Shown: one piece after another, positions 1 through 64,000 of the stretch | How positions within the stretch are numbered: position 1 is the first letter of the stretch | How the letters are laid out: each line of letters starts with the position of its first letter | From: Nitrospirota bacterium | GTDB taxonomy: Bacteria > Nitrospirota > Nitrospiria > Nitrospirales > UBA8639 | DNA: 64,000 nt | NCBI GenBank assembly: GCA_027623995.1 | Contig: JAQBUF010000006.1 | Location: 2,895-66,894, forward strand | Reading direction: 5' to 3' | Program-made: the position numbers and the translations under genes | Notes under the pieces: model-generated | Seen by the model: the letters and a program-made list of their open reading frames with translations, nothing else | The model's database searches: none | Told to the model about the DNA's origin: nothing

Positions 1-915
1 AAACCGAATGATCCGGAACTCGCGATCAGCTTGAGTAATCTCGGAGCCTTATATCATGCCCAGCAAAAATTCGATAAAGCCATGCCGTTGTTTCTTGAAG
101 CCCTCCAAGTCCGAGAAGCAGCACTCGGGAAGGACCACATTGATGTGGTGGTCGATTTGAAAAATCTGGCTGGAGTCCATGCTGCCCAACAAGAATATGA
201 TCAAGCCTTGCCATATCTCACACGCGCCTTGGCCAATGCGGAAAAGAACGTGGGGAAAGATGATCCGGTCCTAGTAGAAAGCTTAAACAACCTGGCCCTC
301 CTGTACCGAGCTCAAAAACAATACGATCAAGCCGTACCCCTCCTAGAACGGGCGATCAAAATTAATGAAGAAGCTTTTGGACCGGAGAGCCCTGGTTTAA
401 TTGGCAGCCTCAATAATCTCGCGCTCATCCACCTCACGCAAGAGGCATACAGCGACTCGGAAATGTTACTCAAACGAGTCGTGAGTATCACGGAACTGTC
501 CTTCGGTCCGGACAACCCTCGATTGGTTCCAGGCCTGACAAACTTAGCTGACCTGTATCGGATCATGAATCAATTCGATAAAGCGTCGTCACTCCTTGAA
601 CGAGCGCTCAAAATTAACGAAGAGAAGTTCGGACCGGAAGACACCAAGGTTGCCAACCTCTTAAACAATCTGGCCCTCCTGCATTTCAACCAAGAACACT
701 ACGACAAGGCCGACCCCCTCCTACAACGAGCCTTGGCGATCAATGAAAAAGCCCTGGGCAAGGACCATCCCATGGTGGCCCAAACGCTCAAAAACTACGC
801 AGCCCTACTCCGAGAAACCAACCGAGTCGCCCAAGCCGAGGAACTCGAGGCCAGGGTGAAAGCCATTCAGGAAAAACAGAAACAGCCCAAGGAGAACGTG
901 AAGAGTGAACCGTAA
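1..915 (+). CDS. Tetratricopeptide repeat protein (TPR_10/TPR_12, kinesin-light-chain-like), 5'-partial
   Basis: Frame is open from base 1 (KPNDPELAISLSNLG...). It has about six 42-aa repeats of the type 'LNNLALLY..Q..YD.A.PLL.RAL.I.E...G..HP'. Confidence 0.9.
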   Translation, partial: KPNDPELAISLSNLGALYHAQQKFDKAMPLFLEALQVREAALGKDHIDVVVDLKNLAGVHAAQQEYDQALPYLTRALANAEKNVGKDDPVLVESLNNLALLYRAQKQYDQAVPLLERAIKINEEAFGPESPGLIGSLNNLALIHLTQEAYSDSEMLLKRVVSITELSFGPDNPRLVPGLTNLADLYRIMNQFDKASSLLERALKINEEKFGPEDTKVANLLNNLALLHFNQEHYDKADPLLQRALAINEKALGKDHPMVAQTLKNYAALLRETNRVAQAEELEARVKAIQEKQKQPKENVKSEP

Positions 916-1045
916 TGCGTGAAGCGTGAAGCGGAAAAGCCGAATTCTCAGACCCTCCACTGCCAACCCACCACGCATGACGCATCACACCTAACGAATT
1001 TGGCCTTGCCACAAGCCAGGCAAACGCCGAGAATAGATCCAAGGA

Positions 1046-1309
1046 GGGAATGTTGAAAAAAGCCGCCAGCGGCGTTCCCTGGCTTTGCCGGGGCGGCTCG
1101 CACAGACCTGAGGTCGCCATTTCGCCTGACCTTCGGGCTCGCAGACTTGGCGCTTTGCACCGCTCGCGCTCACGTACTGAGAGTACGCTCCGCGCGTCAA
1201 AAGGGCTGCGGCCTTGCTGGACGATCTTTTTTGAACATTCCCTCTCATTGACGAAGCCTGCTTCATCTGAGGCGTTTATTGGCTTTTGACATGCATTATT
1301 CAACAGGCC
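1046..1309. repeat. Nitrospira-type MITE-like repeat, copy A
   Basis: Core is bounded by GGGAATGTTGAAAAAA...TTTTTTGAACATTCCC, with a ~65-bp tail ending TATTCAACAGGCC. It matches the reverse complement of 12392-12651. Confidence 0.85.
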
Positions 1310-1348
1310 CGAGGAGCGACATTTAGGCAGGACATTGAGCGCGCAATT

Positions 1349-1732
1349 ATGGAAAATCTCTTACGCCTGATCATCATTTTTGTGTGGTGTATGTTTTTCG
1401 GGTTCTTTTCCGTCATGGGATACTTAGATGAAACCATGACGCCCGAAAGAAAGACCATCATCCTAGTGGGATTGCTCCTCGTCCTGATCGCCTACGTAGC
1501 CTTTGAATGGTTGACCAGAAGTCAGGAATCCGGCATCGCTGGAAATATTAAATTGGCAAATCCTGAAGAAGAACAGCCGACTCCAAAAGATCCGCGCTCC
1601 CAATTAGATGAACGAGTCCTCCGACGTCTGCACCTCTACACCAAAGATCATGAAGCGGAATTACAAGCGGCAATCGCGCCCGACCCACCCCCCACACGTA
1701 AGAAGGCCACGGTCTCCACAAAAAAACCGTAG
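1349..1732 (+). CDS. Hypothetical membrane protein (2 TM helices plus charged tail)
   Basis: ORF 1286..1732, likely ATG at 1349. Two hydrophobic segments are followed by a Pro/Lys-rich tail. Confidence 0.6.
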   Translation: MENLLRLIIIFVWCMFFGFFSVMGYLDETMTPERKTIILVGLLLVLIAYVAFEWLTRSQESGIAGNIKLANPEEEQPTPKDPRSQLDERVLRRLHLYTKDHEAELQAAIAPDPPPTRKKATVSTKKP

Positions 1733-1821
1733 CGCGCATTTCCCCTTCAATCACACCGAAAGTGGTTGGACTTTTCATGCACACGCGCACTGATCTTGGG
1801 CTTTGCAAATGACTTGAATTT

Positions 1822-1912
1822 TGTAGCTGCGGCATCTTATGCCGCCTCTTCTTTTTCCCTCCCCGCCCAGCGTGAAACCCTAAAGAGGGCACGATGAGAT
1901 CGTGCAGCTACA
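1822..1912. repeat. GTAG-type REP doublet (REPIN-like)
   Basis: TGTAGCTGCGGCAT-CTT-ATGCCGC and the inverted GGCACGAT-GAG-ATCGTGCAGCTACA. A homologous doublet lies at 54781-54868. Confidence 0.75.
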
Positions 1913-1992
1913 AATAAAACACCGGAAAAATTTCACTGTGCAAAAAAGCAACCTGAATCGGTCTTAGGAAAAAGGTAACAGACGATAGAACC

Positions 1993-4011
1993 CTACTCAA
2001 TCGAAGAAGCCGCTAACCCTTTCAGCGAATGCGCACGCTTTGGCGCACGAGCCAACGCCAAATTAAACTGAGCCCTGGCCGAATTGATCCGTCCCGATTC
2101 CAACAGCACCTCACCGTAGAGTTCATGCGCCGGCTTCACAGGAAACGGCGGACCATAATCAAAAGGAATCGTATCTTCCAACGTCGTGGCTTCCTTCAAT
2201 AACGCCAACCCTTGATCGACCGTTCCTTCGGCCACGAGAATCATGGCAGACAATTGCTTCTTCATCACTCGCGCCGGCAACACCTGAGAGGGAGAAAGCG
2301 TCTCTGGAGCAGAATCAATTTGCTCGCGAAGTTGATTCAACGCCGTTTGAGTCATGTCCACGCGCTGGGTTTTGATCCCACTCAGTCCAATGGCAAACAG
2401 TTCACTCGTCGCCCCGGAAAAACGAAGACCCGAACGGTCCAGCTCCAGGCCACTCACATCCCATTGTTGACTCTCCACAATAAACGTCCCACGCATGGCC
2501 GCCAGGTAGCCATTCACAAACCGAGAACCCACTTGCGCTGCGTCATCACGCACCATGTCGACAAGCCGCTTCGCATCATCAATCCGCTCATGTTGCAAGT
2601 AGGCATACATCAACCAATACAACGTATGATACGAACGCTCACCAACCCCCAACCCCTTCTGCATACGACGTTTCTCGCTAGACGCCCAACTCATTTCGTT
2701 CGCGGTAACCACCTCATCCCACATCCCCAAGGCCATGAAAATGTGCGATGGCATATGCTGAGCATGTGGAGCAGCCGGTGCGATCTTGGCATACGTTCGC
2801 GCTGCGCGGAGACCTAATAACGCATGTTCAGGATCATCGTACGCATGAATCATGTAATGCACCGCGCCAGGATGCCGGGGGTTCTGTTGAAACACCGACT
2901 CAGCAATCGATGCCGCCTGCAGATAGATTTTAGGATCGCGTTCGCCCTGCGCAGTGCCTAACAACGCCAGCGCATAAAAGGCCGCAGCCTCATGGTCATC
3001 GGGATAGCGTTGACTTAGCATATGCATCTGCTCTGCATACGCGTGATTCCGATTAACCTTCTCGCCCTCCCCATATAACGCATGCACAGCATGCAAATAC
3101 CCCTTCTCGCGTTCCGTCGGAGCCTTGGCAATCCGCTCTTCGTCACTTGCCCCCAGGCGCGCGAAGATCTCTCGGCCTCCTTCACGATCATGCTCGCCCC
3201 ACAGTGGATGGTTCAACGTCATGGCCTCGCCCCAATAAGCCATCGCAAAATCTGGATCGACCTTCTGGGCGTGTTGAAAAGCCGTTTGCGCTTCATCGTA
3301 TTCAAAGTTGTGGAGCAACAGCACGCCACGAAGAAAATGGCGTTGCGCCTTTGGAGAACCCGACGTAGGAAAATGTATCTCGCCTAGAGTTGGCACGGGG
3401 GCTTTAGACTTAGGCCGGTTCACATCCGGACGCGGGTCAGCGACGAACCCATCGCGATGCAGCATCCGAACTTTAGGAAGCGTCCCCCGATTCATCACCG
3501 CATCTTCTTCAATCACACCATTGCGAAACAACAACCACGCCACCACCGCATAGATCTGATTCGGCTTCAACGATTGCGGAGCCGTAAACGGCATGGCTCG
3601 ATTGATGTAATCAAACAGCGTCGTCGCATATGGCCAATGACTGCCAATAGTTTTTACAGGTTTGTTTGTCGCCAAAGTCCCCTGCCCCCCCACTAACTTG
3701 GGCATAGGCCCCTCAACACCAGTCACCCCATGACAACTCGCACAATGCTGTGCATAGACCTTCGCGCCATCCGCAACCGATCCTTCGCCAAGAGGCAACC
3801 CCGCCCCATCAGGCCCCACGTCACTATCCCAAGCTCGAACCTCCACATCCGTTGCCACACGACCAAGATGAAACCCTTCTTGCCCCATATCACCCAAAAT
3901 ATTGGCCGCCGGATAAGCGAGCAGGAAAAGAATACAAAAGGTTAGTTTTGAAAAATGATGAGACGACACAACTCGTTTGGAGAAGAAGGAAAACCGTTCA
4001 CACCTGTACAT
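1993..4011 (-). CDS. SoxD/SorB-like monoheme cytochrome c fused to a His-rich TPR domain
   Basis: N-terminal hydrophobic segment, 'WDSDVGPDGAGLP.G.GSV..G..VY...CASCHG', 'TIGSHWPYATTLFDYINRAMP', then ~460 aa of TPR domain. Start chosen at ATG 4011, overlapping the soxC stop. Confidence 0.85.
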   Translation of the reverse strand: MYRCERFSFFSKRVVSSHHFSKLTFCILFLLAYPAANILGDMGQEGFHLGRVATDVEVRAWDSDVGPDGAGLPLGEGSVADGAKVYAQHCASCHGVTGVEGPMPKLVGGQGTLATNKPVKTIGSHWPYATTLFDYINRAMPFTAPQSLKPNQIYAVVAWLLFRNGVIEEDAVMNRGTLPKVRMLHRDGFVADPRPDVNRPKSKAPVPTLGEIHFPTSGSPKAQRHFLRGVLLLHNFEYDEAQTAFQHAQKVDPDFAMAYWGEAMTLNHPLWGEHDREGGREIFARLGASDEERIAKAPTEREKGYLHAVHALYGEGEKVNRNHAYAEQMHMLSQRYPDDHEAAAFYALALLGTAQGERDPKIYLQAASIAESVFQQNPRHPGAVHYMIHAYDDPEHALLGLRAARTYAKIAPAAPHAQHMPSHIFMALGMWDEVVTANEMSWASSEKRRMQKGLGVGERSYHTLYWLMYAYLQHERIDDAKRLVDMVRDDAAQVGSRFVNGYLAAMRGTFIVESQQWDVSGLELDRSGLRFSGATSELFAIGLSGIKTQRVDMTQTALNQLREQIDSAPETLSPSQVLPARVMKKQLSAMILVAEGTVDQGLALLKEATTLEDTIPFDYGPPFPVKPAHELYGEVLLESGRINSARAQFNLALARAPKRAHSLKGLAASSIE

Positions 4012-5272
4012 TTTGAACGTTCCCATCTTCGTCAACCTTCCAACTTTGAATAGCATTATTATGGTAGTAGGAGTTGGTGCCTCGGACTTTGATTAATTGT
4101 TTCAGTGTGGGTTGTTGATAGCCGGTTTCGTCTGTGCAGCGGCTTTGGAGGATGGCTTCTTGACCATCCCATTCCCAGGCAAAGCGGAATCGAGTGTGAC
4201 ATTTGGGTAGTATGGGTTTTTGTAGTTCCGCTTCGTTCCAGGTTTTGCCACCATCAACGCTGACTTCGACTGTTGTCACTCGCCCTCGACCACTCCATGC
4301 TAATCCTCGGATTTCGATAAACCCTTTTTCTTTAACTTGTTGTCCACCAGACGGACTGGTAATCACGGACTTGGCTTCCATATCGAAGGTGAATTGACGC
4401 GCTGTGCCATCGGGCATGAGGTCGGTGTACTTTGAGGTTTCTTCCCGAGTCATTAAGGGTGCGGACACCAGTTTCAATCGCCGCAACCATTTAATGCAGG
4501 TATTGCCTTCCCATCCTGGCAGCAACAACCGCAGAGGATAGCCTTGTTCCGGTCGAATTGGTTCGCCGTTTTGCGCGTAGCACAAGAGCGCTTCGTCCCA
4601 CACGCGATCCAATGGGATGCTTCGGGTCATGGCAGCAGCATCGCTGCCTTCGGCGAGCATCCACGTGGCTTCGGGTTTGAGATGGGTTTCCTGCAATACC
4701 GTCGAAAGCCGAACCCCGGTCCATTCACTGGTGCTGGTCAGTCCTTGAATTTCTTGAACGGTTTTTCCCTTGGGGCCTTTCCATTCTTTTCCGGCATTTC
4801 CTGCACATTCTATAAAGGCCATCCGTGAGGTCGCTGGAAACCGCTTCAACTCATCCATCGTAAAAATCAAGGGATGCTCCACCAAACCATGCACCAGCAA
4901 ACGATGGCGCGCTGGATCAATCAACGGCACTCCATTGTGATGGCGTTCAAAATGCAGAGCGGAGGGTGTGATAATACCATGCAGGTCTTGCAAGGGTGTT
5001 CGAGATCGTTGCGGCAACGTTAACCGCTGAGTCGGTTCAAACTGAGAGCGTGCGCCATAGCCCGAAGCCAACGCACCAGGCACCTTGGCAGGATCAACCG
5101 GCACATCTTGTGCGTGGTTAAGCCGTGGACTTAAGAAGAGATGCGCGGCAGTCAGGCCAAGAATTGAGGTCGCCCCAACAAGAAACGCTCGACGGTTCGG
5201 TGGATCTTTGGGACGACTCGTGAATTCAGCATTTTCGTCATCAAACATTGGCCCAGAACCTTCACTCATCAC
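3998..5272 (-). CDS. soxC: Sulfite oxidase-family molybdoenzyme, SoxC-type
   Basis: Tat signal (RRAFL), 'TPLQDLHGIITPSALHFERHH', Mo-ligand 'FIECAGN', 'EQGYPLRLLLPGWEGN..IKWLRRL', C-terminal dimerisation domain. Confidence 0.9.
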   Translation of the reverse strand: MMSEGSGPMFDDENAEFTSRPKDPPNRRAFLVGATSILGLTAAHLFLSPRLNHAQDVPVDPAKVPGALASGYGARSQFEPTQRLTLPQRSRTPLQDLHGIITPSALHFERHHNGVPLIDPARHRLLVHGLVEHPLIFTMDELKRFPATSRMAFIECAGNAGKEWKGPKGKTVQEIQGLTSTSEWTGVRLSTVLQETHLKPEATWMLAEGSDAAAMTRSIPLDRVWDEALLCYAQNGEPIRPEQGYPLRLLLPGWEGNTCIKWLRRLKLVSAPLMTREETSKYTDLMPDGTARQFTFDMEAKSVITSPSGGQQVKEKGFIEIRGLAWSGRGRVTTVEVSVDGGKTWNEAELQKPILPKCHTRFRFAWEWDGQEAILQSRCTDETGYQQPTLKQLIKVRGTNSYYHNNAIQSWKVDEDGNVQNVQV

Positions 5273-5423
5273 AGTCTACTTCTCCTCTGCGCAGAATTGA
5301 CGACAAAGGGTGCACTCACCTGTGTGTATGACAGCCGCTAAAGAAAAAGCTTAAACGAGACGACCAAGATAAGCGAGAGGTTTTCAACTGCAAGGTTTTT
5401 CCATTCACCGAGCCAAACGACCC

Positions 5424-5969
5424 ATGTCGAACAATGTACTTCATATCATCTTGGTTATGATGCTCATGTTGCTCACCGGATGTGCCTCAAATATTCAATG
5501 GCAAGGGGAACAACAGGCACTACCAGCTTGTCTGCCGGACCATGCGCCGACATGGGAAGAATTCACCAAGTCCTACGGTAATTATAAGCATTCCGCTCAA
5601 ACCGCGGTGGCCATCACCCTTGCCCAAATAGAACCCCCGTTCTTTCAAGCCCGGTTTGATCCTGATCGATCTTGGGTGCAACCCCACATCGTGGAAGCCT
5701 GGTATCCCTATGACCAAAGCATCGCTCATCGATTGCTTCGACATGAACAGCTCCATTTCGCCATCAGCTGTTTACTGGTCCGACAAGCCAACCTATCACT
5801 GATATCCGGAGATGATCCACATCAAATGCTGCAACTCGTTCGCGCCACCGCCCAACGATTGAATCGACAATACGATGAAGACACCAACCACGGGACGATT
5901 CCTGACCAACAAGCTCAATGGGAACAAGACGTTGAAGAGCAACTTGAAGAGGTTACACTGCAACCATAG
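5424..5969 (+). CDS. Lipoprotein with DUF922-like putative Zn-metalloprotease domain
   Basis: Lipobox LTGC; 'LLRHEQLHF' HExxH motif; 'YDEDTNHG...QQAQW' typical of DUF922. Confidence 0.7.
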   Translation: MSNNVLHIILVMMLMLLTGCASNIQWQGEQQALPACLPDHAPTWEEFTKSYGNYKHSAQTAVAITLAQIEPPFFQARFDPDRSWVQPHIVEAWYPYDQSIAHRLLRHEQLHFAISCLLVRQANLSLISGDDPHQMLQLVRATAQRLNRQYDEDTNHGTIPDQQAQWEQDVEEQLEEVTLQP

Positions 5970-6030
5970 CCCTAGGTTTTCAACCGTTACCCAGAACCGG
6001 TGAGTTCTGGAAATGAACCCGCGAGCTCAC

Positions 6031-6063
6031 CACGAGCCCCACATCAACGATGTGGGGCTCGTG
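6031..6063. terminator. Perfect 15-bp hairpin, probable bidirectional terminator
   Basis: CACGAGCCCCACATC-AAC-GATGTGGGGCTCGTG between convergent genes. Confidence 0.65.
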
Positions 6064-6074
6064 TCGTTTTAGGC

Positions 6075-6335
6075 TTTAATTTAAGCCTGCCTTGTGTGCG
6101 GCGGAGCCGCAGCCCCGAATCGGCTTCTTGGGGAGAGCTGCCTGAGTCCTTCGGGAAGGACCCAGGATAAACTCCGCGAGTTCTCTCGCCATCTTATTCG
6201 GAGCGGAGGCGGAGGGACCCCTTTGGGGTCGCACACGGGCAGAAATGGTTTTGGGCACTTTTGCCGAAACAAAAAGCCTGCCCTGAGCGGAGTCGAAGGG
6301 TGTCTTGTCGTATGGGACCGAAACCCCATAAGTTA
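6075..6335. repeat. Structured REP/MITE-like intergenic element
   Basis: GC-rich multi-hairpin segment (GTCCTTCGGGAAGGAC, GACCCCTTTGGGGTC) containing the common REP motif CCCTGAGCGGAGTCGAAGGG. Single copy in this window. Confidence 0.45.
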
Positions 6336-6338
6336 ATA

Positions 6339-7388
6339 CTACGACACCACTTGATATTTCCCTTTTAACGCCACAAGATTTTTCGGGGCATAGGCCTTCC
6401 CCATTTTTTTCATTCGGTTGATTGCCGATTGGTGAATCTTTGGTTGAAGCAATTTGGCGACTTTATTATTGGCTTGTACCACAATCTTGCGTTGCCCCAT
6501 TTTGTACCCGAACAAACGTTTCTTATGTTGATGGAGTAAGCCTTCGCCTTTTACATTTTCCGACACTTCTTCCACCGCTTCGTCAAAAAACACGAGTCCA
6601 TGCTTCTGAGCCCGTGTGATCATATATCGCAGGGTAATATCACCCAGGCGTCGGCGATCATACCCGCCCCCGACATCTGAATGAACACCGGTGAACCAGA
6701 TTTCTTCAATCCGTTTCGGATCATGATTCATCAAGGTGGGTTCATAGGGTGAACGATTTTCATCAATCGCCAACAAGTGATACGCTTTTTTCACATTCTT
6801 GGCGACCGTGAAGTCTCGAAACAAATTAATCTTTTGAAAGGGAATGCCAAAGAGATTGACTGGAATCCCGAAGGACGCGACGGTATCCCATACACCGAGC
6901 ATTTCAATATCAACTTTCAGAGATTTTCCGTGAGATTCATAATCGTCAAATTCTCCATCGTTATCTTTGATCACGGTGATGGATTCAGGAATGCCTTCTT
7001 GTTGTACTTTCATCGCAAGCATCCTGGCGATTGCCGCGCCACGACTAAATCCAAAAATAAATATCCGATCACCAGGACGATAATTTGTGACAAGCACAGT
7101 ATAGGCATGATCACGGATTTGGTTACCCCCTGTCCCAAAGGCCCCACCAAATAACTGACCAAGCATACTATGATCTTGTTGATTACCCACTCCGGGAAAA
7201 TATCGAACAAATTGGTTTTTGGCATTTCGGTCTAAGGCCTGACTCAATCGATACACATTGGTGTTCCCACGACCACTCTGGGACCCATCGCTAGGATCAT
7301 TCCACGTCCCATCGATACACAACACGACGTTGCGCTTTCCTTTGCTCATCTTATCGAGATCACTGTGATAGGTATACTTGATTGCCAT
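6339..7388 (-). CDS. DUF2235 (Tle1-like alpha/beta-hydrolase/phospholipase) protein
   Basis: 'VLCIDGTWN', 'TNVYRL', 'GFSRGAAIAR', 'GVWDTV', 'WFTGVHSDVGGGY'. Confidence 0.88.
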   Translation of the reverse strand: MAIKYTYHSDLDKMSKGKRNVVLCIDGTWNDPSDGSQSGRGNTNVYRLSQALDRNAKNQFVRYFPGVGNQQDHSMLGQLFGGAFGTGGNQIRDHAYTVLVTNYRPGDRIFIFGFSRGAAIARMLAMKVQQEGIPESITVIKDNDGEFDDYESHGKSLKVDIEMLGVWDTVASFGIPVNLFGIPFQKINLFRDFTVAKNVKKAYHLLAIDENRSPYEPTLMNHDPKRIEEIWFTGVHSDVGGGYDRRRLGDITLRYMITRAQKHGLVFFDEAVEEVSENVKGEGLLHQHKKRLFGYKMGQRKIVVQANNKVAKLLQPKIHQSAINRMKKMGKAYAPKNLVALKGKYQVVS

Positions 7389-7645
7389 TGGCCTCTCCCC
7401 TTTCGTGTCTGCGGTAAATCATGACGCCCTTGTATTTACATTTACATTTCCACGTTCCGCATTATATTGAATTCCCCAAGATTGCCAAGGCCGAAATATA
7501 ATGTGATTGGGAGAAAATTCACGTAGGATAAAACAACTGACCCTCCGACCCACCCTGTAACAATTTTCGCCACGGAGCGACTACAAGAAAATTAAACAGT
7601 GATCGTTCCCCTGCCCTGAACCTTCTTCATCGAGAGAAACATCCT

Positions 7646-8485
7646 ATGTCCAGCAGCGTTCCGTTACTCAGGCGAAGACCGCGTGTAAACAAGAATCTAT
7701 TACGAAACCTAGGGCTGCTGTTGATGGCCAGCATGCTCTTTCTTGGATGGGCACGTAGCGACGCGGCACAACATACAGCACCATCCGGCAAGCATTCGTC
7801 TACCCCCCGAGACACCCATTGGGATTATCTAGGCGTGGAAGGGCCTGAGCATTGGAGTATGCTCACTCCAAAATATATGACCTGTGAGGCAGGCAGACAG
7901 CAATCCCCCATCAACATCACGATGGCTGACCATGGCCAACAGCCTGAAACCTTAGAGTTTCACTACCAGACCTCGGAACTACACGAACTCAACAACGGCC
8001 ATACTATCCAAGTCTCCCACATTTCTGAATGCAACGTGGCTCTCAACCATCACACCTATCAATTGCGCCAATTTCATTTCCATGAACCCAGCGAACATCA
8101 CATCGAAGGCAAAGCCTTTCCGATGGAAATGCATTTGGTCCATCAGGATGAAGGAGGGCATATTCTCGTCATTGCAGTCATGCTGACCATAGGAGCAGAC
8201 GAACCAGTCCTCGGCCAGCTTTGGCAATGGCTCCCCAAACAAATCGGACAGGAAGTCTCGCTACCTCTCAATTTGAGCATTGCGGAGATTCTCCCGAAAA
8301 ACACTCGTCATTTTTCCTATTCAGGGTCACTGACGACTCCACCCTGCACCGAAGGTGTTCAGTGGATCGTCCTGGAGGAACCGATACATATTTCGCAACA
8401 GGATGTGGATCAATTCGTGCAGATCATTGGACACAATGCCCGCCCCGTCCAGCCATTAGAAAACCGCCACATCGAAGAGAATTAA
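7646..8485 (+). CDS. cah: Periplasmic alpha-carbonic anhydrase
   Basis: Signal peptide, 'QSPINI', 'NNGHTIQ', Zn ligands 'QFHFH...EH...EMHLVH', 'YSGSLTTPPCTEGV.W'. Confidence 0.93.
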   Translation: MSSSVPLLRRRPRVNKNLLRNLGLLLMASMLFLGWARSDAAQHTAPSGKHSSTPRDTHWDYLGVEGPEHWSMLTPKYMTCEAGRQQSPINITMADHGQQPETLEFHYQTSELHELNNGHTIQVSHISECNVALNHHTYQLRQFHFHEPSEHHIEGKAFPMEMHLVHQDEGGHILVIAVMLTIGADEPVLGQLWQWLPKQIGQEVSLPLNLSIAEILPKNTRHFSYSGSLTTPPCTEGVQWIVLEEPIHISQQDVDQFVQIIGHNARPVQPLENRHIEEN

Positions 8486-8629
8486 TACGCCGCGGATGTC
8501 CTTCTATTGGCCCTTATTTTTCTTGTTCCCAACTCAGCACGAGAAATTAAAAACCCTGGCTTCGGGTTTGGGTTCAAAAAACCGATACAACCTGTAATAT
8601 TGCGATCTTATGCCTCAAACTGAGTCACG

Positions 8630-10462
8630 ATGGAGTCAGGAATGTCCTATCAGCCCATTGAAAATTACGGCCTCATCGGCAACATGCGAACGACGGCACT
8701 CGTGGGCATGAATGGGTCCATCGATTGGTTTTGCTTCCCACACTTTGACTCTCCCAGTATCTTTGCCGCTATTTTGGATGAGAACAAGGGCGGGCGATTT
8801 CAGATCATGCCTGTCAACTCGAACGCCAAACATAAACAGTTTTATTGGCCGGACACCAATGTCCTGGTCACACGATTTCTTTCATCTCAGGGCGTGGGGC
8901 AAATCATTGATTTCATGCCCGTGGGCCTCAAAGAAACAGACGTCGGCTATCATGGGATCATTCGCCGCGTGCAGGCGATACGTGGAAATCTAAAATTCAA
9001 ACTCGAATGCTCTCCCGCGTTTAACTATGCCCGCGATCAACACACGACCACCCTCACATCAGATGGCGTGCGATTCGACGCCAACGGGTTAAGCCTTCGC
9101 CTAGGGGCAACCATCCCCTTGCAACAAGACGGGACAGGAGTGGTGGCGGAGTTTGAATTACACGAGGGACACGAGCTGAGCTTTGCGCTCCAAGAAGTCG
9201 AGCAGTATAGCGACTGCTGTGTGGCCGTCGCCCAAGACCAGGCCGAGGACCTGTTCCACCAAACCGTGGAATATTGGCGTCGGTGGTTGTCGAAGTGTAC
9301 GTATCGAGGGCGTTGGAGAGAAATGGTGCAGCGTTCCGCACTCACACTCAAACTGCTCACATTTGAACCTACAGGCGCCATCGTGGCTGCACCAACCTGT
9401 AGTCTTCCCGAAGGCATTGGCGGGGCTCGCAATTGGGACTACCGGTACACCTGGATTCGTGATGCCGCCTTCACCTTATATGGGTTGCTCCGCATTGGCT
9501 TCACGACCGAAGCGGAAAAATTCATGCATTTCCTTGAAGCGCGATGTCATGAATTGAAACCTGATGGCTCACTCCAAATCATGTATGGCATCGATGGTCG
9601 CCACGAACTTCCTGAAACCACCTTGGACCATCTTGAGGGGTATCGACAATCTAAACCGGTTCGGGTGGGTAACGGCGCCTATGACCAGCTGCAACTGGAT
9701 ATCTACGGCGAACTGCTTGATTCCGTCTACCTCTACAACAAATACGGCTCGCCCATTTCCTATGATTTATGGAAACATTTACGTCGACTCATCAATTGGG
9801 TCTGCGACAATTGGCATAGGCCGGACGAAGGCGTGTGGGAAGTGCGTGGAGGACAACAACATTTTCTCTACTCCAAACTTATGTGCTGGGTCGCCCTGGA
9901 TCGAGGATTGCGGTTGGCGGATAAACGTTCGTTCCCCGCCGATCGAGATCGTTGGCTCAAAATCCGGGATACGATTTACGAAGAGATTATGGAAAAAGGG
10001 TGGAGCGAGAGTCGCCAGGCGTTTGTCCAACGCTATGGAAGTGAATCGCTAGACGCCGCCAACCTCATGATGCCGCTCGTCTTCTTCGTCTCACCCACCG
10101 ACCCGCGTATGCTCAAGACGTTGGACGCCATTAATCAGCCACCGGAACAAGGCGGACTCGTCGCCAATGCCTTGGTGTATCGATATAACGTGAACGAAAC
10201 GAAAGATGGGCTGGATGGCGAAGAAGGCTCATTTAACATTTGCACGTTTTGGCTGGTCGAAGCCCTCACCAGAGCAGGCCGGACCGACGAAGCACGGCTT
10301 ATGTTTGAACAAATGCTCGGATACGCCAACCACCTTGGCCTCTACGCCGAAGAAACCGGCCACCACGGCGAAGCCCTCGGCAACTTCCCCCAAGCCTTTA
10401 CCCATCTTGCCTTAATTAGCGCGGCGTTCAACTTAGACAGGGCTTTAGGAACACGCGGGTAA
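8630..10462 (+). CDS. Glycoside hydrolase family 15 (trehalase/glucoamylase-like)
   Basis: '[16 protein letters not shown]...GSIDWFC.P.FDSPSIF', '[13 protein letters not shown]', 'DEGVWEVRG', '[13 protein letters not shown]'. Confidence 0.93.
10364..10462 (+). repeat. GH15 3' end, copy 1 (attL-like)
   Basis: First 44 bp (10364-10407) are identical to 13095-13138. The remaining 55 bp are recoded almost entirely synonymously. Confidence 0.9.
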
Positions 10463-10554
10463 ACGCACATCGAGCCCTCTAACCTTCCCCCTCAAATCAA
10501 AGTTTCCACACTAGAAAAATTAGACCGACGACCATGGTGACCATAATAGGCATG

Positions 10555-10638
10555 GGCCTGTTGAATATTTCATGTCCGTGACTCATAGATGCTCCAGATC
10601 AGACGAGCAGCATCAGTGTGAGGAAATGTTCAAAAAAG
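10555..10638. repeat. MITE-like repeat, truncated copy D (tail plus one TIR only)
   Basis: GGCCTGTTGAATATTTC...CATCAGTGTGAGGAAATGTTCAAAAAAG aligns with 12392-12475. Confidence 0.75.
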
Positions 10639-10779
10639 CATGCCCTTGTATAATGCAAGGAAGGGTTGTCGCCCAACTCACACGAGCAGTCTCCTGTCTG
10701 AAGAGAGCATCGCCCACGCAGGAAAAAAACTGTCCCCTCAAGGTAGTGTAAATCTCGGCATGATAGACCGTTTTCCCTG

Positions 10780-10903
10780 TGGGACTCAGCCCGTGACTCA
10801 GCGCAGGTCATCATTCCTCCTTAGTTAATGGAACAGTCATGATAACCAGTTACACAGTTAACTTGACAGGACCGGGAAGTTACGCATCGACAAGGAATTT
10901 CAC
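10780..10903 (-). pseudogene. DUF5615 (PIN-like toxin) remnant; 3' limit approximate
   Basis: GTG overlapping the DUF433 stop (GTGA) reads MKFLVDA*LP, the DUF5615 N-terminus MKFLVDAQLP with CAA>TAA at 10880-10882. It degenerates thereafter. Confidence 0.65.
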
Positions 10904-11139
10904 CCCACCACCGGCTCAATTCGTTGAACACGCGCAAGCCGCGCCGCAAACGCACAGACGGCTTGAAGATCGGCCTCTTCCAAGTCCGGGTAGTCGGCTA
11001 AGATTTGCTTCTTCGACATGCCGCTGCTCATGAGTTCCAATAACCAATCCACCGGATACCGGAGCCCACGGATGCAGGGTTTGCCGTGACAAATCTGAGG
11101 ATCAATGGTGATGCGGGTTAAGAGCTGTGCACTAGGCAT
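10900..11139 (-). CDS. DUF433 family antitoxin
   Basis: 'RITIDPQICHGKPCIRGLRYPV...LELMSSGMS..QILADYPDLEEADLQA'. Confidence 0.92.
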   Translation of the reverse strand: MPSAQLLTRITIDPQICHGKPCIRGLRYPVDWLLELMSSGMSKKQILADYPDLEEADLQAVCAFAARLARVQRIEPVVG

Positions 11140-11620
11140 GGTTCAAGAATATCCCACTTCCACGACCCTGAAAAGAAGGATGAGACAAATGGCTTCAAGG
11201 GGATACCCCAACTAGGGCGGCCCAGGTGGTGAATCAGGCCTTGGTTGCAATAGAGCTGGAGAAGGCTACGGCCAAGACACTTATTGCGCGGATCGAAAAG
11301 GCAGAGAAATTTTCTACATCCAGGGTGTTGCCCTTGCAGGCGCGAGGTCTCTTCGCCCCCTGATCCAATCACGATGGCTCAGAACATCACGGAGTTACTC
11401 CTGAATTGCATCGAAGGGCTCAGGCAATCTTCGCCAAAGAGTCTGATTTGTAAAGACGACTCAGCCGTATCAAACGCGGATAGACACCCAAGACATACCA
11501 CTTTTTGGCAATCGGGATAGAGAGGGCATGCCTACCACCACACAATACTCATGCTTACCCACAATCCATACGGCTTAAAAAGGGAAGCGGCCCCATTGCC
11601 GTCCCCTTTGCCAAAGTTTC

Positions 11621-11956
11621 CTACCGCCCGGCCCGAGCGGCGACGGCAAAATGATAGAAATACCGATCGAGACCGACCAAGTCGCTCCCGTACAGATGGC
11701 CTCCGAACATCGCGTCACAGAGGAACTCCCGCACACGGGTCAGTTCTTTGAGGCGACCCTTCCAGCGAGGATCGCCGATCGTCAGGTCAAGCAGCTCCAG
11801 CGCGCGGTGGAAGGCTTTTTCGCAGGCCTGAGAGTCTTTCTCTCTCCAACGAGCGATACGTCCCACCTCGCTTCCGACATTGCCTAACTGTTCCGCTAAC
11901 GGCATCGTGTGCCATCTCCCGGCCGCCAGTCCTGCATGTTGAGCGGATATTGCCAT
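11621..11956 (-). CDS. Conserved hypothetical helical protein, partner of DUF5674
   Basis: 'RWHTMPLAEQLGNVGSEVGR...RALELLDLTI.DPRW..RLKELTRVRE'. Translationally coupled (TAATG) to DUF5674. Confidence 0.75.
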   Translation of the reverse strand: MAISAQHAGLAAGRWHTMPLAEQLGNVGSEVGRIARWREKDSQACEKAFHRALELLDLTIGDPRWKGRLKELTRVREFLCDAMFGGHLYGSDLVGLDRYFYHFAVAARAGR

Positions 11957-12303
11957 TAGTCCGCCACCAATTGACAGACGATGCGTATGATCGCCTGGCG
12001 AATATCGGGACGTTCGACCGAACGAGAACGATTTCCGCCGGCAGGTCGCACGTTGATCATCGAATCAAATTCGATCCAGTCCTCAGGGGGGTTGTCCGGA
12101 TAGAGGTTGATCCCCCAGAGATTGGCTTGCTGTGAACCCTGTTCCAAGAGCATGGCTTCTTCGTCGGAATGGAGTTCACCCCCAATCGCCATAATCTCCT
12201 GTTCGACGTCCACGACGGCCTTAACCATATCCCCAAACTGGTGCGTGGCCATTTCTCGTATGAACGCTTTGGCTATGGGAATTCGAATGATACTGATTTC
12301 CAT
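11956..12303 (-). CDS. DUF5674 family protein
   Basis: 'MVKAVVDVEQEIMAIGGELHSDEEAMLLEQGSQQANLWGINLYP...IEFDSMINVRP..GNRSR.VE'. Confidence 0.8.
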   Translation of the reverse strand: MEISIIRIPIAKAFIREMATHQFGDMVKAVVDVEQEIMAIGGELHSDEEAMLLEQGSQQANLWGINLYPDNPPEDWIEFDSMINVRPAGGNRSRSVERPDIRQAIIRIVCQLVAD

Positions 12304-12391
12304 GATGCGCCCTGACTCCATGTAAAGGGTCGAAGCCAATACGATTACGAATTTGGCATGGGACTGTCAACCGGATGAGATTATCCTGTGT

Positions 12392-12651
12392 GGCCTGTTG
12401 AATATTTCCTGTTCATTGGCCATAGATGCTTCAGAACGGCAACCGACATCAGTGAGAGGGAATGTTCAAAAAAGTTCGCCCAGCAAGGCCGCAGCCGTTT
12501 TGACGCGCGGAGCGTACTCCCGTACGTGAGCGCGAGCGGTGCAAAGCGCCAAGTCTGCGAGCCCGAAGGTCAGGCAAAATGCCGACTATGCCTGTGCGAG
12601 CCGCCTCGGCAAAGCCAGGGAACGCCGCTGGCGGCTTTTTTCAACATTCCC
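12392..12651. repeat. Nitrospira-type MITE-like repeat, copy B
   Basis: High similarity to the reverse complement of 1046-1309, with the same TIRs. Confidence 0.85.
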
Positions 12652-13094
12652 CTGTGTGGTCTTCATGAGGGACACGCACGGCGGTTGTTTTCTTGTAAGC
12701 TGGTGTGGGTGGTGCCGGTGCTCAATCAGATGTAAGGCGCACTGGAACTAAAGAACGCGCTGACGAAAACGTTTATTGGGCGGGTCGAGAAAGGGAAGAA
12801 TTTTCCTGATGAATTTTCGCGCCCCCCAGCAGCAACATTTGATTGGGCTGGGAATACTCTGACGATGGACGTGAGACCGTAAGTGGTTTAAAGGGGAAAT
12901 CCGAAAGCTCACACATCTCGATGTTGATCGAGTTGCCAGATAATCTTTGGATGCCTGGCAATGCATTGAGTTTCGACCTATTCTTTCGCAAAAACCAATT
13001 CCACTCTTCGTGCAGTTTAGACCGCCAGAGTACGGTGCGGTGCGGTGCGCTCCATCCAATCGAAAACAGGATCCAACAAAACTACAAATTCCAG

Positions 13095-13193
13095 CACGGC
13101 GAAGCCCTCGGCAACTTCCCCCAAGCCTTTACCCATCTGGCGCTCATCAGCGCCGCGTTTAACCTCGATAGAGCACTAGGGTCTCGCGGCTAA
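13095..13193 (+). repeat. GH15 3' end, copy 2 (attR-like displaced end)
   Basis: Encodes [32 protein letters not shown], versus ...GTRG* in the gene. Confidence 0.9.
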
Positions 13194-13270
13194 CCCTGGG
13201 GGCGGACCTTCCCCTTGTTTAGTCCCGAGCTCTCCTTTGCCTCTAAAGAGAAGGGGTTGGTTCACAGGGT

Positions 13271-14923
13271 TTAAAAACGCGAACTCGTTAACGTCACATC
13301 CGCATCAGTCCAAGCCATCTTAAATTGCTCTTGAACCTTTTGCGCCTCTTGGGTTTTACCTTGGGCTTCCAAACTTTGAACTAACCCAAACAATGACCAG
13401 CCGCTTTGAGGATGATGCACGAGATCTTCTCGATAGACACGTTCAGCCTCAGGTGCTCGACCTGCTTCAAGCAACACCGCACCTAAGACTTGCCGCGAAG
13501 GCAGATACCAATCCTTGGGTTCGGTATAACTCAGTTGACCCTCCAATTGAATGGCATGCTCCAGACGACCAATAGCATCGTCATAATGTTCACGCGAGAC
13601 CGCAAGTTCGCCTGCAAGAATCTCTGCACCAATCTGGAGCAGTTGCGCGACGGAATTGTTCCCAAAAATTCGCTGCTCAAGCAGCACAGGATCGTTGGCA
13701 ATATTTCGCAGCGCCACTAATTCTTTTGCCGCCTGCGACTGATACCCGTTTCGAAGGTAGGCTAAACTCCTCGCATAGCGCCACACCCCCTTGGGATACA
13801 ATAACGTCGGAGGGGCCTCTTGCAAAATGTCATCCCATTGCCCAAAGAGTGCTTTCGTATACAGCGGGATCATCGAGAAATGTTGAAGCGTCGCGCCTAA
13901 CGCGGGATCCTGCAACAACTTCGACTCCACATGCGCCGCGGTATCCATGGCTGATTCCATTGAGACAGTTTTCATTCCCAGCTTCGTCGCCGCAGCCCAA
14001 AGAAAATGGTGATTGTGTGGCACATAGGCCAGAGGATAAATCCCTTCGGTGTGCGAATGGTTCAAATACCCAGTGTCCACCTTCGTCGCTCGTTGATTAG
14101 CCACGACTGCATCACGATAGCGTCCCACACGAATATAGACATGCCCCGGCATATGCACGAGATGACCTGCCCCAGGTACTAGATCACCCAATCGATCCGC
14201 ACTGGGGATCGCACGTTCTGGATTAGGGGAAGCTTCCACCGCATGGATATATAAATGATTCGCTAAGGGATGATTGGAATCTGAGTCCAAGGCGTGTTCC
14301 AACACTGTGAGAATTTCTGGAGTCCAGGCATAAGGCTTACCGTCTTGTGCCCAATAATTCCAGGGATGTAAGTCCATCAGCGCCGCACCAAGAAGGCTAC
14401 CGACCGTGGAATCTTGTGGGAACTGCATGTGAACACCACGCATGCCTTGGGCATAGGCTTTATCTAAGCCACTTCGATCTGCCATGACTTCTGGGGAGTA
14501 TCGAAGCCGTAACGCATTGATGAGGGCTTGTTCTTTGGGAGCTGCTAAACTGGATAATTGAAGGGCGTTTCTGATTGCTTCATAGGCAACAGGCACCATG
14601 GCATGATCCATCGGCGCATTGATATTCGGTCCAAGCACCAACGCTTGGCCCCAATAACACATGGCACAAGCGGGATCGAGCCGCGCGGCCTCAACAAATG
14701 ATCTGTGCGCCTCCGCATGATTGAAGGCATATGCGAGAATCATCCCTTGATCAAAATATTTTTGCGCAATAGGGTTTTGCGTGGTGATGGGATAGTGAAA
14801 ATTTCCAAGGTTCTCGAAGAGTGGAACTTCTGCCTGAGCGTCTTCGTGAGGTTTGACAGACGCACACCCCAGAACCAACGCGCACAATATTCCGATCATC
14901 CCCCATCGCAAGTTCATCACCAC
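13271..14923 (-). CDS. His-rich TPR lipoprotein
   Basis: Lipobox LGC; 'HYPITT..P.AQKYFDQG..LAYAFNHAEA.RSF', 'NHPLANHLYIHAVE', 'HLVHMPGHVY'. Confidence 0.85.
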   Translation of the reverse strand: MVMNLRWGMIGILCALVLGCASVKPHEDAQAEVPLFENLGNFHYPITTQNPIAQKYFDQGMILAYAFNHAEAHRSFVEAARLDPACAMCYWGQALVLGPNINAPMDHAMVPVAYEAIRNALQLSSLAAPKEQALINALRLRYSPEVMADRSGLDKAYAQGMRGVHMQFPQDSTVGSLLGAALMDLHPWNYWAQDGKPYAWTPEILTVLEHALDSDSNHPLANHLYIHAVEASPNPERAIPSADRLGDLVPGAGHLVHMPGHVYIRVGRYRDAVVANQRATKVDTGYLNHSHTEGIYPLAYVPHNHHFLWAAATKLGMKTVSMESAMDTAAHVESKLLQDPALGATLQHFSMIPLYTKALFGQWDDILQEAPPTLLYPKGVWRYARSLAYLRNGYQSQAAKELVALRNIANDPVLLEQRIFGNNSVAQLLQIGAEILAGELAVSREHYDDAIGRLEHAIQLEGQLSYTEPKDWYLPSRQVLGAVLLEAGRAPEAERVYREDLVHHPQSGWSLFGLVQSLEAQGKTQEAQKVQEQFKMAWTDADVTLTSSRF

Positions 14924-15164
14924 CTTGCCCCTCCATTCAATTGGATAATAAAGAACTTCACTTCGGCCGCTTACCTCTCAGCATCACCACAAGGCCAAGA
15001 AAGCCAACGAGCAGGACCAGCAATCCAAAATATTCCATACCTTCCATCATGCACCTCATTCCATCATTAAGATCATTGCCATTGTGCGGGAAGGCAAAAC
15101 GTGACGCAAGAAGGTACGCCTTTCACCGCTTGAATTTCGTTACTCAGAATGACAGGATACTCCT

Positions 15165-15983
15165 ATGACGGACACTCCAAACATTGATGCCGTAAAATCC
15201 AAAATGAAATCGACTTGGGAAGCGGGGGACTATGGGACCTTTGCCAAGTATATGGAGCCAGGGGCTATTGAAGTCCTCACATCTTGGAATATTCAGCCTG
15301 GTGAAAAAATGTTGGACGTGGGGTGCGGGGCTGGGCAAACAGCAATTCCAGCGGCGAGGAATGGGGTCAAGGTCACGGGAGTGGATATTGCCGCGAATTG
15401 GATTGAACAGGCACGGGCGCGAGCTCAATCTGAAGAACTTGAAGCAACATTCGAAGTAGGCGATGCAGAACAATTGAATTTCCCTGATGGATCGTTTGAC
15501 GTCATCATCAGCCTCTTTGGAGCCATGTTTGCTCCTCAACCAGATAAAGTCGCTGAAGAGTTTCTGCGAGTCTGTCGCCCAGGTGGCAGAATCATCATGG
15601 GCAACTGGACACCTCAAGGATTTCCTGGGCAAGTGTTTAAGACCATTGGGAAATACATTCCCCCACCCCCGAACGTTCAACCTCCACCTTTATGGGGTGA
15701 TGAAGAAACCGTTCGCCAACGACTAGGCCAAGGCACCAGCAGTCTTAAATTGACACGACGCCTCTACCCCTCCTGGCACTATCCCTTTCCACCCGAACAA
15801 GTCGTCGATTTTTTCGGCCAATACTTCGGCCCCATCCATCGAGCCTTCAACGCATTGGAAGAATCCCCAAAGGCCTCATTTCGACAAGACATTGAACGAC
15901 TGTTTACCCAATTCAACCGTGCCACCGATGGCACCACTTCCTTGGAAGGCGAGTTTTTAGAAATCGACGCGATTCGCTTGTAA
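15165..15983 (+). CDS. Class I SAM-dependent methyltransferase
   Basis: 'MLDVGCGAGQ', 'TGVDIA', 'GDAEQLNFPDGSFDV', 'RVCRPGGRI'. Confidence 0.9.
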   Translation: MTDTPNIDAVKSKMKSTWEAGDYGTFAKYMEPGAIEVLTSWNIQPGEKMLDVGCGAGQTAIPAARNGVKVTGVDIAANWIEQARARAQSEELEATFEVGDAEQLNFPDGSFDVIISLFGAMFAPQPDKVAEEFLRVCRPGGRIIMGNWTPQGFPGQVFKTIGKYIPPPPNVQPPPLWGDEETVRQRLGQGTSSLKLTRRLYPSWHYPFPPEQVVDFFGQYFGPIHRAFNALEESPKASFRQDIERLFTQFNRATDGTTSLEGEFLEIDAIRL

Positions 15984-15987
15984 CATT

Positions 15988-16671
15988 ATGGGCTCAGGCA
16001 CAACTTCAAAAATCCTCTGGCATTTTACTGGAGGACCCGTTTGGGATAAAAAAACTGGAAACCAAGCAACATCTCCTCGGCCAGAAATTGATGCCCTTTC
16101 GGCTTTAAAAGGAATTTTAGATTCAAGTAAGCTTCGCTACACCTCACACGAAGAATCTATCAAATATAATTTCAAGTCCCCTGGGCTTGTTGAGCTAGTA
16201 ATTCCTCCATTCTGCTGCGTTGCAGAAATCCCAATTCAACACCTTTCCTATCACAGCGAGCGGTATGGGAAGTTCGCGATTGGGTTCGAGAGAGAATACC
16301 TCCTTGGACAAAAGTTTAGACCTGTTTCTTACTTCTTAATAGAAGAAGATTTCATGGCTCCGGCGGTTATAAATGTATCTCAATTTGTCTCCCACCACAG
16401 AGCTAACCCTGGTGCAGAGCAAGCCATACATCATCTTAGTGTTCTGAGCGCCTTCGTAAAATCTTTTACAAAAGAGGAATTTGATACCATTTATTCTGAA
16501 CGGGAATGGAGGCGGCTTAGAGAAGAGGAGGAAATTGACTTTAAATTTGACTCAAATAAAGTAAAATTCGTTCTCTCGCCAAAAAAATATATTCAGGAAC
16601 TCCGATCAACATTTGGCCAAAAATCTCCAGAAGCGAATTTCTTGGAATATGAGCTCCTATTGGAACACTAA
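15988..16671 (+). CDS. AbiGi-like (abortive-infection antitoxin family) protein
   Basis: 'ILWHFTG', 'FCCVAEIP...L.YH..RYGKFAIGF', 'PVSY', 'EREWR'; visibly AT-richer than its neighbours. Confidence 0.7.
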   Translation: MGSGTTSKILWHFTGGPVWDKKTGNQATSPRPEIDALSALKGILDSSKLRYTSHEESIKYNFKSPGLVELVIPPFCCVAEIPIQHLSYHSERYGKFAIGFEREYLLGQKFRPVSYFLIEEDFMAPAVINVSQFVSHHRANPGAEQAIHHLSVLSAFVKSFTKEEFDTIYSEREWRRLREEEEIDFKFDSNKVKFVLSPKKYIQELRSTFGQKSPEANFLEYELLLEH

Positions 16672-17020
16672 TTTCTCATTAAATTTTCCCCCTCCAATCG
16701 CAAGCATGCGATTTCTCGGCTGCCAATTACCTCACTTGCGCCAGGCCCAACCTAGGCATGTTGCCGTAGATGCATGCGTGCCTCTTTGATTCCACCAAAA
16801 AGTTTTTGTATTAGATGCCGATGCTGCCCTCCGCTCCGTCGGTTTGTTTAAATCGCTTCCAGGCTGACAGATGTTCCTTCCTTGGATTTTGTGCGTAATC
16901 TTCCAAGGCCTTAAAGAAACGCCAATATAGGCCCCATTGATTTCAAGCCCTGCTCGTGCGAAAACTCTACAGGAATTGTTTAGTAATTCTGGAATTCATC
17001 ATTCAATAGGAGGACGACAC

Positions 17021-17821
17021 ATGCTTGGAACAGACGTTAGTATGGACTTATTGGTGCAGTATGGCGTGCAGGCCACGAGTGCGCTGCTAATCTTGGCCGC
17101 TGGGTTTTTATTTGCGCATTGGACGGGCAAATACACGCACAAGGCTTTAGCCCGATTCGATATGGAGCCACCAGTACGGCTCTTGTTGGTTCGAGTCACC
17201 AAAGGGATTGTCATTTTGATGACCTTACTTGTGGTCCTGCAACAATTCGGCGTTCAAATTTTCCCCCTTATCGCTGGTTTGGGTGTGGCTGGTGTGGGAA
17301 TTGGGTTGGCGCTACAGGGTGTGTTTTTCAACTTGTTTGCCGGGCTCAGTATTATTTTCACCAAACCCTTTCGTGTGGGCCAATACATCGAGTTGTTGGG
17401 GGTGTATGGAGAAGTTCAAGCCATCGATATCTTTACGACAAAGCTCAAGCATTTAGATCAATCCGATATAATCATTCCCAATCGACTGATTATTGGCGAG
17501 ATCCTCCATAACTATGGGAAAATCCGCCAACTTGATTTGAGTGTGGGGGTCGCCTATGCCACCGACTTGAATAAGGCACTCGCCACAGTCCGACAGGTAG
17601 TGACCGATAACACCCGAACCCTTCAAGAACCTGCTCCAGTCATAGGCATCACTCAGTTGGCAGATTCATCCATCAATATTTGCGTGAAGCCCTGGGTGAA
17701 TATTCCAGACTACGTAGATTCGCAAGCTGAACTGTACGAAGCGATTGTTGAACAATTCCGGATCAATGATATTCAGATTCCATTCCCGCAACGTGAGATT
17801 CGGATGATGAATGCGAGTTAG
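17021..17821 (+). CDS. mscS: Small-conductance mechanosensitive channel
   Basis: AGGAGG RBS; 3 TM helices; 'GIGLALQG...NLFAGL.IIFTKPFRVGQYIE..G..G.V..I'. Confidence 0.9.
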   Translation: MLGTDVSMDLLVQYGVQATSALLILAAGFLFAHWTGKYTHKALARFDMEPPVRLLLVRVTKGIVILMTLLVVLQQFGVQIFPLIAGLGVAGVGIGLALQGVFFNLFAGLSIIFTKPFRVGQYIELLGVYGEVQAIDIFTTKLKHLDQSDIIIPNRLIIGEILHNYGKIRQLDLSVGVAYATDLNKALATVRQVVTDNTRTLQEPAPVIGITQLADSSINICVKPWVNIPDYVDSQAELYEAIVEQFRINDIQIPFPQREIRMMNAS

Positions 17822-17984
17822 AAGATTCACCCATTCAAATTTGTCAAAAAAAGACGCGTAAGAGGATGACTCAGGACATCCTGCCACACAAAATTTTGTA
17901 AAAGAGGGAAATCGAATCGATCTGTAATACTTCTTCCTGTGGTGGGACTAATTCTTGTGACTAATTTTATAAACTGAGCTCCGC

Positions 17985-18848
17985 ATGAATACACCAACCC
18001 AAACACCTCATATCGGCGTAGGCCTTCGACCTACTCACTACCCGTTTCTAGAAGAGAAGCCCAAGGTCCGCGTCCAGTGGTTTGAGGCAATCAGCGAAAA
18101 TTATATGGATTCGGAAGGTCGTCCGCTCGACATGCTGGAACTCATTCGCGCTGATTACCCGGTGGCCCTGCACGGAGTGTCGCTTTCGATTGTTTCGGCA
18201 GAGGGTCTCCGCTCGGACTATCTCGCGAAACTGAGGACCCTGATTGATCGCATCAACCCCTTCATTGTCTCGGACCATTTATGCTGGACCGGCCAACACC
18301 ATGCCAATCTTCATGATTTGCTGCCGTTTCCTTTTACCGATGATGCACTCCGCGTTATCCAAGAAAATGTCGATCGTGCCCAAACAACGTTGGGTCGGCA
18401 AATATTGTTAGAAAACGTCTCGACCTATCTGTCGTTTCCCGGCACGCCCTACACTGAGTGGGAATTCCTCATACAGGTGGCCAAGACCACCGGCTGCAAA
18501 TTGTTGTGTGATGTGAACAACCTCTATGTCAATTCGCAAAATCATCACTTTGATCCCCTCACCTTTGTGGATGCCATTCCCACCGAGCTGATAGGACAAA
18601 TCCATTTAGGCGGATACTCGGATATGGGCACGTACCTTTTCGATACGCATTCCAAACCTGTCTATCCACAAGTGTGGGAACTGTTCTCTCATCTTATTGC
18701 ACGCGTGCCGGATGTTCCTGTGCTCATTGAGTGGGACGACGACATTCCTGAATTTCCTCGACTCGAAGAAGAAGCATTGAAAGCCGCCACAATATGGGAT
18801 AGCCATCATGGACCAGTTGACACTAAAGCACTTTCAACATCTGTTTAG
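17985..18848 (+). CDS. DUF692 multinuclear non-heme iron oxidase (MNIO, BufB/ChrH-like)
   Basis: 'EAISENY', 'LHGVSLS', 'VSDHLCW', 'LLENVS', 'DVNNLYVN', 'QIHLGG', 'DTHS', 'LIEWD'. Confidence 0.93.
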   Translation: MNTPTQTPHIGVGLRPTHYPFLEEKPKVRVQWFEAISENYMDSEGRPLDMLELIRADYPVALHGVSLSIVSAEGLRSDYLAKLRTLIDRINPFIVSDHLCWTGQHHANLHDLLPFPFTDDALRVIQENVDRAQTTLGRQILLENVSTYLSFPGTPYTEWEFLIQVAKTTGCKLLCDVNNLYVNSQNHHFDPLTFVDAIPTELIGQIHLGGYSDMGTYLFDTHSKPVYPQVWELFSHLIARVPDVPVLIEWDDDIPEFPRLEEEALKAATIWDSHHGPVDTKALSTSV

Positions 18849-19605
18849 TCAGGCCACCCAGCCAAGCGTAGAGCCGGAGACATCACCGACGATTGGAGAC
18901 TTGCTCCTGCCTGGGGGAACACTCACCACCCCTGGTGCTCTCAATGTCTATGCCGATGGAGTCGTGGCTCGCCTCACTGAAGCTCTGGGGGAAACCTTTG
19001 AAGCCATCTGGTGGGTGTGTGGAGATGATGATTTTTTTCAATTTGCCAAGTACTATATTCAGACTCATCCATCTTCGACCTACAATCTGTCGAACTACGG
19101 AGAAGAGTTTCCCGACGTTCTCGACCGTATGGCTCCATTTCCCGACCTACCCTTTCTCGGCGACCTGGCTCGATACGAGTGGCTCTTTAAATTCCTCTTT
19201 CACACCAAGCCACATGAGTCCGTATCCCCAGACTCCCTTCAATCCCTCAGCGAAGACGCGACCATTCGATTTCACTTTGGGTCCGCCATGCGACTCTTCA
19301 CCTCGCCATACGCCGTCTATGACCTTTGGAAACTCCGGGGCACCGAACACGATGGCAAACCACCGACAGAATGGGATCACTCTCAATCCTTGGTGTTATA
19401 CAAAAAGGACAAGCAAATTTTCATACGCGAAGTTAGTGACGCAGAATATGGCATCCTGCTTGCTCTCCAACAAAACGCCACGCTCGAAGGTGCGCTCACA
19501 TCTGCCGTCGATGCACATCCCTCCTTTGACCAACAACGGATCGCCGACTTGTTCCAAATGATGTTTCACACGGGAATCATTCATCACATTGAGATTGAAC
19601 CCTGA
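18808..19605 (+). CDS. DUF2063 MNIO partner protein (BufC/HvfC-like)
   Basis: Overlaps the DUF692 stop; 'LNVYA.....RLTEAL...F......G.D.F...A..Y....PS....L..YG..F...L', 'DLARYEW'. Confidence 0.88.
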   Translation: MDQLTLKHFQHLFSQATQPSVEPETSPTIGDLLLPGGTLTTPGALNVYADGVVARLTEALGETFEAIWWVCGDDDFFQFAKYYIQTHPSSTYNLSNYGEEFPDVLDRMAPFPDLPFLGDLARYEWLFKFLFHTKPHESVSPDSLQSLSEDATIRFHFGSAMRLFTSPYAVYDLWKLRGTEHDGKPPTEWDHSQSLVLYKKDKQIFIREVSDAEYGILLALQQNATLEGALTSAVDAHPSFDQQRIADLFQMMFHTGIIHHIEIEP

Positions 19606-19696
19606 ACTAGATGGCTCCCCTCCCCCACGGTTATGCGCCAAACGATATCACCAACTTCATTCACAATCCACTACTTCCCCAAACCCCGGATAATCT

Positions 19697-20341
19697 ATGC
19701 TAGTCAAACCTGAAGAACGTCAGCCATTGGCTGAGCTGCTGTATTTTTTAGAATTGGGCGAACAGCTGGCACACGAAGTGGCCGCCACACAAGCGACCAT
19801 CGCCCCAACCACAAAGATGCATCGATTCCTTGAAGGCCAGGCGAGACAAGAGGCTTTTCATGCCACCGTCTTTCGTACATCCAGGATGTGGATCGCCCCC
19901 CGCCTGGCCAATCCCCAGAAATCTCATGAACCGTTTAAAGAGTTTAGGGCATTAATGAGAACCGCCCTCCATCGCAAGGATTTTTTCGAATCCATTCTCG
20001 CGGAACAAGTCATCCTCGAAAGCCTAGGCGAAGCGATTCTTCAAAAGCTGGAAGTCGGACTCCAAAAACGTCGCGCACCCTTTCGGCGACTGCGAAGCAT
20101 TTTGCTTCATCAGGAAGCCGCGCATCATGGATTTGGTGAGCGAGTGCTAGAACAGGCTATCGCCAATGAAGTTCTCACGAAACAAGAACTCCAAGAAAAA
20201 GCATTGCCATATTTGGCGTTGTCAGAATCCATGGTTATGAACTTGAAATCTCAATTTAAAGAAATTGACGAAGATCCTGGAGAGTACCTGACCATCCAAC
20301 ACACATTCCTTCCCGACTGGTTGGAAGAAACCGCAGCATAA
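19697..20341 (+). CDS. Ferritin-like diiron protein
   Basis: Four-helix diiron pattern: GE(QLAH)...QEAFH...VILE...QEAAHHGFGE. Confidence 0.75.
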   Translation: MLVKPEERQPLAELLYFLELGEQLAHEVAATQATIAPTTKMHRFLEGQARQEAFHATVFRTSRMWIAPRLANPQKSHEPFKEFRALMRTALHRKDFFESILAEQVILESLGEAILQKLEVGLQKRRAPFRRLRSILLHQEAAHHGFGERVLEQAIANEVLTKQELQEKALPYLALSESMVMNLKSQFKEIDEDPGEYLTIQHTFLPDWLEETAA

Positions 20342-20347
20342 AATCTT

Positions 20348-21043
20348 ATGATCTACATCATCATGCCAACGTACAACGAGGAAAAGGCCCTTCCCTTTAC
20401 CCTGTCGGCACTTCTACAGGCACACGCACCGTATGAAGTCGTCATCGTCGATGGAGGAAGTACGGACCGCACCAAACATATTGCTCGCGGCACACCCAAT
20501 GTCACATTCCTCACGGCTCCCAAAGGACGTGCCTCACAGATGAATGCTGGAGCAGACTACGCGATCGAACTCAGTACGGATTCCAATGATTGGTTGTTAT
20601 TTCTTCACGCCGACACCATTCTTCCAGCCGAGAGCCTTCACCGACTCCAGGCCATGCGCGAAGATCTCTCTGTCCAGGCTGGAGGTTTCTTTCATCAGTT
20701 TTCCGGAAAGGATTGGCGACTGAGATTCATTTCTTGGTTGGATAACTTTCGATGCAAACATTCACGAGTCATCTACGGCGACCAAGCCCTCTTCGTGCGA
20801 CGTGGACTTTTTGAACGACTCGGAGGCTTTCCCAATCAACCCATCCTCGAAGATGTGGCCTTCTGCGAAAAAATCATCGCCCACACCACACCCATCCTCC
20901 TTAATCCCCCCGTCGTCACCGACTCCCGAAAATTCGTCCAAATGGGCATTTGGCGAAGCCTGGCACGGGTGTTCTTAATTATTATTAGTGTTGAATTTCG
21001 CCTGCCAGTCCTCACCCCTGCATTTTTCAGAGATATTCGTTGA
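20348..21043 (+). CDS. GT2 glycosyltransferase, TIGR04283 (rSAM/selenodomain-associated) type
   Basis: 'IIMPTYNEE', 'VIVDGGSTD.T', 'GRASQMNAGA', 'LLFLHADT', 'YGDQALFVRR..FE.LGGFP..PILED'. Confidence 0.85.
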   Translation: MIYIIMPTYNEEKALPFTLSALLQAHAPYEVVIVDGGSTDRTKHIARGTPNVTFLTAPKGRASQMNAGADYAIELSTDSNDWLLFLHADTILPAESLHRLQAMREDLSVQAGGFFHQFSGKDWRLRFISWLDNFRCKHSRVIYGDQALFVRRGLFERLGGFPNQPILEDVAFCEKIIAHTTPILLNPPVVTDSRKFVQMGIWRSLARVFLIIISVEFRLPVLTPAFFRDIR

Positions 21044-21097
21044 AAGAGTGTGGCATTTTAAAATTTGTAGAACAAAAAAAAATTAAAGAGTTTCATT

Positions 21098-22061
<964 letters not shown>

Positions 22062-22122
22062 CTACTGAGGGGTCAAGGGAAATCTTACAGAAACAACATG
22101 TTCGATTTTTTGATCATACAAG

Positions 22123-22935
22123 TTACACACGCCCGACATACCGCCCCAGTGTCGCCACAAATGGAAACTGCAACATCTTGAACAGATTCATGCAAACCGG
22201 GGGACCGAGATGCTCAAGGCCAATCTTCATCCCCAGTTGCCCTAAAGCCGGTTCCGCGTAATAGGTCCCAAATAGCCTGTCCCACCAAGGCACATTGAAT
22301 CCGTAGTTGCTGTTGGTCTCTCGGGGGTCAACAGAATGGTGGATACGATGCATGTCCGGGGTGACGATGAACCACCGAAGCACCCGGTCGAGGCTCACGG
22401 GCATCTGCACATTGCTGTGATTGAAGAGCGCCATGCTGTTCAGCATGATCTCGAAGATGACCACCGCCAATGGAGCCACCCCCAAGACGATGACTGCTGC
22501 CGCTTTAATTATCGTCGAGAGAATGATCTCGACCGGATGAAACCGCACTCCACTGGACACATCCAGGTCCAAATCCGAGTGATGCATCATGTGAAACCGC
22601 CAAAGAATTGGGACCAGATGAAATACCTGATGTTGCAGGTAGATGATGAGATCCAGCGCGAGCATCGCCAACCCAAATTCAAGCCAGCCCGGCCACTCAA
22701 CCCAATTGAACAGCCCCCAACCTCCCTCCTGCGCCATTGCTGCAGCCGCCGCGACGCCTCCCACAAATAACAATCGTGCGATGACCGTGTTCAAAATCAC
22801 AATGGTGAGATTTCCACCCCAGCGGCAGAGCTTCGACACCGTGAGTGGCCTACGTGGCGACAATAGTTCCCACGTGGCCATAATGCCGAGTACAGAGAAG
22901 TAGGAGGCCACCCGCACGAAATCTTCAGAACCCAT
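22123..22935 (-). CDS. Sterol desaturase/fatty-acid hydroxylase family membrane protein
   Basis: His boxes 'YLQHQVFH', 'WRFHMMHHSD', 'RFHPVE', 'FNHSN', 'TPDMHRIHH'. Confidence 0.9.
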   Translation of the reverse strand: MGSEDFVRVASYFSVLGIMATWELLSPRRPLTVSKLCRWGGNLTIVILNTVIARLLFVGGVAAAAAMAQEGGWGLFNWVEWPGWLEFGLAMLALDLIIYLQHQVFHLVPILWRFHMMHHSDLDLDVSSGVRFHPVEIILSTIIKAAAVIVLGVAPLAVVIFEIMLNSMALFNHSNVQMPVSLDRVLRWFIVTPDMHRIHHSVDPRETNSNYGFNVPWWDRLFGTYYAEPALGQLGMKIGLEHLGPPVCMNLFKMLQFPFVATLGRYVGRV

Positions 22936-23271
22936 AAATTGCTACCTTCCCTATCCCATCGCAACGTATTCAGATCATACAGGAATTGGAGTCACGCAGG
23001 CATAAAAAGATTCGAGCCACAGATCCTGGGAATTGGAATTTTAAACGGTTTTTGGGGCTGGACTGCAAATGACCAAAGACCCTGTTGCGGAATCAACCTT
23101 CGGACACTGCCGTCTGATCTACGGGAGCTCACCTTGCAAAAAGGGCCTGAGTGGCCCCTGGCCATGTAACAAGCCCAGCCATTCAACCTAGGTGGGATGG
23201 AGGCTGTAGAACTGGACAAAGAAAGCGTGGCGGCTCTAGCCCCCACGCTCATCCCTGACATCCGCTAAACT

Positions 23272-23766
23272 TCAATGTTTTGCAATTCTTTTTTCCACAA
23301 CATACGAACGGAGGTTCCCCACTTTGGTCAAGACTTCTTGGTGCTCAGGCTCAGGAACTTTGAAATGGTTGAGCGTACGATCCAAGTGATTGACGACGAT
23401 ATCAAACTCTTGATCGGTGATGCCTAATCCTTCATGAGTCACATCTAATGGACGGTTTATTTTCTTACAGGGCCCGCCCGTATTAAAGCACAAAAGGTTT
23501 TTGTTTTTTTGCCGTAGTTGATTTCGAGTATCCGTTCCCATTCCAACAAAATATCGACCGACGACTGGATCATCCCAGACTCTTTGAAGAAATTCGTCAA
23601 CAACTGCTGAGATGGCATCGTAACCACCAAGTCGATCGTAAAGGGTCTTTTGTTGACCTACGTTTCCACTTCCTTCCGTCCCAGCAAAGCAACTACCTAA
23701 GAACGGACTCAGCATCACAAAGAAAGCAAGTGCGGCCACCCTTACAACATACTGCCAGTTCTTCAT
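23272..23766 (-). CDS. Exported group I truncated hemoglobin
   Basis: Signal peptide; 'TLYDRLGGYDAI.AVVD.F', 'TGGP', proximal His 'VTHEGLGIT..EF.IV..HL..TL'. Confidence 0.88.
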   Translation of the reverse strand: MKNWQYVVRVAALAFFVMLSPFLGSCFAGTEGSGNVGQQKTLYDRLGGYDAISAVVDEFLQRVWDDPVVGRYFVGMGTDTRNQLRQKNKNLLCFNTGGPCKKINRPLDVTHEGLGITDQEFDIVVNHLDRTLNHFKVPEPEHQEVLTKVGNLRSYVVEKRIAKH

Positions 23767-23872
23767 TATTTCACTCCTTCTTAATTTGACTCATGACTTC
23801 CCGTTAATCCATTTTCGCCAAAGAGAGTAACGCTTCACCCAGGTTCCGAAGAATTTCTTGCACCCCTTCGCT

Positions 23873-24337
23873 CTAGCACTTCTGCCCGTTAAACACACAG
23901 GGCTTATATCGACTGACATCGAAATCAATTTCTTCTTGATACACCCGTTCATTGCCATTCACGCCATCCATAGCGGGATCGGTCCACATGGTATGATTCC
24001 ACCAATAAAACAACGGATGTTCCTGGTAATAATACACCGGATTTCCGTATTGACTGCGAACGTGTTGGACCACCATGCGACCGGAGACATAATCCATTTC
24101 CCCGTTCCCCTTTAACGAATAGAGGAACAGAAAGAGGTTGGATTCAAGATCATAAATTTCATCAATACGCTGGCTCTCCCCAGGTTCGTGCATGAGAGTG
24201 GGAGCAGTGGTCGCGTTGGAAACGAAACCGATCAGGCCTAACAAGAGAGAAAGGCCCAATAATATGAATCGATTATTCACGACCTCAACCCCCAAGACCA
24301 AACCACTGCATCCTATACCAGGGAGAGCATGACTCAC
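23873..24337 (-). CDS. Hypothetical exported protein
   Basis: Hydrophobic N-terminal segment, co-oriented in the cluster; C-terminal 'YKPC.FNGQ.C'. True start is probably downstream of the ORF start. Confidence 0.6.
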   Translation of the reverse strand: MSHALPGIGCSGLVLGVEVVNNRFILLGLSLLLGLIGFVSNATTAPTLMHEPGESQRIDEIYDLESNLFLFLYSLKGNGEMDYVSGRMVVQHVRSQYGNPVYYYQEHPLFYWWNHTMWTDPAMDGVNGNERVYQEEIDFDVSRYKPCVFNGQKC

Positions 24338-24363
24338 CAGCGTTCCAACATTGAATCCTGCCT

Positions 24364-24867
24364 CTACTTCACATCAATACTCATGATCACAAATTCCTTA
24401 TTCAGTTGTGATCCTTGATGTGGTTCTACATAGGTTCCGTCATAGTAGTACCATTGCAACGGTTTCATTTTCCCCAGTTCATGAGGATGACGCGGAAGTT
24501 TGGCCACATCGAGTCCATTGGCCACAAACGTGGCAGGGTTGATGAAATAGACTACATCCTCATGAGTCTGTTCTGGTGTCTGAGAGAAGTGGACCATATT
24601 GTGCTTGGTCACCGTCTCCAACATACACATTTCGCCACTGGCCTTGGTCGCATCAATAGGAACCATCTTGGAACCAGGAGCAATCATGTTCGCAATGGCG
24701 TTAATTTCCTTACGAGCATTCCCTTCTAACTTCAGCACAGGCCCATATTGCTCCTGCATTTCCGCAGTTGACGTATCAGCCACTGCCACAGACGGTGTTG
24801 TCCCCGTGCAGGCCCATGCTCCTAACACGCCAACGATAAGAGCCATCGACTTCCAATTCATCGTCAT
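24364..24867 (-). CDS. Hypothetical periplasmic protein with conserved-looking His/Cys/Met residues
   Basis: GGAGGG RBS, signal peptide, 'EMCMLE...HNMVHF', 'WYYYDG.YVEPH'. Confidence 0.7.
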   Translation of the reverse strand: MTMNWKSMALIVGVLGAWACTGTTPSVAVADTSTAEMQEQYGPVLKLEGNARKEINAIANMIAPGSKMVPIDATKASGEMCMLETVTKHNMVHFSQTPEQTHEDVVYFINPATFVANGLDVAKLPRHPHELGKMKPLQWYYYDGTYVEPHQGSQLNKEFVIMSIDVK

Positions 24868-25004
24868 AGCACCCTCCTTTGAGAAATATGAAATGAGTGA
24901 ATTAGCACCTTAATTACGCTGCTAATGAAGGTACGATACAAGGAGAGCACAAACCTTGGAATCCTCATTACTCGGAATATAAAGGTCGTCATTGTATGAT
25001 TCTC

Positions 25005-25024
25005 GTGTCGTATAACTACGACAC
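25005..25024. promoter_or_regulatory. Putative operator palindrome
   Basis: GTGTCGTA-TAAC-TACGACAC, ~140 bp upstream of the 24867 start. Confidence 0.35.
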
Positions 25025-25053
25025 AACTGAGAGGAGAATGGGAAATAACTACA

Positions 25054-26309
25054 GGGCACCTCTAAAAACATAAGATTTGGTTTGTTCGCCCCGTCATGGG
25101 CTGACTATTCAGGGAATCGGGGACCGAAGAGGGAAGGGGTTCGGGCTCCCGTCCTGCCTCTTTCCAACACCCGGACGTTCTGCGGGCCCCCTTGTCACCC
25201 GGCGAGCCTCGCTGCGGGGACCCTGAGCACGAGAACCCGCTGAAAAGTGGAGGTGAGATTCTTCAGCCCCATCTTCGCCTGAGCCCGCACCCGGCCAATG
25301 GTCCGAATCAGTTTGCCCCTCATCGCTGTGACCTGATGGCCAAAAACATGTTCGACACACGCGCGGATGTGCGCGCGGCCCCGGTTGCTTTCTTTCTGTC
25401 GGGCCGTTAGCGGTTTATCCCGATACCCTTTGTGTTGAATCCGCGAGCGTAACTGACGGCGCTTGAGCTGGGCTTCGATCTCGTGGGAGCGATAGGCGGC
25501 ATCGGCCCACACGTCACACCCGGCAGACTTGGGCCGCAAGATCTCTGCGAGGACTTGCCTGTCGTGCACCGCCGCATTGGTCCCGCTATATCGCCGGATC
25601 AGTTTATGGTGCTTCTCCACATTCACATGATTCTTATAGCCGTAGTGATTCACCCCGTGCTTGACCGTCCAGCGGGCCTGCGTATCCTTCTGTCGGCGTT
25701 TCGCCGGCTGGGCGTTCCATTTGGCCGGACAGTCGCCCGCTTTGATGGGGGTATTTTCCTCACGGGTATTGCGTTGGATGGGCACGGGAATCAGCGAGGC
25801 ATCAATCAGTTGCCCCGCGCGCGCCTGGAAGCCCTGGGCTGCCAAATACGTCTCAAATTGCGTGAAGAGCCTCTCGACGGCTCCCGCTTGGGCCAACGTC
25901 TCGCCAAACAGCCAGATGGTCTTGGCATCGGGAATCCGCTGATGCCGATCAAGGCCGAGGAACCGCATGAATGAGAGTCGGTCGCGAATCTGCGACTCCA
26001 TTTGTTCGTCCGACAAATTATAGAGGGCTTGCAACACCAGGACATTAAACATGAGGCCCGCAGCAAACGGGGGGCGCCCTCCTTTCGGCCGCTTGGAACG
26101 ACGCAAGCTCTTTTCCAGGGGCTTACGAAAGCGGGGCCAGGGAATATGTTGCGCGAGGGGTTCTAACGGATCTCCCTTCTGACTGAGGGCCTCGTAGCGG
26201 TGTGTGGATCAAAAAACCCAAGTTGGCCAGGTGTCGACATGAGCGTTCCTCCTTGAGAGGAAGTTATGCCAAAGTCAGTCGGAGTTGTCAGTAGTTTTGA
26301 GAGGTGCCC
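25054..26309 (-). mobile_element. IS5-family insertion sequence, 1256 bp
   Basis: TIRs GGGCACCTCTAAAAAC / GTTTTGAGAGGTGCCC and a 4-bp TSD TACA (25050-53, 26310-13). Confidence 0.92.
25195..26240 (-). pseudogene. IS5 transposase with a frameshift near codon 13
   Basis: ATG at 26240 gives MSTPGQLGFFD, then a frame change into RYEALSQKGDPL...; DDE motifs 'LIDAS', 'WADAAY', 'VEHVFG'. Confidence 0.85.
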
Positions 26310-26349
26310 TACAGGAAAAATTGCCAGAAGGATAGCTTTGAAAATCTCA

Positions 26350-27003
26350 TCAACTCATCAACCCATTTTGGCTGGCATAGATCGTTAAGTCTGCATTCGT
26401 TTTCATATTCATCTTCTCGAGAATGCGGGCGCGATGAGTACTGACCGTGGTCGTACTAATCGACAGTTCCTCGGCGATCTCTTTTAAGGGTTTCCCCAAG
26501 GCAATCATATGAAACACTTGAAACTCTCGATCCGAGAGGCATGCATGCAAGGGCTTCTCGAAATCTTTCCCAAAATCCAGCACCAAGCGTTCGGCTAGAC
26601 TTGGGCTGACAAATTTTCCGCCTTTGGCCACCCGTCGAATCGCTTCGACCAATTGATCAGGCGCACTGGTCTTGGTCAAATACCCCGAGGCCCCGGCTTT
26701 TAAAAAGCGCAGGCCAAATTGCTCTTCTGAATAAATGCTCAAAATAACGACAGGCAATCTGGGAAAGTGGGTTTTTAATTCACCTAACACTTCCCACCCG
26801 TTTTTTTGGGGCATTTCTACATCCATCACCACGACATCGATTTTCATCGCTCGAATCTTCTCAAGGACTTCAAGCCCTGTTTCTGCCTCGTCAACTACGA
26901 CAAGATCAGGCGTTTTTGACAAAATTTGCTTGAGACCTTGGCGGACAACGGCATGATCATCCGCGATCAAAACTCGAATGGCATTGCTGTTCACATCACT
27001 CAT
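26350..27003 (-). CDS. NarL/LuxR-family response regulator
   Basis: 'LIADDHAVVRQG', 'VMDVEMP', 'GYLTK', HTH 'LSDREFQVF..IA.G...KEIA.ELSIS..TV.THR.RI.EK'. Confidence 0.93.
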   Translation of the reverse strand: MSDVNSNAIRVLIADDHAVVRQGLKQILSKTPDLVVVDEAETGLEVLEKIRAMKIDVVVMDVEMPQKNGWEVLGELKTHFPRLPVVILSIYSEEQFGLRFLKAGASGYLTKTSAPDQLVEAIRRVAKGGKFVSPSLAERLVLDFGKDFEKPLHACLSDREFQVFHMIALGKPLKEIAEELSISTTTVSTHRARILEKMNMKTNADLTIYASQNGLMS

Positions 27004-27010
27004 TGTCTTA

Positions 27011-27553
27011 TCAAGCTTTCCACCTCGGGTAGGGCATCAAGAACCTCCGCGCAACACTTACGGCCCTAGGTGTTCCACAAATATATTTCTTCAGACTACT
27101 GATCAGTTGAAGCAGTTCTTGTTGCTCTTGCTCCCCCACTTTGAGAGTTTGGAGAGTATTGGTCAAATGCGTAACTGTGACGTGCCAATCCCTGTCGGTA
27201 ATACCTAACCCTCCATGCGCACGTGCCATGTCCCGATTAACAATCTTGCAGGGTCCACCAGTATTCTTGCACATCAACAGCTTATTCTTCTGACGTAACT
27301 GCTCTCTCGTGTCAGTACCCATGCCGACGAAGTACCGACCTACCTGAGGATCTGCAAACATCTTCTCCAAAAAATCATCAATGATCTGGGAAATCGTATC
27401 ATATCCACCAAGGCGCTCATACAAAGATTGCTGATCAGCGGCTTGGGTCACATACGGGTGAGTCAGCCCTCCATGGCCTCCTCCCAAAAACAGCAAGAGA
27501 GAGAGGCAACAAATGATGCGCGGCCAATGAAAGAACCATAGACGTCGTAACAT
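27011..27553 (-). CDS. Exported group I truncated hemoglobin, paralog 2 (likely +1 frameshift at the extreme C-terminus)
   Basis: 'SLYERLGGYDTI..IIDDF', 'NTGGPCK', 'RAHGGLGIT'. Removing one T near 27080 restores ...KKYIVEHLGP*. Confidence 0.85.
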   Translation of the reverse strand: MLRRLWFFHWPRIICCLSLLLFLGGGHGGLTHPYVTQAADQQSLYERLGGYDTISQIIDDFLEKMFADPQVGRYFVGMGTDTREQLRQKNKLLMCKNTGGPCKIVNRDMARAHGGLGITDRDWHVTVTHLTNTLQTLKVGEQEQQELLQLISSLKKYICGTPRAVSVARRFLMPYPRWKA

Positions 27554-27611
27554 CGCAACGCCTCCTTTTTATCATCAACGTTGAGTTCAATATAATTATT
27601 GGCTGACAGTT

Positions 27612-29126
27612 TCAGGATAACGGATACGGAATTTTTATGGAAACCTGGGTTCCTTCACCGACCATTCCTTTGATACTGACTTCCCCGCCCAAGGGCAACA
27701 CTCGTTCACGAATCCCGAGTAACCCTAAGGAATGGGAATTGAAAATTTTGTGGTTCTCTATACCTTCACCGTTATCGTTCACTTCCAGCAATACATGCCC
27801 ATTCCCTTGAAAAAATCGAACATCCACATGAGTGGCTTTGGCATGTCGAGCCACATTGGTTAACGCTTCTTGCAACACCCGAAAACAGGTGAGAGAACGT
27901 TCTGAATCTAACTCGCCTTTCTCCTGCTCCATCACTAAGTCACATTGAATTCCTGTGCGATCTTGAAATTCCTTTGTCTGCCACTCGATGGCCTCAGCAA
28001 GTCCAAACACATCCAAAACCTTGGGACGCAGCTCCAGACAGATTCGTTGGACCGTTTCCACCGTTTGATCAAGGAGATCGCTCATCGATTGAATTTTTTT
28101 ATGAAAGGTGTTCGAATCCCGAGAATCTTCATCTAAACACGAAAGATCCATTTTTAACGCGGTCAAAACTTGGCCTAGCTCATCATGGACTTCGCGCGCA
28201 ATGTTAGATTTCTCCTCTTCCCGGATGGACTGCAAGCGATGACTCAAGTCTCGCAATTCCCCACGGGAGACTCGTAAATGTTCTTCTACCTGTTTACGTT
28301 CAGTGATTTCCTTTTCCAAACCTTGGTGAGAGAGATGCAGCTTCACAAGCAAACGACGCTCCCTCTGCATAAAATAGACCGCAACTGATAGGAGCGATGC
28401 CATCAGCAATCCAAACATCAGGACGGCCATTGCCACAATCGACTGTTTGGGAATATCCAGATGTATCCACAATCCCAGGGAGATGGTCATCCCCCCAACA
28501 CCAACTAACACGGGCAGCCATGGTGGAGACCCGATTACTTTCTGTTTTTCGTTTTGCCAGGAAAAGGCGATCAATCCTATGGCCAGAATCCCAAATCCTC
28601 CAGGTTCATGCACAGCCATTCTGATAATCTGGCCCCACCCTTGTGTCGAATCCAGATCAATCAAGTGGGCAAATAACGCCACAGCGCCAAGGGCAAAAAT
28701 GAAAGCCCCCAACACTCCCGAGATCAGCGTGCCTTTGGCAGAGAGTTCATTGTTGGTGACCGCAAGGATCCCCATGCCCACAAGTAAAAAACTCAAAGCC
28801 GAATTGAGTGACAAACGGAAAGGATTCCCAAGCAGCTCCCATGGCACAACGAATGCCACAAAGGCCAATCCACCGAGAAGGCCTGTGAGAACCCCAACCA
28901 CTTTCGCTTCTTTCACCCTAAGAATATTTAAAAAAATTAACCCTAATCCACTCAATAGAAACCCAACCGCGCCCGTGATAGGCATAGGCACGAGAGAAGG
29001 ACGGATCTGAATGAGTGCAATATTATTCGTACCCCACGCGAACAACACAAACCCTCCCAGGATCATCAATACGACCCCACACAAAAGAGAAATTTTTGAA
29101 GAAGAAAAATTCATACTGTTTGCCAT
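27612..29126 (-). CDS. Membrane sensor histidine kinase (HisKA_3, UhpB/NarX-like)
   Basis: About 8 TM segments; 'IAREVHDELGQ.LT.LK', 'RVLQEALTNVARHA', 'DNGEG', 'GLLGIRER'. Confidence 0.9.
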   Translation of the reverse strand: MANSMNFSSSKISLLCGVVLMILGGFVLFAWGTNNIALIQIRPSLVPMPITGAVGFLLSGLGLIFLNILRVKEAKVVGVLTGLLGGLAFVAFVVPWELLGNPFRLSLNSALSFLLVGMGILAVTNNELSAKGTLISGVLGAFIFALGAVALFAHLIDLDSTQGWGQIIRMAVHEPGGFGILAIGLIAFSWQNEKQKVIGSPPWLPVLVGVGGMTISLGLWIHLDIPKQSIVAMAVLMFGLLMASLLSVAVYFMQRERRLLVKLHLSHQGLEKEITERKQVEEHLRVSRGELRDLSHRLQSIREEEKSNIAREVHDELGQVLTALKMDLSCLDEDSRDSNTFHKKIQSMSDLLDQTVETVQRICLELRPKVLDVFGLAEAIEWQTKEFQDRTGIQCDLVMEQEKGELDSERSLTCFRVLQEALTNVARHAKATHVDVRFFQGNGHVLLEVNDNGEGIENHKIFNSHSLGLLGIRERVLPLGGEVSIKGMVGEGTQVSIKIPYPLS

Positions 29127-29258
29127 GTACTCATGTCCAATTTCCCTGGTTATACCACGCAGAGACCACACGAGGACACACCGCTCTGGTCCAGAATAAA
29201 AAACCCATACCCTTTTGAACACCTTCCCCCTACCCTGCCATACTGTTAGAATTGTCCG

Positions 29259-31901
29259 ATGGATTTAATCACCACTCATCTCAATGCCGACTTTGATGGA
29301 CTTGCCTCAATGGTGGCAGCTCGGAAATTATACTCTGGCGCCACATTGGCTTTTCCTGGGGGAGCACAGGAACATGTGCGACGGTTTCTGGCCACTCATG
29401 ACTTGGGTCTCTCCAAACTTAAGGACGTGAATCTTTCACAAGTCCAGCGCCTTATTCTTGTGGACGTGCAAGAGCCGGAACGCATTGGGCGATTTGAAGA
29501 ATTGTTTCACGATCAAAAAATTGAAGTGCACATTTACGATCACCATCCCGGACATCGTGAGGAAGGAACCCACCAGCCAACACCTTCCCGCATTCATCGA
29601 GTGATGGATTCCGTGGGCGCCTCGGTGACAGTCCTGATCGAACAGCTACAGGCTCGAAGTATCTCACTGACCCCATTTGAAGCCACCGTGCTCGCCATCG
29701 GTCTATACGATGAAACGGGTTCCCTGCGCTACAACTCAACCACGCCTCGGGACCTGGAAGCTGCTGCGGTACTCTTACGCGCCAAAGCCGATCTCACAAT
29801 GGTCACGGCTTTTATGCAAACGCCACTGGATCCCGAACGCGTGGCCCTGCTCAATGATTTATTACAAACAAGTGAAACGCTGTATCTCCATGATCAGAAA
29901 GTGCTGCTCGCCACGAGTACCTATGATCGCTACACAGGCGATTTATCAGCCGTCGCCGAACAATTGGCCCAATTGGAAGGATACGATGCCATTCTCGCGC
30001 TCATGCCAATGGAAGATAAATTTCAACTGGTGGCCAGAAGCAAGAACCCCGACATCAACGTTGGAAAGTTGGCCGAATATTTTGGAGGTGGCGGACACCC
30101 GCAAGCCGCGTCTGCCACGATAAAAGGGAAGACCCTGATTGAAGTCACCGAACAGATTCGCGAACACGTCCTTTCGGAACCCAACAAGGCTCTGAGTGCC
30201 GCCAACATCATGACGACTCCTGTTCAAACCGCACATGAAGACGCCACGGTCATAGAAACGGAACAACAGATGACCCGTCTCGGCGTCAACGTCCTTCCGG
30301 TACTCAACACGAAGAAACGATATCTAGGACTCGTCTCCCGAGAAACCATTCAAAAAGCCCTGTTTCATGAATTCCGCGATATTCCCATTCGCACCATTCT
30401 GCAAACAGATATGTATACAGCAGAGCCTCACACGCCCTTTCATGACATTCAAACCCAGATGCTCGAACGCAATCAGCGTTTTGTGCCCATCCTCAAGGGC
30501 GGACGGGTGATTGGCGTGTTCACGCGCACCGACCTTTTACGAACGCTCCATCAGGATATTCTCGAATCCGCCCATGCCCCGGCAAAAGGCACCACCACGC
30601 CTCCGGCTCACCGGCACCGCAATGTGAAAGCCATGCTCAAGACTCGCTTTCCTGGTGATCTGTACGACCTTCTTGTGCTCGTGGGAGAGCAGGCGGAGCA
30701 GCATCACGTTGGGCTGTATCTTGTCGGCGGATGTGTGCGAGACCTGATTCTCAATATCCCCAATTTGGACATCGATGTGGTCGTGGAAGGAAACGGCATG
30801 GCGTTTGCCAAAGCCTTTGCCAAACGGCTTGGAGCCCGCGTGAAAGTCCATGACCGGTTTGGGACCGCGACGGTTACCTGCGCTAAGACCTGCAAACTCG
30901 ACTTTGCCACCGCGCGCACGGAATATTATGAATTCCCCACAGCCTTGCCGACCGTGGAACAAAGTTCCATTAAAAAGGATTTGTATCGCCGAGACTTTAC
31001 CATTAACACGCTGGCGGTCTGCTTAAATAGCCGCCGGTTTGGGGAACTGGTAGATTTTTACGGCGGCCAACGCGACCTTCATGACAAAACCCTCCGCGTG
31101 CTGCATAGCCTTAGTTTTATTGAAGACCCCACCCGCGTGTTTCGTGCGATCCGGTTTCAACAACGATTAGGCTTTCGGCTGGGCAAGGAGACGAGCACCC
31201 TGATTAAGGGGGCCGTCACGATGAATCTCTTCCATCGCCTTTCCCCCTCTCGACTGCTGAATGAACTTATCTTGCTCCTTTCGGAATCGGAACCTCGCAA
31301 GGCACTCGGTCAATTGGCGGAGTTTGATCTACTAAAGTTCATCCATCCACAGTTGAAATGGTCGCCTCAATTATCACGTGTACTCAAGGCCATTGAGGAG
31401 TCACTCGAATGGTACACCCTATTGTATCTTGACCGCCCCATGCACTCCTGGGTGGTCTACTGGATGGCACTGATGGACACGTTACCTCCCAAGGCCGTTC
31501 GTGACACCCTTCTTCGTTTAACCTTTCCCCAACGCCAGGCCAACAAGTTGGAATGTATTGGCCGAAAGTCCTCGATACTCCTGCGCCAATTGGGCAAACG
31601 TCCAGCACTCAAACCTGCCCAAATATACCGATTGCTCCAAGATCTCCCGGATGAAGCATTGATAGTATTGATGGCCAAATCTTCGTCTGAATCCATCAAA
31701 CGACAGATTTCGGCTTTTCTCACCACCTATCAACGCCTGACGCCCCTCTTGAATGGGACTGACCTCAAGGCCATTGGGTTCACGCCTGGGCCACAATTTC
31801 GAAAAATTCTTGATGCACTGTTGGATGCTCGCCTCAACGGTCACATCAAAACAGAATTTGATGAACGCGATTTCGTCAGCCAATTTCTTCGGAAGTCGTA
31901 G
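29259..31901 (+). CDS. DHH-DHHA1-CBS-class II tRNA nucleotidyltransferase (probable A-adding enzyme)
   Basis: 'HLNADFDG', 'YDHH', 'GGGGH..AASA', CBS pair, 'YLVGGCVRD.....DIDVVV', 'DLYRRDFTIN', 'FIEDPTRVFRAIRF'. Confidence 0.9.
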   Translation: MDLITTHLNADFDGLASMVAARKLYSGATLAFPGGAQEHVRRFLATHDLGLSKLKDVNLSQVQRLILVDVQEPERIGRFEELFHDQKIEVHIYDHHPGHREEGTHQPTPSRIHRVMDSVGASVTVLIEQLQARSISLTPFEATVLAIGLYDETGSLRYNSTTPRDLEAAAVLLRAKADLTMVTAFMQTPLDPERVALLNDLLQTSETLYLHDQKVLLATSTYDRYTGDLSAVAEQLAQLEGYDAILALMPMEDKFQLVARSKNPDINVGKLAEYFGGGGHPQAASATIKGKTLIEVTEQIREHVLSEPNKALSAANIMTTPVQTAHEDATVIETEQQMTRLGVNVLPVLNTKKRYLGLVSRETIQKALFHEFRDIPIRTILQTDMYTAEPHTPFHDIQTQMLERNQRFVPILKGGRVIGVFTRTDLLRTLHQDILESAHAPAKGTTTPPAHRHRNVKAMLKTRFPGDLYDLLVLVGEQAEQHHVGLYLVGGCVRDLILNIPNLDIDVVVEGNGMAFAKAFAKRLGARVKVHDRFGTATVTCAKTCKLDFATARTEYYEFPTALPTVEQSSIKKDLYRRDFTINTLAVCLNSRRFGELVDFYGGQRDLHDKTLRVLHSLSFIEDPTRVFRAIRFQQRLGFRLGKETSTLIKGAVTMNLFHRLSPSRLLNELILLLSESEPRKALGQLAEFDLLKFIHPQLKWSPQLSRVLKAIEESLEWYTLLYLDRPMHSWVVYWMALMDTLPPKAVRDTLLRLTFPQRQANKLECIGRKSSILLRQLGKRPALKPAQIYRLLQDLPDEALIVLMAKSSSESIKRQISAFLTTYQRLTPLLNGTDLKAIGFTPGPQFRKILDALLDARLNGHIKTEFDERDFVSQFLRKS

Positions 31902-31955
31902 AGGCAGTTCAAAAATGGCCCTTCTCTTTTCCCTTTAGTCACGTTAAAATCCGAC

Positions 31956-32252
31956 ATGCCTGCTGCCTGGCCCATTGCCAAATTTCTCTTCAAACTGATT
32001 GCCCCTAGCATCCCGGATATTATCTCCACTGTTTCCAATATGAGAAATCAGCAAGAAGGCATCAAATCGCAAGAGGAAACGCTGGCAGAACGATTCAACG
32101 AAATCGATCACACCCTTGCACGCCAGCTGGAATTGATCGACACCCTCACCCAACAAATCGCGACCATCCACCTTATCCTAAGACGAACACTCATCATCAG
32201 CATTGTGACACTCTGCCTAGCCATCATCGGACTTGCCTTGATTGTGTATTAG
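31956..32252 (+). CDS. Hypothetical coiled-coil protein with C-terminal TM helix
   Basis: Clean ORF; heptad middle region; hydrophobic C-terminus. Confidence 0.6.
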   Translation: MPAAWPIAKFLFKLIAPSIPDIISTVSNMRNQQEGIKSQEETLAERFNEIDHTLARQLELIDTLTQQIATIHLILRRTLIISIVTLCLAIIGLALIVY

Positions 32253-32271
32253 CAAAATTTTTAGCTAGCCC

Positions 32272-32763
32272 ATGAGTTCCCGTGCCCCCGAACCAGATTC
32301 CCCTACCACGATTGGTGTAATTTCCGACACCCATGGGGTACTTCGCCCGGAAGCCTTCACAGCATTAACTGGCTCTCACCTCATCATTCATGCCGGAGAT
32401 ATTGGCAAACCTGAAGTCCTGACCCAACTAGAAACTCTGGCACCCGTACTCGCCGTCAAGGGCAATAATGACCAAGGTTCGTGGGCTGACTCCTTACCTG
32501 AAACACAATCAACCACCATTCAAAGCCATCACATCTTCGTGATTCATGATGTCAAACGATTTAAGAACGACCCTATTCATTCGCCATTCACGATCATCAT
32601 TTCCGGGCATTCCCATAAACCTACAGTAACTGAACACAACGGCTTGCTTTTTCTTAATCCTGGCAGTGCAGGCCCCCGACGATTTTCTCTGCCCATCACG
32701 GTCGCACTAATTCATATTGACGGCCTCACCCTTTCTCACCAATTTATTCATCTCACCCAATAA
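32272..32763 (+). CDS. Metallophosphoesterase (YfcE/MJ0936 family)
   Basis: 'ISDTH', 'HAGDIG', 'VKGNND', 'GHSH', 'NPGSAG.RR'. Confidence 0.9.
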   Translation: MSSRAPEPDSPTTIGVISDTHGVLRPEAFTALTGSHLIIHAGDIGKPEVLTQLETLAPVLAVKGNNDQGSWADSLPETQSTTIQSHHIFVIHDVKRFKNDPIHSPFTIIISGHSHKPTVTEHNGLLFLNPGSAGPRRFSLPITVALIHIDGLTLSHQFIHLTQ

Positions 32764-32890
32764 TTGACCCACAGACATTCCCTCACCGTATTGTGCTTTT
32801 TCTCCTCAAAAGGGGGTTAAGATCCACTGGGGAACCCGCCGATATAACTTTCACGACGGACAATATTTTGGGAAGGGACATGTTGTTCAC

Positions 32891-33169
32891 ATGAATCAGA
32901 CTGCAACCGACATCTCACAATACATCCAAGATTTCACTGACGGTGAACTGAAAGACTACACGTGCTTCGCAGGAAATTTTCGAGACCAACGCCTTGAACA
33001 AAGCTGCATGGCCGAGGCCGCGTTTTGGAATGCCATTGTGAATCTCTGTGTCGATGAACGTGTTCGACGCAATGAGGAAACCCGTCGGTTAGAAATTATG
33101 TATCGCACAGGAATGGATACGTCCAGGGATGATCAGCAACCCAATGAACCTGAAAGCTCTATGGCTTAA
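32891..33169 (+). CDS. Hypothetical protein
   Basis: Intact 92-aa ORF with plausible composition. Confidence 0.55.
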   Translation: MNQTATDISQYIQDFTDGELKDYTCFAGNFRDQRLEQSCMAEAAFWNAIVNLCVDERVRRNEETRRLEIMYRTGMDTSRDDQQPNEPESSMA

Positions 33170-33329
33170 ACACACCCCAGCCAACATCACCTCATTCTTT
33201 CGCAAATAACTAGCCTGTTTGGCCTACTCCACTGCCCTTTCCGCCCCATTCAAAAGACTAACTCAAATCAAGTATCATTTCCCCTCACTTTTTCTTTTCA
33301 CTCTTCATGACATTCTTCGGAGAAGATCC

Positions 33330-34997
33330 GTGCAAATACACATCATAGCGTTTCTGGTTATCGTCTTATGCCTATCGGCAATACCCACACAGGCAGAACC
33401 AAATCGAGTTCAGCGCAACATTGAACACATTCAACAACTCTGGAGTGAGGGACAAATTGGCCTCGCACTCACCACTGTCGAGGAGATACTTACCTCAGCA
33501 TCAGATGACGCTCGATTACATAAACTTCGTGGCGACTTACTCCTGCTTCAGCGACAAAATGCTGCTGCGCTCACCGCCTATGATCGCGCCATCTCTCTGG
33601 AACCCAAAGATATCGAAGCCCGTTGGGCAAAATGGAGCCTCCTTGCCAGAATGGGCGACGGAGCTAAAGCCATTCAGGAATTAAAACACCTCACGGAGGC
33701 AGAACCGACCAACCCAGTTTTGCGATACCGATGAGGAAACGCACTCCGGCGTAAAGATCATCTCGAAGAGGCGATCCCTGTCTATTGGGATTCGATTGCT
33801 TTGGCCCCTGGCCAATTACGATGGCACCTCACGCTCGCACGCACCATGTACGATGTACTGAGAAACAACGATGCACGAGCCATCATCAATCATGTGCTCT
33901 CAGAGGCTGCGCCAGGATCATCCGTTCACGCCGGGGCTCAGCAGCTTCTGGCTATTGTGGACGGTGGAACTACAGACAAGGGACGCCGCAGCAAGCCCTT
34001 CGGGGCCACCCGAGAGGGAGCATCACGCAATCGTGAATGGGCTTTGACTCGTGGCCATGCTTGGGCCTTAATGAAAAAAGGACAGTTTCAGGAAGCTGAA
34101 CCCGTGTTGAGACAAGTGATGGCCATCAAACCCGATGACCATCGAGCCCCATACGACCTTGGAAAAACCCTAATAGCCTTGAGTCGATATCCCGAAGCCA
34201 TCCACGCCATGAAAGAGAGCATTGCCTTAAGTCCCGATGGCGACATTTACCCAGACGCAATCTTCCGCATTGGGCAATGTCACGCTCACCTGAGCCAATG
34301 GGATGAAGCTCGCAAACATTTTGATCGAGTCTTGGCCATTGAACATTGGCGACGAGAACCCACCTACTCGATGACCTTCCCACATTTACACAGAGTCGAG
34401 GCTGCACGAACAGAAGCGATTGAACATGCGACGCGTTTAGGCCAACTCACAGATGTCCCCTTATTACCGTCGAATCCAGAAGAGCCGGATTCATCAATAT
34501 TCCTTGATCACGCCAATCAAGCCACGCCCCAACACCAACTAGTCTCCAGCCCGTTGTCTGATCGAGATGCCATCATTGGGCGAGATTCCTTTCGTGCCTG
34601 GTTCAGCCACATTATTCCCGCTCACGCGGTTGAACGAGATGACCTTCAAACAGGCACGCATGATTTCTTACCACTGAATCCGCGAGATACGTTTCATCCC
34701 GACGACCCTGAAATTACCCTCGTCTTTGGTGTACTCCTCCCCTCCTACGATGCCATACAATTGACGGCTGAATATGTCCTTGAACCTGGCAGCATAGGAT
34801 CACCTCAATCTCCCATTGGACGAGACACCGTCGAGCTGACCAACAGTGAACAGTCGGGGTATTTTATCTTACACGCTCCAGAGGAAGGATGGCCCATTGG
34901 CATCTACCGCGTGGATCTCTTCATGGGCGACCAGGTATCGGCAGCCACCCATGTGGATGAAGTCTGGTTCCGTATTGTTGAATCCCAAAAACCATAA
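33330..34997 (+). pseudogene. Exported TPR protein split by an in-frame TGA (33732-33734)
   Basis: The two ORFs are in the same frame: ...LRYR*GNALRRKDHLEEAI... continues a TPR motif. GTG start at 33330 has a GGAG RBS and a signal peptide. Confidence 0.75.
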
Positions 34998-35108
34998 ACA
35001 CGAACGCTAACCGAGACATTCACCATAGGCCGCTTGGCTAATCCATACATTCCTGGCATGTTGGTCATCGGCTCTCTCATTCACTGAGTTCACGTTCACT
35101 CATTCACC

Positions 35109-36446
35109 ATGTTGGAAAAATACTTTCATCTTTCCGCAAGAGGCACGACCGTTCACACGGAACTGCTCGGTGGCACCACCACCTTCTTCACTCTGTCTTA
35201 CATTATATTTGTCCAACCCACATTGCTGTCGGCCACCGGAATGGATTTTGGCGCAGTGATGGTCGCCACCTGTGTCGCCAGTGCGTTCGCCACCCTCATC
35301 ATGGGCCTGTATGCCAATTTCCCCATTGCCATGGCTCCGGCGATGGGCCACAACTTTTTTTTCACGTTTACGGTCTGTGGAGCCATCAGCGCCGGAGGAA
35401 TGGGACTTCCTTGGCAAACGGCATTAGGCGCAGTCTTTGTGGCGGGCGTGTTATTTCTTGTGTTAAGCCGCGTGGGTCTCCGAACACATCTGCTAAATGC
35501 CGTCCCGTCCTCACTCAAACATGCCATCGCCGTTGGGATTGGTCTGCTGATTTCGTTTATCGGTTTTCAATGGGCAGGAATTGTCGTCGATCGACCTGGT
35601 ATTTTAATCGGCCTTGGTGACCTCACCAGTCCACCAACCTTGTTGGCACTCACGGGCCTTGCCATCACAAGTATTCTCCTTTCACTGGGATACCGAGCAG
35701 CGATCCTTCTCGGGATTCTCGTCACCTCTGGCTTGGGGCTACCATTTGGCCTAGTCACATTTTCTGGCATAGCCAGCACTCCCCCGTCTCTCACTCCTAC
35801 CTTCTTTCAGCTTGATTTCGTCGGACTGTTTTCTCAGGCTGGGGTGACAGCTATTTTGATTTTTTTCTTTTTAGCGGTATTCGATACCATTGGCACAGTC
35901 ATTGGAATCTCAACACAAGCTGGGCTCGTACAGAATGGACACCTGCCTCATGGCGAGAAAGCCCTGACCGCCGATGCCACAGGCATTACCCTTGGAGCCG
36001 TCATGGGGACCTCAACACTCACCTGCTTCGTGGAAAGTGCTGCGGGTGTGGCCTCAGGCGCTCGAACAGGTCTCGCCAACATCGCAACGGCTGGGTGGTT
36101 TCTCCTCGCGCTATTCTTTTTTCCCTTGGTCCAAATGGTCAGCAAAGGATACGTCACGCCTGAAGGGCTACAGCTCAATCCGGTCATCGCGCCAACTCTT
36201 ATCGTCATCGGCAGCTTCATGCTCAACAGTATTGGCGAAATCTCATGGAAGGATCCAACCGAAGCCATACCCGCATTTCTCACCATGCTCCTCATGCCCC
36301 TCACCGTCAGCATCGCTGACGGCATTGCGTTCGGGATCATATCCTATTGTCTCCTCAAACTCGCCACAGGCCGTGGAGCAGAAGTACCATGGTTGATGTA
36401 TGGGTTTGGATCCGCATTACTCCTCGGTTACTTTTGGTTGTCGTAA
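35109..36446 (+). CDS. NCS2/AzgA-family purine permease
   Basis: 'TELLGGTTTFFTLSYII', 'APAMGHN.FF', 'VFDTIGTVI', 'FVESAAGV..GARTGL', 'EAIPAFLT'. Confidence 0.92.
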   Translation: MLEKYFHLSARGTTVHTELLGGTTTFFTLSYIIFVQPTLLSATGMDFGAVMVATCVASAFATLIMGLYANFPIAMAPAMGHNFFFTFTVCGAISAGGMGLPWQTALGAVFVAGVLFLVLSRVGLRTHLLNAVPSSLKHAIAVGIGLLISFIGFQWAGIVVDRPGILIGLGDLTSPPTLLALTGLAITSILLSLGYRAAILLGILVTSGLGLPFGLVTFSGIASTPPSLTPTFFQLDFVGLFSQAGVTAILIFFFLAVFDTIGTVIGISTQAGLVQNGHLPHGEKALTADATGITLGAVMGTSTLTCFVESAAGVASGARTGLANIATAGWFLLALFFFPLVQMVSKGYVTPEGLQLNPVIAPTLIVIGSFMLNSIGEISWKDPTEAIPAFLTMLLMPLTVSIADGIAFGIISYCLLKLATGRGAEVPWLMYGFGSALLLGYFWLS

Positions 36447-36527
36447 ATCATTGTTACATTAAGCCTATAGGCATTCGAAACCCCCTTCGTATAAAATATA
36501 GCCACCCCCAAACCTCAAAGGAACCTC

Positions 36528-37358
36528 ATGCAAAAACTGTTTGTCTCTCCTCTCCTCATGGAAGTTGAATCCCTCAAGGAAATCCTTGAGCAAGAAGGGA
36601 TTGTGTGTACGGTGAAGAATCAACAGGGATCATCCTTAGCAGGCGAAGTTCCCTTTGCCGAAGTGTTCCCCGAGCTGTGGGTGGTCAATAATGATGACTT
36701 TCCGCAAGCCCAAGAATTTCTAGAAAGTTGGCGCCAAGGCCAACCATCGGAAGTCACGGCATGGGCTTGCTCAAAGTGTGGGGAATCGCACGAAAGAGAT
36801 TTCACTACCTGCTGGAAGTGCGGAAATGATCGAAATTCAAACTCAAAACCCACCTCAATCGTCGAGGGTTCTGAAGATTCGGAAAAGGGACCTTTCCCAA
36901 CATTTGAATTTTTAATGGGTGTAGGGTTGGGGATAATTCTTGTGTGGGGAGGATTAACGGTCCGAGACTATCTCTCTCTTCAGGAGGTCCCTAAAGACCG
37001 CAACTCAGATGGAAAAATCGATCTCATCACCACACGTGATAAAAATGGCTATGCTATTAATATGAAATATGATGAAGATTTTGATGGGTTTTTTGAAACA
37101 TATTATGAATATAACTCCAAGGGAAATCCAACTAAAGGGGAAGTTGACCGAAACCAAAATGGGATTATAGACCTCTACCAGGAATATGTATTTGGCATAT
37201 ATAAGTCAAAATACTTTATTGACGAAGAAACAGGGAATGTAACGAAGCGGGCATCCTATAAATTCGGCACAAAAACTCACGAAAATTTAGACACAGATGG
37301 CGACGGGAAATTCGACAAGACGATATCATTTGATAAATTCGAAAATCCTATCAATTAA
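36528..37358 (+). CDS. DUF2007 plus Zn-ribbon protein with an AT-rich C-terminal Ca-binding-loop domain
   Basis: 'LEQEGI.C.VKN...AGEVPF.EVFPELWV', 'WACSKCGE...F..CWKCG', a TM helix, then four DxNxDG-like loops. Confidence 0.75.
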   Translation: MQKLFVSPLLMEVESLKEILEQEGIVCTVKNQQGSSLAGEVPFAEVFPELWVVNNDDFPQAQEFLESWRQGQPSEVTAWACSKCGESHERDFTTCWKCGNDRNSNSKPTSIVEGSEDSEKGPFPTFEFLMGVGLGIILVWGGLTVRDYLSLQEVPKDRNSDGKIDLITTRDKNGYAINMKYDEDFDGFFETYYEYNSKGNPTKGEVDRNQNGIIDLYQEYVFGIYKSKYFIDEETGNVTKRASYKFGTKTHENLDTDGDGKFDKTISFDKFENPIN

Positions 37359-37529
37359 ATACCTCTTCAATAAATGATGAATTTATTGAAATACCTTATG
37401 CTGCCTCTGCACAATAAGAAAATTAAAAGCCCCATCACTTAAAAGATAACTCGTTTTAATGAAAACCGTAACTTACCGCTATTCTTGCTCCCGTTTCCGC
37501 CGTTCCCGAACATGCATATCATCCAAGGT

Positions 37530-40110
37530 CTAACCACCTGTTCGAACCCCTAATCCCTTAAGGACATCTCGGAGTCGGTCCGCTTCCGCCATCATTGCAG
37601 GGATGGCAATAGACGGATGCCCGTAGGATTCCATGCGGTGCGACGCGGCCTGCACGTTTCCTCGTTGAAGTTCAATATCCACCATTCCAAGTCTGGCCCA
37701 CATTCCTGGGACTCGGAGCACCAGGCTTTGATCTATCGTCGGCGGTTTTCGTGATTCAAAATCCAAAGCCCACTCAAATTGGTTCATGGCTTTGTCATAT
37801 CGCTTCAATCCCACATTCGCTTGTCCCGCTCGGACGGTTGACCAGACAATAAGCGTTTCAATGGTTGGAGCCTCGGGAACATGTTGAGCATCCTCAAACG
37901 GTTCCGGCAACAATCCATAGGGAGACTTCGTGGATTTACTTTCCTGACTAGTCCGACGATAGATATTGAAATTGACATCCAACAGTCGGAGGCTTCGACG
38001 AAAATTCCCTCGCTGGCTTGATTCTGTGGCTGCGGCATTATTGATGGCGAGTAACCGAAAAATATCATCAGGATGAAACTCGCCCCCATCCTTTTCTCGC
38101 ACATTGAGACCTAAGAACGATAATCGAACTTCTTCCAAGGCCGCCGCCGCGACGAACCACGACTCGGCCAACACATGGTCTCCCTTCTCACGGGCCAGGG
38201 CACCCCGAAAGGCGGCCACTCTCGGGTCAGAAGGATCAAGGGCCGCAGCAACATTCAACACCTTGTTCGAGGCGTGATAGCCTGTCCGACCAAACTCAAT
38301 CCATGAAAGTTTCAGCATGGGCGCTGCCGAAGTCTGCACTAAATTCGTGGCAATCGATTGCGCTTCATAGGCGAGATGCGTTTGTCCAATGTTATGCGCA
38401 ATCGTGCTGAGACGTTGAGCGGCTTTAAAAAAATTTAGGATCAAGATCCAGGGCTTTTTTGAGCCAAGTCGTCGCACCAACAGGATCTTTGTCACGTTCG
38501 GAAAGAATCGATCGATAGTAGTAGGCGTGAGCCGAGTTGGGCGCAGCGACAATCGCCAGTTCAAGTACACGTCGAGCTTTGGCCCACATTTTTTGAACAA
38601 TGGCATCCAATTCATCGACACGACGCAATTCGGCTTCGGACGGGTATCGATAATAGATGTCCTGGGTATCCTCCCAGGTGTTGACCGACCGCAAGTCTGA
38701 AGCCGCCGAGGCCTGGACAAAAACAATATAGTCCAACACGATGGCAAAGAGGTCTTGGATGACGGGGTCCTTCCCAGCAAGATCAATGGCGCGTGAAAGA
38801 TACTTCTCGGCCGCGACCCAATCATTGGCTCGCTTAAAACGACAGGCCCCCTTAAACGCCAAAGCGCGTGGATGATTTGGATTCAATTTCAACGCACGGT
38901 TCACAGCAATTTCGGCGAGTGCCAATTCTCGTTCTTGTCCTTTTTCTGTTTGGGATCGATACGGACGATTTCGAGCATGTGGTTCCACGGCTTCCCCGAC
39001 AGCAATAAGGGCGTGTTCGTACAAAAACTTCCCCAACATCACGAAATCATCGGCAGTGGCGTTTGGCCGGGCCGCCGCACCGCGCAATTTGGAGAGCTTG
39101 AGTTGATATTGCTCATCAGCCCGCAACCGCCCATATTGACTAACCTTCACAACTTGCTCTGCCAGTTGTATGAGACTCTTCCATGTCGCACCTTGCTGAG
39201 CCGATTCACGCAGGTATTCGAGAAAAGCCAACTTACGTTGGTCGTCTGGTGCCGTGGTGAAATTGCCTAACGCCTTTTTCAGTTGGGTGTCATACGGGGA
39301 GTCAAGTTTGGGATCGATCTTTCGTGCTTCGGCCAATCCTCTTCGTGCTGCCGGTGCATCACCCAACGCGGCATGAGCCAGAGCACGGCCTACCATCGCA
39401 TGAGCATGGTTGGGTTGCTCTACCACTACCGCCGTGTAATCCGCCCGAGCGCCTTCGGAAAATCCTAATTGTCGTTTACACTCAGCCAGGAGAAATAATA
39501 CTTCTTTATCTCTGGGATTCGCTTGATAGGTATGGGAAAGATCACCGTAGGCTTGCGAACATTGTCCAGCGTTGTATCCATCGATGCCTCGTTGCCGCAA
39601 AGCGCTAGTGAGATCGTCTTGCGTCCCACTGGAAATCCTGAACCCAGCAGGCTTGCTTCGAGAATGTGTTTTTGAAGAAGCCTGTTCGGTTTTCGAAGGC
39701 TGGGGAACATTTTCGGGAACAACCGTCACCGACTCCAGACGCTTCCAATTCACCGTTCCCAACTGGCCAGTAGCAGTAAAGGTATGGTGATCAGGCGTGT
39801 GATACGTCCCACCATCTTTATACGTCATGGTGTTCGCAGCCAGAGCCCACTTCCCATCTTTTGCCCCAAATTTCCCACTATGGCCTCCCTGCGCGCCAAG
39901 CCCTTCCAGGCGAAACTCATAGGTTCCATTCGCACGAATGTCCCATAACCAATGAACGGTTCCACCTGGTCCAGGGACTGTCAGCTCCCACGTTCCGACG
40001 ACATCTGGATCGACATCTGCTGCTGCGGCCGTCGCACCACAAGGCACAACACAAATGAACAGCAAAACTCCCAACAATAAAAAAGTAAGATGTGCTCTCA
40101 TGTTGAACAT
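37530..40110 (-). pseudogene. Large exported TPR protein split by a T7 homopolymer frameshift near 38430
   Basis: ORF1 ends PKFF* at CCT AAA TTTTTTT AAA. With six T it reads PKFFKAAQRLS into the 37530 ORF. Confidence 0.75.
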
Positions 40111-40248
40111 CTCAATAAACCTTACGACAAAAATAGTAGTATTGAAGGGAAAGAATTGGAAAGGACTGAGAAGACATACACGCCACTAAGGAGGAAATTC
40201 ATCATGACTTCATACAACAATTGAAGTTCTAAATTTTAGGTGGGAAGT

Positions 40249-43200
40249 TTACGTTTTTGCGCCAAATCTTTCCAGCGCCATGCGCTTCAGTGCCCGAAGA
40301 TCCAGCTTCCCTGTGCCCAGCACGGGGATTTGCTCGACTTTGATGAAGGCGTCTTTTCGGGGAATGAATAAATTTGGCAGGCCGGTTTCGGACAGTTTGG
40401 CTAACATGTCAGGGATTGTCGATTCATCCAAGGTATGGAGGACAACCAGTTGTTCACCCTTCTTTTCCTCGGGAATCGACGTGACGGCTAAGACTTGGGT
40501 TTCGGCATTGAGGGCTTGATGCAGAGCTTCTTCTACTTTTCCATGGGGCACCATTTCTCCACCTATTTTCGCAAAGCGTGAGAGTCGATCGGTAATGGTG
40601 ATGAAGCCGTCTTCATCCAGCATCGCAATGTCTCCGGTGATATACCATCCGTCATGAATGGCTTTCTGGGTGAGATCGTGGCGACCAAGATATCCATGCA
40701 TCACGTTCGGCCCTTTGACCAGCAACATGCCCGCAGTTCCAATGGGCAAAGGGTCAAACGAATCAGGATCAACAACTCGAACAGACACTCCTGGTAAGGG
40801 ACGCCCTACGGTTCCACGGCGAGAGGCCGGTTGATAAAATCCTGCGGCACGGAAATCTGGGCAATTCACGGCGATCACTGGAGCACATTCAGTGACGCCA
40901 TAGCCTTCTATTGGACGAATACCGAACTTCTCTTCAAAAGCTTGTGCGAGTCGATCGGACAATTTTTCCGCACCGGTCAAGATTATGCGAACCGATCCAA
41001 ACTGGGTTGGCGCACATCGACGCAAGTAGAGTTGCAAAAATGTCGGGGTGGCTATGAGAATGGTCACATGTTGTGTATCAATTAATTCTCCAATGGCTCC
41101 GGCATCAAGTGGCGAAGGATGATAGACCACACCCACACCATGATTCACCGCTAGCCAAATAGTCGCCAGATATCCAAAAGAATGAAAGAAGGGAAGAATG
41201 CCTAGCAGCCGATCGTTTTGACTTAAATGAAAGACCTGGGCGACACCTTCGACATTGGAGTCCACATTGAAATGAGTCAGCATCACGCCCTTGGGTTCAC
41301 CCGTACTGCCACTGCTGAAAATAATCGTGGCGAGGTCATCCACTTGCGGACGAATGGTCACACCCGCTGCTCGTTCGAGCACTGAGATTGGGGCAAAGAC
41401 CGCAAGCAACAACGCCGTGATTCGCTCTGGCGTACCAATGGTCTTTCTCACTTCATCGATCCAAATGATCTTGGTTCCCTCTGGAATTTCAAGACCTGCC
41501 TTCTCAATAAACAACCGGCTCGTGACAATGGTTTCCAACTGTGCTTGTTTCGCAGCAGACTCCATCCCGCTTTTGCCTGCGGTGTAATTCAAGTTGACGG
41601 TCGTTCGGCCAGCCAGGGTCGCGGCCAAATTCACCAACACTCCCCCGACGCTGGGTGGAAGTAAAATGCCCACCGTCTGTTGGTGAATCCAATGCGGACG
41701 AAAGGCACGGGCCAGGGCGATGGCACCGATTAAGGATTCGAGGCAATTCACTTTCGGCTTTGTCAGATCGGAAAACGCAAAGCGAAACGGGTGCCGTCGC
41801 ACAGCTCGAATAAAGGAATGATGCAATGGACGTCGATGGTCTTTTCGATAGGCCCAGGCCTGTTCGCCCAACTCTTGCACGACATTCCGCACTTCAGCAG
41901 CGGTGCTGGTCGATGGTAAGGGCGAGCCATAAGAAATCGTAACGGGATAGGGAATGCGCTCTGGCCGCTTGGTCAGAAATTTTCCACCAATAAAACTAAA
42001 GATGCTGCCCCACACTCGATCGAGATGAACGGGAATCACCGGCGTCTCACGGCCTTTAAGAATTCGTTCGAATCCTTGATGAAACGGAAGTAGATTACCG
42101 GTTCGTGTAATTTGACCTTCGGGAAAAATGCACACGAGTTCCCCATCGTCCAAATGCCGACCGGCTTCTCGCAGTGCAGATAAGATTTCTCGTGGGGTCC
42201 CGGTTGAAGAGATCGGAATGGCGCCCATGGTTCGAGCCAACCAATTGAGCCAAGGATGTTCATAATATTGTCGATCGACAATAAATCGGATAGGGCGATC
42301 CACACTCGCTAACAGAAGCAATCCATCCACAAATGAGACATGGTTCGGAACAAGCAACGCACCACCATGATCCGGCACATGATCACGCCCAATAATATGG
42401 AGACGATACAACGTATGCGTCACCAAAAATAACACCATGCGAATAAACACTTCCGGCATAATCCTCACGGCCCAAATGGTGAGTCCTGCAGTGGCCACTC
42501 CCGCCGCCAGAATAATACCACTAGCACTCAGCCCAAGAAATGCCAAAAACCCTGTGCCCAAGGACCCGGCCAACACCCCACCAAACACGAAAATATTATT
42601 GAACGCGATGACCGCACCACGTCGATCTTCCGGCGCACGCCATTGGATCAATGAATTGATCGGCACCACGATAAATCCGCTCGACAGCCCCAACCAGCCC
42701 ATCCCGATCAAGGTTCCCGCGATTCCAGGACTGAGAATGCCAATCACGAACAACCCTAAGGTCAAGCCAATCGCGCCTAGAGGGATATGCCCAACCTCAA
42801 CCTTTGAGTGAGACAGTTTCCCCGCCAAGACCGCTCCAATGCCGATGCCAATACCAAAGGTCGCCAACGGCAATCCTGCCAATGAATCTGTCAGCCCCAA
42901 CACAGCCTTGCTGTAGACCAGGATATCTTGTCCAACCAAACTCGCGACCATCCAATACCCGATATTTCCTAAGATGCCTAAACGTAAGACGTGATCGGCC
43001 TTGACCGCATCCCACGCTCCTTGAAGCGTATCTCGCACTCCACCTTCTGCCCGTGCACGAGGCACAGGTGGAATAGACAGCGAATACACAAACCCCACGA
43101 TGGAAAACACCAATAACACCGCGCCACCCAACCAGGGTGAAGCCCCGGACACTTGCAACAACATGCCGCCTAAAGCCGTCCCACCAATAATCGCGAGAAA

Positions 43201-43695
43201 CGTCCAGAGTTCCAGTTGCCCATTGCCTGCGGCTAATCGTTCATGCGGAAGTAACTCCGGCAAAATGCCATACTTGGCCGGACTAAACAGCGCACTTTGC
43301 ACAGCCATGGCTCCTAAGACAATTAAGGGCAACAACCCTCCATCGGGATTGAGATAAAGCGCCACGGTACCGAAGCCCATCAACACCACTTCGAGGGCTT
43401 TCATGACCACGATGACTGAGCGTTTACTCAATCGATCGGAAAAGACTCCAGCAAAAATCGACACCACCACCAGCGGGAGCGTGAAGACGACAAAGGTGAT
43501 CGTGGTTTGAGTTTGGGCCGCCGATTCATACGCCAACCCCGTACCCAGTTGCGCAGCTAATTGTTTGATGGCTAACAACGCCACCATCAACTTCCACGCA
43601 TTGTCATTAAACGCCCCAAAGAACTGGGCAATCAGAAGACCACGGAGGGGATTGGGTGAGGAACTTTCGGATGGAGGACTTACGCGAGTATTCAT
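40249..43695 (-). CDS. aas: Acyl-ACP:phospholipid acyltransferase/acyl-ACP synthetase with MFS (LplT) domain
   Basis: N-terminal MFS ('QFFGAFNDN'), PlsC ('PNHVSFVD', 'IFPEG'), AMP-binding ('IFSSGSTGEPKGV', 'EGYGVTE', 'TGDIA', 'GTGKLD'). Confidence 0.93.
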   Translation of the reverse strand: MNTRVSPPSESSSPNPLRGLLIAQFFGAFNDNAWKLMVALLAIKQLAAQLGTGLAYESAAQTQTTITFVVFTLPLVVVSIFAGVFSDRLSKRSVIVVMKALEVVLMGFGTVALYLNPDGGLLPLIVLGAMAVQSALFSPAKYGILPELLPHERLAAGNGQLELWTFLAIIGGTALGGMLLQVSGASPWLGGAVLLVFSIVGFVYSLSIPPVPRARAEGGVRDTLQGAWDAVKADHVLRLGILGNIGYWMVASLVGQDILVYSKAVLGLTDSLAGLPLATFGIGIGIGAVLAGKLSHSKVEVGHIPLGAIGLTLGLFVIGILSPGIAGTLIGMGWLGLSSGFIVVPINSLIQWRAPEDRRGAVIAFNNIFVFGGVLAGSLGTGFLAFLGLSASGIILAAGVATAGLTIWAVRIMPEVFIRMVLFLVTHTLYRLHIIGRDHVPDHGGALLVPNHVSFVDGLLLLASVDRPIRFIVDRQYYEHPWLNWLARTMGAIPISSTGTPREILSALREAGRHLDDGELVCIFPEGQITRTGNLLPFHQGFERILKGRETPVIPVHLDRVWGSIFSFIGGKFLTKRPERIPYPVTISYGSPLPSTSTAAEVRNVVQELGEQAWAYRKDHRRPLHHSFIRAVRRHPFRFAFSDLTKPKVNCLESLIGAIALARAFRPHWIHQQTVGILLPPSVGGVLVNLAATLAGRTTVNLNYTAGKSGMESAAKQAQLETIVTSRLFIEKAGLEIPEGTKIIWIDEVRKTIGTPERITALLLAVFAPISVLERAAGVTIRPQVDDLATIIFSSGSTGEPKGVMLTHFNVDSNVEGVAQVFHLSQNDRLLGILPFFHSFGYLATIWLAVNHGVGVVYHPSPLDAGAIGELIDTQHVTILIATPTFLQLYLRRCAPTQFGSVRIILTGAEKLSDRLAQAFEEKFGIRPIEGYGVTECAPVIAVNCPDFRAAGFYQPASRRGTVGRPLPGVSVRVVDPDSFDPLPIGTAGMLLVKGPNVMHGYLGRHDLTQKAIHDGWYITGDIAMLDEDGFITITDRLSRFAKIGGEMVPHGKVEEALHQALNAETQVLAVTSIPEEKKGEQLVVLHTLDESTIPDMLAKLSETGLPNLFIPRKDAFIKVEQIPVLGTGKLDLRALKRMALERFGAKT

Positions 43696-43766
43696 GATTG
43701 AAAAGTAGAGCTAAGGAATACGAACATGTTCGGATGGTATAGTTTGAAGCGATGGCTTCCCTGAAC

Positions 43767-44165
43767 TCATGGCCGGGCTTCCGGAGGAAGGCACGCAAGG
43801 AGTGTACCCGTGATTTCCTTTACTGCCTGCCAGGTCGATTGGACCTCGTCTTGTTCGGGATACATCGCATCATCATACCGCATATCCACAGCATAGGAGG
43901 CCATACCGAGAAGGTCTTCTTTGTAACGATTGAGATCGGGAACTTCCGTGAGGGAAAGGTCCAGCAGAAGCATTAAGTCATGTGTCTTGGGATAATCAAT
44001 ATTTTTTGAAGCCAATAAGGCCTTAAGCAGTTTCTCTACTGTTTGCTGAAGGTGGAAGGAAATCGTATCGAGCGGCGCATCATGCTCGATTCCAATTTCA
44101 GCCATCTCTAGATCATGCTTAGCCTTAGTGGCTAAGGCTTTAGCAAGATCAAGATGACTTTTCAT
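43767..44165 (-). CDS. HEPN-domain protein (toxin-like)
   Basis: 'KAKHDL..A', 'FHLQQTVEKLLKALL', 'PKTHDL..LL', 'YAVDMRY'; overlaps the MNT gene. Confidence 0.88.
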   Translation of the reverse strand: MKSHLDLAKALATKAKHDLEMAEIGIEHDAPLDTISFHLQQTVEKLLKALLASKNIDYPKTHDLMLLLDLSLTEVPDLNRYKEDLLGMASYAVDMRYDDAMYPEQDEVQSTWQAVKEITGTLLACLPPEARP

Positions 44166-44481
44166 ACAATACCTTCCCCTCCCGAATGGCGCGGGTCGTG
44201 ACGTAATTCCTGACCTCTCTCCACTCCTCGACTTCATCGGGAGTTCGCCACAAAATATCCTTTGGTACACAAAGCCCCGCTAACGCGCGATACGCTGCGA
44301 CGACTCGACGATGGGGTGGATCTGAGGAAGGTTTGATCACGAGTAAATCGACATCACTGTCTGAGTGCATATCTCCTCGGGCACGACTCCCAAATAAAAT
44401 GATTCGATCAGGATCAATCGCATCAACTAACCGCTGCACCATATCTTCAAGCACCGACTGGGTAACAACTTTTATGGCCAT
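44149..44481 (-). CDS. Minimal nucleotidyltransferase (MNT antitoxin-like)
   Basis: 'RIILFGSRARGD...DSDVDLLVI'. Confidence 0.9.
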   Translation of the reverse strand: MAIKVVTQSVLEDMVQRLVDAIDPDRIILFGSRARGDMHSDSDVDLLVIKPSSDPPHRRVVAAYRALAGLCVPKDILWRTPDEVEEWREVRNYVTTRAIREGKVLYEKSS

Positions 44482-44612
44482 GAGTCTATTGGCCTTTTCC
44501 AATATGAAAGGAATGAAGCAACCTGTCAGGATTGTCGGACATTTCGACAGACTATCATACTAGCTTCTCGATTCCCATCTTCCCCATTCAATGATCCGAA
44601 AAATAGAAATTT

Positions 44613-45764
44613 TCAGTCTGAAAGGTAGAGGCTCCCATGATTCAACAGTGCTAAGATGAGGGAAAGATCGTCGCCGGATTCGGCGGATTGATCAGAACCA
44701 ATCTCTCTTTGAGCGCATAAAGTTTCGACCAAGTCCGCTTGGCTATGCGAACGACGAAAGCAACGACCATCCACGAACAACCAGATCTCTGCTCCCTGGT
44801 GCTGGAATGCAAAACGAGAGCCTTCGTTTCGAATAAGCACTCCACCACCTGAAAGGTGTGCTCGTAGATGATCGAGACTATACGTTTCCTGGGTTGGTTC
44901 TTCTTCACGATATTTAGGAATCGTGACCGAACGTCCAAACCACTCCGCAACCTTTTCTTTATCTTCCACGTATTGTCGTAAGATGTGGTGGGCGTTTTCC
45001 AATGCCTCGCGAGTAATCTGCCCGTGATGGGCTTGAGGGACAAGGTCGGGATCGGCATAGCGAATTTCTTCACTCAGGTCATTCGCAATAAAGTGAGAAT
45101 ATTCCCGCAACATGTCCCCATGAGACGGTGCGCGAAAGCCGACGGAACACGTCATGCAATCCTTGCCAACGGCAATCCCACTATGCCCAATGCGCGGAGG
45201 CACATACAGTAGATCTCCAGGCTCAAGAATCCAACGTTCTTCTGGCTCCCAATCGGTTAAGATCATTACCGGTGTATCAGGCCGACGTGGTGACTGGTCA
45301 TCAAACAACCCACCCACTTCCCATTGGCGTCGCCCACTTACCTGCACTAAGAACACATCATAATTATCAAAGTGTGGCCCGACTCCACCGCCATCACCAG
45401 CCAAGCTGATCATCAAATCATCAATGCGCCAGCTCGGGATAAAATTAAACTGATCAAGAAACTTCGCCGCCTCCGGCACCCAAAAATCCACCGCCTGTAC
45501 CAACAACGTCCAATGCGTCTCTGGTAACGCACCAAACGTCTCCTCAGTAAACGGCCCATGCGTAAGATCCCACTTCTCACTACTCCCATCATGCATAATC
45601 AGACGAGACTCGACATTCTCCTCACAAGCCAACCCCGCCAACTCATCCGCCGCAATAGGCGGCACACACCCTGGCAACGCATTGCGAATCAGCAACGGCT
45701 TCTTCTGCCAATACTCCGCCAAAAACTTTTCGACTGTCAGAGCACCGAGAGGTAGTGAATTCAT
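44613..45764 (-). CDS. roxA: JmjC/cupin-4 2OG oxygenase, YcfD/RoxA-like
   Basis: 'FLAEYWQKKPLLIR', 'WRIDDLMIS.A..GGGVGPHFDNYDVFL.Q..GRRQW', 'GDLLYVPP..GH.G', 'SVGFRAP'. Confidence 0.85.
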   Translation of the reverse strand: MNSLPLGALTVEKFLAEYWQKKPLLIRNALPGCVPPIAADELAGLACEENVESRLIMHDGSSEKWDLTHGPFTEETFGALPETHWTLLVQAVDFWVPEAAKFLDQFNFIPSWRIDDLMISLAGDGGGVGPHFDNYDVFLVQVSGRRQWEVGGLFDDQSPRRPDTPVMILTDWEPEERWILEPGDLLYVPPRIGHSGIAVGKDCMTCSVGFRAPSHGDMLREYSHFIANDLSEEIRYADPDLVPQAHHGQITREALENAHHILRQYVEDKEKVAEWFGRSVTIPKYREEEPTQETYSLDHLRAHLSGGGVLIRNEGSRFAFQHQGAEIWLFVDGRCFRRSHSQADLVETLCAQREIGSDQSAESGDDLSLILALLNHGSLYLSD

Positions 45765-45816
45765 AGATAATTTTTCATGGGAATCAATTCTGTGAAAAAT
45801 AGTTATGGGGCTAAAA

Positions 45817-45978
45817 GGAAATGTTCAAAAAGATTCGTCCAGCAAGGCCGCAGGCAGCAAAAAGACCGAGGCGTACGGATGAGTACGTGGAGGGCTTTGA
45901 GCACGAACGGCGCAAAGAGCGACAAGTTTGTGAGCCCGAAGGCCAAGAACGCCGCTGGCGAACTTTTTCAACATTTCC
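45817..45978. repeat. Nitrospira-type MITE-like repeat, diverged copy C
   Basis: GGAAATGTTCAAAAAG...CTTTTTCAACATTTCC. The TIR supplies the TGA stop of the adjacent GNAT gene. Confidence 0.8.
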
Positions 45979-46429
45979 TTACCATCTCAACATGAGGAAC
46001 CCCATCCTCCAAATACACATCCGACACCCGTACAAACCCATATTGCTCATAAAACTTCTGAAGATAGTCTTGTGCTGAAATTCTAATCGACTGTTCCGAC
46101 CAACAGCTTTGGATTTCATTCAGCGCAACGCGCAATAATTGATGACCAATCCCTTGCCGACGCGCCTCTTTCTTCACCACAAACCGACCTACACTTGCTT
46201 CAGAAAATCGAAGGCCAGGAGGACAAATCCTTGCATACGCCATCAATTGCCCAGCCTCATCGTGCCCGGAAAGATGCTTGGTCTCAATATGTCGATCATA
46301 CTCATCCAATTCAGGGTAGGCACATTGTTGTTCAACCACAAACACACTGACTCGTAACTGGAGAAAATCAAAGAGTTGATCGAGGGCCAATTGTTGAAAT
46401 GTAGACACTTGCCATTGCACCTGGAACAT
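45968..46429 (-). CDS. elaA: ElaA-like GNAT acetyltransferase
   Basis: 'LQLRVSVFVVEQQCAYPELD..D', 'AYARI', 'SVGRFVV...AR.QGIG', 'ISAQ.YLQKFY..YGF', 'YLEDG.PHVEM'. Confidence 0.88.
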   Translation of the reverse strand: MFQVQWQVSTFQQLALDQLFDFLQLRVSVFVVEQQCAYPELDEYDRHIETKHLSGHDEAGQLMAYARICPPGLRFSEASVGRFVVKKEARRQGIGHQLLRVALNEIQSCWSEQSIRISAQDYLQKFYEQYGFVRVSDVYLEDGVPHVEMVRKC

Positions 46430-47222
46430 AGGAACGGATCTTAAATTGAAGAATCCCTGGAAGCAACTGGAGAACAGGGTGCGAGCTAGAACACCACTTC
46501 TTGCCCAAAAGAAAACGGCTTCATTCCACTCTACACCTTAGGACCGTCACTCATCCAGGCAAGGTAAAATAAATATGCCTCCAGGATACCCACAGCTCTC
46601 ACGGAAAATTTGCACCTCGTTACTTCACCATGCCCATACTCATCAACCGGCCGCAAATGAAAGAGAGAATCGGGCATCAACAATGGCTGAGTTTCCATGA
46701 AAAACCATTTTCCAAAAAGAGAAGGGAATGGGCAGTCTGGTCCTTCGTCAAAAACACATGACAAAGTGATCTTTTTGGTCGCCATATGGGCACACACTTG
46801 TAGGCACCCATGATTGCAAAAATGAGCTGGATTAGTACCATATTCCTCCTCCGCCCTCTTCCAAAACTGTCCTAGAAATGGGCAAACCAAGTGCCGGAAC
46901 TTTCCTCTTGCAAAATTCATTGGTTTATATTAATTTCCGGCCCGCAAAATTGGAGCGTGGCCCTAAACTTGGTTCCGTAGCATTGGCCATCAGGCCTAAA
47001 AAGATCATCAGGACAAGACAAGGTGGGACAATATTTCATTAGCTCTATGTTCTTCCAATATCGTCGATGTCATGATGGCGTATGATATTCGTTAAAATAG
47101 TCACGGTTCGCTCGTGGCCTAGATTCAAACCGGATGGATCTAAGATGGTAACCATCCAAGAGGAACTAGAATGACTACACCTCAGGGTCGTTAATTCAGA
47201 ACGCCCAATAACACAAAAGGCC

Positions 47223-47627
47223 ATGCTGCTCGTTCGTACGGTCATATTTCCCAGCCCCATTCACGGAATCGGGCTCTTTGCTGAAGAGTTCATTCCCGCG
47301 CACACCGTAATTTGGCAATTCGACCCAAAATTCGACGTCGCGTACACCAAACAAGAATTCAATACCTTGTCGCCAGCCGCCCAACTCCACATCAGAAAAT
47401 ATTCCTACTTTTCGGCAGAAATGAATCTTTGGATCTTATGCGGGGATGACGCTCGATTCATGAATCACGCCGATGCCCCGAACACCTTTGAAGAACCCGG
47501 GATTCGAACCATCGCCTTATACGACATTGATCCCGGCCAAGAGCTTCTTTGCGACTACCAGCAGTTTGATGTGCGGTCCTTCGATGAAAACGATTTCACC
47601 CCAGAAAAAAAACTGGCCGCCAGTTAG
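47223..47627 (+). CDS. SET-domain protein-lysine methyltransferase family protein
   Basis: 'SPIHGIGLFA...I', 'ARFMNHAD.PN', 'DI..GQELLCDY'. Confidence 0.88.
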   Translation: MLLVRTVIFPSPIHGIGLFAEEFIPAHTVIWQFDPKFDVAYTKQEFNTLSPAAQLHIRKYSYFSAEMNLWILCGDDARFMNHADAPNTFEEPGIRTIALYDIDPGQELLCDYQQFDVRSFDENDFTPEKKLAAS

Positions 47628-47897
47628 GACTGGAGACCTGAAAATTCCCAATCACCTGGTCGTACCGGGCTCTTGTGTGATCCCCGTAACAGTGTTAGAT
47701 TGATATTCAATCGTGTAAGCGCTCCTGAGAATGAGGGGGAATAACAGCCCTAGTAGATTTGGAGTCTGGCGCGATATTTTTTTATCCGCACGCTACAGTC
47801 CTGCATTTGTCGAGCACTCCCAAACAGCGTCATTGCTTATGGCTTGCCGGAACATTGCGACATCGTCGTGAGGATTTTCCTATAACTTCAGTGAGGT

Positions 47898-48911
47898 ATG
47901 TTCTTGTTTCAACAATCGTGGTTCACCATTCGCACATTCTTTCGCCAAGCTGGAGGAAGTTTGTATCATATCGTCATCGTCGCCCTGAGCGCAGGCATCG
48001 CGCTCTTGCTCCCATTAGGTGCCAAACAGTTTCTCTCGTTCTGGTCAATCGTGGAACATGATAAGTTCTCCATTATCTGCATGGAAATGACCGTGGCCAT
48101 TCTGCTGATCGCCGTGCTCAACTACATCCATCGCAGCATCCGCGACCGTGGCCTGGCCGCCGTGGCCACTGGAGCCGGGCTTGTCTCGTTCTTTCCTAAA
48201 CGCACACCAGGCGCACAACGACACATTAAACAACTGAAAGAAGAACAAGGGACCGGACGCACCATCAAAGTCATCGGATCCAGTGGCCACAGCACATTCG
48301 TGGACCAAGTGGGCGATCTCTCCTCCGTTCTCGACAAATGCTTAGGCGCGAAAATCCTCTTGGTGAACCCTAATGGCCAGGAAGCCAGCGCGCGCATCCA
48401 AGCCATTGGACATCCCGAGTACACATTGACCGCGTTCCGGGAAGAAGTTCAGCAAAGCATTGCCCTACTCAAGCGGCTTAAAGCCATGGGCAAGAGTGTC
48501 AAACTCAAACTGTATGCAGATTCACCTCTCGTTAAAATGGTCATCCTGGGTGATTATGTCTGGCTCCAGCATTATCATGCAGATCTCGACATCCAAGACA
48601 TGCCGGAGTATGTCTTGCGGCATAACCGCAAGGACCATGGGCTCTACACCCTCTACTCCCACTACTTCGCACAACGATGGGAAAGCCCAGATATTCCTGA
48701 GTATGATTTGGAAACGGACGAATTGGTCTACCGAAGTAGAAGTGGAAAGGAAATCCGTCGGGAACGGTTTGAAAGCGCACCGACGCATCCAATTGCGGAA
48801 GTTTCAGAGAGGGTGGTTCACCTGAACCCTGAACCGGGCCAACTCGCCGCTCCGATTTCACTGATGACGTCACTCTGTAAAATCAGCGAAGGGGTTGAGA
48901 CGCAGGGATGA
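47898..48911 (+). CDS. Hypothetical membrane protein (2 TM) with a soluble DUF5919-like domain
   Basis: Two TM helices, then 'IKVIGSSG', 'ILLVNP', 'KLKLY...P.VKMVILGD'. Confidence 0.6.
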   Translation: MFLFQQSWFTIRTFFRQAGGSLYHIVIVALSAGIALLLPLGAKQFLSFWSIVEHDKFSIICMEMTVAILLIAVLNYIHRSIRDRGLAAVATGAGLVSFFPKRTPGAQRHIKQLKEEQGTGRTIKVIGSSGHSTFVDQVGDLSSVLDKCLGAKILLVNPNGQEASARIQAIGHPEYTLTAFREEVQQSIALLKRLKAMGKSVKLKLYADSPLVKMVILGDYVWLQHYHADLDIQDMPEYVLRHNRKDHGLYTLYSHYFAQRWESPDIPEYDLETDELVYRSRSGKEIRRERFESAPTHPIAEVSERVVHLNPEPGQLAAPISLMTSLCKISEGVETQG

Positions 48912-49077
48912 ACGCTGAGCGCCACATTGCGGGAAGGTAAACACCACACGCGTGGATGAGACGGAAAATATTCCTGACATGCCCCTCACCATATAACCCG
49001 CATGGGATATACTTGGTACAGTAAGTTTCGAAATTTTCTTCTGATCTTCCCCAAACATAAATTGGAACACTTTAGAT

Positions 49078-49109
49078 ATGGTGGGCTTCACCTAGGCGAA
49101 GCCCACCAT
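49078..49109. terminator. Hairpin terminator
   Basis: ATGGTGGGCTTC-ACCTAGGC-GAAGCCCACCAT just downstream of the Lys-rich smORF. Confidence 0.6.
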
Positions 49110-49140
49110 GTTCGTAGAGGAGAGCCCCGTCGCTATTGCT

Positions 49141-49224
49141 TTACTTCTTCGTTTTTTTTGCCTGCGCACTTTCTTTCTGCTTTTTACTTTTGTCTTTATC
49201 CTTTTTGCCGCCTTTGTCGCCCAT
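49141..49224 (-). CDS. 27-aa Lys-rich small protein (not in the ORF track)
   Basis: AAGGAGG RBS; MGDKGGKKDKDKSKKQKESAQAKKTKK*; downstream hairpin. Confidence 0.75.
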   Translation of the reverse strand: MGDKGGKKDKDKSKKQKESAQAKKTKK

Positions 49225-49486
49225 GGTATTCCTCCTTTCTCAGTGAGATTAGCTCATCAAACAATAAAGATTTCTCAACACTAGATCGATTCCGTGAACG
49301 CCCATTGCCCTTGCGTGCAAGAGCAACGGTTCAACTTACCATAAACCAAAAATAATATCGTCACTCATGATAAGGTTTTTTCTTTCATTCCGGCATTCAG
49401 GAAATGGAATAGATGTTCTGACTTCCTTGACACTCTTCGAGTAGCAAGTTACCGTTTTCAAGAATTTTCAAGAGAGGGAACGACTC

Positions 49487-50260
49487 ATGATAATTGCAGA
49501 AACCGAGACCGTTGAGCTATCCACGGCGACTGGCCCAATGCGTAGCTATATTTTTCGACCAGTGGCTGGGGGACGGTATCCCGGGCTCGTGTTGTATTCT
49601 GAGATCTATCAGGTGACTGGACCAATTCGGCGGATCGCGGCGTTCTTGGCTGGTCATGGGTTTGTGGTACTTGTCCCGGAGGTCTACCACGAACTGGAGC
49701 CACCAGGCACAGTTCTGAACTATGATAAACCCGATACCGAGCGTGGCAATCAGCACAAAATCACGAAGCCGCTCTCAAGCTACGACAGTGACGCACGCGC
49801 GGCGTTGGACTTCCTCCACTCGTTTCCACACTGCACGGGAAAACTTGGGGTCATGGGAATTTGCCTTGGCGGGCATTTAGCCTTTCGCGCGGCCATGAAT
49901 AAGGATGTGTTGGCCGGAGTGTGTTTTTACGCCACGGATATCCACACCCATAATTTAGGCAAAGGCCAGCAGGACGATTCCCTGGACCGAGTTGCAGAAA
50001 TTAAGGGAGAACTGCTCATGGGCTGGGGACGACAAGACCCGCATATTCCCCGTGAAGGCCGAGCAGAAATCTACAACGCCCTATCCGACTACGGTGTAAA
50101 CTTCCAATGGCATGAGTTCAATACTGCGCATGCGTTTCTGCGAGATGAAGGCCATCGGTATGACCCCGCAGCAACCCAGATTAGTTATGGCATGATCTTA
50201 GAGCTGCTTAAGCGGAAACTGAGCGAGGGAGACGTCCAGAACAGTTTGTCTTCGGGGTAA
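49487..50260 (+). CDS. Dienelactone hydrolase family protein
   Basis: 'LYSEIYQVTGPIRR.A..LAGHGF', nucleophile elbow 'GICLGG', 'WGRQDPHIP', 'HAFLRDEG.RYD'. Confidence 0.9.
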   Translation: MIIAETETVELSTATGPMRSYIFRPVAGGRYPGLVLYSEIYQVTGPIRRIAAFLAGHGFVVLVPEVYHELEPPGTVLNYDKPDTERGNQHKITKPLSSYDSDARAALDFLHSFPHCTGKLGVMGICLGGHLAFRAAMNKDVLAGVCFYATDIHTHNLGKGQQDDSLDRVAEIKGELLMGWGRQDPHIPREGRAEIYNALSDYGVNFQWHEFNTAHAFLRDEGHRYDPAATQISYGMILELLKRKLSEGDVQNSLSSG

Positions 50261-50392
50261 TAGAAATTGGGGTTAGGGAATAGATGAAGACTCGTTGGTG
50301 CGCTTGACTCTCCACAAAAGATTTGCCCCCTTACCTTTACCGAATAATGTGGGTATTAGGAACGATGGTGAGATATGTTGAGAGAAGACCCT

Positions 50393-52171
50393 TCACAACC
50401 AGAGCAGCCAGATCATGGATATCGTAATAACGGCTACAATGATGTTAACGAAAAGACCCGCCTTCGCAAAGTCGGAAAATCGGTAACTACCGGCGGCCAA
50501 AATCATCATATTTGTCTGATACCCAATCGGTGTAAGAAAGCTAGCAGAAGCCGCAATGGCCACTGTGATAGCGAAGGCTTCAGGAGGTACACCCAGTACC
50601 TGCGAGGCAGCCAGTCCCACGCCTAACATGAGAGCGGCAGCGGCATTGTTTGTAATTAATTCCGTAAGAAGGCTCGTCGCAACATAGACAGCGGCCACCA
50701 CGCCGACGACCCCGAACATGGAGGCTTGGTCCGTCACAAGGTGTGCCACCGCCGCAGCCAATCCGGTGTTCTCAATGGCCTGGCCAAGGCCAAGCGCAGC
50801 GGCAATAATGACCAGAACTGGAATGTCTACCGCCTGGCGAGCATCTCGTCCACTCAAACAACCAGTTACAATCATGGCTAAAGCCCCAATGAAAGCCGTT
50901 GTCACAATATCGGCGACTCCTAAGGCCGCGAAGAAAATGACCCCAGCTAAAATGGCAATGGCGATCGGTGCTTTCCCAACCTGCAACTTGACTTTTTCTT
51001 GCCGTCTTGGTGCCACCAAGTAGAATTCTTCACGGTTTTGATTCCAGCGCCTATCGAAGCCCGTGCGGGCCTCGATAAGCAACAAATCACCGGCTTTGAT
51101 GGGAACGTGGCTTAGTGGTCCCTCAATAGTGGCCTCACGGCGATAGATCCCCAGCACGACCCCTTGATAATTCTCCCGGAAGCGAACTTCATGCAGGCTT
51201 TTGCCGACGAGATTCGACGAGGGAGAAACGACCGCCTCATAAAGAGGCAGCCTAACGTGTTCCGATGTCTCCAGGCTTTCCTTTACCCGCTCCAAGCCCT
51301 GCCTCTCCAGCATCCGTTCCAGAATAGAAACACTACCCAAAAAGGCAAGCACATCTCCTGCATGTACCGCTAACTCTGGGGATGATGGGATGATTTTCCC
51401 TCCCCGCTGCAGATGTACAAGATAGGCATCTTCTAGTGCACGAAGTCCCCCTTCCTCTACCCCGAGTCCGACCAGGGGCGAATTGGGAGTCACACGCAAC
51501 TCAAAAATGCACAGGCGAAGACCGTCCTCGAACCCTGGGCCGTGTTTTTTATGATCTGGAAGTAGTCGGTGTCCAATAACAGTAAAATAGAGGATCACAC
51601 CCAACGCAGCCGGAACCCCAACCCAGGCAAGATCGAATATTCCGAGGCTTTTGTAGCCTGACGCCACCATAAGCCCAGCGACAAGTAGATTCGTCGAAGT
51701 GCCGACCAGAGTCGTCATGCCTCCTACGATGGCCCCGTAGGAAAGTGGAATCATCAGCTTCGACGCGGACACTCCGGTGTTCTCACACCACAGACGTACG
51801 CGTGGAATGAGCATGGCTACAAGAGGGGTGTTGTTGAGAAAGGCCGACATGAACGCCGTGGTCAGCATGAGACGCGCCGTAGCCTCAGGCAAGTTTTTCG
51901 ATTGGGGGAAAATGAGTCGGTCGACGAACTGGAGTGCACCGCTATTCTGGACCCCAGCGGCCACAACAAACAGGGCGCCCACAGCCAGGGGAGCTTTGTT
52001 GGAGAGGCCGGCAAACGCTTCCTCAGGGGAAAGAATGCCGAAAAGAAGGAGCAGTCCCAGGCATCCTAAAAAAATCAAGTCAGGACGTGCGAAATCTGTT
52101 ATCAAAGCCACGAGCATCAGAATAATGATGCCAACTGTCGCCCAAGCATCCCAGCCTAATTCGAGAAACAT
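50393..52171 (-). CDS. SLC13-family (sulfate/dicarboxylate) transporter with TrkA-C domains
   Basis: 'SAFLNNTPLVAMLIP', 'GGMTTLVGTSTNL', two TrkA-C domains, 'ELITNNAAAA', 'TPIGYQTN'. Confidence 0.9.
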   Translation of the reverse strand: MFLELGWDAWATVGIIILMLVALITDFARPDLIFLGCLGLLLLFGILSPEEAFAGLSNKAPLAVGALFVVAAGVQNSGALQFVDRLIFPQSKNLPEATARLMLTTAFMSAFLNNTPLVAMLIPRVRLWCENTGVSASKLMIPLSYGAIVGGMTTLVGTSTNLLVAGLMVASGYKSLGIFDLAWVGVPAALGVILYFTVIGHRLLPDHKKHGPGFEDGLRLCIFELRVTPNSPLVGLGVEEGGLRALEDAYLVHLQRGGKIIPSSPELAVHAGDVLAFLGSVSILERMLERQGLERVKESLETSEHVRLPLYEAVVSPSSNLVGKSLHEVRFRENYQGVVLGIYRREATIEGPLSHVPIKAGDLLLIEARTGFDRRWNQNREEFYLVAPRRQEKVKLQVGKAPIAIAILAGVIFFAALGVADIVTTAFIGALAMIVTGCLSGRDARQAVDIPVLVIIAAALGLGQAIENTGLAAAVAHLVTDQASMFGVVGVVAAVYVATSLLTELITNNAAAALMLGVGLAASQVLGVPPEAFAITVAIAASASFLTPIGYQTNMMILAAGSYRFSDFAKAGLFVNIIVAVITISMIWLLWL

Positions 52172-52487
52172 GTTTTACCTATATCAAGCTTGATGCAGGA
52201 CTGTCTTTGTTCCAGTATATCAATGTCCATTGACCGCCATTATTGTGAGGCAAAACGGCAGAACCCTCTAGGAGGAAGACATGTTGACTTTCCTATAGGC
52301 CGTGCCCAACCCTTGCCCCATCTCCAGAATATCGAGAATTGAGACGCAAAACACATAAAATTGAAATATTCGGCATTGGCAGCCACAAACTTAAGAAAAT
52401 GAATGGGCGGAGTAAGGGTGCCATTCTTGCCCTCACCTTTACTCATGGCTTGGTTTGTCACCCAACCCTCACCCTACCTTTCCCATC

Positions 52488-52676
52488 TCCAACCTTCTGT
52501 ATGCGCGAAACCAAATTCTTTGGTTTAATGTGCAGTTATGCAGGCATAATATCGTCGCCATAGACTTCCCAGTTGACCTTCTCCAAGGCCCTTCGGATGT
52601 TCTCGCGCTCGACTTCGCGTATTTCATCTTCAGTCATGATTTGGGTCTGGCCTGGGCTCAGTGATTTCATTCTTTT
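52488..52676 (-). repeat. Sigma54-activator 3' end, copy 3 (most decayed)
   Basis: Translates [62 protein letters not shown]. Confidence 0.85.
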
Positions 52677-52863
52677 AGCTAATGAGGGCCAAGAGGAAAG
52701 TGTCATATCCTGCAAAAGCACATTTGCAAGGAGGGACCAACCACACCACCGGCACAGAAAAATGCGTTGGCCATGAGAATTTATTAAAAATTGGCCAGGA
52801 CTAGACTGGGTTGACTTGACGAGCAACAAGAGGCCAAGCCTCAGAACCGTTAGCGTTGGCCAA

Positions 52864-53232
52864 TCAACGGCTACGATGAACTTTTGCTGATTCCTCTTTC
52901 AAGACCTTCGCGATAAGCGGTTGCACGGGAGGAATATCTTCTTTGGCGGTTTTCCACAGCACCTGATAGTTTACCCCGAAGTATTCATGGATGAGTTTGT
53001 CCCGCATTCCAGCCATGAGTTTCCAGGGAACATTCGCATGTCGCTTCTTGACGGATGGTGGGATCTTCTTGGCCGCTTCGCCGATAATCTCGAAGGCTCT
53101 GACCACGGCATACATCGTCTTCTGATCTCGTGAAAATTGGCTCCACGTCATACCTGAAATAAATTGCGAGATGTTCTGTGAAGCTTCCAGGATATCGGCC
53201 AGGTAATCAAGAAATTCGCGTTTGCCTGTCAC
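52864..53232 (-). CDS. HepT-like RNase toxin (DUF86/HEPN)
   Basis: 'YLADILEA', 'AVVRAFEIIGEAAK', 'PWK.MAGMRDKLIHEYFGVN...LW'. Confidence 0.92.
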   Translation of the reverse strand: MTGKREFLDYLADILEASQNISQFISGMTWSQFSRDQKTMYAVVRAFEIIGEAAKKIPPSVKKRHANVPWKLMAGMRDKLIHEYFGVNYQVLWKTAKEDIPPVQPLIAKVLKEESAKVHRSR

Positions 53233-53549
53233 AAGCCCACAACCTCACTAAGAATTCTCTGGCCAATCAGAGGTTTGAGCGCCGACCTCATCACCAGGTC
53301 TACTTTGACGCCCAAGAGACTGGATAAATGGCTTTCCAGGTCAATGAACTTAAAGAGGCTTGGCTCCTCAGCAAAATCCACAAGCAAGTCGAGATCGCTG
53401 CCCCGCCGGGGATTTCCTTGGACATACGAGCCGAACACTCCGAGGTATCGGACATGAAACGTCTTTTTCAGCATGGGCATCTGGCCACGCAGGATATCAC
53501 GGTATCGCTGTAGTTTTTTCTGTGCTCCTGCCTCAGAAATCTTTGCCAT
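53229..53549 (-). CDS. MntA-like nucleotidyltransferase antitoxin
   Basis: 'LGVFGSYVQG......SDLDLLVDF', 'LE..L..LLG.KVDLV'; overlaps the DUF86 start. Confidence 0.92.
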   Translation of the reverse strand: MAKISEAGAQKKLQRYRDILRGQMPMLKKTFHVRYLGVFGSYVQGNPRRGSDLDLLVDFAEEPSLFKFIDLESHLSSLLGVKVDLVMRSALKPLIGQRILSEVVGL

Positions 53550-53753
53550 AGCCCAACACTCCTCGAGAGACTGCTTCACTTCAAACCGTACCCACAAAGA
53601 CTACGTTCCATGCCCGATTCTGTCAATATTTTGCATCAGCTAGGGACAACTCAGTTGACCAGTACCATGAAAAAAATGGGGACAGGCAAAAAGGAATGAT
53701 GAGGTTGGGCCTTCCACTACCATAATTTTCATTTATCTTGATTCATTGAATTT

Positions 53754-53960
53754 TCACGCAGGCTTCTCCAACCCCATCTTCTGCATGCGAGAGACCAAGG
53801 TCGTTGGTTTGACACGGAGTAACGCTGCAGCGCCGTCGTCGCCGTAGACTTTCCAGTTGACCTTCTCTAGGGCTCTTCGGATGTTTTCGCGTTCGACGTC
53901 GCGCATTTCGTCTTCGGTCATGATTTCTGTCTGAGCGGGGTTCAGTGATTTTTTCTTTTT
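53754..53960 (-). repeat. Sigma54-activator 3' end, copy 2
   Basis: Open frame [68 protein letters not shown], mostly synonymously diverged from 55018-55224. Confidence 0.92.
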
Positions 53961-53998
53961 AACTAAGAAAAGGACTCGCAGCCACAAATATTATCTGA

Positions 53999-54259
53999 TT
54001 ATGGAAGAGGTTCTATCTTTTCCAAGGGATCAAGACTCTTTGCTTTTTCCCAGTCTGAGAGAAGTTCCTTTTTATGGAGAGAAGCCCATTCAGTGACAAG
54101 ACCGAGGGCACGGGCCGGCAGGCGGCCTGAGAATACGGCGAGCGTATTCACATCGATCAGGGCTTCATGCTCTGCATACTCAGCATGAAAGTGCGGTGGG
54201 TTGTGATCATCGAAATACATTTTGATCACAATCCCGTAAAAGCGGCAGATTTCAGGCAT
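53999..54259 (-). CDS. DUF4160 family protein (TA-associated)
   Basis: 'MPEICRFYGIVIKMYFDDHNPPHFHAEY....ALI......G.LP.RAL.LV.EWA'. Confidence 0.92.
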   Translation of the reverse strand: MPEICRFYGIVIKMYFDDHNPPHFHAEYAEHEALIDVNTLAVFSGRLPARALGLVTEWASLHKKELLSDWEKAKSLDPLEKIEPLP

Positions 54260-54533
54260 TCACGCCTGTCTTCAAGGTAGGAAAAACATCCTCGGGTGAT
54301 TTTCCCGTCAATCGCAGGTAGACGGAATCCTGACACAAATCAAGATCTTCACCCCATATAAGTTCCCCATGGGATCCAATTCGGACCTCCTTGAAAAACT
54401 CCTCATTTTCCCAGGCTTTGAAGACCCCTCTTCCCGCGAGGTCGGAGAAGTCGACCTCGCCCGTTGTTCCATCATCATAGCGAAGCCATAGGCGAAAATT
54501 TTGAAGTGGTTTTATCTCTATGAGTTTTGGCAT
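54252..54533 (-). CDS. DUF2442 family protein (TA-associated)
   Basis: 'IKPL..FRLWLRYDDG..GEVDF..L...GVF..W....F..V.I...G.LIW....DLC.D..Y'. Confidence 0.9.
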   Translation of the reverse strand: MPKLIEIKPLQNFRLWLRYDDGTTGEVDFSDLAGRGVFKAWENEEFFKEVRIGSHGELIWGEDLDLCQDSVYLRLTGKSPEDVFPTLKTGVNA

Positions 54534-54780
54534 ATTTTGGCTCCAATCGTTGGATGATAGCACGCATGTACTATGGCTTCAATTCAGGCGTATAATTCCC
54601 GTTATTCTCCGCCAAAAAAAATGGTGCGGACTTATCCATTCCCCCTTCGCATCCTTAAACAATGATTGAGGCATTTTTGGGATCTTACCGAAACCATGGA
54701 TTTGTCCCTACGGCCATCCAATTCTGGATTCATGGAATTGCCTGTCCATGCCTCCCCCTCCTGCAAGTATTCTTTCTTGG

Positions 54781-54868
54781 TGTAGCTGCACGATCTTATC
54801 GTGCCTTCTTCCCATGCACCAAGGGCTCATGACGCCCGGAAGAGGCAGCATGAGATGCTGCAGCTACA
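54781..54868. repeat. GTAG-type REP doublet, second copy
   Basis: TGTAGCTGCACGAT-CTT-ATCGTGCC ... GGCAGCAT-GAG-ATGCTGCAGCTACA; homologous to 1822-1912. Confidence 0.75.
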
Positions 54869-55017
54869 CAAGAGTCGTTGGCAACGTGTTTACCTCGAAA
54901 GGAGAGGTGCAATCACCTATGAAGGCGAGTACAGAATTATTGGCAACTGATACTCTGCTACCAGAGCCATAAATTCTGTATGATCCCATCTTTTGGTTTT
55001 TAGCTCACCCTCAATTC

Positions 55018-56658
55018 TCACCCCGGCTTTTCCAATCCCATTTTTTGCATGCGCGACACCAACGTTGTTGGTTTCACCCGAAGTAAAGCTGCTGCGCCGT
55101 CGTCGCCGTAGACTTTCCAGCTCACCTTCTCCAGTGCTCTTCGGATGTTCTCGCGTTCGACCTCGCGCATTTCATCTTCGGTCATAATTTCTGCTTGGCC
55201 GGGGTTCAGCGATTTTTTTCTTTTCAATATCGATGGGCGATCTGTTTCAGACATTTTGGGTAATCCAAATTGCAGGTTGGTGCAGCGGGAGGTGATCACT
55301 GCACGCTCGATGACGTTTTGTAATTCACGGATGTTGCCGGGCCAGTCATATTTTTGCAGATCGATGACATGGGCTTGGGTGAGCCTTGGTGGATTGGAGC
55401 AATTCATTTTCTTGCCTGTGAGTTCCAAAAAGTTGGCGGCTAAGAGTGGAATGTCTTCTTTGCGCTCGCGTAATGGCGCGACCTCTAACGGGAACACGTT
55501 TAATCGGTAGTACAGGTCTTGGCGAAACCGTCCGGCTTCGACTTCTTTTTTGAGATCGCGATTCGTTGCGGCGACGATGCGCACATCGACTTGCCTGGTT
55601 CGTTCATCCCCTACCCGCTCGTATTGGTTCTCTTGCAGGACCCGTAAGAGTTTACTTTGGAGATCTAGCGGAATTTCTCCGACTTCATCGAGAAAGAGCG
55701 TTCCACCATCTGCGGCTTCAAACCTTCCGGCTCGATCTCTGAGCGCTCCGGTAAACGCGCCTTTGACATGCCCGAAGAATTCGCTTTCGTACAATTCGCG
55801 TGGAATCGACGCGCAGTTGACTTTGATGAGCGGTTTATTTTTTCGATTGCTACGTTTGTGAATTTCTCTGGCCACGAGTTCTTTGCCTGTGCCGGATTCC
55901 CCGAGAATCAACACATTCGCATCAGTGGGCGCGACCAATTCAATTTGTCGCAACACCGCATGCAGTGCGGGGCTTTGGCCAACGATATCTCCGAAGGCTT
56001 GCGCATCTAGGACCTCTTCACGCAAAAACGTGTTTTCTAATTTCAGTTGCTCTTGCAGGCGTTCAATTTCATCGAACGCTTTCGCATTAGTGATAGCCAC
56101 AGCCACATGATCGGCAATCATTCGTAACCACGTTGGGGCATCTTCGGTAATGGGCGCGCGGGTAAAGACGGCTAGCACGCCTAAGATCTCTCCTTGGTAC
56201 ATAATGGGTTGTCCATGGAATCCGTGGATGCCTTCTTGCTTGGCCCAATCCTGTCTTGCGATCCAAGTCTTGTCCTCTGTCATTTCAGGTATGATCACGG
56301 ATTCTCCGGTTCCACCAATACGGCCAACCTTATAAGAACCAATCGGAAACCGGCGAAAATGCCCATTCAATCCATTCCATTGTTCATCGGGATTGACCAC
56401 TGAATTGCCGGCACTGGCGACCAAGTGCAAACAGGCTGTTTGATCGGGACAGTCCTCACGCATTCGACAATTCCCACACACATCACCCGGTCGCTTTAAC
56501 CAAATGCGGACCAAGGCAACCTCATCACGCTGAGCCATCCGGTTCACGATCATTTTAAGTAATTCATCGAGCGAGCGTTGCTGGGCGATATCCAACACCA
56601 GACATTTAAACGCTGCGAATTCAGTCGGACAGATTTTCTCTGGTTCCATCTTTTCCAT
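55018..56658 (-). CDS. Sigma54-dependent activator (Cys-rich GAF, AAA+, Fis HTH; FhlA-like)
   Basis: '[11 protein letters not shown]', 'GAFTGA', 'LFLDEVGE', '[10 protein letters not shown]'; GAF domain with CX2CX5CX5C. Confidence 0.93.
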
Positions 56659-56669
56659 ATTTTTGGGCC

Positions 56670-56687
56670 TCCACGAAGTTTCGTGGA
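56670..56687. promoter_or_regulatory. Putative enhancer/UAS palindrome
   Basis: TCCACGAA-GT-TTCGTGGA, ~100 bp upstream of the sigma54 promoter. Confidence 0.5.
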
Positions 56688-56789
56688 TTATAGCTTAGAT
56701 CTGACTCGCAACGGAAGTTCGTGTTTACGGCAATGCGTATTCATCAAACTTTACTACAATAAAACAATTAGTTATGAAATTTTCATGTT

Positions 56790-56805
56790 TGGCACGTGAA
56801 TTGGA
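56790..56805 (+). promoter_or_regulatory. Sigma54 -24/-12 promoter
   Basis: TGGCACG-TGAA-TTGGA versus consensus TGGCACG-N4-TTGC(A/T), with one mismatch at -12; upstream of the CMD operon. Confidence 0.6.
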
Positions 56806-56874
56806 ATAGAAGAGCTTTATAGACACGATTATGAAAAGCAATTCACACCAAATTTTTCAAAAAGGAAACACACC

Positions 56875-57420
56875 ATGACACGTTTACCAGCCATCGATCC
56901 TGAAACCGCGACGGGCCAAGCCAAACAATTATTGGACGGTGTGCAGAAGAAGCTCGGGTTCACCCCCAACATTTTGCGCACCATGGCCAACTCACCCGCC
57001 GTGCTTCAGGGCTACCTCAACTTTTCAACTGCGTTGAGCAAAGGTTCGCTGTCTCCAAAATTGAGAGAACAGATTGCCCTGGTCGTCGCACAAAATAACG
57101 AATGCGAATACTGCCTTGCGGCGCATGCGGCCATCGGTCGCACGGTAGGCTTAAGCGAGGAAGCGATTCGTGATAGCCGACGAGGGGAATCTCCGGATGC
57201 TAAAGAGGCCGCGGTGTTGGATTTTGCTAGCACTCTCGTTGTCAATCGTGGATGGGTCACGGATGCGGAAATTGCCAAGCTACGCAAAGCCGGCGTGACT
57301 GAAGGCGAGATTGCTGAGATTATCGCCAACGTCTCACTGACCTTATTTACCAATTACCTTAACCACGTTGCACAAACTGAAATCGATTTCCCAGCCGTCG
57401 AAGCATTAGCGGTGGCGTAA
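56875..57420 (+). CDS. AhpD/carboxymuconolactone decarboxylase-family peroxidase-like protein
   Basis: 'LREQIALVVA..NECEYCLAAH' (CxxC plus His). Confidence 0.9.
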   Translation: MTRLPAIDPETATGQAKQLLDGVQKKLGFTPNILRTMANSPAVLQGYLNFSTALSKGSLSPKLREQIALVVAQNNECEYCLAAHAAIGRTVGLSEEAIRDSRRGESPDAKEAAVLDFASTLVVNRGWVTDAEIAKLRKAGVTEGEIAEIIANVSLTLFTNYLNHVAQTEIDFPAVEALAVA

Positions 57421-57445
57421 CCACATTTAAAGGAGGACACCCAAA

Positions 57446-57811
57446 ATGAGCACTCAACTTTCAATCAATCTCGAAGACAGACTCGAAGATTTATTTTCTT
57501 ACATTCGTGAGGGTCGCATCCTCGATGCACTTAACGATTTTTATGTGGAAGATGCCGTGATGCAGGAAAACACCCAGCCGCCCACTGTGGGTCGCGCTGC
57601 CAATCTCGAACGTGAGCAACAATTCCTGAACACGGTCAAAGAATGGAACCGCTTTGATGTTATCGCCAAAGGCATCGGCGACAACGTGACTTTTTATGAA
57701 ACCGTGATGGATTGGGTGACCACGGATGGAACACCCGTTCATGTGGAACAGGTCGTTGTTGCCAAATGGCAAGACGGGAGGATTCTCCACGAGCGTTATT
57801 ATCATTCATAA
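57446..57811 (+). CDS. SnoaL/NTF2-like protein
   Basis: 'DAL..FY.EDAVMQEN......G...N..RE', 'QVVVAKWQDG.I.HERYY'. Confidence 0.8.
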   Translation: MSTQLSINLEDRLEDLFSYIREGRILDALNDFYVEDAVMQENTQPPTVGRAANLEREQQFLNTVKEWNRFDVIAKGIGDNVTFYETVMDWVTTDGTPVHVEQVVVAKWQDGRILHERYYHS

Positions 57812-57885
57812 GCTCTCCTGCCCATGAATGAAAAACAGAGACAAATCCAGAAATACCATTCTAAAAATTTAAAAGGAGAACAATC

Positions 57886-58986
57886 ATGACAACCGCAACC
57901 TTACAAGACACCACTCACAAGTCGTCTCAACAGACAGCACCAGCAAAAACCATGAAGGCCGCGGTGCTTCGTCAGTTCGGAGATCCAGAGGTATTAAAGT
58001 ATGAAGAAATCGACACGCCCAAACCCAAACCCGGCCATGTCCTTATCAAAGTACTGGCAGCAGGGCTCAATCGTCTCGACCATTACCTTCGCGAAGGATC
58101 GGTCATGCCCGATCTTCCGCTTCCGCATATCCTTGGTGTGGATGCGGTGGGTGAAGTTGTGGAGTTAGGTGAAGGCGTCACCGGCCTCAACATTGGGGAG
58201 CGCGTGATTCCGGCTGCGGGATTTACTCTACGCGAGGAAGATGATGGCAATCGGCCTTTAGCCAAATCCGCGAGTTTTGTGGTTCCGGGCGTACATCTTT
58301 GGGGATCTTATGCCCAGTATATGGAAGTCCCCGCCCGATGGGCCGTGAAGGATGAGACGGGTCGGTCTCCAGCAGAAGTCGCTACGCTACCTGTTGTCCT
58401 TGGCACCTCTGTACGAGCGATTAAGCAAGTGGGTGAGGTGAAAGCCGGTGATACCGTACTCGTCACCGCCGGGGCCTCAGGTTCAGGCAGCATGCACATT
58501 CAAGTGGCCAAAGCCTTGGGTGCCAGGGTTGCCGCAACGGTTCGGGATGATGTGAAAGGTGAATATGTGAAATCCCTTGGCGCGGATCTCGTCATTAACA
58601 CGCGAAAAGAAAATATGGTGGAACGCGTGAGGGCTTGGACAGGAGGTCTGGGTGTCGATGTGGCTATCGACAATGTGGGCGGCGAGGAGTTGGCCAAAAC
58701 CATTGATGCAGTCCGTCCATTCGGAATCGTCGTAGCCTACGGCTTTGCCGCCGGCGCGGAAGCGACCTTTAACGTACGTGATTTCTTTTTCACGCAAAAA
58801 CAACTTCGGGGCACTATCTTTGCTGATCCCGAAGATTTGCAATGGGGCCTTGAGCAGGTTCGACTTGGAACAATCAAACCGGCACTTGATCGAACCTTCC
58901 CGCTTAGTCAAGCCGCCGAAGCTCATAGATTTTTGGCGACGAATCAAGTGAAAGGCAATTTTGTGTTGCTGCCATGGGCAGAATAA
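57886..58986 (+). CDS. MDR-family quinone oxidoreductase / Zn-independent ADH-like
   Basis: 'FGDPEVL.YEE...P.P..GHVLIKV.AAGLN.LD', 'VLVTAGASGSG', 'QVKGNFVL'. Confidence 0.88.
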   Translation: MTTATLQDTTHKSSQQTAPAKTMKAAVLRQFGDPEVLKYEEIDTPKPKPGHVLIKVLAAGLNRLDHYLREGSVMPDLPLPHILGVDAVGEVVELGEGVTGLNIGERVIPAAGFTLREEDDGNRPLAKSASFVVPGVHLWGSYAQYMEVPARWAVKDETGRSPAEVATLPVVLGTSVRAIKQVGEVKAGDTVLVTAGASGSGSMHIQVAKALGARVAATVRDDVKGEYVKSLGADLVINTRKENMVERVRAWTGGLGVDVAIDNVGGEELAKTIDAVRPFGIVVAYGFAAGAEATFNVRDFFFTQKQLRGTIFADPEDLQWGLEQVRLGTIKPALDRTFPLSQAAEAHRFLATNQVKGNFVLLPWAE

Positions 58987-59073
58987 AGGAACAGAATCAT
59001 TTCCTGACTCTCTCCATTGAGAGGAGAGGGTTGGGCGAGGGACTAACTCCCCTAACCAAAAGGAGAATAAACA

Positions 59074-60039
59074 ATGAAACGCTTCAAACAGACATTCAAA
59101 TCAATTCTGACAATATTGGCCGTTGTGCCCTTTGGCCTGATTGGCACCTTAGTGGTAGGAGCCATGGCTTCGAACCCGACGGATAGCACGCCTGAGACCA
59201 AGGCCAAGATTTCGGCGCCAGTCAGTTATCCGACTCTTCATAAAACAATCGAGGTGGATGGACTGGATATCTTCTATCGGGAAGCGGGCCCAAAGGATGC
59301 CCCAACCATCTTGTTGCTTCATGGTTTCCCGACGTCATCACATATGTTCCGCGACTTGATTCCGCAGTTGTCGGATCGATTTCACTTAGTGGCACCCGAC
59401 TACCCAGGATACGGTAACAGTTCCATGCCTAAGGTTGATGAATTCGACTACAGCTTCGACAACCTTGCGAAGGTCATGGAACAGTTCATTCAGAAGGTTG
59501 GCTTAAAGACGTATAGCCTGTACCTGATGGATTATGGGGCACCAGTAGGGTTCCGTCTTGCCGTGAGCCATCCAGAACGAGTCCAGGCACTCATCATCCA
59601 GAATGGCAATGCCTACGTCGAAGGAATCGACAACAACTTCTGGGAGCCCATCAGGGAGTACTGGAAAGATCGCCAAGCCATCAATAAGGGTCTCGATAAC
59701 GCATTCTGGAAGAACGTCAAAGCGGCCTATACGCAACCAAATATGTCGAATGAAGACGCGCTCCGTTTCCTCGTCACCCTGGGTGCGACCCAATGGCAAT
59801 ACACCAACGGGGTTCGCAACAAGGAGATGATCAGCCCCGACAACTGGCACGTCACCCAAAGACTGTTGGATCGACCTGGAAATGAAGCGATTCAACTTCA
59901 GCTGTTCTATAGCTACGGTTCGAATCCTCCGCTGTACCCAAAGTGGCAAGCGTATTTACGGAAGCATCAACCGCCCACGCTCATCGTGTGGGGAAAGAAG
60001 GATGAGATTTTTCCAGCAGAAGGGGCACATCCATATAAA
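59074..60039 (+). pseudogene. Alpha/beta hydrolase (epoxide hydrolase/haloalkane dehalogenase-like), truncated by IS1380
   Basis: '[12 protein letters not shown]', 'APDYPGYG', 'MDYGAPVG', '[15 protein letters not shown]|'. The catalytic-His segment is missing after the IS junction. Confidence 0.88.
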
Positions 60040-61702
60040 CCTAAATCCGGCAGTTGGGGTTTGCCCGAAATGAAGGATCCCCGGTATGGTGGCGGCCATG
60101 AAGACTTCTCCTCCTTCCAAACCTGTTCACCCTGTGGGTGAGGCCTCTCGGCTTCCTTCCACACCCCTTCCTGTCGACACGTATGGCGGCCGCATTCATG
60201 TCGAATGGGATCCCCAAGCAGCTGTGACGCCCCTGGGCCAGTTGCCCTTCTTTATCGAATTCCTCAAAACGGCGGAGTTGTTTGCCCCGTGGGTGCGGGA
60301 TTGTCCGTTGACCTACCACAGTCCCAATGCCCCGCAGAGCATTGATGTACTCGGCACGCTCTTCTTATCGATCCTGTCGGGGCATCATCGGTATGCCCAC
60401 ATCACGACGATTCGGACGGATGGGGTGAATCCAGCCCTGTTAGGCATGCGCAAGGTCTGCAGTGAAGATTCGGTGCGCCGGGCCTTGGGGACGCTCGACG
60501 ACGCCGCCAGTACTCAGTGGCTCCAGACGCATCTGCTGCGGTGTTATGAGCCCTTACTCACCGAACCCTGGATCTTGGATGTGGACGTGACGGTCAAGCC
60601 GCTCTATGGGCATCAAGAGGGCGCCGAGGTGGGGTATAATCCCCACAAACCCGGACGCCCCTCGCACACCTATCACACCTACTTCATCGGGAATCTTCGT
60701 CTGGCGTTGGATGTGGAAGTCCGGCCCGGCAAGCAGACGGCGGCGGCCCATACGCGCCCCGGCTTGTGGCAGTGCCTGCGGCGCCTCCCCCGTGCCACTC
60801 GTCCGGCCTTTCTGCGCGGTGACTGTGCGTATGGCACCGATCAGTTGATGCGGGAAGCCGAAGCTGAGGGCGTGCCGTATCTGTTCAAGCTCAAACAGAC
60901 CAAGCGGGTGAAGGGCTTGATTGAGCGCCTCTTTGCCGAACCCGTCTGGATGCCTGCGGGACAAGGCTGGCAGGGGATCGACACGACGCTCCAATTACAG
61001 GGCTGGGCCCAGGCCCGTCGAGTGATCGTCTTGCGCCGCCGCTTAAAAGACCCGCTGCTCCTCCATAAGACCCATCACGTCACCGGCCAGCAAGTGTGCG
61101 ACTTTGTGGACGCCCTCGAGCCCCGCCGTGTGTATGAGTATGTGGTGTTGGTGACGACCGTACAGGAGGAATTGCTCACCCTGGCGCAACATTATCGTGA
61201 CCGCGCCGACATGGAAAATGTCTTTGATGAACTCAAGAATCAATGGGGGTGGGGCGGCTATACGACGACGGACTTGAAGCGGTGTCAGGTGATGGCGCGG
61301 CAGATTGCGCTCATCTACAACTGGTGGTCGATGTTTGTGCGGTTGGCGATTCCCGGGCGCCATGCGGAAGCGATCACAAGTCGGCCGTTGCTCCTCACGG
61401 CGGTGGGCACGCAGACGCGCCATCAGGGGCAGACGACGCTGACACTCACGAGTGCGCATGCTCAGACCGGCCAGATTCAACGGGCATGGCGAGGGCTGCG
61501 CACCTTTTTCGCCGACTGTCGAGCAACTGCAGAGCAGTGAGGGTGGGCTGCCCTCTGGCGAAAGATGTTGAGTCGGATTTTTGTGGCATTTCTGCGTGGA
61601 AGGCCACTGCATCCTCCGCCATTATTCCCTCATCCGACATAATTTCCTGAGGTGAACGTGGATTTTCTAGGTAGAATCCATCTTCCAACTGCCGTTTTTA
61701 GG
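60040..61702 (+). mobile_element. IS1380-family insertion sequence, 1663 bp
   Basis: TIRs CCTAAATCCGGCAGTTGG / CCAACTGCCGTTTTTAGG. The flanks differ (ATAAA vs TTCAA), so there is no TSD. Confidence 0.88.
60086..61540 (+). CDS. IS1380-family DDE transposase
   Basis: '[26 protein letters not shown]', 'LRGDCAYG', '[15 protein letters not shown]'. Confidence 0.88.
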
Positions 61703-64000
61703 TTCAAAGACTCTGCGCTCGACTTGCCGCTAGAAGTGGAAAAGTCGAGTTCACACAGGAGTACGGTCTTCGAGGACAAGACCAGGAAGGGATAGATGTT
61801 TATATTCGTCGTCCCATATCCGACCGCTATTCTGTCTGGCAATGCAAGCGATACCAAAATTTTACTAAGGGAAATTTCAAGGACGCAGTAACTGAGTTTG
61901 AAACGAACGAATGGCTTGGAAAATCAGACGAATTTGTAATTTGCGTTTCTGCCCAAACAGAAGAGCGCGGACTAGCTGATGAGATCGAAGCTCAAAGCCA
62001 ACATTTGCACGCTCACGGAGTAGCGTTGATTCCTTTGGGAATTGTCCAACTGTCTGAACGTCTAAAAGAACATCCAGACTTGGTGGATGATTTCTTTGGA
62101 CGGGAATGGGTTCGGGAATTTTGTGGCCATGATGTTGCAGAAAGAATGGCTAAGCGGGTCCTCAAACCAGAAGAGATATGCCAGTTGCGCACTCTGCTTC
62201 GCCATTGCTATGCCCAATATTTTGAAACGATTGATCCTGGCTTGCCTTCCTTAACGAGCACCATTTTTGGTGGCCCCCAACCACTGCCTTTGCTGGAGCG
62301 GTTTATCTTGCCGGACGTACTTGAGGTACGACAAATCACTCAGATGCAGCAAGCATCGTCAGGAGGCATACCTCATCAGGCGCTTAGCCCGACGAGCCCT
62401 CCACAAAGTCCAGTAAAATCCACAGACCCTGTGGCATCCGGTCGCCAATCCACAAGGATGCTCACAACTCCAACAGAAATTCGAAGGCCAGCATTTGACT
62501 GGCTAATCGATGGTGAACTCTTTGTCGTTATTGGTGACCCCGGAATTGGAAAGAGTAGTTTGTTACGGTACGTTCTACTTGATCTTCTTAGTACTGAACC
62601 CAAACACGAGACACTCGCAATCAAGTGGGGCAATCGTCTTCCCGTATGGGTACCATTTGCTATGTGGACTCGCATGGTCGCGGAATCTGAATCTCGTTGT
62701 TCATTGGCAGATGTCTTGCAAACTTGGCTCCACAAAGTTTGTGCCCCACCGGATCTTGCCGCGCTAGTTCAGCAGGCGTTAGTGGATTCTCGACTTCTCT
62801 TATTCGTAGATGGCCTCGATGAATGGAGCAATGAAACTTCTGCTCGTTCAACTGTTGCCTTACTCGAACAATATGTCGGGGAAAATAAGATTCCTGCTAT
62901 CGCAAGCAGTAGACCATTAGGCTTCGAACGATTAGGTGGCTTGAGTGGTAAATGGCAACGGGCCAAACTCGCGGGACTTATGGCGAGCCAGCAACAGGAA
63001 TTTGCATCTCGCTGGTTCCTACATCAGGCTTGTGTTTCTGATCCCTCGAATAGAGATTCCGTCGACTCATCAACGCAAGCAATTGCTATTGGAAAAGCCA
63101 AGGAGCTTATTAGGGAAATCCAACGAGATGGACGACTAGCTAGACTCGCTGAAATACCATTGCTGCTATCCGGTTTAATAGCCTTAAGCACCCAACAAAT
63201 GCGCCTTCCTAGGAGTCGGTTCAAAGCCTATGAGGAACTCACGCGTCTTCTTTTGCTAGAACAGCCACAACGTCGTGAAAGAGCAGGCCATGCTCGCGCA
63301 TCATTCATTGACTTCAATCATGAAACACGTGAACGAGCGTTGGCTCGGTTGGCATACGCTATTCACCAAGAGCCAGGTAGTGACGCCATCGATAAAGCCA
63401 AAGCCCGTGAAACGTTAAGGGAGTTTTTTACTTCCTTTCTACATAAACAAGATAGTGAAGCCTGGGAGAAAGCTGATCAGCTCCTTGCTCTAGGAGCCGA
63501 CAGCCTTGGCATACTGGTCGAGAAATCACCACAGGAAGTAGGGTTTCCCCACCGGGCTTTTCAGGAGTTCTGCAGCACGCCATCTATACAATCTTCCCTT
63601 TATTGAACAAAAACAGGCAGCCATTAAATTATTTTTGGACCCTCAGTGGCACGACATCCTTCTCTGCCTTTGTCATTTAACCACCCGAACTGGAGAGGTA
63701 GATACACTGGTGGATGCCATCGAAAAGACTTCCCTTGGGATCGAGTTAGAGCCAGCACGCCAAGTCTTTCTTGCCGAGCTTGCCTTCAGCGATCTCAATT
63801 GTTCTGCTCTGGTTGCATCAAGGCTTGCCCAGGACACTTTTGATGCCATTGAAACCAATACATGGATAACGTTACGGAGGCAGCTCTTAGATTGTGCTTT
63901 AGAGGGATTACACTCTGACCTCCTTCGAAATGACACAGAGAAGCGTATTCGCTTCTGGTATCCCTCCCGCCATAAATTCCTTAGAGGGGTGTTTCAGGCG
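61703..64000 (+). pseudogene. PD-(D/E)xK nuclease-NACHT/STAND NTPase defence-like protein; 5' end cut by the IS, frameshift near 63570, runs off the window
   Basis: The frame upstream of 62005 reads QRLCARLA...YGLRGQDQEGIDVY...WQCKRY. Walker A 'GDPGIGKS', Walker B 'LFVDGLDE', 'PLLL', 'F.HRAFQEF'. A shifted frame continues AARHLYNLPF... to the window end. Confidence 0.82.

Follow-up and report, generated by a model that had tools for sequence, protein, structure and literature searches.

The 3' end of a GH15 gene in a Nitrospira genome occurs in two copies that flank an insert of approximately 2.6 kb, and the same genome has many further cassette insertions of this kind, free of recombinases, at gene 3' ends. 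The evidence favours insertion-duplication driven by homology over site-specific integration, and we consider it reasonably probable that host homologous recombination carried out the insertion-duplication and that the insert was then kept through addiction. The source was a 3.1-Mb metagenome assembly in 110 contigs, which was compared with 41 relatives and with 115 genomes of the family. All coordinates refer to the window, the whole 64,000-nt stretch of DNA that was analysed.

The GH15 gene and its duplicated 3' end

The host gene with the duplicated 3' end (positions 8630-10462, plus strand) is intact and encodes a GH15/trehalase-like protein of 610 aa (PF00723, E = 5e-82, together with TREH_N), whose product is TreH1-like with a score under the curated cutoff and has orthologs in 33 of the 41 relatives. 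Repeat search and alignment located the end of this gene (10360-10462) again at 13091-13193, as a repeat of 103 nt at 83% identity with the copies 2731 nt apart, and genome-wide BLAST with the GH15 end recovered the second copy at E = 3e-23. A TAA stop is present in both copies, and the encoded end consists of 29 residues followed by T or S, then RG. Differences are distributed unevenly along the repeat, with none in a block of 44 nt (10364-10407, plus strand; right-hand counterpart 13095-13138) versus 17 in the remaining 55 nt (Fisher p = 1.7e-5). Despite these 17 nucleotide changes, the 55-nt tail contains a single amino-acid change (T/S), and codon position 3 holds 14 of the 18 differences between the GH15 copies (p = 1.4e-4). 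The alignment therefore bears out the preliminary description, which had reported a GH15 end recurring 2.73 kb downstream, identical over 44 nt and then altered over 55 nt with one amino-acid change. The identical block probably represents the zone of crossover.

To assign the two tails, we used the ortholog in G002, the closest relative, and codon usage. The last 55 nt attached to the gene (10408-10462, plus strand) are 62% identical to the G002 ortholog (34/55), against a whole-gene mean of 81%, and the same segment of the downstream copy is 78% identical (43/55; p = 0.095 for the two counts). G002 shares its base with one or other copy at 13 of the differing sites, with the downstream copy at 11 and with the gene end at two (p = 0.02); G006 is equally near both (7 sites and 7 sites). 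TTA accounts for three of the four Leu codons in the gene-attached tail, compared with 5 of 61 in the other parts of GH15 (p = 0.005), and the downstream copy keeps the Leu codons usual for the gene. Since codon usage and the closest relative both point there, the downstream copy (13091-13193, plus strand, with its core at 13095-13138 and its stop kept) can, with the moderate confidence that such small numbers allow, be read as the displaced resident end, and the gene-attached 55 nt as an imported (xenologous) end that is now the working one. This is consistent with the earlier proposal that the insert carries a foreign replacement gene end. Searches for a lineage that could have donated the imported tail, among them searches of public contig collections and of the 115 family genomes, gave no match. 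A terminator-like hairpin with a T-rich tail (13198-13214, plus strand) lies directly 3' of the displaced end and is likely the original GH15 terminator. Relative to G002 the GH15 gene as a whole is a mosaic, with identity ranging from 72 to 91% along its length.

Both junctions of the islet are based on the metagenome assembly sequence; a contig from a separate sample matches 10554-11744 at 97.7% identity and ends short of both. The preliminary description had proposed a search of related genomes for an empty site, and G002 supplies one, with the gene order CA-GH15-(UDG)-TPR and one GH15 end, not perfectly clean in that a UDG gene occupies the spacer. The GH15-TPR spacer varies among relatives, and the UDG of the G002 spacer is found on contig C52 in this genome. 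The duplication of the GH15 end was absent from the other genomes searched (41 relatives and 115 family genomes).

Cargo of the GH15 islet

The components named in the preliminary description, namely DUF433, a DUF5615 remnant, a DUF5674 pair and MITE-like repeats, were all found between the two GH15 ends. DUF433/DUF5615 is a type II toxin-antitoxin module, of which the antitoxin is intact here and the toxin survives as just a few codons, stops among them. The DUF433 antitoxin-type gene (10900-11139, minus strand; 79 aa; PF04255, E = 7e-25) is an orphan. Translation places the first codons of the DUF5615 (PIN-like) toxin gene at 10874-10899 (minus strand; in frame 3, KFLVDA-stop-LPGPVKLTV-stop), the rest being lost or stop-interrupted, and homology to the intact DUF433/DUF5615 pair of L088 stops at 10874. 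In place of most of the toxin sequence, repeat searches found debris of MITE-like and other repeated elements (10552-10873), comprising a fragment of a MITE whose family is spread across the genome (10552-10646), an element that is repetitive in G006, G005 and G004 (10647-10817) and a short element found in several of the searched genomes (10806-10874). The sole recognisable toxin-antitoxin pair of the islet has therefore lost its toxin.

The DUF5674 gene (11956-12303, minus strand; 115 aa from the conserved start; PF18924, E = 1e-36) is translationally coupled to the adjacent gene for a 111-aa partner (11621-11956, minus strand), which is constantly found beside DUF5674 in other Nitrospira and had no match in Pfam, NCBIfam, PADLOC or PDB. 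DUF5674 is present in single copy in the genome and in 7 of the 41 relatives, and DNA homology to other copies of the unit is confined to 11613-12312. DUF5674 and its partner make up a mobile two-gene unit. The DUF433 gene is 84-90% identical at the nucleotide level to members of intact DUF433/DUF5615 pairs in another genus, the GH15 of which is just ~78% identical at the protein level. This identity, together with the presence of DUF5674 in 7 of 41 relatives, suggests that the islet cargo was horizontally acquired. The right-hand part of the insert holds a full MITE-like element (12392-12654), with up to ~85 genome matches in the repeat search, and a filler of 436 nt (12655-13090) with ORFs that lack a family match and with nothing similar in the 115 family genomes. 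A family profile search found no recombinase families among the islet ORFs, Rfam gave no match within 10000-13600, and no tRNA or tmRNA is involved at the islet.

Recurrence in this genome and reassortment among relatives

We defined a site as a low-copy local direct repeat in which one copy forms the end, stop codon included, of a long gene and the other is a displaced fragment. The same architecture occurs at at least 16 unrelated gene ends of this genome (20 copy pairs), GH15 and at least 15 others, with host genes that include purF-like, FtsX/MacB permease, SNF symporter, LspA, photolyase, fumarase, NuoN, G6PD, FtsH-like, DnaE-like and sigma54-activator genes. Toxin-antitoxin pairs make up the majority of the cargo, which includes PIN+FitA, PIN, ParE with an antitoxin, HicAB (twice), HEPN+NTase and BrnA/CopG-type antitoxins, as well as a HigA-like HTH protein, AAA_14+DUF4143 (twice) and Schlafen/AlbA_2. 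Repeat length ranges from 57 to 360 nt across sites, and the repeat boundaries showed no common motif and no k-mer sharing above random. None of the 13 tyrosine-recombinase (PF00589) matches and the one serine-recombinase (PF00239) match in the genome lies in or beside any islet. Sites are in places stacked 3-4 deep. At the sigma54-activator gene (52465-55229, minus strand), to which the preliminary description had pointed as a further case, repeat alignment identified three copies of the 3' end (55013-55229, 53749-53965 and 52465-52681), which separate a DhiT/DhiA-like (DUF4160/DUF2442) pair from a HepT/MntA-like pair; the suspected recurrence thus holds both here and genome-wide. Across all sites, 327 of 510 differences between gene copy and fragment fall at codon position 3 (p = 2e-45), and 270 codons differ synonymously versus 157 nonsynonymously. 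Since the differences lie mainly at third codon positions, most of this divergence arose while the copies served as functional 3' ends in separate lineages.

The same architecture is present in the complete genomes of the relatives G022, G006 and G002, and cassettes and gene ends reassort among these sister species. In G022, three copies of the Pup-ligase gene end have the DUF5674 unit between them, and a DUF433/DUF5615 pair lies between copies of the DLH gene end in G006. Conversely, the end of a 314-aa gene is followed by HigA-like cargo in G000 and by MazEF in G006, and a dnaE-like gene end by BrnA-type cargo in G000 and by PIN/VapB in G006. The ftsX site carries an additional zeta-toxin cassette in G002, and both G002 and G006 have an empty sigma54 site.

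Routes of insertion

The account we favour, insertion-duplication by host recombination, would start from DNA of another Nitrospira lineage in which selfish cargo was linked to a copy of the final ~100 nt of that lineage's GH15 gene. Host homologous recombination, presumably through a RecA-type crossover, would have acted in the 44-nt stretch identical between both GH15 versions, so that the final 55 nt of GH15 would now be the foreign version, synonymously "recoded", with the gene left intact, and the native end with its terminator would have been shifted 2.7 kb downstream. This DNA may have arrived as a Campbell-type circle or in linear form, in the latter case from a donor already arranged as repeat-cassette-repeat; either would yield an identical product. 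Homologs of ComEC and DprA, which function in DNA uptake, are encoded in the genome and lend weak support to an uptake route. Direct-repeat-flanked inserts would be readily lost through repeat-by-repeat recombination, and the survivors would be those whose loss is punished, which may be why the cargo is mostly toxin-antitoxin pairs. In later decay at GH15, repeated elements truncated the DUF5615 toxin and MITEs inserted into the islet. The DUF5674 pair is a putative addiction unit, and retention by addiction at the GH15 islet is hence putative as well. By itself, homologous recombination does not account for the initial capture of a new gene end by a cassette.

Campbell-type insertion-duplication is the integration of non-replicating DNA by homologous recombination, and serves for laboratory mutagenesis in transformable bacteria. 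As at GH15, the target segment is duplicated around the insert, the crossover falls within a stretch of identity, and the process depends on host recombination. However, it is known as a laboratory method and not as a natural cassette route, and the homology at GH15 is the gene end of a diverged relative. A near parallel is insertion with long target duplication (ILTD; Nobusato et al. 2000, Gene 259:99; Furuta et al. 2010, PMC2853133), in which restriction-modification gene complexes are inserted with a long duplication of the target, often across stop codons, and with no mobility gene (PMC2853133). Our best reading of the GH15-type insertion is as the toxin-antitoxin counterpart of this process. 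Both involve a small selfish or addictive unit without a mobility gene (the islet has no transposase or integrase), long (>30 bp) direct repeats of variable length (103 nt here) and repeats whose sequence is present just once where a relative (here G002) has the empty site; in both, repeats that span the stop codon leave the target gene intact. In contrast to ILTD, the cargo here consists of toxin-antitoxin-type and unknown pairs instead of restriction-modification genes, at the GH15 islet DUF433 with its DUF5615 remnant and the DUF5674 pair. The two copies are also not near-identical, carrying synonymous differences as between orthologs of separate lineages, and are not equally near the empty site (78% for the fragment and 62% for the gene end, to G002), and there are at least 16 sites in one 3.1-Mb genome, some of them stacked.

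ILTD in its strict form would have an insertion at a long staggered break, or an illegitimate event, copy ~100 nt of the target, with copies identical at the start and one later overwritten by the allele of another strain. The documented restriction-modification cases speak for this, as does the need of cassettes for some way to gain new gene ends, and at most sites the copies are mutually closer (80-97%) than either is to the G002/G006 ortholog, with no general polarity. The mosaic of GH15 against G002 moreover indicates that allelic replacement is common. However, a second event is required to account for 0/44 versus 17/55 differences and for the strong third-position bias, the atypical codon usage lies on the gene-attached end rather than on the relic, and there is no known mechanism for duplications of such length. 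We therefore regard strict ILTD as unlikely.

Lambdoid phage 21 and e14 enter the 3' end of icd and supply a replacement end. The GH15 islet resembles such elements, and integrase-less CIMEs, in that the gene is intact by virtue of an alternative 3' end borne by the element; as with phage 21 and e14, the resident end comes to lie beyond the insert and an identical core is present at both junctions. The preliminary description accordingly favoured a satellite element mobilised by an integrase in trans, or a decayed island, that is, site-specific integration through a tyrosine or serine recombinase whose gene lies at another locus (satellite/CIME-like) or has since been deleted. The attL/attR-like layout with its 44-nt core and element-borne end, the 14 recombinase matches in the genome, the visible decay of the islet and the unexplained 436 nt adjoining the right junction are compatible with such an origin. 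We nevertheless judge it improbable and not supported, because the unrelated targets number at least 16, the repeats vary in length (57-360 nt) without a boundary motif, and cassettes and ends reassort. There is no defined att core, tRNA or tmRNA; an integrase is lacking in cis and implausible in trans, and no recombinase lies in or beside any islet. The same cargo unit occurs at different genes, DUF5674 behind GH15 here and behind Pup-ligase in G022, and the DUF5674 and DUF433 units are flanked by the ends of whichever genes they follow. An integrase next to the 44-nt core, which the preliminary description had suggested seeking, did not emerge: the islets have none beside them, and the core is absent from public contig collections.

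A local rearrangement, in which a tandem GH15 decayed to a 103-nt stub as genes drifted in, or a two-strain assembly chimera, is highly improbable: the assembly is a 110-contig metagenome and the GH15-TPR spacer is variable among relatives, but homology starts abruptly at 13091 with no GH15 trace upstream, the fragment retains frame and stop with almost exclusively synonymous differences, no relative or family genome has a tandem copy, a chimeric join through the 44-nt repeat would still need a real molecule in which the islet abuts the core, and the architecture recurs in three complete genomes.

Sedentary chromosomal integron arrays are stabilised by toxin-antitoxin cassettes (PMC13108822), and share with the sites described here stacked small cassettes, many toxin-antitoxin pairs thought to prevent loss, and a repeated site between them. 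Unlike integrons, the present sites have no IntI nearby and no attC/attI (as assessed from the repeats and an Rfam search); the repeated "site" is the end of the upstream host gene, and the arrays, with just 1-3 cassettes each, are dispersed among many loci. It is possible, and we suggest it tentatively, that conserved gene 3' ends are portable "homology handles" of a general integrase-free, integron-like cassette system. If so, addiction modules, and perhaps defence genes as well, would move along with a fragment captured from a housekeeping gene, and host recombination would insert the cassettes wherever an ortholog exists, with serial stacking and occasional swaps of handles. Displaced ends would stay gene-like through continual recombination with functional alleles, or may themselves be functional. 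This Nitrospira genus would then be a dense natural example, with at least 16 loci per genome, and the scars point to a recombinase-free entry route into genomes for addiction-type cassettes.

The duplicated end of the GH15 gene and the islet behind it

The GH15 gene (8630-10462, plus strand; PF00723 and TREH_N) ends in a stretch of 103 nt which recurs at 13091-13193. Repeat search and alignment placed the two copies at an offset of 2731 nt with 83% identity, and a whole-genome search with the gene end recovered the downstream copy at E = 3e-23. A core of 44 nt is identical between the copies (10364-10407 and 13095-13138), and 17 positions differ in the 55 nt after it, a significant unevenness relative to the core (p = 1.7e-5). 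Third codon positions hold 14 of the 18 differences between the copies. The encoded peptides differ only by a change from T to S, and the TAA stop codon is kept in both. This confirmed that the duplication of the GH15 end is real in the metagenome assembly, and the preliminary description of it was correct in its coordinates, its identical 44 nt, its recoded 55 nt and its single T to S change.

The islet between the copies carries an intact DUF433 gene (10900-11139, minus strand). Its partner toxin, DUF5615, is reduced to its first codons, one frame of which reads KFLVDA*LP..., and homology with an intact pair of DUF433 and DUF5615 genes, found in a metagenome, ends at 10874. The remaining toxin position is filled by repeated elements (10552-10646, 10647-10817 and 10806-10874). 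The intervals 10552-10874 and 12392-12654 hold three or more distinct kinds of short repeated element; the latter interval is a full MITE-like element of ~260 nt with up to about 85 matches in the genome. A 171-nt islet element is common to the related genomes G006, G005 and G004, and one of 55-70 nt was found in several searched genomes. The genome is rich in MITE-like copies, several of which break cassette genes. In other genera, DUF433/DUF5615 pairs are flanked by repeats unrelated to the islet MITEs, which appear to have inserted later; we therefore rejected MITEs as the vehicle of the cargo.

The islet also carries a DUF5674 gene (11956-12303, minus strand) tightly coupled to a 111-aa gene (11621-11956, minus strand), which together form a conserved two-gene unit. 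This pair had no match in NCBIfam, PADLOC or PDB sequences, and is 60-78% identical across genera. It is horizontally mobile, and is a candidate for a new addiction or defence pair. For the intervals 10463-10551, 11212-11620 and 12655-13090, a search of 115 family genomes returned nothing informative. We searched the islet for tRNA, tmRNA and known RNA families as a target and found none, and its ORFs include no recombinase. A contig assembled from a different sample contains part of the islet, with 97.7% identity.

Resident and probable imported gene ends

The closest relative, G002, has a GH15 with 91% protein identity in the same neighbourhood (carbonic anhydrase, GH15, convergent TPR gene, methyltransferase), with one GH15 end only. 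Where the two window copies disagree, G002 sided 11 times with the downstream copy and twice with the gene-attached end at 10408-10462 (p = 0.02). Identity to G002 in the last 55 nt is 78% for the downstream copy, close to the gene average of 81%, and 62% for the gene-attached end. Of the four Leu codons in the gene-attached end three are TTA, a codon used at 5 of the 61 Leu positions elsewhere in GH15 (p = 0.005); the Leu codons of the downstream copy are CTC and CTG, as is usual in GH15. A terminator-like hairpin lies directly 3' of the downstream copy. G006 was uninformative for polarity, with 7 sites for each copy. Each of these lines of sequence evidence is modest, and site agreement, identity, Leu codons and hairpin agree in suggesting that GH15 now finishes in foreign DNA, its own end having been displaced downstream. 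The imported replacement end proposed in the preliminary description is therefore supported by the agreement with G002, the TTA codons and the hairpin after the displaced copy.

Searches of metagenome_contigs and genome_contigs, with the 44-nt core in its exact form and with 27 nt of the imported end, found neither a donor nor another carrier, and the GH15 duplication was present in no other searched genome (41 relatives; 115 family genomes). GH15 and the TPR gene of G002 are separated by a UDG-superfamily gene (contig L037, 9382-9969). Its ortholog in the window's own 3.1-Mb assembly, with 73% protein identity, is on another contig (C52:3648-4226), and the GH15-TPR spacer is therefore a variable spot. 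Identity between GH15 and its closest ortholog, that of G002, ranges from 72 to 91% in 90-nt windows, which indicates mosaic recombination inside this core gene. Homologous exchange is evidently frequent in this group.

Duplicated gene ends in the genome and its relatives

We compared the 3.1-Mb assembly with itself, looking for low-copy local repeats that pair a long gene's stop-containing end with a fragment. This identified about 20 such pairs at 16 gene ends, with the fragment 0.5-13 kb downstream and three or four copies at some ends. The preliminary description had claimed that the architecture recurs, and it does so genome-wide, including at the sigma54-activator site within the window (52465-55229). 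These ends belong to unrelated host genes, among them a purF-like amidotransferase, an FtsX/MacB permease, an SNF symporter, LspA, photolyase, class I fumarase, a DDAH-like enzyme, NuoN, G6PD, FtsH-like and DnaE-like genes (these two identified by eye), GH15 and the sigma54 activator. Most of the cargo consists of toxin-antitoxin pairs: PIN+FitA, PIN, ParE with antitoxin, HicAB (twice), HEPN with nucleotidyltransferase, and BrnA/CopG and HigA-like antitoxins, with DhiT/DhiA-like and HepT/MntA-like pairs at the sigma54-activator site. AAA_14/DUF4143 ATPases and a Schlafen/AlbA_2 protein are further cargo. The middle copy of the sigma54-activator end (53754-53987, minus strand) forms an intact ORF of 77 aa that has a start codon of its own and encodes the activator's C-terminal stretch; it could be expressed as a stand-alone peptide.

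Ends and cargo are combined differently among relatives. The DUF5674 unit is present as a single copy in this genome and occurs in 7 of 41 relatives. In G022, a complete Nitrospira genome, it lies directly behind the Pup-ligase gene, among three copies of that gene's end, and DNA similarity between this cassette and the GH15 islet is limited to the two ORFs (window 11613-12312). G006 has a DUF433/DUF5615 pair between two copies of a dienelactone-hydrolase gene end. In sister species, the end of a 314-aa gene is followed by MazEF in place of a HigA-like gene, and the dnaE-like gene end by PIN/VapB cargo. The ftsX end of G002 has an extra zeta-toxin cassette, proximal to an older PIN cassette, and the sigma54-activator site is without insert in both G002 and G006. 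The DUF433 gene of the islet has 84-90% nucleotide identity to copies in another genus, in which GH15 reaches only about 78% protein identity; this indicates a recent horizontal transfer of DUF433.

Three further observations concern displaced ends and mobile segments. The displaced ftsX-end fragments of this genome (C27:34488-34555) and of G006 (contig L090:2393-2462) are 95.7% identical over 70 nt, and the surrounding gene and cassette show 82% identity between the two species; the fragment has either been under constraint or been exchanged recently. The two termini of contig C56 (5934 nt in whole) overlap exactly over 98 nt, so that it is a circle or else an artefact of assembly. On this contig are a 73-aa antitoxin-like gene and a RelE-like N-terminus whose frame enters a 468-nt, 89% identical copy of an ABC-2 permease 3' end (C16:45245-45712); the permease gene is intact on C16, so that the C56 copy is a displaced end away from its gene. 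On C70, a 27.6-kb segment lies between 89-nt direct repeats (64-151 and 27659-27747), with a tyrosine recombinase at one edge (28189-28671). Unlike the recombinase-free islets, this segment looks like a classical integrative element.

Origin of the islets and its alternatives

The best-supported origin of the GH15 islet is homology-driven insertion-duplication. Incoming DNA would have carried the cargo together with a homologous gene end, and host recombination would have crossed over within the identical 44 nt, giving the order of gene with imported end, cargo, and core with resident end. The incoming DNA could have been a circle, integrated in Campbell fashion, or a linear fragment from a donor already organised as repeat-cassette-repeat, with both crossovers inside the repeats; the product would be the same. 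Loss through recombination between the repeats would be expected to be frequent, and cargo of addiction type would persist, as survivorship predicts. Recombination alone leaves the first capture of a new gene end unexplained, and this step requires either true long target duplication or some rare illegitimate event.

True long target duplication is thus a complement to homology-driven insertion-duplication as well as its main rival, in which role we consider it unlikely. The known phenomenon nearest to the GH15 islet is the insertion with long target duplication (ILTD) of restriction-modification genes (Nobusato 2000; Furuta 2010, PMC2853133). Like the GH15 islet, ILTD insertions lack a mobility gene and have long variable repeats which match the empty site and often span stop codons. 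The islet differs from them in its cargo class, in having one xenologous, synonymously diverged repeat, and in the density and stacking of such sites. Among the papers searched, none describes toxin-antitoxin cassettes that lie between duplicated gene ends. Chromosomal integron arrays resemble the islets only in their stacked toxin-antitoxin cassettes.

Less probable again is an integrase, acting in trans or since lost. Phage 21 and e14, at icd, are integrative elements with replacement gene ends, and the islet is like them in outcome; it failed the defining tests of such elements. None of the 13 tyrosine-recombinase matches and one serine-recombinase match in the genome is at a duplicated gene end. 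Repeat lengths range from 57 to 360 nt across sites, the position of the identical block differs from site to site, and repeat boundaries share k-mers no more than random positions do, with no common recombination motif. Together with the unrelated targets, this makes a sequence-specific recombinase in trans very unlikely, and argues against the integrase-based engine of the preliminary description.

Least credible is an artefact or a decayed tandem copy. Neutral decay of a relic after in-place duplication would not produce the third-position bias seen across 20 gene-copy/fragment pairs (327 of 510 differences, p = 2e-45; 270 synonymous versus 157 nonsynonymous codon differences). This bias indicates that the two sequences diverged mostly in separate lineages, while both were working gene ends. 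At 12 other sites, a test against outgroups gave no consistent polarity, and we therefore dropped the universal rule that the fragment is native. G002 and G006 were usually more distant from either copy than the copies were from one another. Therefore, either the donors were mostly close relatives, or fragments have been repeatedly overwritten by functional alleles of cassette-free strains.

The movement of chromosomal toxin-antitoxin modules has long been a puzzle. These modules are patchy, plainly mobile and abundant, and usually lack a recombinase. This genome holds a dense, internally replicated footprint of at least 16 gene ends and stacked arrays, which includes the same ends with other cargo in sister species and the same cargo behind other ends. 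Annotators should take from this that a short 'pseudogene' copy of a gene end is the scar of an insertion, and that a core gene may finish in foreign codons. The footprint suggests that host homologous recombination, together with post-segregational punishment, is enough for such cassettes to spread and to be kept, with addiction putative for the cargo of this islet. The many comparable replicates here make recombinase-free spread of toxin-antitoxin cassettes testable with simple constructs. If true, this would carry over to toxin-antitoxin cassettes a mechanism so far proposed for restriction-modification genes alone, and would account for the dominance of addiction-type genes in small islets behind core genes.

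Follow-up and report, generated by a model that had tools for sequence, protein, structure and literature searches.

A bufferin 2 maturase pair probably acting in trans, beside an older diiron protein–glycosyltransferase module in marine Nitrospirales

Results

Organisation of the four-gene locus

The window, namely, the whole stretch of 64,000 nucleotides analysed here, carries four open reading frames in one orientation at 17985–21043, and their layout matches exactly the positions and the co-orientation given in an earlier note on this DNA. The first gene (bufB, 17985–18848, forward strand) encodes a DUF692-type MNIO assigned as a bufferin maturase (NF050167, PF05114), and the second (bufC, 18808–19605, forward) encodes its DUF2063 partner protein (PF09836). 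The third gene (19697–20341, forward) encodes a protein of 214 aa, hereafter FERR, which is predicted by AF2 and Foldseek to be a diiron four-helix bundle with a fold like that of aldehyde-deformylating oxygenase (ADO). The fourth (20348–21043, forward) encodes a GT2 glycosyltransferase (GT), a divergent TIGR04283-type paralog. A promoter-like bipartite motif, TGTAAT-N17-GACT, was located at 17923–17949 on the same strand, ending 35 nt upstream of the MNIO start codon. Scans of the operon for sigma-70 promoters and terminators gave no signal above chance. The four genes are probably a single transcription unit composed of two halves of differing history.

The earlier note had reported that no precursor, DoxX or ECF sigma gene adjoins these genes, and this was borne out: neither of the latter two is adjacent, and the interval 16600–21600, including the 163-nt spacer upstream of the MNIO gene, contains no precursor-like reading frame. 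The 30-aa frame ending in Cys at 19611–19703, which had been offered as a weak precursor candidate, does exist, but it was rejected in that role because none of the related loci has a frame matching it and most of it falls in the spacer between bufC and FERR (19606–19696, no strand). This spacer is read as the scar of a radical SAM (rSAM)/SPASM gene deletion, because a 335-aa rSAM gene occupies the same place in relatives, and because a contig whose FERR is 98% identical in amino acids (L034) retains that gene and becomes homologous to the window 4 nt before the FERR ATG. The spacer itself is non-homologous to related loci. In the lineage of the window, the locus has lost genes for DUF547, rSAM, MoOx and glyoxalases. 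A conserved 29-aa membrane peptide beside a TPR gene in relatives was also discarded as a candidate, being free of Cys and giving no tblastn match in the genome of the window.

The maturase pair

The MNIO scored 338.7 bits against the curated BufB equivalog model NF050167 (MNIO_BufB; cutoff 310), matched PF05114 at E 1e-97 and retained the metal-site motifs in an alignment to 3BWW. It is the sole full MNIO in the genome; a second PF05114 match on contig C31 was dismissed as a further maturase, since the alignment is confined to the C-terminal third of the model (27.8 bits) and the surrounding DNA lacks a precursor gene. The DUF2063 protein scored 58 bits against PF09836 (cutoff 27.2, E 1e-15) and matched HvfC weakly, and its gene lies directly 3′ of the MNIO gene with a 41-nt overlap, as in bufferin 2 clusters. 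The dN/dS values were 0.07–0.08 for the MNIO, 0.05 for DUF2063 and 0.06–0.09 for the GT, and the range of 0.05–0.14 across all six genes indicates purifying selection. The pair is the maturase half of the known bufferin 2 system, and the diiron and glycosyltransferase genes alongside belong to an older, separate module.

Distant BufA2 precursor genes

In seven relatives, an 88-aa reading frame directly 5′ of the orthologous MNIO gene encodes a BufA2 precursor with a lipoprotein signal (NF050166, 70–76 bits, cutoff 60), and the contiguous order bufA-bufB-bufC is thus present. This order is absent from the genome of the window, where two tandem BufA2 genes with strong ribosome-binding sites are found on another contig (C93:31274–31884). 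The first copy, BufA2a (C93:31274–31555), passes the same model at 63.6 bits, and BufA2b (C93:31594–31884) falls just under the cutoff at 56.6 bits. One is a lipoprotein form and the other a soluble form. The genome encodes a precursor of the BufA2 model that has a Sec-type signal and six Cys, which are invariant among 13 BufA2 sequences. No DUF2282 (BufA1) precursor exists in the genome, and this class was thereby ruled out. An alternative conserved Cys-rich reading frame near the MNIO was likewise not found in three genomes. The C93 genes adjoin DUF3047, ECF sigma and ZAS anti-sigma genes. Because the 3.13-Mb assembly consists of 110 contigs, the only links between C93 and the contig of the window are binning and colinearity with relatives.

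The separation is common to three genomes of the genus, namely, that of the window, G299 (precursor genes 1.88 Mb away) and Candidatus Nitronereus thalassa (217 kb), and the bufA2 loci of the latter two are colinear with C93. An unsplit order of ancestral type, PNDR-VTT-PNDR-DUF3047-DUF547-bufA2-MNIO-DUF2063-(rSAM)-FERR-GT-Trx-antiSig-ECF, was observed in G186 and G159. Co-occurrence in the family is perfect: BufA2 is present in all nine genomes having the orthologous MNIO, and absent from the family genome without it (G359), as well as from 18 non-family genomes. The suggestion in the earlier note that the MNIO acts on a distant peptide is supported by the two C93 genes. That note had also named two findings that would speak against its other suggestion, a single new pathway; one of them, a bufA-like precursor elsewhere in the genome, was found, and the other, a lack of conservation of FERR and GT beside the MNIO, was not, as detailed below.

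The diiron protein–glycosyltransferase module

FERR has no match in Pfam (E 0.01) or NCBIfam, and a search of its sequence profile against the PDB returned a weak R2 match only, with no ADO. Among the matches listed for its 213 homologs, every source name is Nitrospira or Nitrospirales, and the family is almost wholly restricted to the Nitrospirales. E22, E52xxH55, E108 and E140xxH143 are invariant in 38 homologs. The predicted structure (AF2, pLDDT 91) gave Foldseek TM scores of 0.78–0.82 to ADO structures 5ux2, 4rc6, 4kvq and 2oc5. Together, the invariant E/ExxH/E/ExxH ligands and the modelled ADO-like fold uphold the earlier call of a ferritin-like, ADO-reminiscent diiron protein. FERR was rejected as a substrate of the MNIO because the protein encoded in the window contains no Cys. 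The TIGR04283-type assignment of the GT also held (199.9 bits, cutoff 182); a canonical TIGR04282 + TIGR04283 pair lies elsewhere in the genome, on contig C32.

Within the family, FERR and GT are conserved beside the MNIO, which lies within 5 kb of them in eight of nine genomes. However, bufA2-MNIO-DUF2063 stands apart from FERR-GT in two genomes (on different contigs in G269 and 2.3 kb away in G383), and 39 of the 48 Nitrospirales genomes having FERR carry FERR-GT without an orthologous MNIO. FERR and the GT are components of a more ancient module of the Nitrospirales, (rSAM)-DUF547-FERR-GT. A single new pathway of two iron oxidases and a sugar transferase, as earlier envisaged, finds no support as an obligate arrangement. 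Near rSAM-DUF547-FERR-GT in the MNIO-less genomes, a search for a conserved precursor-like reading frame returned only a Cys-free exported protein of 137 aa and a methyltransferase. The rSAM of relatives was excluded as ArsS, since all of its NCBIfam matches fall far under cutoff and ArsS is absent among the best matches listed.

A shared promoter-like motif

The motif, generalised as TGTAAY-N17-GACW, occurs twice in the window (0.19 expected) and 17 times in the whole genome. The second copy in the window (7556–7582, forward) lies 63 nt 5′ of an exported alpha-carbonic anhydrase gene (7646–8485). In 266 kb of family loci, 27 matches were counted against approximately 2 expected, nearly all of them intergenic and co-directional with the following gene, and 108 kb of non-family loci yielded none. 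The motif precedes bufA2 in all unsplit genomes, and precedes the MNIO gene only in the three split genomes; before its own bufA2a, the genome of the window has only a variant, CGTAAT-N17-GACC. True arsM-like and ArsS genes exist in this genome, with ArsS on contig C78, and the motif stands before arsM (arsM-arsS) in nine of ten family genomes as well as 5′ of several exported stress genes. The candidate regulon takes in thioredoxin-like, MsrB and disulfide-reductase-like genes.

The motif stands before several operons and is kept across species, which is the bipartite pattern expected of an ECF sigma regulon. Because the motif is common to the maturase locus, bufA2, arsM-arsS and the exported stress genes, it suggests a single lineage-specific stress regulon, and the neighbouring ECF sigma factor probably drives this putative regulon. 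On C93, the ECF sigma gene (32957–33706) adjoins a small zf-HC2 anti-sigma gene with an HxxxCxxC motif and a weak match to RsrA. Motif copies were also seen within the ECF gene itself, and these may merely reflect conserved codons.

Discussion

Proposed history and function

These observations describe a known system, bufferin 2, whose genes are arranged unusually, in trans. Ancestrally, this family of marine Nitrospirales would have carried the order bufA2-bufB-bufC, inserted into the older module (rSAM/SPASM)-DUF547-FERR-GT. A rearrangement in the genus of the window would then have parted the precursor gene from bufB-bufC. The precursor gene would have been left beside DUF3047 and the ECF sigma/ZAS anti-sigma pair and duplicated into lipoprotein and soluble forms, and bufB-bufC would have been relocated with the same promoter-like motif now directly 5′, so that the enzyme would act in trans. 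The lineage of the window would afterwards have lost DUF547 and the rSAM gene, leaving FERR and the GT as a remnant. By analogy with Caulobacter, BufB-BufC would oxidise the four central Cys of the Sec-exported six-Cys precursor to 5-thiooxazoles in the cytoplasm, and the mature product would chelate soft metal ions in the periplasm. For the FERR-GT module, the most likely substrate is a small molecule that is hydrophobic or bears a sugar, rather than the peptide. A single stress regulon specific to this lineage would take in the two halves together with arsM-arsS, the exported stress genes and the bufA2 genes elsewhere in the genome, and its probable driver is the ECF sigma factor encoded next to those bufA2 genes. 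We have considerable confidence in this explanation as a whole, that is, a bufferin 2 pair split from distant precursors, an older FERR-GT module and a regulon with a shared motif.

Alternative explanations

Alternatively, all four genes might make up one new pathway, in which a common substrate is processed successively by the MNIO, FERR and the GT. This substrate could be the bufferin peptide, which would be glycosylated or oxidised further, for instance, or a non-peptide molecule. The co-oriented genes are tightly spaced with no internal terminator found, the MNIO is close to FERR-GT in nearly every family genome, the point at which bufABC entered the module lies between DUF547 and rSAM, and rSAM/SPASM enzymes are often peptide maturases. 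Since FERR and the GT are packed tightly behind bufC and nearly always travel with it in the family, they may have a role in tailoring the peptide. Against a joint pathway, (rSAM)-DUF547-FERR-GT exists without BufA2 and without an orthologous MNIO in G359 and in all 38 FERR-bearing Nitrospiraceae genomes, with no conserved precursor-like frame found near it in MNIO-less genomes; moreover, the halves are separated in G269 and G383, the FERR of the window lacks Cys, and an ADO fold suggests that the substrate is a small hydrophobic molecule. We regard a joint pathway as unlikely.

Two further possibilities concern the fate of the maturase pair after the split. The MNIO may have switched to another peptide or a folded protein in this genus, with the C93 BufA2 proteins unmodified or matured otherwise. 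In comparison with unsplit relatives, DUF2063 is less conserved than the MNIO (41–53% versus 67–72% identity), and stand-alone bufferin precursors of unknown modification status have been published (PMC12452194). Such a switch is nonetheless improbable, given that the MNIO still exceeds the BufB equivalog cutoff, that all six Cys are invariant in BufA2a and BufA2b under purifying selection, and that neither another full MNIO in the genome nor another conserved Cys-rich frame near the MNIO in three genomes was found. It is even harder to believe that MNIO-DUF2063 is a decaying, functionless relic stranded by precursor loss: the missing adjacent precursor and the gene losses at this locus would fit decay, but both frames are intact with conserved metal-site motifs, dN/dS is 0.05–0.08 against the two species having the same split, and all three genomes of the genus retain the pair, with the motif right before each, together with BufA2 genes.

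Comparison with known systems

In Caulobacter vibrioides, bufferin 2 is produced from BufA2, BufB2 and BufC2 (CCNA_02999–03001), and modification lowers the mass of the peptide by 16 Da, with a further loss of 2 Da when a disulfide forms (Leprevost et al. 2024, PMC11626156). The present system shares with it a BufB-model MNIO, an overlapping DUF2063 partner, a Sec-exported six-Cys precursor of the BufA2 model and the lack of DoxX in the cluster. It differs in that the precursor genes are remote from the maturase pair, being on a separate contig here and at distances of 217 kb to 1.88 Mb in relatives; in that the precursor is duplicated as lipoprotein and soluble forms; and in that the maturase genes are probably co-transcribed with unrelated enzymes. 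Sigma genes occur in Buf1 but not in Buf2 clusters (Antoine et al. 2025, PMC12452194), whereas this precursor locus adjoins ECF sigma/ZAS anti-sigma genes. The same survey described tandem precursors, a lipoprotein type making up approximately 16% of Buf2, and many Buf1 and Buf2 precursor genes far from any MNIO gene, for which modification by an MNIO from another locus was proposed (Antoine et al. 2025, PMC12452194). In contrast to those stand-alone precursors, each genome here has one MNIO and one precursor locus, the unsplit order survives in sister genera, and a shared promoter-like motif lies 5′ of the MNIO gene in the split genomes only. The published MNIO survey makes no mention of Nitrospira, DUF547, ferritin or glycosyltransferase contexts.

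Bufferins are the largest family of peptides made by MNIOs, and the survey of Antoine et al. (2025) did not settle whether trans modification occurs when a precursor gene is remote from every MNIO gene. The genus of the window provides a clean natural test of that question: every genome combines a single maturase pair with a single precursor locus far away, the sister genera keep the unsplit order, and the promoter-like motif seems to have moved along with bufB-bufC. A candidate stress regulon is also defined in marine nitrite-oxidising Nitrospirales, tying a metallophore to arsenic-methylation genes.

The full-length predicted fold of FERR resembles cyanobacterial ADO (PDB 2oc5, 4kvq, 4rc5, 5ux2) in TM score and ligand pattern. 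However, identity in the structural alignment is only 17–19% with no Pfam match, which places FERR outside the ADO family by sequence. No acyl-ACP reductase partner was seen in the loci read, and the neighbours of FERR are instead DUF547, a GT2 and an rSAM/SPASM enzyme. We flag it as a Nitrospirales-restricted diiron family with a predicted ADO fold and no database model.

ArsM and ArsS carry out cyanobacterial arsenosugar synthesis. The GT passes TIGR04283 of the "rSAM/selenodomain-associated" or arsenosugar set (TIGR04282, TIGR04283 and ArsS in NCBIfam naming), DUF547 lies beside the GT in relatives, and the arsM-like and ArsS genes of the genome have the same motif upstream. Unlike in that set, neither TIGR04282 nor an ArsS-type rSAM adjoins the GT, the canonical pair and ArsS being on C32 and C78, respectively; the module has an rSAM other than ArsS, and FERR has no counterpart in the named set. 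We raise only as a speculative proposal, to which we give a rather low probability, that the ADO-fold diiron protein, the TIGR04283-like GT, DUF547 and rSAM/SPASM constitute an undescribed organoarsenical (arsenosugar or arsenolipid) branch co-induced with arsM-arsS by a thiol-sensing ECF/ZAS pair, and that the bufferin 2 peptide within this regulon serves arsenic or general soft-metal(loid) stress and not copper alone.

ECF sigma/ZAS anti-sigma pairs of the SigR-RsrA type govern thiol-stress regulons. The likeness here comprises the ECF sigma gene next to an HxxxCxxC zf-HC2 anti-sigma gene and the thiol-related genes of the candidate regulon; TGTAAY-N17-GACW differs from the published SigR consensus, and the pairing of this sigma factor with the motif is putative.

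Four-gene locus and bufferin maturase

Four co-oriented open reading frames (ORFs) were found at 17985–21043 exactly as described in an earlier note. An MNIO gene (bufB; 17985–18848; PF05114, E 1e-97) overlaps by 41 nt the gene of a DUF2063 partner (bufC; 18808–19605; PF09836). They are followed by a 214-aa diiron ferritin-like protein without a Pfam or NCBIfam match (FERR; 19697–20341) and a GT2 glycosyltransferase (GT; 20348–21043), whose proposed TIGR04283 assignment was borne out by the model (199.9 bits, cutoff 182). The MNIO passes the curated NCBI equivalog for BufB, the bufferin maturase (338.7 bits, cutoff 310), and retains the conserved metal-site motifs in an alignment to 3BWW. It is the only full-length MNIO in the window's genome (3.13 Mb, 110 contigs, 99.7% complete; a fragmented assembly), in which no DUF2282 precursor was found. 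A second match on contig C31 (21027–21371; L002:964–1872) was rejected as a maturase because its alignment is limited to the final, C-terminal third of the model; this 302-aa ORF aligns only to positions 153–243 (27.8 bits) and may be either a remnant or a remotely related TIM-barrel protein.

Nothing precursor-like was detected in the 163-nt upstream spacer or among the small ORFs of 16600–21600, in agreement with the earlier claim that an adjacent precursor is absent. The 30-aa frame previously offered as a weak candidate was discarded; it has no homolog and sits in the scar of an rSAM gene deletion. Close relatives keep DUF547, MoOx, the rSAM gene and two glyoxalase-like genes, all of which the window's lineage has lost. 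A contig with a 98% identical FERR retains the rSAM gene, and its homology to the window starts 4 nt upstream of the FERR ATG; the rSAM gene was thus deleted cleanly and rather recently. The upstream neighbour of the MNIO is an MscS channel gene; it lies with an AbiGi-like gene between a methyltransferase gene and the MNIO (15988–17821), the position taken by MoOx and DUF547 in close relatives. Approximately 8 kb of extra DNA is inserted between GT and the CCA-adding enzyme gene. On the minus strand at 21098–22040, four successive ORF fragments resemble a frameshifted sigma-54 activator that has a GAFTGA AAA+ core plus a Fis-type HTH at its C-terminus but no N-terminal domain, and are probably a pseudogene.

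Separation of the precursor genes from the MNIO gene

A 0.5-kb gap before the MNIO is conserved in five relatives, and two more have the same ORF at the equivalent place. In all seven, this ORF encodes an 88-aa product that contains six Cys as well as a lipoprotein signal (LLIASGC), and passes the curated model NF050166 for the bufferin precursor BufA2 (70–76 bits, cutoff 60); the ancestral order was therefore the standard bufA-bufB-bufC. The window's genus, represented by three genomes, lacks this ORF upstream of the MNIO, with gaps of 72–190 nt there. Two tandem bufA2 genes, both with strong ribosome-binding sites, were located by tblastn elsewhere in the window's genome, on contig C93 (31274–31555, 63.6 bits; 31594–31884, 56.6 bits, under the cutoff of 60). 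They are preceded in order by VTT/DedA, MerA-like disulfide oxidoreductase and DUF3047 genes; the opposite strand carries, in order, genes for a thioredoxin-like protein, a zf-HC2 anti-sigma factor (HxxxCxxC), an ECF sigma factor and a LuxR-type regulator.

The split between bufA2 and the MNIO is old and maintained. Within the genus, G299 carries the tandem pair and the MNIO 1.88 Mb apart on a single contig, the distance in Ca. Nitronereus thalassa is 217 kb, and both bufA2 loci are colinear with that on C93. Two unsplit relatives (G186 and G159) hold everything in a single locus, PNDR-VTT-VTT-PNDR-DUF3047-DUF547-bufA2-MNIO-DUF2063-(rSAM)-FERR-GT, followed on the opposite strand by Trx, anti-sigma, ECF and LuxR genes. 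Among species sharing the split, dN/dS is 0.05–0.14 for MNIO, DUF2063, FERR, GT and both bufA2 genes, with dS saturated. All six Cys are invariant across 13 aligned BufA2 sequences; a lipobox is retained in one paralog, whereas its counterpart carries an ordinary Sec signal. The NF050166 scan recovered BufA2 in all nine family genomes with this MNIO, and in neither G359, which has no MNIO, nor 18 genomes outside the family. One relative with a 16-Mb assembly has a degraded locus (L010; G329:C19:1961000–1979000) with a stop within the MNIO frame, a truncated DUF2063 and a partial FERR; bufA2 is still there.

Comparison with known bufferin systems

The buf2 system of Caulobacter comprises a six-Cys BufA2 together with BufB2 and BufC2, without DoxX, and the four central Cys of Buf2 are modified (−4 Da each) (PMC11626156). 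Antoine et al. 2025 had already reported precursor genes that stand alone or in tandem, as well as Buf2 of the lipoprotein type; they suggest that stand-alone precursors are modified from another locus, and they found sigma/anti-sigma genes in Buf1 clusters but not in Buf2 clusters; the Nitrospirales context is not mentioned in that survey (PMC12452194). Given the likeness to buf2 and the reported stand-alone precursors, we read the MNIO half, from its sequence, as a known bufferin system whose genes are arranged in trans, an uncommon layout that has been conserved.

The FERR-GT module

FERR has 213 homologs; of these, 120 were listed, and wherever a source was named it was Nitrospira or Nitrospirales. 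It occurs in 49 of 401 sampled genomes of the phylum, 48 of them within two families of one order. The orthologous MNIO (67–75% identity) is confined to the window's own family (nine genomes including the window's own), where it lies 0.7–5 kb from FERR in eight genomes and on a different contig in G269. Gene maps (tblastn and called genes) revealed an older module, (rSAM/SPASM)-DUF547-FERR-GT, which occurs without any MNIO in the sister family Nitrospiraceae and in G359; accordingly, 39 of 48 FERR-bearing genomes are without the orthologous MNIO. Members of the window's family carry the MNIO–DUF2063 pair between DUF547 and rSAM. A less likely explanation is that FERR and GT tailor the bufferin peptide, with which their proximity to the MNIO would fit; in genomes without the MNIO, no conserved precursor-like ORF was found near the module. 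The FERR-GT half is better regarded as an uncharacterised module.

Nitrospiraceae have only 40–44% identical MNIO paralogs, at other loci. Such paralogs in Nitrospiraceae and one further family (L018–L021) also adjoin VTT-PNDR-DUF3047, a triad that is thus found repeatedly next to MNIO clusters throughout the order; the precursors of these paralogs fail the curated BufA2 model. A 29-aa membrane peptide (MGGLEYFG...KGKRPK) is conserved in two relatives (L003:1498–1587; L005:3461–3550), adjoins a TPR gene in one of them, and was not found by tblastn of the window's genome.

The invariant residues of FERR are E22, E52xxH55, E108 and E140xxH143. A PDB search with its sequence profile yielded nothing beyond a weak R2 match, and its AlphaFold model (pLDDT 91) matched cyanobacterial aldehyde-deformylating oxygenases along its entire length (TM 0.78–0.82) at 17–19% identity; the earlier likening to these enzymes thus holds for the predicted fold, not for family membership. 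Cys28 is conserved in >90% of homologs and is Val in the window and the close relative P0003. The rSAM gene persists in the genome of P0003; this change is therefore not tied to rSAM loss. The window's GT is a divergent TIGR04283 paralog. A canonical TIGR04282+TIGR04283 pair is at C32:11628–13128 (L026:6628–8128), adjoining dCTP deaminase and KamA-type aminomutase genes, with no TGTAAY-N17-GACW motif nearby.

A shared promoter-like motif

The motif TGTAA(C/T)-N17-GAC(T/A) precedes bufA2 in G299 and in each of the seven unsplit relatives, with conserved boxes and differing spacer sequences; the first bufA2 gene on C93 has the variant CGTAAT-N17-GACC. The motif is also found immediately upstream of the MNIO in the window (17923–17949, 35 nt ahead of the ATG), G299 and Nitronereus, the only three genomes with this placement and those in which bufA2 no longer precedes the MNIO. 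The chance of a match within the window's 169-nt spacer is ~6e-4. The window holds 2 matches against 0.19 expected, and the family loci (266 kb) 27 against ~2, nearly all intergenic and co-directional, before bufA2, MNIO, VTT2, MoOx, DUF547, rSAM or YHS genes; none was found across 108 kb of loci outside the family.

Six of the 17 matches in the whole genome are intergenic before a co-directional gene, namely those of an exported MsrB, a YHS protein, VTT2, an exported alpha-carbonic anhydrase, the MNIO and an arsM-like/ArsS operon. This operon (394-aa arsM-like product; ArsS, TIGR04167, 450 bits) is at C78:21412–23651 (L035:4407–6651, minus strand), and the motif precedes arsM in 9/10 family genomes versus 0/3 Nitrospiraceae genomes. 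From this promoter-like element, we take the motif-bearing genes to form a single regulon specific to the lineage, with the neighbouring ECF sigma/ZAS anti-sigma pair as its most likely regulator; the motif-based link of the FERR-GT half to arsM-arsS is new and putative. The alpha-carbonic anhydrase gene (7646–8485; PF00194), 63 nt behind the second window copy (7556–7582), may belong to the same regulon. Three matches in the family loci lie within the ECF gene, just ahead of the anti-sigma gene, and may merely reflect conserved codons.

Follow-up and report, generated by a model that had tools for sequence, protein, structure and literature searches.

In an uncultured Nitrospirales bacterium, the 3′ end of a gene for a sigma-54-dependent activator is trailed by two toxin-antitoxin (TA) pairs, each capped by a displaced copy of the gene's tail. 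The explanation we favor, with a probability of roughly 0.55, is a recombinase-free hot spot, at which TA and defence cassettes accumulate behind a conserved gene through homology-guided import. The evidence suggests that these cassettes spread by ordinary homologous recombination rather than by an integron-like enzyme. Free-living bacteria carry dozens of chromosomal TA modules and, to our knowledge, there is little explanation so far of how such modules move when no transposase or integrase is involved. Below, G000 is the genome studied here, G005 is a congener, and L-numbers denote related Nitrospirales loci of the activator gene; the window is the whole stretch of DNA that was analysed, 64,000 nucleotides in length. 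The array comprises the following features:

55018..56658, minus strand: sigma-54-dependent activator, host gene of the duplicated tail (ORF, 546 aa)
55013..55245, minus strand: tail copy 1, the functioning 3′ end (last ~70 codons with HTH_8, plus 5 nt beyond the stop)
54670..54990, unstranded: MITE-like dispersed repeat of ~320 nt, between tail 1 and DUF2442 (113 blastn hits)
54252..54563, minus strand: DUF2442 gene, partner of DUF4160 (PF10387 at 6e-10)
53999..54259, minus strand: DUF4160 gene, 86 aa, sharing 8 nt with DUF2442 (PF13711 at 2.5e-22)
53749..53985, minus strand: tail copy 2, displaced yet intact (77-aa ORF at 53754-53987, HTH_8 match)
53229..53597, minus strand: MNT-type nucleotidyltransferase antitoxin gene (PF01909 and PF18765 at about 1e-11)
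52864..53232, minus strand: HepT toxin gene, for a HEPN RNase, sharing 4 nt with MNT (PF01934 at 2.8e-27)
52465..52695, minus strand: tail copy 3, displaced the longest ago and now degenerate (71-77% identity to both other copies)

The sequence-only reading had described a stack of TA pairs capped by copies of the gene's 3′ end, and this layout is borne out by repeat search, blastn and Pfam. Repeat search and whole-genome blastn place the three direct tail copies at 55013-55229, 53749-53965 and 52465-52681, with spacings of 1264 and 1284 nt and a repeat length of ~217-230 nt. The middle copy matches the gene's 3′ end at 85.6% identity (E 1e-65) and the outermost matches the other two at 71-77% (E 1e-32 to 1e-35), while blastn detected no fourth copy anywhere in the 3.13-Mb genome. 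The activator has the domain order GAF, AAA+ sigma-54 interaction, AAA lid and Fis-type HTH (Pfam: PF00158 at 3.4e-75, GAF, AAA_lid_14), and its orthologues in congeners are 87-88% identical. Besides the activator and the TA genes, the ORFs around the array include a CitMHS transporter. The true start of the DUF2442 gene is probably the ATG at 54533, which is where homology to the L026/L037 cassette starts; for the MNT gene, the ATG at 53549 is the likely start. The "REP doublet" reported earlier turned out to be the MITE-like repeat at about 54670-54990, which contains an internal palindrome (a 27-nt inverted repeat at 54780-54869) and lies outside the cassette logic; its hits are spread over 53 contigs, and 12 of these hits reach 250 nt or more. 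Apart from the tails and this repeat, nothing in 52200-55020 recurs in the genome. A search of the array against Rfam and for structured RNA gave no hit, and promoter and terminator scans yielded nothing informative.

Copy 2 is a 68-codon open frame that differs from copy 1 by 24 synonymous and 6 non-synonymous changes (dS 0.93, dN/dS 0.04). For orthologous tails from different species of the genus, dS is 0.9-1.5 and dN/dS 0.05-0.09. A duplicate made in situ and left unselected would be expected to carry several-fold more non-synonymous changes than the six seen. Because copy 2 differs almost only synonymously, it was a working tail until recently; and since copies 1 and 2 are diverged like orthologues of different species and show purifying selection, one of them was imported rather than duplicated in place. 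The two derive from lineages about species-level apart, and their divergence, shaped by selection, marks the tails as evidently of foreign origin. The tail at L026 behaves in the same way against its own remnant (dS 0.77, dN/dS 0.18). Copy 3 is interrupted by an in-frame stop and carries a 1-nt insertion; its dN/dS is 0.14-0.16. Thus, both the largely synonymous divergence of copy 2 and the decay gradient away from the gene, noted earlier from the letters alone, are confirmed. An HTH swap had also been proposed: physical replacement of the domain is real, but it is nearly silent, changing 5 of 68 residues between the working tail and copy 2.

Sliding-window identity of the G000 activator against five relatives revealed no clear donor patch, because these relatives are too distant (75-90% identical throughout). 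The activator genes of L035 and L033 share a 5′ patch of 95-100% identity over a background of ~85%, so inter-lineage homologous recombination does take place in this gene. We considered this mosaic as a case of a foreign 3′ half and rejected it; the similar patch is the 5′ one, and it does not locate the left cassette crossover.

Displaced tails of the activator gene were found in 9 of 34 related Nitrospirales loci, in addition to that of G000. At least seven types of cargo lie behind the gene across occupied loci, including, in the relatives, DUF4258, Fic, RelA/SpoT-like and PIN genes and ATPases. Hence the variation in cassette number and type that the sequence-only reading had proposed to look for at orthologous loci does exist. 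G005 has one cassette only, in the order gene, MNT/HepT, remnant. Its gene end, spacer, MNT and HepT are collinear over 897 nt with copy 2, spacer, MNT and HepT of G000 (copy 2 is collinear with the gene end and MNT at L023), so the gene-proximal DUF2442/DUF4160 unit is the younger, and the order of events can be read from this comparison. The HepT genes of the two genomes are ~83% identical over the 245-nt 3′ part, compared to 70% for their remnants.

A native downstream sequence of 35 nt comes directly after the gene in L032, L033 and L039, but after the remnant in L035 and L037. The latter two loci are occupied, the corresponding sites of L032 and L033 are empty, and the comparison indicates that the native tail was displaced together with native downstream DNA. 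A single tail is present in G006 (L021) and G002 (L022). At L028, three different tail alleles (...VKV*, ...QKSR*, ...EKTY*) surround a DUF4258 pair and an XRE/Fic pair, and L039 contains two remnants. The proposal that successive units of ~1.0-1.3 kb, each a replacement tail plus one TA pair, inserted between the body of the gene and its preceding tail and pushed older tails outward therefore stands, supported by the G005 collinearity, purifying selection on copy 2, the downstream DNA of L035 and L037, the three-tail stack of L028 and the variable cargo. Between L026 and L037, gene, tail and cargo are all ~87% identical, and with divergence equal throughout the cassette was probably inherited vertically between those two, making the pair uninformative on transfer. 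The G000 DUF4160 gene shows 79% nt identity to the cassette behind the orthologous activator gene in L026, and nothing beyond the two ORFs is conserved between the G000 and L026/L037 cassettes. A scan of metagenome contigs returned two close relatives, both broken off at the gene end, and no strain with enough flank.

The architecture is not confined to the activator. A genome-wide scan for duplicated 3′ ends flanking TA pairs, another check suggested at the outset, identified no fewer than 12 further G000 genes whose duplicated tail flanks cargo, here VapBC, HicAB, HigBA, BrnTA, a DUF4143 ATPase, AlbA_2 or ORF6N. Tail repeats at these genes span 57-282 nt and end at the stop codon. Units at occupied loci are uniformly 0.5-3 kb.

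Where the repeats begin bears on how they arose. The sequence-only reading had all three ends begin at one point, as at a fixed insertion site. In this genus the common start holds to within about 10-20 nt: copies 2 and 3 and the G005 remnant, like copy 1, begin beside an A-rich run, AAAAGAAAAAAATC. Other relatives start elsewhere; across 13 remnants of the gene, left boundaries are scattered at about −68 to −80, −108, −125, −155, −175, −178, −230 and −258 (remnant lengths about 70 to 258 nt), which argues against a fixed site. Weak homology to the gene, judged against orthologues, runs about 15-20 nt upstream of AAAAGAA; farther upstream, local alignment of copies 2 and 3 with the gene was no better than with shuffles. 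The shared upstream motif TTAG.T lies, in the alignment, opposite two consecutive Leu codons of the gene itself (TTATTG in a congener) and so reflects homology rather than a junction motif. Clustering of starts within the genus is awkward for pure chance; either units must inherit their boundary or breaks must favour this spot.

This clustering would also follow if a tyrosine or serine recombinase encoded elsewhere recognised a core sequence where the repeated tail begins, inserting circular cassettes, each with a replacement tail. The youngest unit adjoins the gene, as in integrons, and a PF00589 search of the whole genome gave 13 tyrosine recombinase hits. However, none of the 13 lies on the array's contig (C105); recombinases are absent in or near the cassettes, and no integrase was seen in or beside the ~22 occupied loci examined. 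The boundary varies across the family even inside apparent clusters, no junction motif is common to the remnants of the activator gene, and the junctions of a dozen other target genes in the genome share no core sequence. No conserved cassette ends or attC-like palindromes were found: an inverted-repeat search of 50000-58000, non-dedicated and of limited sensitivity, returned only the MITE palindrome and a chance pair, and cassette ends adjoin gene-tail copies in place of attC. We consider such a system acting in trans unlikely; the integron-like site-specific mechanism suggested earlier is not supported, and homologous crossover uptake, raised as its alternative, fits better.

An integrase of the past is another option. 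Islands or prophages might have integrated at the 3′ end with a replacement tail and later lost everything but the addictive TA module. Integrating elements are known to replace the 3′ end of a protein gene (e14 in icd), TA modules resist deletion, and the repeat lengths fall within the known range for such att sites. Yet no integrase, integrase fragment or phage gene is present in any of 10 occupied activator loci or ~12 other tail-duplication loci, the uniformly small units are hard to reconcile with wrecks of larger elements, and one cargo type, DUF2442/DUF4160, has different boundaries at different loci (about −230 in G000, at least −250 in L026, about −170 in L037). Wrecked islands thus seem distinctly improbable. 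We give still less credence to duplication in situ, by long target duplication or unequal crossing-over, with extra tails kept open as small free-standing Fis-like HTH proteins. Both copy 2 (77 aa) and the L026 remnant (84 aa) are intact ORFs that include the whole HTH_8 domain, and the remnants of L035 and L139 are about 95% identical to their own genes, as a fresh target duplication would be. But most remnants are decaying through stops and indels (copy 3, the G005 remnant, L028 r1, L037, L039), copy 2 is collinear with a congener's working tail, and the extreme C-termini and stop codons of tail and remnant are different alleles in L026, L037 and L028 (KVG* versus KTH*).

Under homology-guided import, incoming DNA from a related Nitrospirales lineage would carry the final ~70-260 nt of the activator orthologue followed by cargo, and the host's general recombination machinery would join it to the resident gene within the tail. 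With the new tail completing the gene, the resident tail and everything behind it would end up on the far side of the cargo. Repeats of this event at the working gene would give stacked units, the youngest beside the gene, with older tails left to decay. At the G000 locus, copy 3 would be the original tail; the MNT/HepT unit would have entered with present-day copy 2 as its tail, and the DUF2442/DUF4160 unit then with copy 1, the MITE inserting into that unit afterwards. We infer that RecA-type homologous recombination does the joining, for which several geometries may be considered: a circle released from another array may enter by a single crossover, two crossovers may take place with the donor's remnant providing the right-hand arm, or a single homologous anchor may be paired with an illegitimate join at the other end. 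The longest exact match that copies 1 and 2 share is 27 nt, about the minimum for RecA. Against this explanation, recombination of 70-250-nt segments at 80-85% identity is inefficient, and the clustered starts within the genus sit uneasily with it.

A stronger version, which we regard as possible but on balance doubtful, is that cargo bracketed by a working and a displaced tail forms "natural knock-in constructs" of TA and defence cassettes in Nitrospirales, with no recombinase of their own. The two tails would then serve as portable homology arms, so possession of the gene would suffice for a genome to receive a unit, regardless of the downstream sequence. Integration might add to the stack, replace a unit, or be undone when tail-tail recombination pops the unit out as a circle. 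If true, this would be a counterpart of the integron that is addressed by homology and needs no recombinase, and TA modules would have a general route for colonising chromosomes.

The activator locus, its relatives and the dozen sister loci make a coherent picture, in which cassettes carry a spare gene tail, are addressed by homology and form dated layers. If general, it would explain why TA modules frequently sit immediately after conserved genes, turn displaced tails into a molecular clock for cassette turnover, and make conserved gene tails predictable landing pads for defence genes. As the locus also demonstrates, foreign alleles can repeatedly replace the DNA-binding domain of a regulator as a side effect.

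The papers searched contained no account of TA cassettes bracketed by duplicated tails of genes; Pandey and Gerdes (2005) are said to mention repeats around TA loci. Integrons and CALINs resemble the array in being TA-rich, ordered stacks of small cassettes with the newest nearest the entry point. They differ in that here there is no intI and no attC, the cassettes bring their own gene-tail repeats, and the entry point is a protein-coding tail that varies between loci. CIMEs accrete at gene 3′ ends, and e14 and phage 21 replace the icd 3′ end in E. coli, leaving the target gene intact; in tandem integrative elements the displaced end persists as a pseudo-end, pile-up is possible, and integrase-less derivatives exist. 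Replacement 3′ end, displaced pseudo-end and tandem stacking are all shared with the array, but those elements need a tyrosine integrase and a fixed att core, whereas here the integrase is absent and the boundary variable.

Closer parallels are the rhs, cdiA and T6SS effector-immunity arrays, where a module gained by horizontal transfer recombines within conserved sequence, enters the 3′ part of a conserved gene and displaces the old end and its companion gene downstream (Kirchberger et al. 2017, PMC5361080, also citing Jackson et al. 2009, PMC2935791). Repeated events give arrays of orphan ends without a dedicated recombinase, and homology-facilitated illegitimate recombination is proposed (PMC5361080). 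As in those arrays, displaced 3′ fragments are stacked downstream with companion genes (three tails in G000 and L028, two remnants in L039), horizontal acquisition is suggested by the foreign tails, and the native tail has moved with its downstream DNA. However, their imported 3′ end is a variable toxin domain and their cargo an immunity gene, whereas our tail is a conserved Fis-type HTH (PF02954), essentially unchanged, the cargo consists of unrelated, self-contained TA or defence modules, and the genes hit are ordinary ones with housekeeping or regulatory roles.

Nobusato et al. (2000) reportedly described insertion with long target duplication for restriction-modification (RM) gene complexes. 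These small, addictive complexes without a mobility gene are flanked by long direct repeats of variable length, about 40-500 bp, that are single at the empty site (Furuta, Abe & Kobayashi 2010, PMC2853133); the criteria were an insert <20 kb, no mobility genes and direct repeats >30 bp, and the mechanism is unknown, with a double-strand-break or recombination origin suspected (PMC2853133). Here, similarly, units of 1264 and 1284 nt hold only TA genes and the MITE between ~217-230-nt repeats, and the repeat is single at empty sites (G006/L021, G002/L022; L032, L033). In contrast to the nearly identical published repeats, copies 1 and 2 are 85% identical with the dS and dN/dS given above, the cargo is TA rather than RM, the repeats are anchored at the stop codon, and stacks are formed. 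The array is best read as a variant of sequential displacement and of long-target-duplication insertion, with homology-guided import of cargo and a replacement tail.

The stretch belongs to a metagenome-assembled genome of 3.13 Mb and 49% G+C, whose nearest named relatives are Nitrospirales/Nitrospiraceae MAGs. Repeat analysis and genome-wide comparison confirmed what had been noticed from the sequence alone, namely that tails of a sigma-54 activator gene, in three copies, bracket toxin-antitoxin (TA) pairs.

Components of the activator array (window coordinates)
Gene end 55018, minus strand: sigma-54 activator, 546 aa, with GAF, AAA+, lid and Fis-type HTH; its working 3' end is tail copy 1
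54670-54990, between copies 1 and 2: MITE-like dispersed repeat, ~320 nt, carrying a 27-nt inverted repeat inside it
Between copies 1 and 2: DUF2442/DUF4160 pair
53749-53965, minus strand: tail copy 2, 85.6% identity to the activator's last ~217 nt
Between copies 2 and 3: MNT/HepT pair
52465-52681, minus strand: tail copy 3, 71-77% identity

The tail copies are spaced 1264 and 1284 nt apart, and a search of the whole 3.13-Mb genome found no fourth copy of the activator tail. The repeat between copies 1 and 2, previously counted as a 'REP doublet' and a component of the array, belongs to a family with 113 blast matches across 53 of the 110 contigs (12 near full length); it is a MITE inserted later, outside the system.

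Copy 2 is an open frame of 68 codons that differs from copy 1 by 24 synonymous and 6 non-synonymous changes (dS 0.93, dN/dS 0.04). Orthologous tails from four species within the genus are diverged to the same level (dS 0.9-1.5, dN/dS 0.05-0.09). An unselected local duplicate would be expected to carry several-fold more non-synonymous changes; because it has just six, copy 2 served as a functional gene end during almost all the time it evolved separately. These data indicate that copies 1 and 2 derive from lineages about as distant as species, and argue against duplication of the activator tails in place. Copy 3 contains one stop and a 1-nt insertion and has a dN/dS of 0.14-0.16, and hence the proposed gradient of decay outward from the gene is real.

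Comparison with a congener, G005, gives the order of arrival. Its activator locus (L023) consists of the gene, MNT/HepT and a remnant (a displaced tail copy), with no other unit. The gene end, spacer, MNT and HepT of G005 are collinear over 897 nt with copy 2, spacer, MNT and HepT in the genome of the window (G000); therefore, the DUF2442/DUF4160 unit and copy 1 represent a younger, gene-proximal arrival. HepT is about 83% identical between the two genomes over its 245-nt 3' part, compared to 70% for the remnants, consistent with each remnant being its host's own tail in neutral decay. HepT of G005 (contig C149) is itself split by a ~180-nt insertion (about 1030-1210, locus + strand) with ~28-nt terminal inverted repeats at its edges (CGGGTCCGTAAGGAAATAAGTCGTACATT ... 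AATGTACGACTTATTTCCTTACGGACCC), which looks like a MITE distinct from the window's ~320-nt repeat, inactivating the toxin.

We scanned the activator locus of each relative with its own tail, counting the 34 loci in which sequence continues for 1 kb or more downstream. Displaced tails were seen in 9 of these; two remnants apiece are present in G000, the window's own genome, and in L026, L028 and L039. Variation in the number and type of cassettes had been predicted for orthologous loci, and both cargo (the genes between tails) and remnant number indeed differ among relatives. Cargo comprises DUF2442/DUF4160 (L026, L037, L034), a DUF4258 pair and an XRE/Fic pair (L028), a RelA/SpoT-like pair (L035), a PIN protein (L139), a large ATPase (L043) and, putatively, a RapA-like helicase (L039). 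The L028 stack contains three tail alleles (...VKV*, ...QKSR* and ...EKTY*) and is an independent replicate of that in G000. A 35-nt sequence lies 3' of the gene stop in L032, L033 and L039. In L035 and L037 it lies 3' of the remnant instead. It follows that the remnant is the native tail with native downstream DNA, and that new tail and cargo were set in front of it. At L039, the space from activator stop to remnant is occupied by the RapA-like SNF2 helicase gene (9845-12628; full-length, 927 aa), with a second remnant 2.2 kb beyond the first. The nearest named relative of the activator, L029 (JAJFJH010000326.1, 88%), is labelled 'Nitrosomonas sp.', a bin label that is probably wrong; the remaining close relatives are all Nitrospirales.

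To find other cases, we compared the genome with itself for duplicated gene tails. At least 12 further genes have their last 57-282 nt repeated 0.5-4 kb downstream, with homology stopping at the stop codon, and TA cargo is present at several, as the sequence-only reading had anticipated for such a scan. The cargo includes VapBC (three loci), HicAB (two), HigBA, BrnTA, DUF4143 ATPases (two), an AlbA_2/Schlafen-like protein and an ORF6N protein, along with a few non-TA genes. Among the host genes are an apparent FtsH and the window's GH15 glucoamylase, whose last 103 nt (10360-10462) are repeated at 13091-13193 (83%). In this GH15 locus (8630-13193) the tails enclose a 2.6-kb islet, made up of a DUF5674-like pair and a gene for a DUF433 protein, and the suggested likeness to the activator array holds in that both consist of a tail repeat around a small-gene islet. 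On C81 (10106-12513), three tail copies of a 610-aa gene, which from its end reads like FtsH, surround a HesB-like gene and a DUF4143 ATPase. On C69 (15356-23875), four tail copies of a 1033-aa gene span 8.4 kb; between them lie a BrnT/BrnA pair and genes that look ordinary. At L021, the activator locus of congener G006 (contig C1), the last 196 nt of a dienelactone-hydrolase gene convergent to the activator occur twice (85%, 10286-10481 and 11383-11578), on either side of a DUF433-like/Mut7-C-like TA pair; the intergenic space beside the activator is colonised from the opposite side too.

The data fit homology-guided import. A relative's DNA carrying tail and cargo would recombine with the resident tail, such that the gene now ends in the imported tail, with the resident one displaced to behind the cargo. 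Candidate geometries are a circle with a single crossover, two crossovers, the donor's remnant serving as the right-hand arm, or an illegitimate join combined with a single homologous anchor. L035 and L033 are 95-100% identical over the 5' ~600 nt of the activator gene, compared to ~85% in the flanks and the gene's 3' half; this patch is a recent inter-lineage homologous recombination tract. The longest exact block common to copies 1 and 2 is 27 nt, and an exact match of ~27 nt is about the minimum for RecA-type recombination. Both observations accord with homology-guided import.

Placement by a trans-acting site-specific enzyme is a weaker explanation. The fixed insertion junction proposed earlier is not seen, as remnant left boundaries are scattered across relatives (about -68 to -80, -108, -125, -155, -175, -178, -230 and -258 nt from the stop), and the supposed junction motif of copies 2 and 3, 'TTAG.T', corresponds in the alignment to codons of the gene itself (TTATTG in a congener). 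One boundary, about -230, is common to copies 2 and 3 and the G005 remnant; upstream of it, no similarity of copy 3 to the activator gene was found. For this agreement among congeners there are two candidate, partial explanations: the boundary may be inherited with the unit, or there may be a preferred break beside an A-run. Decayed integrase islands likewise account less well for the array: the genome has 13 tyrosine recombinase genes, all away from cassettes, and no recombinase gene was found inside any cassette examined. Also weaker is duplication in place with the extra tails keeping function: the open frame of copy 2 speaks for it, its species-level divergence and the decay of copy 3 against it.

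The integron-like stacking first envisaged does not describe the array, which does not show the defining features of integrons, nor the single fixed junction core expected of att-site accretion. In the literature searched, no account turned up of TA cassettes piled up between displaced tails of housekeeping genes. The closest described systems are sequential or C-terminal displacement at rhs and T6SS effector-immunity loci (PMC5361080, which cites Jackson et al. 2009 for displacement arrays) and 'insertion with long target duplication' of restriction-modification genes (PMC2853133). The activator array has in common with these a recombinase-free, homology-linked logic. It differs from them in that the tail used as address is conserved and comes from a non-toxin gene, imported tails differ from resident ones as much as orthologues do, and the cargo consists of independent TA or defence modules.
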